The notes beneath the pieces are model-generated. The model was not told the origin of the DNA, searched no databases, and worked only from the letters and a program-made list of their open reading frames with translations. From positions 1-33,254 of the forward strand of contig DXJL01000192.1 of the NCBI GenBank assembly GCA_019057635.1: 33,254 nucleotides of DNA. Reading direction: 5' to 3'. The position numbers and the translations under genes were made by a program. This document shows positions 1 to 33,254 of the stretch, piece after piece. The stretch comes from Candidatus Heimdallarchaeota archaeon (GTDB lineage Archaea > Asgardarchaeota > Heimdallarchaeia > Hodarchaeales > Hodarchaeaceae). The first letter of the stretch is position 1. Every line of letters begins with the position of its first letter.

Positions 1-120
1 TGTTCTTCCTGATTCAGCGACGCGAGCCAGCATTAATGCCGGTCTTACCGCTTCTCCACAGGCGTTTAATGTCTCCGCAGAACTCTCGGCGACAGGAAAT
101 ACACATGACTTTCCTGATTG
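1..120 (-). ncRNA. TnpB-associated omega/reRNA-like scaffold (IS200/IS605/IS607 right-end type), orphan, 3' part beyond the window edge
   Basis: Minus strand reads GTCGCCGAGAGTTCTGCGGAGACATTAAACGCCTGTGGAGAAGCGGTAAGACCGGCATTAATGCTGGCTCGCGTCGCTGAATCAGGAA. This matches, from memory, the ...AGTT...AACGCCTGTGGAGA...GTAAGA...TGAAnCAGGAA pattern at tnpB 3' ends, and translates as VAESSAETLNACGEAVRP, a typical TnpB tail. Hairpins at 71-93 and 27-42; long-range CCTG/CAGG pairing (59-62 with 8-11). Locally GC-rich against an AT-rich background. Confidence 0.7.
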
Positions 121-136
121 ATTCGCAACTTTTCTT

Positions 137-144
137 CTTATAAA
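137..144 (-). promoter_or_regulatory. Putative archaeal TATA box (TTTATAAG) for the omega-RNA-like element
   Basis: TTTATAAG on the minus strand lies about 20-27 nt upstream of the start of the structured region (~116-120), the spacing expected for an archaeal promoter. Confidence 0.4.
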
Positions 145-589
145 CCTACTAAGCCCTGTAATCTAAAACAAATTTGCTTGTTTCCCGTTATTCTAATATC
201 AAGAAGTTACATTGCGCGTCATTTTAGGTATAATCCCATGAGATCGGTTGAACACTCTGTTAATCATGTATTTTAATCTCTACTCCCTTCTCCTAAGATC
301 TCCTGCCTTCTAGTTCTCTTCTTTCTGTAATGTCATCTTGACCTATTTGTCTATAAATGTCCAGATCTGTCAATCTATCCGACAACAATATTTACCACCT
401 GTTTAGAAAAATTCTTGCCCCGATGTCGAGAAGCAAAAACGACTATATATTTTTCATTTATTTCTAGTTTTATTCACTCCTACAAGTGGGAATGAAGTTG
501 AACAAGAAATTAATATTTCAAAAATATTTTACACTAGTTATAACTATCATTATATTTCCTCCCTACTAACTCAGATATTCCCCCTTTCT

Positions 590-1129
590 GTGATTTTCAT
601 GCCTGATACCTCATATTTAGAGTATATTGCTACGATCAGGAAGAATAACGATCATTTTTTTAAACATTCTGAGGATTCTCCTCTAACAACGGAGCAAAAA
701 CAATCATTCGAAGGTTTAACTAATTTTCCTGTTAATGAGAAGCTTAATCTTAGAGTTAAACTTCAAAAGAATAAACATCCCGAAGAAGTAACAATTTTAG
801 CAACCAAAGGGGATGAAAGGACGTATCTCCGATATGGATATTTCACTTTTGAGTTTGAAGGAAAGGATAATCGCTTAACTGTCTTCAAACCCCCAGATGA
901 TGAGTATTTATTTGTCCCGTTTAAAGATAAAACATCTGGTATAGAATCCTATGGTGGGGGCCGCTATGTCGAATTGGAACCGTTAGTTGATGGCTTTTTT
1001 AAGATTGATTTTAATCTAGCGTACTTACCTTACTGTGCCTTTAATGATAGATACAGTTGTACACTTATCCCTCCGGAAAATTTTCTAGCGGTTAGAATTC
1101 CTGCAGGGCAAATGAATTACTCACACTGA
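590..1129 (+). CDS. DUF1684 family protein
   Basis: Motifs SPL...F.GL..FP, LFVPFKDKTSGIESYGGGRY and IDFNLAYLPYCAFNDRYSC..PP.EN are typical of DUF1684. The start may be the ATG at 599. Confidence 0.9.
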   Translation: MIFMPDTSYLEYIATIRKNNDHFFKHSEDSPLTTEQKQSFEGLTNFPVNEKLNLRVKLQKNKHPEEVTILATKGDERTYLRYGYFTFEFEGKDNRLTVFKPPDDEYLFVPFKDKTSGIESYGGGRYVELEPLVDGFFKIDFNLAYLPYCAFNDRYSCTLIPPENFLAVRIPAGQMNYSH

Positions 1130-1185
1130 TGTTGAAAAGAATTCTAGAGATTTTGCTCTAGCATCTTTCCTTCTAGGAAACCCTT

Positions 1186-1398
1186 TCATTTCCCATGAAT
1201 TTGCAGAAAGCCTCGGGCAATTATATTTTCTATTTGATTAGAAATTTCCTTCACAAATTCGAATGGGTTTTGGTTGATGGAAGAATTCTTTTTTGTACAA
1301 TATTGATTTAGATCAGTCCCTTCCTCGTATGTTATTATTCGGTCCAGAAGTTCAAATAGAGTTTCTAGTTTATTGAGCAATTCAGATTTTACTTCCAT
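1186..1398 (-). CDS. Small hypothetical protein (70 aa, helical)
   Basis: ATG-initiated ORF filling an otherwise empty gap, with protein-like composition; no recognisable motif. Confidence 0.45.
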   Translation of the reverse strand: MEVKSELLNKLETLFELLDRIITYEEGTDLNQYCTKKNSSINQNPFEFVKEISNQIENIIARGFLQIHGK

Positions 1399-1549
1399 TA
1401 AACTCGGTTGACCTATGAAGTTTCCTGTTTTTATATCCCAATGTTAGTTTCTCTCACAAACCATTCTCTTAAACAAAATGATTTCTCTTGAAAATGTTCC
1501 TCGGATCTTTTAAAGACTCTTGTGAGTATTAGTATTAATTTCCAAAGAA

Positions 1550-1984
1550 ATGGTGAATAAGATGAATATTATTGCTCATATATTGGTAACTTTTCTGTTT
1601 ATTAAATTGGGTGATTTGACTGGAATCGATATTTTTTGGGCTGCTCTTTTTGGAGTGCTAATTGATTTTGACCATCTCATCAAAGTTCCTCTCTATCTCA
1701 AACAAAATGGATTTAAAATTGTAAGGTATTGGAATTGGAGAACGAGTTTACAAGAACCTGTATCTTATTTATGGATAGTGCCATTAGCTGTGTATTCACG
1801 GACCTGGGTTCCTGTGTTTTTCTTCACAACTCATCTTATACTTGATTATATAATGAGTTATGAAAAACAACCTTTTTATCCATTTTTAGACTTTAAAATT
1901 CCGAAAAGGAGAGTTAAAATTGATGATTTTGCTGGAATATCAACAGTGGTGATTGTAGGATGTATATTGTTGTACCTGGTGTAA
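1550..1984 (+). CDS. YdjM/DUF457-like membrane-bound metal-dependent hydrolase
   Basis: N-terminal His, DFDH, HLILD and PFYPF motifs with hydrophobic helices. Probable start is ATG 1562, after a GGTGA SD-like motif. Confidence 0.75.
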   Translation: MVNKMNIIAHILVTFLFIKLGDLTGIDIFWAALFGVLIDFDHLIKVPLYLKQNGFKIVRYWNWRTSLQEPVSYLWIVPLAVYSRTWVPVFFFTTHLILDYIMSYEKQPFYPFLDFKIPKRRVKIDDFAGISTVVIVGCILLYLV

Positions 1985-2583
1985 AGAAAACGTATGATGG
2001 GGTTATGCGCCCAATTTCTGATTTATTTCATCTGAAACTTAAGATGTTACCAAATCATGTATCAGTTTTAGGCTTTTTAATAGGGTTAGTTTCTGTAGGC
2101 CTAATTTTTCTGACACATTGGCAACTCGGATTGATAATGATGGGTATTTCTTTATTTCTCGACGGGGTTGATGGTAATATTGCTCGAGTATATGGATTAG
2201 AAAGTAAAACAGGGGAACAGCTTGAAATTATCTTCGATAGGTCTCTTGAAGTATTAATGTTTGTTGCATTAGCGTATAATTTTGGGGTCGACTACAAAGT
2301 TGTGTTTCTAGCAATATATTCAATATTATTAATGACTTCATTAAGAGATAAAGCGAAGTTTGATCCTGGGTTAAAGAGAGTGTCCCTAATACTCATATTG
2401 GTAATGTCATATGAGATTATTATTTCTCTAGTATTTTTTGCACACATTGGGGCTTTTATTCTTCAGTTATGCATTCTTGATAACAAAAATCAGAATCTAA
2501 ACGTTGAAACTAGTGAGGAGGGTCCTGTGAAGGATGGTATCAATATGAACTACAATCTTCAAGACTATCTTCGAGGTAAATAA
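1960..2583 (+). CDS. CDP-alcohol phosphatidyltransferase family protein
   Basis: PNHVS and DGVDGNIAR-x8-GEQLEIIFDR match the signature D-x2-DG-x2-AR-x8-G-x3-D-x3-D, with the third Asp replaced by Glu; multiple TM helices. Confidence 0.9.
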   Translation: MYIVVPGVKKTYDGVMRPISDLFHLKLKMLPNHVSVLGFLIGLVSVGLIFLTHWQLGLIMMGISLFLDGVDGNIARVYGLESKTGEQLEIIFDRSLEVLMFVALAYNFGVDYKVVFLAIYSILLMTSLRDKAKFDPGLKRVSLILILVMSYEIIISLVFFAHIGAFILQLCILDNKNQNLNVETSEEGPVKDGINMNYNLQDYLRGK

Positions 2584-2584
2584 A

Positions 2585-3184
2585 ATGGTAGATATAATCG
2601 AATCAATTTTTAATTCAATAATTTTTATATTCCCTGCTCTGGTTGCCAATGCGGCACCTGTATTTTTAGGCAGAGGTAACCGCTATAATGGGCCTTTAGA
2701 TGGCGGTAAATTCTGGAAAGATAATAAAAGAATTCTAGGAGACGGTAAAACAATTCGAGGATTTTTAGGTGGTACATTAAGTGGCATATTGACCTGTGTC
2801 GCAATTGTTATCCTTTCTAGTAGCATGAGTTATCCAGTAACGATTGTTAGTCGTTTTAATCAAGGAATTTTATTCCCTTTACTCCAATTCATGGCGAATA
2901 ATTCCTTCCTTCAGGCGATTCTAATCGGATTTCTACTTAGTTGTGGGGCTCTCTTGGGTGATTTAGCAGGTAGTTTTATTAAAAGACGTAGTGGTTTAAA
3001 AAGAGGGGAATCTTTCCTCTTTATGGATCAGTTGGGTTTTCTATTAGCTGCATTAATTCTTGTTTATCCCATTGCTCCTTGGCCAATCGAATGGTTTCTT
3101 CTTCTATTACCTTTAACCCTTGGACTGCATATAGTGTTAAATTTCTTCGGGTACTTAATTGGGATACAGGATGTACCCCTCTAA
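2585..3184 (+). CDS. carS: CDP-archaeol synthase (CDP-2,3-bis-O-geranylgeranyl-sn-glycerol synthase)
   Basis: PALVANAAPV, PLDGGK..D.KRILGDGKTIRG, GALLGDLAGSFIKRR.G..RG and DQL motifs of CarS. Confidence 0.93.
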   Translation: MVDIIESIFNSIIFIFPALVANAAPVFLGRGNRYNGPLDGGKFWKDNKRILGDGKTIRGFLGGTLSGILTCVAIVILSSSMSYPVTIVSRFNQGILFPLLQFMANNSFLQAILIGFLLSCGALLGDLAGSFIKRRSGLKRGESFLFMDQLGFLLAALILVYPIAPWPIEWFLLLLPLTLGLHIVLNFFGYLIGIQDVPL

Positions 3185-3221
3185 TTTATTTTTTTTAGAA
3201 GAAAGTCTATTGTATATCATT

Positions 3222-3452
3222 TTATACCACATCCGAGTAGAGATATTTTTTCATTAACTCATTCACCCATTCTGGTGTGGTGCCATTTACTTTATCAAAC
3301 ATAGGAAAGTAAGGTTTAATGTCAAGAACAGGTGTGCCATTAATTGCATCTAACCCTCTCACTTTAAGAATTCCATCTTGAACTGCGATAATTTTTACCG
3401 TTGTTATTCTAATGGGGTTAGGTCTGTGCTTAGCTCTTTGAGCGAAGATGCC
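3222..3452 (-). pseudogene. trmO: 5'-truncated TrmO/TsaA (YaeB-family) tRNA methyltransferase remnant, C-terminal half only
   Basis: Not in the ORF track. Minus frame reads GIFAQRAKHRPNPIRITTVKIIAVQDGILKVRGLDAINGTPVLDIKPYFPMFDKVNGTTPEWVNELMKKYLYSDVV*. It is preceded directly by an in-frame TGA and has no start codon. Confidence 0.88.
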
Positions 3453-3462
3453 TCATCTCTCT

Positions 3463-4533
3463 TCACTTAAGATTTTCTGGAATAAGAATGGCAAACTGGC
3501 AGACTTCATCCCCTTTTAACACCGTTTTTAGGATATCAACTTTGACTGGTTGTGATAATGCACCTTCCCATTGACGTCGAAACCAACCTGCACTACATAA
3601 GCAATATTCTTTAGGAATATCTGCATCATCAAGAGAATTTCGAATTACTGGACAAAAACAAGCTGCTCGTCGTTTTTCTGCACTTGTAGTTGCCTTTTCA
3701 TATGCTTCTCTATTTGCTGGATTTTTAGTAGCTATGAGAACATTTTCCTCTCTGATTGGAGTATCTCCCCATGCTCGATCTTTCGTCATCATAGCTAATA
3801 CATGATCAATGGAGGCTAGAGGAGTCATGTTTTCTCTTGCTATTTCGTAGGTGCGTTTCATTTTCTTAATTGGTTCAGACGGAAATACATGTGCGCAGCT
3901 CGATAAAATATCGTATGTTTCAACCTCACTTGCATGACAATTAGCTTTGATTATGGCCTTTTTTGCCCATTCGAGACGAGCTTCAAGCGCTGCCTCCACT
4001 TCTAGGGGTTTTGGATTGATCGTCGTAGCTATATCTGAGCCTAATACTCGTTCTGTATGCTGTGTAAACAATTCTTGCCAGTTATGAATAATGAACTGAA
4101 TTTCTATTTCATTACCCTGTGGATTATTCGAGTCTAGATAGAATTCCATAATGAATTCATCTGAAATAAACCCTTTTTTTGTTACGTACTCCCATAATTT
4201 CTTAGAAGTCATGTGTTTCTGATCTACAGGACCAGTATGGATAATCGACAAAACTTCTCGTTTGGGCAATATTCTCGATTTGATATTTCCCATATTGAAT
4301 TCTGAAGATACTGGAAAACCAATTTCCATGTCGGTTCCTTGATCTTTGGGAAGGGAAGATATCCAATTTGTTCTACCAAATGCTGGCCCTGTGATTATTT
4401 TTTTGGGCAAGGACGTATTTAATTGTTCCACTGTTTTGGTAATGTCTTTTGAACTCTTAATACCCGTTCTAATACTTGCTACAAGAGTTTCATGTATACT
4501 TTTATACGTAATTCCGATTTCGTCCATTTTCAT
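3463..4533 (-). CDS. GyrI-like small-molecule-binding domain fused to a Cys-rich DUF6144/V4R-like domain
   Basis: N-half: MEIGFPV, SIIHTGP, EFYL...EIEIQF (GyrI/BmrR effector domain). C-half: CAHVFP, CFCP, YCLCSAGW, TVLKGDEVCQFAI. Confidence 0.8.
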   Translation of the reverse strand: MKMDEIGITYKSIHETLVASIRTGIKSSKDITKTVEQLNTSLPKKIITGPAFGRTNWISSLPKDQGTDMEIGFPVSSEFNMGNIKSRILPKREVLSIIHTGPVDQKHMTSKKLWEYVTKKGFISDEFIMEFYLDSNNPQGNEIEIQFIIHNWQELFTQHTERVLGSDIATTINPKPLEVEAALEARLEWAKKAIIKANCHASEVETYDILSSCAHVFPSEPIKKMKRTYEIARENMTPLASIDHVLAMMTKDRAWGDTPIREENVLIATKNPANREAYEKATTSAEKRRAACFCPVIRNSLDDADIPKEYCLCSAGWFRRQWEGALSQPVKVDILKTVLKGDEVCQFAILIPENLK

Positions 4534-4748
4534 CTGTTTTCATTTCCAATGCCTGATATAAACTTGACCAACCTTATGACTCTGAGAATTCTTCCCCACA
4601 TATTTAATCATTTAATTAGAGGCAAAATCGTGTCCTAAATTCTTTGATTCACTCAAATTATTATTACTGTTTTAGGAACAAGAGGGTTAAATATATCAAG
4701 ATTATGATGGTAATACATTAGTACCTACGTTCCATCGGAGATTAATCA

Positions 4749-5267
4749 ATGGGAATGAAAAATTTAGCAAAATACCACCTATGGGTTGGAGAAAAATCAC
4801 GCGCAATCCTTCAAGAGTTATCTGAAGAGGAATTTGTTCTGGATCTCGGGTCTACACTTGGTTCAACTAAGGAAAAGGTTGTACATATATGTTCAGCATT
4901 GTTGCGGTGCTTTTCACTTCTGAAAATTGAACTATCGTTTTTCGACCACCTTAATGCTCCAGGCGGATTTTATCATCTTTTAGATGAGTACACACAATCA
5001 ACACTCATTGAATTGTGGAAAAATTTGGATTATCAATTAGGGTATGAGATTCAGAATAATTTGGATGGTACAGTGGCTGTTCCTCGGCGAGATGGGGATT
5101 CTTTTTGTATGATGAAAGACGATTTCTACTTACAATATATTATCCATACTATATATCATCGTGGCCAATTGAACTACTGTTTTAAAGCTTTAAATAAACC
5201 TAGAGTTGAGGGAGACTATCTTTATTACTTTGATGAGTTGGACACATCAGTAGACGAAAATATCTAA
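4749..5267 (+). CDS. DinB/YfiT-family metal-binding protein
   Basis: YHLW at the N-terminus, VVHI, and HTIYHRGQ give the His triad of the DinB superfamily. Confidence 0.85.
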   Translation: MGMKNLAKYHLWVGEKSRAILQELSEEEFVLDLGSTLGSTKEKVVHICSALLRCFSLLKIELSFFDHLNAPGGFYHLLDEYTQSTLIELWKNLDYQLGYEIQNNLDGTVAVPRRDGDSFCMMKDDFYLQYIIHTIYHRGQLNYCFKALNKPRVEGDYLYYFDELDTSVDENI

Positions 5268-5278
5268 TTACACCCCTT

Positions 5279-6292
5279 CTAACTGTCTTGGAATGTATGA
5301 ATAGTTTCCAGAGCTAATGCAGGGGGACATCCAACTGGTAACCATACAACTGGATTTGTGATGCCACTTTTTCTAAGCGTTTCATATCGGGCTAAGACTT
5401 TTTCAGGTGGCCCTACCGCTGCAAGCCTTGCTAACATTTCCTCACTTACTTCCTTTAATGCTAGTTCTCTATCTCCGGCATTCCAAGCTCGAGTTATTCG
5501 CTCTACTTCTTCTGTAAAACCATATTGTTTTGCTACCCGTGCGTAATAGGTACCCATTCCTCCGATATAGAATGATAATTGCTTTTGGACATAGTATTTT
5601 GCTTTAGGATCTTCAGAGGCACATGTTACAATGAAGGGGGCAATCTCTTTATCCTTATTGTCAATTTTTTGACGTTTCGCTATCCCTTTTTCGAAATTGT
5701 CCTTTAAACTAGGTATTTCGGGATATGAAGTCCATATCGGTAACCATCCATCCGCTAATTCACCTGCTAGCTGGACATTCTTAGTTCCGAAAGCCGCTAA
5801 GTATACGGGTACCTTTACTGGGGTTTCAAACGTGCGTAACTTGAAGTTTTTCAGTTTAAAAATGGTTCCTGTATCGTAATTAACTGTTTCTCCGGAAAAT
5901 ATGAGGTGAAGGATTTCCAAGTACTCACGGGTACGTTGCATTGGAGATCCATGGTAGTAATTTAAACCATGCCAGTTTTGAACAACTTGAGGTCCACTTA
6001 ACCCTACTCCTAATATAAACCGTCCTTCGGTTTGCTCATCAATACTCGCTGCCGCCTGTGCCATAGTAGCTGGTGAGCGTGAGTACATATTGACAATCCC
6101 TGTTCCAAAGACAAGATTTTCAGTTTGGGTTGCCATTCGTGCACACTCAAGGAACGCATCATACCCCCATACTTCTGGTATGAATATATGGGTAAATGCG
6201 GAATTATCAAGAACTTCTAGTAAATCGTGAGTTTGTGAGGGAGGTAAAAAGTCGTAACTTATGGTAAATCCAAGTTTTGTTTGTTTTGGCAA
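5279..6292 (-). CDS. LLM-class (luciferase-like) oxidoreductase, probably F420-dependent
   Basis: PEVWGYDAF, GTGIVNMYSRSPATMAQAAASID, GRFILGVGLSG and LAGELADGW motifs. Confidence 0.9.
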   Translation of the reverse strand: MPKQTKLGFTISYDFLPPSQTHDLLEVLDNSAFTHIFIPEVWGYDAFLECARMATQTENLVFGTGIVNMYSRSPATMAQAAASIDEQTEGRFILGVGLSGPQVVQNWHGLNYYHGSPMQRTREYLEILHLIFSGETVNYDTGTIFKLKNFKLRTFETPVKVPVYLAAFGTKNVQLAGELADGWLPIWTSYPEIPSLKDNFEKGIAKRQKIDNKDKEIAPFIVTCASEDPKAKYYVQKQLSFYIGGMGTYYARVAKQYGFTEEVERITRAWNAGDRELALKEVSEEMLARLAAVGPPEKVLARYETLRKSGITNPVVWLPVGCPPALALETIHTFQDS

Positions 6293-6311
6293 ACTAATTT
6301 CCTTCTAGTTG

Positions 6312-7715
6312 CTAATCTTCCCAGTTGACCAATCTTCTTTCCCCTTCGAGAGCACGGATGGAAGTTACATCTTGCATAACTTCGATCGTTCCTTGATATT
6401 CTCCATTGTCATCTCTAACTGCAAAGTATCGGATATGTAAAAACTTCCCTTCCATTGTGATCCAAAATTCTGCCTGATCCTTCCTTCCTGATCTAAAAGC
6501 TTCGATTATCTGAATCACTTTCTCTAGACTTTTCGGAGGATGACATTTTTGCACCTTTCTCCCGATAACTCCTGGACTTCGGGGAAATATTCGTTCTTTT
6601 GCCCCAGAATAATAGAGAACTTCATCTTGTGTGTTGATATACGAGATCTCAATCGGAAGGTGTGTAAGCATTAAATCAATCTGTTCTAAAGTTAATTTTC
6701 CAGTATTAAGGTCTAAAGCATCAGCTGTGATGTCGGGAGTTGGGGTCTGATGTATAATATCAGGTGTAAGTGGTTTCCACTCATCTCCAGGGGTAACCCA
6801 GGCGAATCCAATTTCCTCCTCACCATGTTTCACTGTTTGCCAGTCTAATGTTGTCAATAATTCTAAACTAGTTGGAAAAAGAATTGTTTCTTCTTTGAAT
6901 GTCATATCTTCCACTTGAGAAGTGAGTTCTTCAAGATCCACTTCTTCACCTTTACGGAATAATTGTCTCGTTTCATCATGTTTCGCCCACATTACTTGTG
7001 AAGGACCAGCGAAATCCTTTTTTTCTAACATTGGGAATAGTTGATTTTCAAGACGTGTGTAATGAATTTCAATTTTTGCTAGTTCTTTAATTAATTCTGG
7101 TGACGGATTCTCTCTGAGTTTCGCAATTATTTTTTTGGCCTCTGAATTTTCTGCCATATAGGTATGAATGGGGTGGCCAGGGATAGTTTGTGGTTTTTTA
7201 TTTTCAGCTAGTGTGTCCTCAAAGATACCAACATGCAAATCGCACAACAAGGTTATTTGTTCAACAGTTAATTCTCCTGAGTCAATAAGCTCTTGTTCCA
7301 TTGAAGCGATATCCGTTGCCTCAATGTCTCCTATAATCTCTTTGAATCGTGCTTTTAATGTCTGAAGTTCTCCTCCCGCGTGCAGTTCTAATACTAATGC
7401 TTTCAACATCTCTCGTTTTCGCGTATGTTCATCTTCCCATCCACTTATCCTTTCTGACCCCACATTTAGTTCCACCTTCGTACTTGTAGCTTCCTTTATC
7501 TTTTTTGAGAAGAAAGAAATTACTTCATTCAAATCTCTGTTAATCATATCTGAGACATCAGTAAGCGTAGCTCTTCTCCCAACCGTTTTACGTAAAATAG
7601 GATTTTTAAAACGTCGTAATATCGGATCTAACTCCACTAAAACGTCAGTTAAAAATGGGTATTCATCAATGACATCCATAATTTTAGTTGCTTCTGAGAG
7701 GATCAATTTGGACAT
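6312..7715 (-). CDS. DUF1858-DUF438-hemerythrin-PAS domain protein
   Basis: CDLHV, GHPIHTYMAEN, HYTRLENQLFP, VMWAKHDE, FKEETILFP, and a C-terminal PAS domain RIFPRSPGVIGRKVQKCHPPKS. Confidence 0.9.
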   Translation of the reverse strand: MSKLILSEATKIMDVIDEYPFLTDVLVELDPILRRFKNPILRKTVGRRATLTDVSDMINRDLNEVISFFSKKIKEATSTKVELNVGSERISGWEDEHTRKREMLKALVLELHAGGELQTLKARFKEIIGDIEATDIASMEQELIDSGELTVEQITLLCDLHVGIFEDTLAENKKPQTIPGHPIHTYMAENSEAKKIIAKLRENPSPELIKELAKIEIHYTRLENQLFPMLEKKDFAGPSQVMWAKHDETRQLFRKGEEVDLEELTSQVEDMTFKEETILFPTSLELLTTLDWQTVKHGEEEIGFAWVTPGDEWKPLTPDIIHQTPTPDITADALDLNTGKLTLEQIDLMLTHLPIEISYINTQDEVLYYSGAKERIFPRSPGVIGRKVQKCHPPKSLEKVIQIIEAFRSGRKDQAEFWITMEGKFLHIRYFAVRDDNGEYQGTIEVMQDVTSIRALEGERRLVNWED

Positions 7716-7895
7716 TTTTTTTCACCTGCTAATTAGATCAATTTCACTATTGACAATTATTTTCATGATTTTAATACATCATCCCCGAAAATCGTAGAGT
7801 AGTTAATTTATCTTCTAATTTACATCTTCTTCCTAAGACAGGTTCATTTTCAAGATATAGACGTCTAAATTACTAGCAACAAGTGAAACCAAACA

Positions 7896-7917
7896 CATAT
7901 GAATGATTGTTCATATG
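7896..7917. promoter_or_regulatory. ArsR/SmtB-family operator (inverted repeat)
   Basis: CATATGAA-TGATTG-TTCATATG, a perfect 8-bp inverted repeat resembling SmtB/CzrA boxes, 56 nt upstream of the cadC-like start. Confidence 0.8.
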
Positions 7918-7973
7918 AGTTACTTGGATATAATTTCAGTTTTATACATATCACATATTAGGTACGGCTCCAA

Positions 7974-8330
7974 ATGTCAAACGATTGTGAAGAATTTGTG
8001 ATTCATCCAGATAATGTCGCTCATGCTAAAAAAACACTTGAAGATAGTAATCCCACCGAGTTAGCTGGCTTCTTTAAGCTTTTAGCTGGTGAAACTCGCA
8101 TTAAAATACTTCTCGCATTATCTGAAGTAGAGCTATGTGTATGCGATATTAGTACGACTTTGAATGCAAAACAATCAGCAATTTCTCATCAACTTCGTTA
8201 TTTAAGACAACACAGATTGGTAAAAACCCGACGGGATGGAAAACAAATCTTTTATACCCTAGAAAGGGAGCATCTTCATCCTATTCTGGCTCAAACTTTG
8301 GCTCATATGAAGGAAGAAGAAGCTAGCTAA
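7974..8330 (+). CDS. ArsR/SmtB-family metal-sensing repressor (CadC/ZiaR-like)
   Basis: ELCVCD alpha-3 site, QSAISHQLRYLR HTH, and an alpha-5-like site EH-x10-H-x2-E; lies upstream of a P1B ATPase. Confidence 0.92.
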   Translation: MSNDCEEFVIHPDNVAHAKKTLEDSNPTELAGFFKLLAGETRIKILLALSEVELCVCDISTTLNAKQSAISHQLRYLRQHRLVKTRRDGKQIFYTLEREHLHPILAQTLAHMKEEEAS

Positions 8331-8342
8331 GAGAGTGATTCC

Positions 8343-10442
8343 GTGGCACAAGAAAAACACGCTTACCTGCTTCAGGGTTTATCCTGTGCCGATTGTGCAA
8401 TGAAAATTGAAAGGACTTTGAAGCAAGAAGGTTATTCTTCGGTTCAATTGAATTTTGCTACACGACGATTACACATCGGATCAGATGATGTCACTGATAT
8501 TAACTTTATAATATCGAAAATAGAACCTGGAGCAATTGCTATTCCAGAAAGAGAATCACAAAAGCATTCCAGTGCAGAAGATCAGGAAAATTGGTTACTG
8601 AAACAAATTATTGTGTCTGCTCTTCTTTTATTAGTTGGTGTGCTGATCACATCTTTATCACTACCTTCCTTAGTGGTAACTGGAGGATTTTTGGCATTAT
8701 TTGGAGCTTATTTCGTCTCGGGTTTTCATGTATTAAGAAAGGCTTTTTATCGTCTTAGGTCTCTGGATATTGCCAATGAATATTTCCTTATGTCTATAGC
8801 TACATTAGGTGCAATAATTATAAATGAAATTCCAGAAGCTGCAGCTGTAATGGTATTTTACACTGTTGGGGAATATCTACAATCGAGAGCCGTGAACAAA
8901 TCTCGAAAATCTATCAGTGAATTATTGGATATTCGTCCAGATGTTGCCCATTTGGTTACTATGGAGGGTGTAACAACTGTACCAGTCGAGAATATCACTC
9001 CTGGTAATAATATTTTAGTGAAACCAGGAGAGCGTGTTCCATTAGACGGAATTCTAGTCTCTTCTAATGCTAATCTCGATTTATCAGCTCTAACTGGAGA
9101 ATCACGTCCCGTTTCACTTGTAAAGGGTGATAACATACTTTCAGGTGCAATTACCAGTTCGAGCATTAAAATTGAAGTGACTGTGGATCATTCTGAATCA
9201 ACAGTTAGTCGAATTCTGAATGTAGTAGAAAATGCAACTCAACATAAATCAGAAAAAGAGGTGTTTATTACTCGTTTTGCACGATATTATACTCCATTTG
9301 TCCTTATCCTTGCTATAATGATTGCAACGATTCCTCCTTTCCTGTTAGTTGAACCTATGGAGATATGGATTTACCGTGCCCTTGTAGTGCTAGTTATTTC
9401 CTGTCCTTGTGCTCTTGTGGTGTCTATACCCCTCGTTTATTTTGCAGGAATCGGAAAAAGTTCTCGATATGGTGTGTTATTGAAAGGAGCCAATGTTATT
9501 GATTCATTAAATGAAGTATCAACTGTTCTTTTCGATAAAACAGGTACATTGACAATTGGTAAATTCGAAGTCGTCATGGTAGTTCCTACTGAGAACTATA
9601 CTCCTCAGGAGGTTATTGCCTATGCTGCACTAGCGGAAGCTCATTCTAATCATCCTATTGCCAAATCTATTCTTAAAGCATATAATAAACAAGTGGATCT
9701 TTCACAAGTTGATGAATATGAGGAACTACCCGCGTTAGGCATCAAGATGAAAACAAAAATGGGGGATTCTATCATTGTTGGAAATGACAAAATGGTTCAT
9801 GAGATTGATTGTCCACATTCGGCTTGCATTACTGATGAGACCGCGGTATATGTTGTCCTCAATGATACTTATATCGGATATATTATTATTGATGATAAGA
9901 TTAAACCTACAGCTTTTGATGCTATCAATAATTTAAGAAAAAATAACGTTCCTCACATTGGATTACTTACAGGGGATACAAAAAACATCGCAGAACGTGT
10001 TGGGGAGGAAATTGGCATTAAGCGGGAAGATATCTACGCCAGTTTGATGCCTTTAAACAAGCTGGAAATTCTTGAACAGTACCTTCAGAAAGCATCAGAC
10101 CATGGTGGAGCAGTTATATTTGTTGGTGATGGGATGAATGATGCTCCAGTTATAGCTCGTGCCGATGTCGGGGTAGCTATGGGCGCTATTGGTTCCGACG
10201 CCTCTATTGAAGCTGCTGACTTAGTTATAATGGATGATAATCCTAATCGTTTGAATGATGCTATATTTATTGCGGAGAACACAAATAAAATTGCCAAACA
10301 AAATATCATAATGGCTCTTGGAATAAAAGCGATTTTTATTGTCCTAGGAACAATTGGATTAGCTTCAATGTGGGTTGCTGTGTTTGGGGATGTCGGAGTT
10401 ACTCTATTAACAGTTATCAATTCTCTCAAGTTATCGAGATAG
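8343..10442 (+). CDS. cadA: P1B-2 heavy-metal (Zn/Cd/Pb) translocating P-type ATPase
   Basis: N-terminal CADC metal-binding domain, TGES, SCPCAL, DKTGT, HP, GDGMNDAP, TM7 Lys and TM8 DVG. Confidence 0.93.
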   Translation: MAQEKHAYLLQGLSCADCAMKIERTLKQEGYSSVQLNFATRRLHIGSDDVTDINFIISKIEPGAIAIPERESQKHSSAEDQENWLLKQIIVSALLLLVGVLITSLSLPSLVVTGGFLALFGAYFVSGFHVLRKAFYRLRSLDIANEYFLMSIATLGAIIINEIPEAAAVMVFYTVGEYLQSRAVNKSRKSISELLDIRPDVAHLVTMEGVTTVPVENITPGNNILVKPGERVPLDGILVSSNANLDLSALTGESRPVSLVKGDNILSGAITSSSIKIEVTVDHSESTVSRILNVVENATQHKSEKEVFITRFARYYTPFVLILAIMIATIPPFLLVEPMEIWIYRALVVLVISCPCALVVSIPLVYFAGIGKSSRYGVLLKGANVIDSLNEVSTVLFDKTGTLTIGKFEVVMVVPTENYTPQEVIAYAALAEAHSNHPIAKSILKAYNKQVDLSQVDEYEELPALGIKMKTKMGDSIIVGNDKMVHEIDCPHSACITDETAVYVVLNDTYIGYIIIDDKIKPTAFDAINNLRKNNVPHIGLLTGDTKNIAERVGEEIGIKREDIYASLMPLNKLEILEQYLQKASDHGGAVIFVGDGMNDAPVIARADVGVAMGAIGSDASIEAADLVIMDDNPNRLNDAIFIAENTNKIAKQNIIMALGIKAIFIVLGTIGLASMWVAVFGDVGVTLLTVINSLKLSR

Positions 10443-10540
10443 CGTGTATAACTATCTCGATTAACCAAAAATCAAGTTTAAATGTAAGGATGAGTTTTTG
10501 TGTATAGTAGATTAAAAATTGTTGAAGTTAGTAACCTTAC

Positions 10541-10762
10541 CTAATCGGTACTGTCTTTTTTCTTCTTATCGCGTTTATTTGTTTCAAGATATTCAATTAA
10601 CCAGATTCCAGCAATGTGTAAGGTAATAACGAGTATCCAAACAAAAAAAATCCAATAATCTGATTGATCATTATAAAGTAAACCTAACAACAGCCCGTAG
10701 CTACTCGCGACTACTATAGCATACATTAATTCTTGGAAGGCAAATTTCCTCATTGTCTTCAA
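10541..10762 (-). CDS. Small two-TM membrane protein
   Basis: Two hydrophobic helices and a basic C-terminal tail; fills the gap downstream of RNase III. Confidence 0.6.
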   Translation of the reverse strand: MKTMRKFAFQELMYAIVVASSYGLLLGLLYNDQSDYWIFFVWILVITLHIAGIWLIEYLETNKRDKKKKDSTD

Positions 10763-10895
10763 CCAAACTCTGTAAGTTTTTTTCCCTAAATTGATCTTAA
10801 AATTCCTTGTATATTAATACTTGGTATTGCCTTTTCTATCAGAAACTCTTCGTATACCCCCTGTAATATTTTTTGAGTATTTTTCAAAATATTCT

Positions 10896-11594
10896 TCAAA
10901 CCCTGAAGAATGTATTCTCTAATAATTTTAGTTCCCCTAATTCAGCTAAAAATTTTTTTGCTGCGTCTTTTTCCGCCTCTTTTTTACTAGTTAAGATATC
11001 ACTTCGATTTTCGTAGTTTTTTCCTTCATATTCCCCTGTGACAGTACATTGGAATAATTGCTGATGATCAGGCCCGCCTACTCGTGTGGATTCATACTTA
11101 GGGATTGTAAGGTTTTTCTTTTGGAAAAGTACTTGAAGAATTCCTTTTGGGTTAGGATTAAGGAAATTTTTTTCTATTGCTATTTGAACAAGATTAGTAA
11201 CTATTTCTTTACAGGATTTTAAACCATTTTTTTGATAGGTTGCTCCTAATAATGCCTCAACGCTTTCTTTTAGATCATTTTTTGTCATTGAAGTTGTTTT
11301 GTATCGTCCTTCCATTACCTCTTGAATTCTTAGATTCTTGGCAATATGGTACAAAGTATCGTCATTATGGAATGAATGAAGGGCTACGGTAATATGGCCT
11401 GAATTCATTGTTCCATTTCTTGATATATTTTCGAGAAGTAGTAAATTGAGAATAGCATCACCATATAATGCCAAAAATTTAAACTCTTCCCCACCACCAC
11501 ATGATTTTGGATAGATAGCGGAGTTAAATAATGGGTCTTCCTCTGACAATTGGAACTGTTCCGCTAATTGAGTTATAATTTTTATTTTTGGCAT
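10896..11594 (-). CDS. rnc: Ribonuclease III family protein (RNase III domain plus dsRBD)
   Basis: FLALYGDAIL (RNase III signature variant), ESVEALLGA, and C-terminal dsRBD NPKGILQ...PKYE...GGPDHQQLF...KKEAEKDAA. Confidence 0.85.
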   Translation of the reverse strand: MPKIKIITQLAEQFQLSEEDPLFNSAIYPKSCGGGEEFKFLALYGDAILNLLLLENISRNGTMNSGHITVALHSFHNDDTLYHIAKNLRIQEVMEGRYKTTSMTKNDLKESVEALLGATYQKNGLKSCKEIVTNLVQIAIEKNFLNPNPKGILQVLFQKKNLTIPKYESTRVGGPDHQQLFQCTVTGEYEGKNYENRSDILTSKKEAEKDAAKKFLAELGELKLLENTFFRV

Positions 11595-11626
11595 TACTAG
11601 TAATTTCCAGATGTGTTAACTGTATT

Positions 11627-12259
11627 CTATTGTAGTAGTCGGGCTAGTTCTGACCATTTCTCTAATGATGCAAAGGGAGTAATTCCATATGAAGCAAGAT
11701 CTAACTGGCGTGAATCAAATAGAATAAATCTGATTCCGGCCTCTCGAGCTGCACCTGCATCAATAAATGAATCGCCAATGTATACAGAATTTTCCTTTGA
11801 AGCATTATACTTGTGTAGTAGGGTTAAAATTCCTTCTGGATTTGGTTTTGGAATTATAACATCATCACGCGTCAGAAATACGAAATATTTTAAAAATTGA
11901 AATTCTGGTTTTTGGAAATAGAGCTGAACTGTTTTTAGTGTATTATTGGTATAGATAGCACTTTTTGTCTTATATTGCTCAAGAATTTCTGGTATTTTAT
12001 CTGCATCCTCCATAATTTCTGCTCTTTCAACTGATTCTTCCTCGCTCTTCTCTATTAGTTGTTTAGCCTTTATATAGAGTTGTTGATCGATCTCCTTTAG
12101 TTGTGAGGCAAGCTTAAGGATTGGTGTTCTATCCAAGTTTGAGATAAGAGCTCGAGTTGGAAAATATTTGCAGATCTCTGCACGAATAGCAGCGTAATCT
12201 ATTCCTGAGTGGATTAGTGTGTCATCTAAGTCAAAAATAACAAATTTGATTTTATCCAA
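11627..12259 (-). CDS. HAD-superfamily hydrolase (phosphoglycolate phosphatase-like)
   Basis: FDLDDTL, TNN, KPNPEG and IGDSFID motifs. Start placed at TTG 12259 just before KFVIFDLD; the ORF track extends it to 12346. Confidence 0.88.
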   Translation of the reverse strand: MDKIKFVIFDLDDTLIHSGIDYAAIRAEICKYFPTRALISNLDRTPILKLASQLKEIDQQLYIKAKQLIEKSEEESVERAEIMEDADKIPEILEQYKTKSAIYTNNTLKTVQLYFQKPEFQFLKYFVFLTRDDVIIPKPNPEGILTLLHKYNASKENSVYIGDSFIDAGAAREAGIRFILFDSRQLDLASYGITPFASLEKWSELARLLQ

Positions 12260-12381
12260 GAGATCTCTACCATGATATCCGATTATTGAAAAAAAGATGC
12301 TGTTCAAACAAGAGATATAGATTGATATAAAAAACAACATCGCCAAATTGAGGGTACTGTAAATCTAGTCTTACCAGATAA

Positions 12382-15051
12382 GTGACTAAAATGAAATTGG
12401 AATCGATATTATCACGAGATGATGTCCCCGAGGATGTTAAAAATGCTATTCGAGAAAAATTATCCCAGTTAAGGCCAGTAACAGATAGTTCGGAAACATT
12501 GAAGCTCTATTTCAAAGAGATTCTAGATTCGATCGACAAACCTATGCATATCGTAGATACAAACTTCGATTTTGTTACAATGAATGATGCCTATACCCAT
12601 ATGCTGGAGGATTTTTCAGTTGATCCTGACATACTAGGTAAATCTATCTTTGAAGCTTTTTCTTTCTTATCTGAATCAGCCCGTCACGATTATGAGGCCG
12701 TTCTTTCAACAGGTAAACCTATCACTAAGGAAGAGGTAACCATTCTTCACGGGAAGGAATTTCATTCCATAATTAGAAAAATGCCTCTTGTAATCGATGA
12801 AATCCCTCAATATATCCTCACTATTGTTGAGTCTCTGATTGGTGCAGATGAATTTCTTTCTGCACATGAACGAGCGTTAACTGATATTGATTCTTTACTT
12901 AGTGTCTCTCCTGAATCATCTTTGCTTTTAGAGAAAAATGGCGTAATAATTACCCTCAATGAAGTTGCAGCTAAACGACTTGGGGGAACCGTGGATAGGA
13001 TGATAGGTACCAGCATCTATGAATACTTTTCTCCTGTGGTACGTGAGAATCGGGAGAAATTTATTACTGAAGCAATAATAAAAAAGGTTCCAATCCGATT
13101 CAGTGATAGTCGAAACGGAATAGTTTTTGAAAATTGGGTTTATCCGATACTAAACAATCAAAATGAAGTCGTAAGGATTGCTGTTTTTGCAAGTGATATC
13201 ACCAACATTATTGAAGCAAATCAAGCTCTCGTAGAGTCAGAAGAAAAGTATCGTACGTTAGTGGAAAGAGCCACTGACGGAATTACAATTATTCAAGATG
13301 GTATTGTTAAATTTCTTAATACTTCATTGGCAAAAATGTCAGGTCAACCAATCGAGGAAATTATCGGCACTCCCTTCGAGCAAAATATTCATCCTGATGC
13401 AAGGAAAGAAGTTGTTCAAAGGTATCGTGATCGAATGCAGGGTATTGCAGTCCCTCCAATTTACGAAACATCTCTTGTACTTGCAAATGGTGAAAAGATT
13501 GAGGTTGAATTGAACGCTGGAATCATTACATATCAAAATCATCCAGCAGATCTCGTTTTTGTTCGTGATATTTCAGAAAGAAAACGTATTAGTAAAGAAT
13601 TAGAAGAAAGTGAGAAAAGATTTCGTACTTTAATCACTACTATGGGTGAAGGGGTATGGGTGACGGATAGTAGAGATAGGACAATTTTTGTAAATAATGC
13701 ATTAGAAAATATGTTGGGTTACCCTGAAGAGGAACTTATGGGGAGACTAGTAACTGATTTTCTTGCTCCTGATTCATGGAAAGAATTTGAAGAAGTGGTG
13801 AAATCACGATTTGAAAAAAAATCATTATCCTCTACTTATGAGTTAACTTGGATCAAAAAAGATGGAACACACTGTACAACGCGAATAGCTGGTACAGTTT
13901 TATTAGATGATGATGAAAAAGTTGTTGGATCTTTTGGTGTGTTTACAGACATAACCATTCAGAAATCTATTGAACATTCCTTACAAGAGTCGGAAGAACA
14001 GTATCGTAATTTGGTTGAGAGAGCAAATGATGGAATTGCTATAATTCAGGATAGTAAAGTTGTCTATGTTAACCAGAGCTTGGCTGAAATTAGTGGGTAT
14101 TCAATCCCAGAATTAATTGGTAAATATTTTGTCAACTTTCTCCATGTAGATGTGATACCTGAGGTTGAGGATTATTATCGTCGTCGAATGGCTGGAGAAG
14201 ATGTCCCCAATATTTATGATTCTCTGATCCGTAAAAAGGATGGATCTAAGATAGAAGTGGAATTTAATGTAGGCATTACAACATACCAAGGTCCTCCTGC
14301 TGAACTAGTTTTCGTTAGAGATGTGTCTGATCGTAAAAGAACTGAAAAACTTCTAAAACAAGTGAAATTAGAAGAAGAACGCTACCATGCTATGCTATCA
14401 CACTTTGTAAACAATGATTTACAAAAAATCGTTAATAATTTAGATTTTATTCGCCTTGAAATGAAACATGAAGGAACTATCGATCCTGAAAATATTCAAG
14501 AAATAATAAATATAGCTGATCAATCATCTCGAACGATTGATACTGTAAATAAAATTTTTGATGTTCTCCAATCACCAGTGAAAGAATTTAAATCCATGTT
14601 TAGTATCTTAGATGTAATAGAGGAAATATTCCAAGAGGTACCAGAATTACAACCTAATATTTCACTGGACAAATCAAGTCTTGACAGGCTTCTATTATGT
14701 GATAAATATCTGAAAATTGCTCTGGTAGAAATCCTCCAATTCATCCAAATCTCGTACGAGAAAGAAAACCTTAAACAAATCCCAATTAAAATGGAAGGAG
14801 GACTGCTTGCGGCGTATTATCGCATAATTATTCAGGATTCCTGTTCCCCCCCGATTTCAGAAGAAGTGAGCTATCGGCTTTCAAGTAAGATAACCGATAA
14901 CTGGGAATATCAAGGGCACTATATTGGTTTGTCGCTATGTTCAGTAATCATGCAACATTTTGGCGGTACACTTAAGATTCTCCCCTTTGCAAAAAAAGGA
15001 AACGAATTTCAATTGCTTTTCCCCTCAATTCTGGTATCCTCAAATAAATAA
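12382..15051 (+). CDS. Cytoplasmic multi-PAS sensor (about five PAS/PAC) with HisKA-like helix and degenerate HATPase-like domain
   Basis: Repeated SEEKYRTLVE/SEKRFRTLI/SEEQYRNLVE linkers and DIT/DISERK/DVSDRK PAC ends; H-box-like SHFVNNDLQ; G2-like IGLSLCSVIMQHFGG. Confidence 0.85.
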   Translation: MTKMKLESILSRDDVPEDVKNAIREKLSQLRPVTDSSETLKLYFKEILDSIDKPMHIVDTNFDFVTMNDAYTHMLEDFSVDPDILGKSIFEAFSFLSESARHDYEAVLSTGKPITKEEVTILHGKEFHSIIRKMPLVIDEIPQYILTIVESLIGADEFLSAHERALTDIDSLLSVSPESSLLLEKNGVIITLNEVAAKRLGGTVDRMIGTSIYEYFSPVVRENREKFITEAIIKKVPIRFSDSRNGIVFENWVYPILNNQNEVVRIAVFASDITNIIEANQALVESEEKYRTLVERATDGITIIQDGIVKFLNTSLAKMSGQPIEEIIGTPFEQNIHPDARKEVVQRYRDRMQGIAVPPIYETSLVLANGEKIEVELNAGIITYQNHPADLVFVRDISERKRISKELEESEKRFRTLITTMGEGVWVTDSRDRTIFVNNALENMLGYPEEELMGRLVTDFLAPDSWKEFEEVVKSRFEKKSLSSTYELTWIKKDGTHCTTRIAGTVLLDDDEKVVGSFGVFTDITIQKSIEHSLQESEEQYRNLVERANDGIAIIQDSKVVYVNQSLAEISGYSIPELIGKYFVNFLHVDVIPEVEDYYRRRMAGEDVPNIYDSLIRKKDGSKIEVEFNVGITTYQGPPAELVFVRDVSDRKRTEKLLKQVKLEEERYHAMLSHFVNNDLQKIVNNLDFIRLEMKHEGTIDPENIQEIINIADQSSRTIDTVNKIFDVLQSPVKEFKSMFSILDVIEEIFQEVPELQPNISLDKSSLDRLLLCDKYLKIALVEILQFIQISYEKENLKQIPIKMEGGLLAAYYRIIIQDSCSPPISEEVSYRLSSKITDNWEYQGHYIGLSLCSVIMQHFGGTLKILPFAKKGNEFQLLFPSILVSSNK

Positions 15052-15087
15052 GAAAAAAGAGAGAGAAATACGTGAGTACCGTATTCT
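15050..15087. terminator. Putative terminator between the convergent PAS gene and gdhA
   Basis: AATACG-N7-CGTATT hairpin next to a purine run, which reads as a U/C-rich tract downstream of gdhA on the minus strand. Confidence 0.4.
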
Positions 15088-15106
15088 AAGAGACTTTAAA
15101 TTTAAT

Positions 15107-16459
<1,353 letters not shown>

Positions 16460-16779
16460 CTATTGAGTTCTTATTCATCGAACGATTTTGATGTTGACTT
16501 GGGAGGAATTAGCCCTTTTCAAGTTTCTGTCTTGGAAACTTGTTCTGATTTCCGGAGGAAAAGGTAGGTTTAAACCATTTTTTACTCTCGGAGTCATCTC
16601 TAAAAACCTTTGAGATGAGATAATATACTCTCTGGTATGATTTTTTTTATCCTAATCCTTTCTTTAAATGCATAAATCAATTTATAAGACCTTGACAAAA
16701 AGATTTGTGAAGAGTACTTTTTGGTAAAGGTAGGGAAAATTTAATCAACGGGAAAAAACTAGATCTTGACTAGATTCTG

Positions 16780-19770
16780 ATGCCCATCCCTCCCCCTAGT
16801 CATTCTAACATAGATGAAATTAAATTTGATTACAAACCGAAATATCAAATATTCCATGAACTCATGATCAAACGGATAAATAACGTTTTGCTCGTTTCAA
16901 GTTATTATGATAATTTTATCCTAGAAGAGGATGGAAGGCTCTCTGATCAAATTTTTGAAGAATTTCATAATTTAAATCTCCGAACTCTTCCTGTAATTAC
17001 TCGGGTGGCAACTGCGAGTGAAGCATTAAATCTACTGAAAGAACAGACTTTTGATCTAGTTATCACCATGAGACGTCTAGGAGATATTGATGTTTTTTCT
17101 TTTGGTTCACAAGTAAAAGAGATACAAAAGATACCTGTCGTCCTCTTATTGAACAACCCTGCGGATGTACCATACTTACCAGATGTTTCTTCTGGAGAAG
17201 GTATCGATAAAATATTCCTATGGAATGGAGATTCCACGGTATTTGTTGCTATCATTAAACACCTTGAAGATAAGATGAATGTGGAGCGTGATACCCGTGT
17301 TGGTTTAGTGCGAGTAATAATTGTAATTGAAGACTCAATTCGCTATTATTCTATTTTTCTTACTAATATGTATAGTGAAATTATGAAACAAACACATAGG
17401 TTAATTTCTGAAGGAGTTAATGATTATTACCATTTACTACAAATGCGGACAAGACCGAAAATATTGTTAGCTTCGAATTTTGAGGATGCTTTGAGATATT
17501 ATGATGACTACAAGCAATATGTTATTGGAGTTATTACTGATGCCAGATTTCCACGTGAAGGAATACTAGATGAATCGGCAGGGTTGACATTTATTAAAAT
17601 AATCAAGAAAGATAATCCCACTCTTCCAATTGCTTTACAATCTAGTAACGAAAAGAATCGGATCCGTGCCGAAAGTTTAGGAGTGTTTTTCATTAATAAA
17701 TTCTCCCGGAAATTACTCAAAACGATCCGTAGCTATATGCTCAATTATCTTGGATTTGGAGATTTTAAATTTCGGTTAAGCGATGGGACAGAAGTCAGCA
17801 GAGCAAAAAATATATTGGAACTTGAAAGAGCGATAGCTACTGTACCCGAAGAATCGTTGATTTATCATGGATCAAATGACCATTTTTCAGGCTGGTTAAT
17901 GAATCGGGGAGAATTTGATATTGCTCAGAGAATTAAACCTCGTAAGGTATCTGAGTTTTCGAAACCTGAGGAATTACGTAAGTTCTTACTCTCTGCGGTT
18001 AACTCTATCTTAACAGAAAAGACTGGAGGAGTTATTAATGACTTCTCAAGAGAATCTTTTCATCCTTCAATTCGTTTTACTCGACTTAGACCTGGTTCTC
18101 TCGGAGGTAAAGGACGTGGGATTGCTTTCCTTCAATTTCTTTTAAACTCATTTCTCTTATCTGACGAATTATCCGAAACCATTTCAATTCGAATACCTAA
18201 AACATTTGTTATCGGTACCGATGAGTTTGACCATTTTATGGATGACAATGAGGAGCTCTATGATGTTGCTTTATCCGATGCTTCTGATGTGGATATTAAA
18301 AAGAGTTTTCTTAAAGCCAAATTAGATGTTAAACTAGTTAAGGATCTTCGATTTATATTAAGAACTCTTCTAGGCCCTCTTTCGGTTCGCTCTTCCAGTT
18401 TATTGGAAGATTCGCAGTTTCAGCCTTTTGCAGGCGTATTCGAGACTTATATGCTTCCAAATAATCAGGACCTGAAGACTCGAGTGAAACTTCTATGCAA
18501 TGCTATCAAATTGGTTTTTGCGTCTTCTTTCTTAAAACAGGCCAAAAGTTATGCGGAATCAACTGGGCAGTCAGTAGACGAATCTAAAATGGCTATAGTC
18601 ATTCAGCAGGTTGTAGGAAGAATAAGACCAAATAATTTATCTTATCCATGTTTTTCTGGAGTAGCCACCTCTTATAATTATTATCCTATTGGGGATTATA
18701 TGCTACCAGAAGATAGAATTGTGTTTTTGGCTGCAGGTTTAGGTAAAACGATTGTAGATGGCGGATTAACTTATAGGTTTTCTCCGAAGTATCCAGAAAT
18801 TAGTTTTTATTCTACTCAAGATCAAATGTTTGAGAACAGTCAGAAACAGTTCTTTGCTATAGACCTTGATTCAAAATCTACTTCCTTTGAACGAGGAGAA
18901 GACTCGTTTCTCGTGAATTCGAGTATTTTCGATTTAGATCCAGAGACACTTCAAAATATTGCAGATACTTTTGACCATAATGATCAAGCCATTAAACCAG
19001 GGTATAGAGGGGATGGAGCTCCAGTTATTGCTTTTAGTAATCAATTAAAGTATGGAGGGGTTCCTTTTGCAAAATTATTTACAAAAATCTTACAATTAGG
19101 AGAACAGACCATGGGTAGTTCTGTTGAGATTGAGTTTGCAGGGAATTTTCAACAGGTTCGAGGTAAGAAAACAACATTTTACTTGTTACAGATTCGTCCT
19201 TATACCCAATATGAGGTCATTCTGGATGAAGAAAAAGAGGGTGTCCCAGAAAATCAAATTCTGATTAAATCTTGCCTTGCCTCGGGTAATAGAATTATTT
19301 CCGATATTCACGATATTGTGTATGTTAAACCTGAAGCATTTGACAAGTTAAAAACTCTGAAAATGGTTTCAGAGATCGGAGAAATTAACAAAAGGTTAAA
19401 AAGGAAAGGAACACCCTATATTCTGATTGGGTTTGGTCGATGGGGAACGTTCGATTCATCATTAGGTATACCTGTTAAATGGCATCATATATCTGGAGTA
19501 CAGGTTATCATTGAAGCTGGTTTAAAGGATTTTCAAGTAGAACATTCTCAAGGAAGTCATTTCTTCCAGAATATCACCACAGCAAATATAGGTTATTTAT
19601 TCATCAATTATAAGTCAAAAGAAGATACAATTGACTGGCAGTGGCTTTTAGAACAAGAATCTGTTGTCGAGGATATGGTTTATTTCCGTCATGTCCGAGT
19701 CCAAAATCCCTTTTATGTTCGAATTGATGGGCGTAAACGTGAAGGGTTAGTGCTTAAACCAGATCTCTGA
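16780..19770 (+). CDS. Receiver-domain / PEP-synthase-type ATP-grasp (PPDK_N) protein with a C-terminal His-swivel-like domain
   Basis: Two receiver-like regions (FDLVITM; VIEDS...ITDARFP...LQSS...NK), YH..NDHFSGWL, GSLGGKGRG, SVRSSSLLEDS..FAG.F, MAIVIQQVVG, GLGKTIVDG, EIEFA, LLQIRP, and C-terminal SQGSHFFQN. Confidence 0.88.
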   Translation: MPIPPPSHSNIDEIKFDYKPKYQIFHELMIKRINNVLLVSSYYDNFILEEDGRLSDQIFEEFHNLNLRTLPVITRVATASEALNLLKEQTFDLVITMRRLGDIDVFSFGSQVKEIQKIPVVLLLNNPADVPYLPDVSSGEGIDKIFLWNGDSTVFVAIIKHLEDKMNVERDTRVGLVRVIIVIEDSIRYYSIFLTNMYSEIMKQTHRLISEGVNDYYHLLQMRTRPKILLASNFEDALRYYDDYKQYVIGVITDARFPREGILDESAGLTFIKIIKKDNPTLPIALQSSNEKNRIRAESLGVFFINKFSRKLLKTIRSYMLNYLGFGDFKFRLSDGTEVSRAKNILELERAIATVPEESLIYHGSNDHFSGWLMNRGEFDIAQRIKPRKVSEFSKPEELRKFLLSAVNSILTEKTGGVINDFSRESFHPSIRFTRLRPGSLGGKGRGIAFLQFLLNSFLLSDELSETISIRIPKTFVIGTDEFDHFMDDNEELYDVALSDASDVDIKKSFLKAKLDVKLVKDLRFILRTLLGPLSVRSSSLLEDSQFQPFAGVFETYMLPNNQDLKTRVKLLCNAIKLVFASSFLKQAKSYAESTGQSVDESKMAIVIQQVVGRIRPNNLSYPCFSGVATSYNYYPIGDYMLPEDRIVFLAAGLGKTIVDGGLTYRFSPKYPEISFYSTQDQMFENSQKQFFAIDLDSKSTSFERGEDSFLVNSSIFDLDPETLQNIADTFDHNDQAIKPGYRGDGAPVIAFSNQLKYGGVPFAKLFTKILQLGEQTMGSSVEIEFAGNFQQVRGKKTTFYLLQIRPYTQYEVILDEEKEGVPENQILIKSCLASGNRIISDIHDIVYVKPEAFDKLKTLKMVSEIGEINKRLKRKGTPYILIGFGRWGTFDSSLGIPVKWHHISGVQVIIEAGLKDFQVEHSQGSHFFQNITTANIGYLFINYKSKEDTIDWQWLLEQESVVEDMVYFRHVRVQNPFYVRIDGRKREGLVLKPDL

Positions 19771-19823
19771 CAAGTATTCCCTTTTTATTCTTATAATTTA
19801 GTTTTTCTAAGGTGTTTCTCCCC

Positions 19824-20374
19824 TTGAATCATATAGAAGTTGCCAAAGTCGAAAAAAACTGAAGGTCTGGAAAAATATTAAGTTTTTTTTCCCCTATAAA
19901 GAATTAACAGGGGTTCCAAAATGGCGAACTGCTGTCTTGACATGTATTGATTGCCGTATAACCTCCAATGTATTCGGAGTCGAAGATCCAGGTGAAATGA
20001 CGATTCTTCGTAATGCAGGAGCGCTCTTAACTCCTGATAGCCTTCGTTCCCTCTTAATTGCTATCTATGAACTTCATGTACGTAATATTTTCGTGTGTGG
20101 TCATACTCAATGTGGTGGGCAAATGTCACAGCGAAGAATGGATAAGACAATCAATAAGATATCAAAACAGGCCCATTCTCCCCCTGAGACAGTTTTAAAA
20201 ATTCTTGGAGTAAAGAACGTTAGCCAAGCTTTCTTAGGCTTTGAGGATGTTTCCCAACAAGTCATGAAAACTGTTTCTTTAGTTAAAAATCACCCGCTTA
20301 TTTCCCCTATGGGTGTTCATGTAAGTGGATTTGTGTACGATACTCAGAGTGGAGAATTTGTTAAGATTCTCTAA
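19824..20374 (+). CDS. Beta-class carbonic anhydrase (5' end requires a frameshift or a non-canonical start)
   Basis: TCIDCR, RNAG, HTQCGG and GFVYDTQSG motifs. The frame stays open upstream of the called TTG 19937 (KNIKFF...GVPKWRTAVL), but an SD-preceded TTG at 19824 is in a different frame. Confidence 0.85.
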
Positions 20375-21083
20375 TTTGTGACCAAAATTCGACATACATG
20401 GCTTTTTCATTCTTCTCGGGAAGTGAATCTAGAAAGATCAACTTCTGAAGGTTAGGAACACTGTTTTTAATATGGGAGGTATATTTTCGAATTATGATAT
20501 CTACATCATCTGGGTTTTCAATTTTTATAATGCAAAGGACTCGTGCAGGATGTTCATTCGATGTTACTAGGAGTAATAGGTTAATGATGTTATCTAAGAG
20601 AAATATGGGATCAATCGTAAGATCTATTGTGACTAGATTGAACCGTTTTTCCGTTAGAGGTGTAGGTAGAGTAAATACATTGCCGATATGGTAAGAAAAA
20701 TTTGGGTACTCATCTTTCAATAAATAAAGAAATGGTTTAAATTGGGGAGAAATTTCTATTGCGAGGAGCGATTCGATATTTTGCTCAAGGATATACTTAC
20801 AAAAGCCTCCAGCACTCGCTCCTATATCTAAAACTTGATCATTAGGATAAAAAGGAATTTCAGCCTGATTAACAAACAAATCGAGTTTTTGATATCCAAG
20901 TGGTTTAGTGAATTTAATTAATAATGATTTATCTAATAATATTTCATCAGTTTTCTTCACTATGTAAGCTGGTTTCATACATTGCTTCGTATTCACACGT
21001 ACTCCCTTATTTCGGATAAAGCGGTTTGCTTTCGATCGTGAAGATATAAAACCTTTTTTAACAAGCCATTCGTCAAGTCTCAT
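20361..21083 (-). CDS. S4-domain plus FtsJ/TlyA-like RNA methyltransferase
   Basis: MRLDEWLVKKG..SRSKA (S4), G.QKL, VLDIGASAGGF, VTIDL, IK. Start taken at ATG 21083; alternatives are 21092 and 21095. Confidence 0.85.
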   Translation of the reverse strand: MRLDEWLVKKGFISSRSKANRFIRNKGVRVNTKQCMKPAYIVKKTDEILLDKSLLIKFTKPLGYQKLDLFVNQAEIPFYPNDQVLDIGASAGGFCKYILEQNIESLLAIEISPQFKPFLYLLKDEYPNFSYHIGNVFTLPTPLTEKRFNLVTIDLTIDPIFLLDNIINLLLLVTSNEHPARVLCIIKIENPDDVDIIIRKYTSHIKNSVPNLQKLIFLDSLPEKNEKAMYVEFWSQIRES

Positions 21084-21207
21084 GATTTTCATCATTTACA
21101 GATTTAGCTTTTTTTAATCGCCAGGACTTTTTCCCCTGTTTTTTTTTCTCTTGGAAACGTTTTTCTTCACGTAATATCCGTTGGACCCCTTTCCCTTTTC
21201 GAGGCAT
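21073..21207 (-). CDS. Unannotated 44-aa highly basic small protein
   Basis: MPRKGKGVQRILREEKRFQEKKKQGKKSWRLKKAKSVNDENHET*; ATG start after GTGTGA; its stop overlaps the methyltransferase start by 11 nt. Confidence 0.6.
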   Translation of the reverse strand: MPRKGKGVQRILREEKRFQEKKKQGKKSWRLKKAKSVNDENHET

Positions 21208-21376
21208 GATTTCACACACTATATTTCTTTATCTTAATTTTATATTACAAGACTAACTTGTATTAATTTCTCTCTTACACTTTTTCTAAAATTTACTTAG
21301 AATATACAGATTCGGCCGTATTCAACTACCTCTGTCTCTTTGAAATTTAAATGTTACAAAACTTATTGAAGTATGT

Positions 21377-21517
21377 ATGGTCCCCTCTGAACAAAAATCC
21401 CAAAACGTGATGGATGAATCGCGTTCGAACTCTGATGATTATCTAGAGCGTAAATATGGCAAAGAGCCAAAAATCACTTCAAAGGAACTAAAACAACTTA
21501 GATGGAACTGGCATTAG
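21377..21517 (+). CDS. Unannotated 46-aa small protein
   Basis: MVPSEQKSQNVMDESRSNSDDYLERKYGKEPKITSKELKQLRWNWH*; ATG start, TTTAAA about 27 nt upstream, open frame in an AT-rich gap. Confidence 0.5.
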   Translation: MVPSEQKSQNVMDESRSNSDDYLERKYGKEPKITSKELKQLRWNWH

Positions 21518-21695
21518 AAAAGCTAAATAATTTTCCTTTAATAAAAAATACATCCACCAACATTTGTCTGGCATCTATGAATTGATGTCCTCCTAATGGT
21601 TTACGCTCCTTTTTTATTAGAAAATTTTAACTTAATAACAAATTATTTATATCGAGTATCATTTCTTACAGTTAATCCTTCGAGAGTGATAGCTT

Positions 21696-21908
21696 ATGGG
21701 CAGAAAAGATTTAGCAAAGTTCTTACTAGTAGGTTTATTGAGCCTTGTTATTGGTGTAGGGTGTATCTATCTTGGTACTGTGGTTTTTGAAACTGGAGAC
21801 ATGTTTTTTCTGGTTATAATTGGTATTCTATTATCTGCATTAGGTCTTTTCTTAATAGCTTTATTTATTGCTCCTGGAACCATGCTTAAGATACTGAGAC
21901 AGAGATAA
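21696..21908 (+). CDS. Small two-TM membrane protein
   Basis: Helical-hairpin hydrophobicity with basic termini; GAGTGA SD-like motif upstream. Confidence 0.7.
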   Translation: MGRKDLAKFLLVGLLSLVIGVGCIYLGTVVFETGDMFFLVIIGILLSALGLFLIALFIAPGTMLKILRQR

Positions 21909-22058
21909 ACACGATTTCCACAATTAATCTCTTTGTTACACCAAATATAGGATGTGAGAGGGGGATGAGGAATTGACAGTAAAGAAACGGAAATAAGTAA
22001 AAAAACTTTCTTTTAGTCCCCTTAAGGAACCTTTCATAAATTGAAAGAGGTGGATAAT

Positions 22059-23471
22059 ATGTCAGAGTATGCGGATTTAGCTGAATTTGGAATGGAATAC
22101 GCCCAAGATCAAGGTGCGGATTATTCTGAAGCAAGGTTAATAGATGGACAACGAGTTGCCTTTGTTTTACAGAATGGTAACCTAATTTCCGGATCAGAGC
22201 TTCCATGGAAAGGTATGGGATTTAGAGTCTTGTGTAATGGTGGTTTATCTTTTGTATCGGTAGATAATCTCACAAAAAAAGCAGTTAAGAGTGTTATAGC
22301 AACTAGTGTGAAAATGGCTAGAAATTCAAATCCAAAGGATAAAATTGACTTTGGACCACCTGTATCAAATGTTGCCAAGTGGAGAATTCCCGCAAAAGAA
22401 AATTTACGGGATGTTCCGCTTGAAACTATGATAACAAAGTTGCAAGAAATGGATAAAGTCGCGGAAGATGCTGGAATCAATACACGTGCCACTATTTTCG
22501 AAGCCCAAAGTCTAACAAAGTATTTAATTACTTCAGAGGGAACAAAAATTGAATCTGATTTATCTATGTTGAAATTTATTGGAGTAATTACCGCTAAAGG
22601 TGTTTTGGATTCAGAACAACGTTTTGTTGATCTAACTCGAAGCACAGGTTGGGAGGGAACTAAAACATGGATCGAAGAATTCGAGAACGAGTGTGGACGA
22701 ATAGCCAAAGTCGCTTCACAATCTGATCATAAGTTAACAGGAAAAGTAGATTTTGTGGTGGGACCAGAAGTAGTGGGTATTATTTGTCATGAAAATGCAG
22801 GACACCCCTCCGAAGGTGATAGAATTATGGGGAGAGAAGGAGCACAAGCTGGAGAGTCGTTTTGGCGTGATTTAACCCTTGGTGAATCTCGAGTAGGTTC
22901 AGACCATGTTACTATACTCGAAGATCCCACAATTCCTGGAACTGGAGGCTATTATCTATATGATGACGAAGGAGTGAAAGCACGCGAGCGCGTGCTTATT
23001 AAAAACGGAATAATTAACGAGCCACTTCTTAATCGAGAGTTTGGTGTTAAATTTGGTGTGGGGTCTAATGGTTCCTCCCGTTCTTCTGATTTTAATAGAG
23101 AGCCAATTATTAGAATGGCCAACACTTACATGAAACCAGGTGATTTTACGTTTAACGAATTAATCGAAGATGTAAAACATGGTATATACATGCTATCTTT
23201 CACTGAATGGAATATAGACGATAGAAGATATCAATCGAAGTATGTGGGTTTTGAGTGCTACGAAATCAAGGATGGGGAAATAACTGAGACTATGGTAAGA
23301 AGACCTGTCATGGAATTGACCTCGATTGGGCTCTTCTCCTCGATTGATGGGGTGACCAAGGATCTTAATTTTGATTTTCCAGGGATATGTGGGAAGTCAG
23401 ATCCTGGACAAGGAGTTCCTGTCTATGCTGGAGGGGGTTCAATACGTATGCGAGGTATTAGACTGGGTTAA
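22059..23471 (+). CDS. tldD: TldD metalloprotease
   Basis: HENAGHPSEGD (HExxxH), YDDEGV, IRMANTY, CGK..PGQGVPV.AGG. ATG 22059 follows a GAGGTGG SD. Confidence 0.92.
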   Translation: MSEYADLAEFGMEYAQDQGADYSEARLIDGQRVAFVLQNGNLISGSELPWKGMGFRVLCNGGLSFVSVDNLTKKAVKSVIATSVKMARNSNPKDKIDFGPPVSNVAKWRIPAKENLRDVPLETMITKLQEMDKVAEDAGINTRATIFEAQSLTKYLITSEGTKIESDLSMLKFIGVITAKGVLDSEQRFVDLTRSTGWEGTKTWIEEFENECGRIAKVASQSDHKLTGKVDFVVGPEVVGIICHENAGHPSEGDRIMGREGAQAGESFWRDLTLGESRVGSDHVTILEDPTIPGTGGYYLYDDEGVKARERVLIKNGIINEPLLNREFGVKFGVGSNGSSRSSDFNREPIIRMANTYMKPGDFTFNELIEDVKHGIYMLSFTEWNIDDRRYQSKYVGFECYEIKDGEITETMVRRPVMELTSIGLFSSIDGVTKDLNFDFPGICGKSDPGQGVPVYAGGGSIRMRGIRLG

Positions 23472-23481
23472 GGTGAATGAT

Positions 23482-24867
23482 ATGGACGATAAGCTAAAAT
23501 CACTTGTTGATTATGCTATTTCTGTTGGGCAAAAACAAAATGTTGACCTCATCCTAGGCTTAGGATCTCAATCGGTTAACAATCAAATCCGTTTCTCTCA
23601 AAATAAAATAGACATCAATAAGCAATGGCAATCTGATGTAATTGAACTACTGGTTGTCGTTGAGGGGAATCAAGTTTCAATAGGCTCCTTTTCCCCTCGT
23701 GATGAAGCATATGTTAAGGAACGCGTTAATGCTCAGATAAAGTTTGCCCAGAAAATGACCCCTAGTCCATTTTTCATAGGTGTAGAATCTGAAAAACATG
23801 AAATGGACCAGTCCTCCTATCATAGTCATTTCGACCCCAATATTGACGAATATCGTGAGAAAGCACCTCAAGTCATTAATACGTGCATAGATGAAGCTAT
23901 TAATACCGGTGCAAAACGAGTTGCTGGATCTTTTTTATTTGGCAAGAATTCGTCCTATCTTTCTAGTTCTGCTGGCCCGACTGGTAGTTTCAAAAATACT
24001 TTCTATAACCTAACGGTTAGAGCATTTCAAAAGGAGTTAGATGCTTCAGGCCAAGGCCTTGCCTGTGGACGTATTCCTAATAGTTCAGAAAAAGATTTAA
24101 TTCAAGCTGCAGCTAAGGCCGGTCAATTTTCTATTTTGCACAAGAATGCCCAAAAGGCTAAAGCAGGTTTATATGATATTATTATGAGTCCTGCAGTTGC
24201 TGCTAATATACTTGGTACCATTCCTCAGGATGCCAATCCTCTAGCTATTATGATAGGCATGAGTTCATTAGGTGATAGATTGGGTGAAAAACTTGCCCCT
24301 GATTTCGTAAATATTGAGGATAATGGTAAGCAACCTGGTGGATTAGCGACAACTCCTATCGATATTGAAGGAACTCCTAGATATAACACACCTATAATCC
24401 GTGAGGGAGTCTTAAAAAGTTATATCCATAATACTACTACTGGTAATATGTTCCAAGGTGAAAGTACTGGAAATGGAGCCTTCGTAAACTTTGGAATGGG
24501 CAGTAAGATAATGGCTCCAGCACCTACAAATACAGTATTTAATAATGGTGATCATTCGTTTGATGAATTATTAGATACTTCACGGAAGACCATTTATGTA
24601 ACTTGTAATTGGTACACACGATTTACCAGTAGGATATCGACTGAATACAGTACAATTCCTCGTGATGCCGCTTTCCTTGTTGAAAATGGCGAATTATCGG
24701 CTCCACTAAAGAATTTTAGAATCAGTGATAAAATTCTAAATCATTTTGCCAACATTGACGCTATGGGAAATGATCGTGTTCAAGTGAAATGGTGGGAAGT
24801 TTCTGTACCCACGTGGATCCCAACAATTCGTATAAAAGATTGTCGTATAACCACAGCTACTCAGTAA
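23482..24867 (+). CDS. pmbA: TldE/PmbA protein
   Basis: IRFSQN, DIEGTP, STGNG, LVENGE...KNFRISD; no HExxxH. ATG 23482 follows AGGTGA; directly downstream of tldD. Confidence 0.88.
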   Translation: MDDKLKSLVDYAISVGQKQNVDLILGLGSQSVNNQIRFSQNKIDINKQWQSDVIELLVVVEGNQVSIGSFSPRDEAYVKERVNAQIKFAQKMTPSPFFIGVESEKHEMDQSSYHSHFDPNIDEYREKAPQVINTCIDEAINTGAKRVAGSFLFGKNSSYLSSSAGPTGSFKNTFYNLTVRAFQKELDASGQGLACGRIPNSSEKDLIQAAAKAGQFSILHKNAQKAKAGLYDIIMSPAVAANILGTIPQDANPLAIMIGMSSLGDRLGEKLAPDFVNIEDNGKQPGGLATTPIDIEGTPRYNTPIIREGVLKSYIHNTTTGNMFQGESTGNGAFVNFGMGSKIMAPAPTNTVFNNGDHSFDELLDTSRKTIYVTCNWYTRFTSRISTEYSTIPRDAAFLVENGELSAPLKNFRISDKILNHFANIDAMGNDRVQVKWWEVSVPTWIPTIRIKDCRITTATQ

Positions 24868-24928
24868 AAGGATTACTGAGTTTTTACTTCCCTTTTTCTC
24901 CTTTTTTTTCTTTTAGCTATTTTTTTTA
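24859..24928 (+). terminator. Hairpin plus U-rich terminator after tldE
   Basis: ACTCAGTAA-AAGGA-TTACTGAGT (perfect 9-bp stem) followed immediately by TTTT and long pyrimidine/T tracts. Confidence 0.7.
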
Positions 24929-24994
24929 ACATGAATGTTATACTATTCCTCGAACACTTTCAGATTTTTTTACTCCTAATGAAAAGGTGGAAAA

Positions 24995-25465
24995 ATGCCT
25001 GTATGTAAAAAATGCCGTAATTATGTGATGAAACTTCCTTGTCCACATTGCGGAAGCGATCTCTCCTTAACTGATCGTACTACCAGCGATATTCAACCGA
25101 TTATCCCCAAAGCTTTGCAAGGAGATTTTGAAGAGCCTCCAGCCCCTTCGTACGTTGAAGGAATTCCTGACCGTGAGAGCATGGAACCTATTCCTTCAAA
25201 AAAAGAAAGTTATAGATCTGAATCTGAGAGTAAAGGAGTTCATTCTTCAGAGCCAAGCTATTCTTCACAGCCTAGAGCTTCTTCCCCCTCAGTAGATAAT
25301 GTAACAAATTCGTTTTTACCAAAGGTAGATAATCGGTTAACTTTGATTGAAAGTTCCATGAAATCTATTCAGAATGAACTTTCGACATTGTCAAAGAGTC
25401 AAAAAGTAATTGAGAATATCTTAACAAGGATGAATGGAGAATTACTAAAATTACGTAAGGATTAA
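24995..25465 (+). CDS. Hypothetical protein: N-terminal zinc ribbon, low-complexity linker, C-terminal coiled coil
   Basis: CKKC-x7-CPHC, S/P/E-rich middle, heptad-patterned C-terminal ~45 aa; AGGTGG SD. Confidence 0.8.
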   Translation: MPVCKKCRNYVMKLPCPHCGSDLSLTDRTTSDIQPIIPKALQGDFEEPPAPSYVEGIPDRESMEPIPSKKESYRSESESKGVHSSEPSYSSQPRASSPSVDNVTNSFLPKVDNRLTLIESSMKSIQNELSTLSKSQKVIENILTRMNGELLKLRKD

Positions 25466-25469
25466 CTCG

Positions 25470-28121
25470 TTATAATCTAAGAAATTGGCTTACAAGTAAC
25501 CCCTCTAAAAGCTGTTTTTCTTGATTGTGGGGAGGTAAACATTCTGCAACAGCTTGACAAAATGGGCCAAAGACATTTCTAACAGGTTTGATTGCTGAAT
25601 CGAATAATTGAGATAATGTTTTCTTGTCATTTGATTTCCAAGCGAGAGCTGCTTGATGCATGATGTCAACGAGATGGTGACTTTGAGTATTAATTGTTGA
25701 TCGCTCTAGTGCTGACTTAATAGTGACTTGAGAACCAGATATTTGTACAAAACCATCAGTTCTTGAATGTTGTTTCAAATCAATACCATAGGCTTGAGCG
25801 AGCTTGTGAACCTCTCCATAATCAACCGTTGATTCTCCATAAGTCCATCGATAAGCAAGGTAAAATTGTCCAGTTTCGTCTATTATCGCATTTTGAGGAA
25901 TATCGGTAAGGATCCGAAATAGGAAGCTGGTTGAGATCTTTCTAATTTGCAATAATTGGTCGGATATGGGTACTTGTTCCCCCGAATATTTCAAAATCGT
26001 ACGATATCGACTAAATATTTCCATTCCAGGACCAATGGCCGAAATAAAAAAATCACCACCCCGTATCCCATCAGACCAAAATCGTTTTAAGTGATTAAAA
26101 ATATTTTTTTCGACTTCAGAAATAATTTCTCGTAAATATCCCTCTGATTGTTGTTCACCTTTACGGCATATCAAGTAAATTGAGGATGCTAATGCTGCTG
26201 AGGTTCGGGCTCTTAATCGAGTCTTCATTTCTGTATGAATGGGCCATGAAGATGTTATCGAAAACCCCGCTTGAATGAGAGCTTCCAGCATAGTTTCCCA
26301 ACCCGAAGTAGATTTATGAGCATACACAAAGATCGCAATACCATTCGGTTTGAGAACCCGAAAAAATTCATGGAAAGCTTTTGTTAGCATGGTTTCAAAG
26401 AACTCTTTTGGATTATCTTGACGTCCTTTATTTGCTACAATTTCTAAATTCTTTGGAGTCAAGGGAGTAGAAAATAAATGTGGGAAGATGTCGCCTACTG
26501 CGCGCTTAAACCAAACGTAAAAAAAATCAGATAAATCTGAATAGGGCACATTGTCATAATAAGGGGGATCTGTAATAACCGCATCAAAATAGTCATCTGG
26601 GTGATCTAATTTTGTAGCTGATGCCTGTTCAACAATTACATTGGATGGGGCTTTCCACGAATTATTCCGAAGATATCTGAGAACCCATTCTGTCTGTTTT
26701 GACCAATCACCATTTGCCCCTGAGAATACATTCAGTTCTACATAGTCCCATGTCATCGCAAGAGCTGTTCGACCAAAAACATGTTCAATTTTCTCCCCGT
26801 AAACATTATAGATCACAAGATTTGAGCATTTGTCTGTTAATCGTCCGAGAATAATGGTTAGATATGTAATTATAATTTGGGCCAAATCTACATTAATCTG
26901 CTGACCATCGGGATAGTTTTTATTTAACCAATGTTGTACCGATGAAGAACTAGACTTAATTTCTTTTAAGAAGTAGATTAAGGACAGTAGTTGTCTCTCA
27001 TTAAAGAGATCTTTCCATCTTAGGAGACCATAATTCTGTACGCTAAAACCAAGGGTTCCTTTTGGGGGCAATCGTTCATTTGGGACAAGATCGTAAAATT
27101 GCTTATCATTCTGCAATTTTTCAGCCAGAAAAGACACAGTCTCTTGATAAACTTCTACATCACGTTTTGTTGCTAGTCGATAGATTTTCTTAGCTTTTGA
27201 TGGATTGCGGAGAATAACAATTGTCATACGTTGACCGAGTTTTCCCTCTTTGACATATTCTCGAATGGTATTAGAAGAGATAACCTGTCGACAGAAAAGA
27301 CACCGAACAGTAGATCTCGCTATAGTCCCCTCTGAAGGATTGAAATCGATTGTTTGATCTTCCTGAATTACAAAGGAAAGAGGGTTATCTAAATCAGGAT
27401 TCATTATAGGTTTGTAAGCAATACGACGTGTTTTGGTGCGAGCTAGCCAGAAATGTTTGATTAGAGGAATATCATGTTTACATTGAGGATTAGCACACGG
27501 AAAGGTTCTTGCCCATAAATAACCTATAGGTATATTTCCATTTGGATCTGCAGGATAGAATCTGTTAAGTTCTTTTTCCACCTGTTGTTGGATCCTATCA
27601 GCCCAATAAGCAACAAAATCAGCTAATTCAGGTGAACCAAGCTTTTGTGGCCATTCTAAAGTCGCTTTGGAAATTAGAACTGCCATTGGATTCAAATCAG
27701 ATGCATAGGTCTCGCAGCCCAACCTCAAAGCTTCTAGAGGAATAGATCCTCCTCCCGAAAAGGGGTCTAAAAGTTTAGGTGGGTGTGATTGCCACTGAGC
27801 TTGAATTAATTTTCTTCCTCTTTCAATCATCGTATGGTGTGGAGTTTTCACGATACTCCAAGGGGAGATATCAGAAATGAATTGAAGGAGTGCTACTTGA
27901 TCAGACTCGGATTGAGGTAATTTTAGCAACGCTGCTAATATGGTTGCTCTAGAACTAGCAAGAGGACGACGAGCCCACCAGAGGTGTAGAGTACTTGGAT
28001 GACCATGTCTTACACTTTTTTCATGACTCGATGCTTTGGAAATCTCCAGTAAAGGGAGGTTCCATTCAATCACTCGCTTATCCAAAAAATTCCCGCATTC
28101 AGATCTTTGTGCAAAAAGCAA
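25470..28121 (-). CDS. DUF1156-containing adenine-specific DNA methyltransferase with zinc ribbon
   Basis: TLHLWWARRPLA, LDPFSGGGSIPLEA, CANPQC/CLFC, TDPPYYDNVPYSDLSDFFYVW, AHKS...WE, WPIHTE. The true start may be TTG 28085. Confidence 0.92.
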   Translation of the reverse strand: MLFAQRSECGNFLDKRVIEWNLPLLEISKASSHEKSVRHGHPSTLHLWWARRPLASSRATILAALLKLPQSESDQVALLQFISDISPWSIVKTPHHTMIERGRKLIQAQWQSHPPKLLDPFSGGGSIPLEALRLGCETYASDLNPMAVLISKATLEWPQKLGSPELADFVAYWADRIQQQVEKELNRFYPADPNGNIPIGYLWARTFPCANPQCKHDIPLIKHFWLARTKTRRIAYKPIMNPDLDNPLSFVIQEDQTIDFNPSEGTIARSTVRCLFCRQVISSNTIREYVKEGKLGQRMTIVILRNPSKAKKIYRLATKRDVEVYQETVSFLAEKLQNDKQFYDLVPNERLPPKGTLGFSVQNYGLLRWKDLFNERQLLSLIYFLKEIKSSSSSVQHWLNKNYPDGQQINVDLAQIIITYLTIILGRLTDKCSNLVIYNVYGEKIEHVFGRTALAMTWDYVELNVFSGANGDWSKQTEWVLRYLRNNSWKAPSNVIVEQASATKLDHPDDYFDAVITDPPYYDNVPYSDLSDFFYVWFKRAVGDIFPHLFSTPLTPKNLEIVANKGRQDNPKEFFETMLTKAFHEFFRVLKPNGIAIFVYAHKSTSGWETMLEALIQAGFSITSSWPIHTEMKTRLRARTSAALASSIYLICRKGEQQSEGYLREIISEVEKNIFNHLKRFWSDGIRGGDFFISAIGPGMEIFSRYRTILKYSGEQVPISDQLLQIRKISTSFLFRILTDIPQNAIIDETGQFYLAYRWTYGESTVDYGEVHKLAQAYGIDLKQHSRTDGFVQISGSQVTIKSALERSTINTQSHHLVDIMHQAALAWKSNDKKTLSQLFDSAIKPVRNVFGPFCQAVAECLPPHNQEKQLLEGLLVSQFLRL

Positions 28122-28271
28122 CTGATTTCCAATAAATGGAGTTTAAATATATTGCCACTGGAGTGATTCAGGAAATCTTAGGCAATTAGTAATAGTTTAG
28201 AATGGTGGAAGGTACACTAAGACGATCTGGGAGTAAGCTTTTGTCGTGTAAAAAGAAAAAAATGAGAGAGA

Positions 28272-28889
28272 TTAATCATCGCACGAGCCTTCAGAATCCA
28301 CAAGTCTTACAGTGGAAGCAGAAATAGCATCGGCTCTGGCCAATAATATTCTCATCTCCTCAATAACGGACTTTTCTATTTCAATTTGTTGTTTGAGGAA
28401 ACCCTTTCGATATTCTTTAACAAATTCATCCTTCGTTTCTTCAGTCCAACCATATTTTTTTCGATATTCTGCATAGAGAAGATAAGCTCGTGTGGAGCGT
28501 TCGACCCAACGATCAAGATAATGAAAATCTTCAGTGAAAACTAACACTTGGGGAACTTTTTCACCATCATTGACTTTGGTTACCAGAAATGGCAATTGGT
28601 CCTTGTTCATAATTTTCATATTTAAATTTGGGCTGTGTTCAGCAATACGAGTAATAATGGGAATGTTCGTTTGCGAATCCCAACACCAAGTCGTTGCAGC
28701 AACTAGAATATTAATTGGATGCTTAAGATCAATACGGAAAGTTTCAGGAGAGTGCTTCTTCGCACTTTTATCGTAATAATATCGGAATCTTTTAGCCTCG
28801 TCTTCAGTAGCATCTTTAAGAAATTCGTCGAAAGACATTCCTCTGTTAAAAAAATTGTATGTTATTCTATCAATCATTATTATTCCCAC
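28272..28889 (-). CDS. Thioredoxin-fold protein (Thioredoxin_9-like) with a WCWDS active site
   Basis: G.SFDEF, TTWCWDSQTNIP, KVPQV, RWVERS. Confidence 0.8.
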   Translation of the reverse strand: MGIIMIDRITYNFFNRGMSFDEFLKDATEDEAKRFRYYYDKSAKKHSPETFRIDLKHPINILVAATTWCWDSQTNIPIITRIAEHSPNLNMKIMNKDQLPFLVTKVNDGEKVPQVLVFTEDFHYLDRWVERSTRAYLLYAEYRKKYGWTEETKDEFVKEYRKGFLKQQIEIEKSVIEEMRILLARADAISASTVRLVDSEGSCDD

Positions 28890-28925
28890 CGAATGAAAAA
28901 AAGGGAAAAAAAAGATGTTAAAAAT

Positions 28926-29582
28926 CTAATTTAATGCAAGGCGAACCTTTTCCATTAAAGCCTGAGGAGGAACACCACCCACTACATCCCATGAATCATT
29001 AATTACTGTCTTAGGCACCCCTTGGACTTGGTACTTCATAGATAACTCTTGAAATTCAGTAGCTTCAACCATATCAGCGATGATATTTTCATTGAGCATG
29101 GCTAGCTTGAATGCATTCAGTACAGCAGTTGGACAATAAGGGCAAGTGGGAGTTACGAAAACTTGTAAGTGGAGAGGTTTATCAATTGCTTTAATCTCTT
29201 CAACTAGTTCGGGTTCTAAATCTGAACCATTGGTTTTTCCAGACATAATGATACTTTCAATTAAACTTCCGAATTCATAACCAGAGGGAATTCCATAAAA
29301 GCGGATTAATCCTTTGCTTTGACCTTCGACCACAATAGCGGGATGCCGTTCGATTTTCCATTTCTTAGCTTCTTCGCTGTTGATATCGCATTCACATAAT
29401 TTTAATGTCACTTTGTCGGATTGAGCAGTTACTTGCTGGACTAAGTTTAAGGTTTCATTGCACAATAAACAATGATCTCTTTTAGTAAACATGTGGAGTG
29501 TAACGTCTGTTTCAATGGTTTGAAACATACCTTTAATTTCGTTTAAAATTTTATCTTCTATCTTAACTTTATGCTCAGACAT
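28926..29582 (-). CDS. Protein disulfide oxidoreductase (PDO, double thioredoxin/glutaredoxin fold)
   Basis: CLLC and CPYC motifs, FYGIPSGYEF, VQGVPKTVIN. ATG 29582 follows AGGTGA; the ORF track starts at 29603. Confidence 0.92.
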   Translation of the reverse strand: MSEHKVKIEDKILNEIKGMFQTIETDVTLHMFTKRDHCLLCNETLNLVQQVTAQSDKVTLKLCECDINSEEAKKWKIERHPAIVVEGQSKGLIRFYGIPSGYEFGSLIESIIMSGKTNGSDLEPELVEEIKAIDKPLHLQVFVTPTCPYCPTAVLNAFKLAMLNENIIADMVEATEFQELSMKYQVQGVPKTVINDSWDVVGGVPPQALMEKVRLALN

Positions 29583-29631
29583 GATGTTTTCACCTTGAGT
29601 CATCGATGTAAAGAGTTCTTTATAAATATTG

Positions 29632-29683
29632 TTATTCTTGAATATTCAAATAAACATATATATAGCTATGTGTATATTGTTTA
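29632..29683. promoter_or_regulatory. Palindromic candidate operators in the divergent pdo/arsR promoter
   Basis: Perfect palindrome TTGAATATTCAA (29638-29649) and an imperfect inverted repeat TAAACATATATATAG/CTATGTGTATATTGTTTA (29651-29683). Confidence 0.5.
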
Positions 29684-29694
29684 CATGAACGCAA

Positions 29695-30015
29695 ATGACA
29701 AATAAGTTGGATCCATCTTCCTCTGAACATGAAATGGCTACACTAATGTTACAGGCAGAACTATGTCAGTCGTTAACACATCCATTGCGCCTGAAAATTC
29801 TTAAAATTCTGAGCAAGGGAAAGAAAAATGTTTCACAGATAATGGAGGAGACTCAGAAACCTCAACCGTTCATTTCACAACATTTGAAAGTTTTACGGGA
29901 AAAAAAAGTAGTAATTACAGAGCGTGAAGGGAATGAGGTTTACTATTCTCTCTCTGATCCGAAAATTGAAAAAATTTGTGCTCTTGTTGCAGAATTGATC
30001 AAGAATCAAGAATGA
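29695..30015 (+). CDS. ArsR/SmtB-family transcriptional regulator
   Basis: LTHPLRLKILKIL, QPFISQHLKVLR, REGNEVYYSL. Confidence 0.92.
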   Translation: MTNKLDPSSSEHEMATLMLQAELCQSLTHPLRLKILKILSKGKKNVSQIMEETQKPQPFISQHLKVLREKKVVITEREGNEVYYSLSDPKIEKICALVAELIKNQE

Positions 30016-30335
30016 AATGACAAATTTGTGCTTTTATACATCGAAGGAAGGGAATAATAATTCTCAAGCTTTTTCATACGAATATTTCTTCCATATCTAA
30101 TCTGTAAGGATGATTCTCCTACTTTAGAGCATGAAGACTCCGACTTAAATAATAATTAAATTTCAACAGATCGTAAAAATGGGGAATTCAAAATTCATTG
30201 AGTTTTAGTGACTTATTTTCTATTATTGAAAGAATCGATTTCGATTTTTGAGCAGAAGTTTTTTATCATTTGATTAATTCGACCTTTTTATTAATGAAGT
30301 TTTTGTTTAGGACAGCTTTCAGGTTATGATAGTCA

Positions 30336-31055
30336 ATGAGAGATTACGTGGTACTTCGTGGGGCTATTTGGACAGAGTTTGACGAGCATCGTGGTGCAAA
30401 TCCCGTTGCTTCAACTCCTAATCAGCTTTCCGATGAAATTGTTTTCAGTATTTCCCTCCGTGGAATGTCTGTATTTTCGAGCCGCCCTACTAATATTTCT
30501 TATTCCAAAATGATTGCTACTATACCCTTCCCAGAATACGAGTTGTTTTCAGTATCCACCGTACTTTATGAATATTCTGAGGGTAGTAGGGGTGGGTTTA
30601 CTATTAATTTAATTTCAATTCTTATACCAGCTTTTTTTATGCAGAATTCATGGGTGGATCTTCGTCAAATTCAAGCCATATTACAGCAGTATTTTGCTAC
30701 ATATGAAGGTGCTCCAGTTGAAGATAAAGAAGCTGTTATTACCGCAATCGCCTCCGCCATCGATAAGATTCTACAAAGAAAACTTGAAGTCATTAATCAG
30801 GGAGAAAAAATACGCACTCAGCTGAATCATTATCTGGATTCATATCATGTACTCTCACTCAAGCAAGAGGAACAGCAGTTAATCAAAACGCGTGTAACAA
30901 CGCTCATTCTGTTACTTGATCGAGTCCTAGAGGCGGGAGATAACGATCGTATACAGCGAGCCATCCAGCGAATGAACTTCATTCTCGAGCAGGAATTAAG
31001 CGAGGAGCTGATAATGATGTATCAGCAATCGCTTAGTCGTTTAATCACGTTATAA
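30336..31055 (+). CDS. uDENN/longin-like domain protein with a helical C-terminus (Asgard eukaryotic-signature type)
   Basis: EFDEHRGANP..P (compare FDxxxGP..P of NPR2/uDENN), IPFP, and SRGG...ISIL (compare the ARG motif of folliculin-type longins). Confidence 0.6.
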   Translation: MRDYVVLRGAIWTEFDEHRGANPVASTPNQLSDEIVFSISLRGMSVFSSRPTNISYSKMIATIPFPEYELFSVSTVLYEYSEGSRGGFTINLISILIPAFFMQNSWVDLRQIQAILQQYFATYEGAPVEDKEAVITAIASAIDKILQRKLEVINQGEKIRTQLNHYLDSYHVLSLKQEEQQLIKTRVTTLILLLDRVLEAGDNDRIQRAIQRMNFILEQELSEELIMMYQQSLSRLITL

Positions 31056-31152
31056 AGTGATACTAGCGTAATTTTCGTTTTCTCAGGAAGGCTAGTCCCA
31101 ATCCAAAGATAATAACATAGCTGAAAGAGAAAGAAAAAAGGATGAATTTGCG

Positions 31153-31953
31153 TTAAAATGCAAATTCTCGTTTATGAAAGATTGTAAGAGCACTAATAAG
31201 AGCCAAGATTCCAATAGTACCAATAATGATTACTTCACCTATTGGTAACATACTTGCTTGTTGAATAGCTCCGAGACTGAAGTAATTAAACAGGGAGAAC
31301 GCTTCAAAATTGCCTAATCCTGCTAACATTCCCCCCATACTATCTAGGAAATATTGACCACCAATTATAATTCCTGCTGCGGCCAAAGATCTGTTCGAGT
31401 CTAGGAAAATTGTAGCACAGAGTAATGAAATAGCTCCCAAGGTAAATAGTAGAATATAAAATCCTAATGAATAATTAAGGACAAGAGATGTCGTAAGTGT
31501 CTCACCTAAAAAAGTAGTTGCCCCTAACATGATTCCTACCATGGAAATAGGAATTATTAGACTATATGTGAGATAAACACTGAATTTCTCCAATAAGTAT
31601 CTCCATCTAGGGATAGGTAAGCTTAACATAATATCAAAAGTGTTTTTATCAATCTCAGTTGATAATAAGCGCGCTGGGATGAAGATTGCAACGAAGAGCA
31701 ACAAAATATTCATTGTTCCCCCTGCATACATGAATAACGCAGCTTCCCAAGTGGCTCCTAATCCAGACAGCCCCAGATCACCTAATATAGCTTTCATTAT
31801 AGGATTATCCATAGTTTCAAGTCTTTGCAGAATTAATTCTTGCATTGAAGGCCATCCTATTGCAATTGTTCCCACAAATCCAATGATTACTAATGGAGGA
31901 ATAATTCCTGTTAACCATGATTTTTTTAAGTTTTTTAAATACACATAGACCAT
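31153..31953 (-). CDS. ABC-2 type transporter permease
   Basis: EIDKNTFDIMLSLPIPRWRYLLEK motif, about six TM helices, C-terminal FHKREF. Confidence 0.9.
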   Translation of the reverse strand: MVYVYLKNLKKSWLTGIIPPLVIIGFVGTIAIGWPSMQELILQRLETMDNPIMKAILGDLGLSGLGATWEAALFMYAGGTMNILLLFVAIFIPARLLSTEIDKNTFDIMLSLPIPRWRYLLEKFSVYLTYSLIIPISMVGIMLGATTFLGETLTTSLVLNYSLGFYILLFTLGAISLLCATIFLDSNRSLAAAGIIIGGQYFLDSMGGMLAGLGNFEAFSLFNYFSLGAIQQASMLPIGEVIIIGTIGILALISALTIFHKREFAF

Positions 31954-31976
31954 TTATTTCACCTTTACTAGAATTG

Positions 31977-32915
31977 TTAATAATATTGCATGAAAATCTC
32001 TTCGAGATCTGCATCTTCACATGTAAAACGTTTAATATTATAATTTGAGAGAAATTTGAGTACTTGCGTAACATCCTCTCCGATTTTTAATTTGTAAGTA
32101 TGAGTTTTAATCCTTTCAACCGAGATGACACTTGTTAATTGTTTGAAGTCTTCTTCGGAGGGGGCCACATCATCTAGAAACTGGACCAGTACATTTTGTA
32201 GAAATTTTGCTTTCAATGCATCGACTGCTTCCACAAGGATCATTTCACCATTACGGATGATTCCCACTCGATCGCAAATGGATTGGACCTCTGCTAAATC
32301 GTGTGAACTAAGAAATATTGTAACTCCTTCATTTTGAAGTTTTTTCAATATTTTATGAAAATTTGCCGTCATTAATGGGTCAAGACCACTTGTGGGTTCA
32401 TCTAATATTAAAAGAGAAGGTTTAGACGCCATGACCGCAATAAGGCCTGCTTGTTGCCGATTACCTTTCGACAGAGACTTTATTTTCTTATGAAGTTTTA
32501 CTCTGAATAGAGTTTTGAGCTCTTGAAGGAATTCTTGATCAATTGGACGAAATCTACCAAAATACTTAATGAGTTCTTCTCCTGTAAAATCCTCAAATAA
32601 AGCCATATCTCCTGGGACATAGCCAATTCGCTTTCGAATTTCAACTCGATCTTTTCGATGATCAAAGTTCAAAATTCCTATACTTCCAGTTTCGGGTTTT
32701 AAATAGTCCAAAATTACTCGCATAATTGTTGTTTTTCCAGCTCCATTTGGACCCAAAAAACCGAAAATTTCGCCTTTCTTGATTTGAAAGCTTACCTTAT
32801 AAGCGCCTCTAACTTGTCGACCAAATGTTATTCGATCTCCAAGGCGTATCTCACGACCGTAAATCTTAGTTAAATTTGAAACTTGAATTACTGTCTCAGA
32901 AATATTTTCTGTCAC
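31977..32915 (-). CDS. ABC-2 type transporter ATP-binding protein
   Basis: Walker A GPNGAGKTT, signature LSKGNRQ, Walker B LILDEPT, SSH switch. Confidence 0.95.
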   Translation of the reverse strand: MTENISETVIQVSNLTKIYGREIRLGDRITFGRQVRGAYKVSFQIKKGEIFGFLGPNGAGKTTIMRVILDYLKPETGSIGILNFDHRKDRVEIRKRIGYVPGDMALFEDFTGEELIKYFGRFRPIDQEFLQELKTLFRVKLHKKIKSLSKGNRQQAGLIAVMASKPSLLILDEPTSGLDPLMTANFHKILKKLQNEGVTIFLSSHDLAEVQSICDRVGIIRNGEMILVEAVDALKAKFLQNVLVQFLDDVAPSEEDFKQLTSVISVERIKTHTYKLKIGEDVTQVLKFLSNYNIKRFTCEDADLEEIFMQYY

Positions 32916-33155
32916 TTTTAATTTCTCCGTTTTTGATTTCTTGATGTTTTGTATTTGTTTCCTGTTCTCTCAGGTTAATTGCATAACTGACGCAACATTT
33001 GAAATTCATGCCATACATAATATCTATAACTTATAAATCTTTTCGTAAATTCAAAAATTCAAAAAAACAAAAATTCCAAAAAGTTAAAAACAATATTATA
33101 AAACGTTTTAATAGAGTAAATTGAAGTAATCATGATTTTCTCGGGAGAAGTAATC

Positions 33156-33254
33156 ATGTCCACCAATCAAGATCCATTTTTGAAGCTAAAAAACGACTAT
33201 TTGAACTTTATAGCCCAAGCAAACAAATCTTTAGGGTATAATCCATATCTAAAA
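33156..33254 (+). CDS. Partial ORF running off the window, possibly a transcriptional regulator divergent from the ABC-2 operon
   Basis: MSTNQDPFLKLKNDYLNFIAQANKSLGYNPYLK... is open to the edge, with GGAG upstream. Function is inferred from context only. Confidence 0.5.
   Translation, partial: MSTNQDPFLKLKNDYLNFIAQANKSLGYNPYLK

Follow-up and report, generated by a model that had tools for sequence, protein, structure and literature searches.

An omega-RNA-carrying element without tnpB at a contig end of an Asgard archaeon is very probably a mini-transposon derived from a tnpB-only IS607-family element

Minus-strand positions 1 to 394 of the window (the whole 33,254-nt stretch of DNA that was analysed) very probably belong to a non-autonomous mini-transposon that is truncated by the end of the contig, namely a tnpB-only IS607-family element that has lost its tnpB gene through one internal deletion. 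In genome G000 the window corresponds to contig C176, with position 1 being the first base of that contig. The original prediction had described an orphan TnpB-type omega-RNA scaffold within the first 144 nt, to be read either as a stand-alone guide-RNA gene acting in trans or as a non-autonomous IS200/IS605 derivative. The scaffold without a tnpB gene in cis is borne out, and of the two readings the copies of this sequence favour the second, insofar as they show a non-autonomous element derived from a tnpB insertion sequence. The following features, all on the minus strand, were recognised.

Positions 1 to 394, minus strand: left 394 nt of a 466-467-nt gene-less, MITE-like mini-transposon (BLAST on G000, nine-copy alignment, and left-junction mapping).
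Positions 1 to 93, minus strand: 5' portion of the omega-RNA scaffold, covering positions 1-93 of the 167-position model R1 (cmsearch with R1, and protein-level match).
Positions 94 to 136, minus strand: leader with deletion junction, where ~30-35 nt of the tnpB 5'-UTR meet the tnpB tail (alignments with three full-length elements and nine copies).
Positions 137 to 144, minus strand: TATA-like box TTTATAAG of the tnpB promoter-like block (9/9 aligned copies and 3/3 full-length elements).
Positions 145 to 394, minus strand: left-end region, 71-77% identical to tnpB-carrying elements (BLAST of a complete copy and full-length alignment).
Positions 332 to 364, minus strand: subterminal AT(A/G)GAC-type direct repeats with a spacing of about 10 nt (motif positions in the mini-element and in full-length left ends).
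Positions 395 to 399, minus strand: target/TAM-like motif GGTGG (CCACC on the plus strand) adjoining the left end (comparison of 15 left junctions).

The resemblance to tnpB 3' ends that was noticed from the letters is real homology. Window 1-105 (minus strand) is 77% identical to residues 382-416 of a 426-aa TnpB encoded in the same genome on contig C104 (E 1.4e-8), and the tail motif also has its counterpart at the C-terminus of ISDra2 TnpB, whose structure is solved. The scaffold part (window 1-93, minus strand) is derived from the last tnpB codons, i.e., residues ~382-416 of the C104 TnpB, and contains a CCUGUGGAG...GAAUCAGGAA core that resembles RAGATH-18. In the minus-strand translation of window 1-198, which reads ...VANQSGKSCVFPVAESSAETLNACGEAVRPALMLARVAESGRT, a TAG precedes the first V by 23 codons, and neither a Zn finger nor a RuvC-III motif was found in that frame, confirming the earlier description. 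The TATA-like box TTTATAAG is present at window 137-144 as proposed, and its distance to the start of the tnpB-tail homology (window 93) is 43 nt instead of the approximately 25 nt given before. Diversity among copies is low in the 30-nt bin that contains the box (0.048). The box may have promoter activity.

Window 1-144 was found again in G000 at 13 other places with 92-98% identity and at nine more with weaker matches; 13 further occurrences of a 144-nt sequence at such identity are far beyond chance. When the query was extended against G000, the repeat proved to span window 1 to ~394 rather than 144, with host DNA from 395. The stretch from 120 to 600, where decayed tnpB sequence had been envisaged as the mark of a mere IS scar, consists of the left end of the element and then of this host DNA. 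The contig start cuts the element, and therefore ~73-74 nt are missing from the right end of the window copy, which lies beyond the assembled sequence together with its guide. The guide had been placed just left of position 1; in complete copies, however, about 74 nt of additional scaffold intervene past what would be window position 1. No contig bridging position 1 was present in the Logan contigs of four runs, in which the repeat occurs as pieces of 36-162 nt, and in run X1 the summed depth of the repeat was ~20x that of the unique flank, a value that is not a copy number. The repeat element accounts for the break of the contig at this point. Contig C192 gave the best overlap as a candidate for the missing right half, but at 98% instead of 100% identity, and the two were not paired. 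Next to the element, a DUF1684 gene (window 599-1129, plus strand, E 1.4e-40) starts ~200 nt from the left end, and the predicted transcription of the element is directed away from it. Within the left end, a near-palindrome ATCTCATG(A/G)GAT is located at positions ~155-170 of the mini-element, counted from its left end (window ~225-240); it is conserved between the mini-element and the full-length elements, and few stretches of this region vary less (diversity 0.05).

Using a complete copy as query, eight full-length copies were identified in G000, on contigs C75 (two copies), C82, C111, C137, C150, C153, and C210, with 90-93% identity. Another nine pieces are found at contig ends, comprising right parts (C12, C65, C88, C192, and C207) and left parts (C106, C142, C178, and C176, i.e., the window), and internal fragments occur on C30, C162, and C194. 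The deletion junction is identical in 9/9 aligned copies, and this common junction indicates that the element multiplied after the loss of tnpB. Among the 41 genomes searched, the full 466-467-nt form is restricted to G000 and G002, the latter representing a sister species of the same genus. In 16 mini-element copies, the left end has a diversity of 0.109 and the omega-RNA part one of 0.056, with only 0.007 in the last 23 nt, and the sequence 3' of the right end differs in every copy. Other tnpB-less families exist in the same genome, one represented by C125:25954-26360, C51:1887-2189, and C105:20752-20908, and another by C174:1354-1784. These share the omega-RNA core (scaffolds of 157 nt and 184 nt) and have other deletion junctions, which indicates that tnpB loss recurred. 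An unrelated repeat of ~150 nt (C150:24524-24680, corresponding to L031:701-860) has more than 25 matches with 79-92% identity in G002, G020, G018, G004, and G005 and another one in G000 (C65:773-888); it is probably another mini-element.

Five insertions in G000 were compared, together with their flanks, with the genome of sister species G002. The site was precisely empty in three cases (C150, C111, and C82); for C210 the flanks are adjacent in G002 with a diverged junction, and for C137 only one flank was present. At the three empty sites the flanks join directly, and no target duplication was found. The empty-site joints fix the element ends as T(C/A)AAT...CAGAACGG to within 1 nt, the C150 site being one T off the strict ...ACGG boundary. 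A right end of ...ACGG (or, written longer, ...AACGG) is seen in 37/39 aligned ends, and a repeat scan of a full copy revealed no terminal inverted repeats. The left flank has the consensus RGGGG in the 15 junctions compared, with A or G at -5 in 15/15, G at -4 in 13/15, at -3 in 13/15, at -2 in 15/15, and at -1 in 13/15; the GGTGG of the window copy is one position off this consensus. In the empty sites of C111, C150, and C82, the RGGGG motif directly precedes the sequence that follows the right end when the site is occupied, and TAM and target of a TnpB guide are expected in just this order. For the window copy itself, window 397-1800 had no match in G002, and in the reciprocal comparison of G002 copies with G000 the flanks were on different contigs. 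The C82 copy directly abuts an ~86-nt fragment (C82:48097-48182) that matches an IS607-type unit on C54 at its 3' end with 86% identity; this fragment is also present at the empty site of G002.

These copies and sites bear directly on the stand-alone guide-RNA gene, according to which the host would have domesticated and kept the locus so as to direct a TnpB or a TldR-like or Fanzor-like protein encoded elsewhere to one constant target, for instance a virus or a promoter. Such a gene would agree with the lack of tnpB in cis at the window copy, with a conserved TATA-like box upstream of the scaffold, and with an omega-RNA part that is about half as diverse among copies as the left end. It is, however, highly improbable, given that eight full copies and about nine contig-end pieces carry transposon ends of both kinds, that the sequence after the right end is different in every copy and leaves no constant guide, that three of five tested sites are precisely empty in G002, and that the window flank has no counterpart there; in addition, the cognate TnpBs (see below) retain acidic residues at the three RuvC positions. 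What had been proposed as a stand-alone trans-acting gene is thus a multi-copy sequence with both ends that is polymorphic between species and in which each copy would have a different, flank-derived guide. The opposite view, that the locus is an inert scar, the immobile and untranscribed leftover of a single decayed tnpB element, could draw on the departure of the flanking GGTGG from the consensus and on the right end of the window copy being out of view. It is decidedly improbable in the light of the single deletion junction in all copies, and hence amplification after tnpB loss, the difference in insertion sites between the two species, and the almost invariant last 23 nt of the right end.

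The source of the mini-transposon can be traced to tnpB-carrying elements in the same genome. Three elements of ~1.63 kb (C104:14243-15871, C139:3638-5266, and C152:3625-5259) resemble the mini-element at both ends, with tnpB lying in between. The TnpB ORF is open in C104 (426 aa) and C139 (435 aa) and broken by four stops in C152, and N-terminal tnpB fragments are located at the contig ends of C210 and C58. The C104 TnpB contains the Pfam domains HTH_OrfB_IS605, OrfB_IS605, and Cas12f1-like TNB, and aligns with ISDra2 TnpB from end to end (E 1e-50), with the tail ...TLNA.G..VRPAS in both and with acidic residues at the positions of the RuvC D, E, and D of ISDra2 TnpB. The search for copies and cognate tnpB genes that had been suggested, including a look at the RuvC residues, was successful, with cognate genes on C104, C139, and C152 and acidic RuvC positions in the C104 protein. 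Alignment of the mini-element with the three full-length elements reveals one internal deletion. To its left, the left end, a block ...TAGGTTTATAAG..., and ~30-35 nt after that block were kept; to its right, the tnpB tail from about residue 382 (the last ~44 codons), the 3' sequence, and the right end were kept. In C104 the promoter-like block is situated 67 nt upstream of the tnpB ATG. From the same alignment it follows that the TATA-like box did not arise as a new promoter but belongs to the promoter-like block of tnpB: what had been called the scaffold's own promoter is the tnpB promoter region of full-length elements, retained by the deletion. Identity of the nearest tnpB-carrying elements to the mini-element is no higher than 84-86% over the omega-RNA part and 71-77% over the left end, which implies that the direct parent is absent from the assembly. 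The closest tnpB relatives are in Heimdallarchaeota, Hodarchaeota, and Promethearchaeota, in line with the Asgard host that had been named from the letters.

For the omega-RNA, a covariance model (R1; 167 positions, 45 pairs) was built from 39 aligned right ends of G000 and five relatives. Covariance-model searches had been proposed at the outset; those against Rfam gave no match, neither in the whole window at gathering thresholds nor in window 1-700 at E up to 10, whereas R1 matched window 1-93 (minus strand) with 103.8 bits (E 2.5e-26) over model positions 1-93, the match being cut at its 3' side. R1 also matched at the tnpB 3' end in 35 of 61 loci with relatives of the C104 TnpB, the five best matches being places that were used to build the model; among the matching loci are some from Thor-, Hermod-, and Promethearchaeota and from several bacterial phyla, with TnpBs of no more than 43-50% identity. 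In the elements on C104, C139, and C152 the omega-RNA extends from the tnpB 3' end through the right end of the element, and the window sequence is homologous to it.

A multi-hairpin RNA had been described for window 1-144. The fold of this single sequence lends no support to it (z = -0.36; 71 of 200 shuffles fold as well), but covariation across relatives does. In the R1 alignment, which is fitted to the model and favours its structure, 89.8% of the cells pair, compared with 74.7 ± 0.7% in shuffles and 32-50% with slid partners, and 37 of 45 pairs are changed on both sides (34-37 over both structures considered), a number reached by 0/500 shuffles. In the alternative structure with a RAGATH-type helix, 92.7% of the cells pair. 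The local helices that distinguish the two, CGCCU/AGGCG (the first RNAalifold helix) and the RAGATH-type CCUG/CAGG, are both nearly invariant. A conserved, covarying RNA structure is thus present at the tnpB 3' ends of this clade. When three full-length or complete loci were searched against Rfam, RAGATH-18 (RF03064) scored 25.3 bits (L016) and 24.0 bits (L019), i.e., below the gathering score of 44.9, although the core letters align. These sub-threshold alignments cover CCUGUGGAG...GAUGAAUCAGGAA, the motifs that had been picked out from the letters of the window.

The evidence points to an IS607-type rather than an IS200/IS605 element, so that the family label of the original prediction has to be replaced. 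Y1 TnpA (PF01797) had no match in G000 (91.6% complete) or in G002 (93%); Y1 matches occur in two of 22 genomes of the genus, one with a stop and the other partial. Bacterial relatives of the TnpB clade have an ORF of ~190 aa that stops where tnpB begins. Of 392 upstream ORFs listed, 36 were chosen and scanned; a Resolvase domain (PF00239) was found in the directly upstream ORF in 22/24 bacterial and 0/12 archaeal loci, and Y1 in none of the 36. The AT(A/G)GAC-type motifs, which lie 30-60 nt from the left end at ~10-nt spacing in both mini-element and full-length elements, are candidate transposase-binding motifs. According to PMC6188088, IS607 elements have neither inverted repeats nor target duplications, insert at (G)GG, end in GG, and carry short, directly repeated subterminal motifs. 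An IS607-family element with TGGG as both target and TAM and with a scaffold ending in ...UCGG is reported in 10.1101/2023.11.20.567912, and RAGATH-18 RNAs have been linked to IS607 TnpBs with AGGAG or GAGGG TAMs (PMC11061315). It is the agreement on target, ends, motifs, TAM, RNA core, and partners of the TnpB clade that assigns the element to IS607.

The competing affiliation would be a PATE-like element of the IS200/IS605 type, moved as single-stranded DNA by a Y1 (HUH) TnpA. Several observations are shared with such elements: the cognate TnpB is related to that of ISDra2, an IS200/IS605 element (E 1e-50); terminal inverted repeats and target duplications are missing and insertion takes place at a fixed motif, as in IS200/IS605; and omega-RNA-bearing PATEs are described for this family (10.1101/2023.03.14.532601). 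Nevertheless, it is considered quite unlikely: PF01797 is missing from G000 and G002, and the matches in two of 22 genus genomes are both incomplete; a serine recombinase precedes tnpB in 22/24 bacterial relatives and Y1 in 0/36 scanned ORFs; and the GG of the flank together with the GG of the right end fits the 2-bp crossover of serine recombinases (as described in PMC6188088).

Serine recombinases of the IS607 type are present in G000 in two units. The first (C54:5792-7584, minus strand; L164) consists of an open 195-aa tnpA_S (HTH_17 and Resolvase) that overlaps an open 402-aa tnpB, and has a tnpB-only relative on C163 with 81% identity. In the second (C56:27184-29342, minus strand; L163), a tnpA_S with an in-frame TAG at codon 4 is followed by a TnpB-like ORF of 532 aa. 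The C56 TnpA_S is 38-51% (~50%) identical to the bacterial TnpA partners of the clade, the C54 TnpA_S 24-31%; no member of the C56 clade was found in G002, and members with an open frame are present in G013 and G016. The ends of the C54 and C56 units have no BLAST similarity to those of the mini-element, only word matches of 9-15 nt (E 0.4-7). Serine tnpA remnants were not found in the long left end, where tblastn with eight TnpA_S proteins matched C54 and C56 only. The search of G000 (91.6% complete) revealed no intact transposase cognate to the mini-element, and none of the Asgard copies seen has a tnpA in cis.

For the mini-transposon, the following mechanism is proposed. Transcription would start ~25 nt downstream of the TATA-like box (window ~112-116), and a transcript running through the scaffold into the flank would yield, for each copy, an omega-RNA with its own right flank as guide. 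The scaffold of the mini-element is assumed to be compatible with the TnpBs of C104 and C139, whose genes are the likely source of nuclease in trans; these TnpBs would load the RNAs of the mini-elements. By analogy, the complex may cut the RGGGG-adjacent empty site left after excision, and recombinational repair would then restore the element. Excision and integration would be carried out by a serine-recombinase TnpA supplied in trans. The scheme follows the homing/retention model shown for bacterial TnpB elements (10.1101/2023.03.14.532601). A bolder variant regards the mini-elements as hyperparasites of TnpB that persist or spread mainly via RNA-guided cleavage followed by repair, or by titrating the nuclease, instead of via transposase hopping. 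Behind it stand the 24 R1 scaffold matches in G000, of which three lie beside full-length tnpB, against two cognate tnpB genes that are intact, a ratio of about ten to one, and the positions that differ between two species, in neither of which an intact cognate transposase was found. This variant is deemed unlikely.

With the mini-transposon as explanation, an apparent orphan guide-RNA gene becomes an ordinary, well-delimited mobile element. For annotation this means that I) where an Asgard genome has tnpB-tail-like sequence but no accompanying tnpB, a mini-transposon is the simplest explanation, and II) this TnpB clade belongs in IS607 and not in IS200/IS605. The element also represents a natural case of a tnpB promoter-like block fused directly to an omega-RNA, in which many differently guided copies face only two intact nuclease genes and share an RGGGG target motif. 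The TnpB, the scaffold, and the TAM are defined parts for studying the use of omega-RNAs in trans in an archaeal system.

Gene-less elements that carry an omega-RNA are a kind already in print; a description of this Asgard element was not found in a limited literature search. ISDra2 belongs to the IS200/IS605 family with a Y1 TnpA, unlike the element here, and its TAM differs from the RGGGG-type TAM here. The TnpB of ISDra2 (8bf8, 8exa, 8h1j) can be aligned with the cognate TnpB over its whole length, and the alignment takes in the C-terminal ...TLNA.G..VRPAS, which overlaps the RNA start. The PATE-like omega-RNA elements described for Geobacillus stearothermophilus (Meers et al., 10.1101/2023.03.14.532601) are likewise gene-less, multi-copy, and equipped with two ends, and their omega-RNA must be used in trans by TnpB of other IS copies, as here; according to the discussion of that work, PATE elements often encode omega-RNAs that require such use. 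The Geobacillus elements are bacterial and of the IS200/IS605 type with Y1 TnpA, whereas the present one is from an Asgard archaeon and of the IS607 type by target, ends, and TnpB partners, and, unlike the Geobacillus elements as described there, keeps a tnpB promoter-like block fused to the RNA.

The RAGATH-18-derived reRNAs of IS607 TnpBs (Cell Res 2024, PMC11061315) have the CCUGUGGAG...GAUGAAnCAGGAA core in common with the element here, and are likewise placed at the 3' end of IS607-type tnpB with a G-rich TAM (AGGAG or GAGGG). Only 64% of RAGATH-18 RNAs are reported there to adjoin a TnpB. In comparison with RAGATH-18, the scaffold here is longer (157-184 nt), contains an extra variable hairpin, and reaches Rfam scores of 24-25 bits versus the 44.9 of the gathering score. 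The TnpA_S/TnpB/omega-RNA system of CboIStron (Zedaveinyte et al., 10.1101/2023.11.20.567912) uses a GG core and a TGGG TAM versus RGGGG here, and its scaffold ends in ...UCGG versus ...ACGG here. The donor joint is scarless in both and restores the TAM together with the target, and CboIStron mini-elements without both genes are described as being mobilised in trans. The element here differs from CboIStron in that no group I intron was detected (Rfam, window 1-700), in that none of the Asgard copies seen has tnpA in cis, and in that it is a natural mini-element which has been amplified to more than 13 copies.
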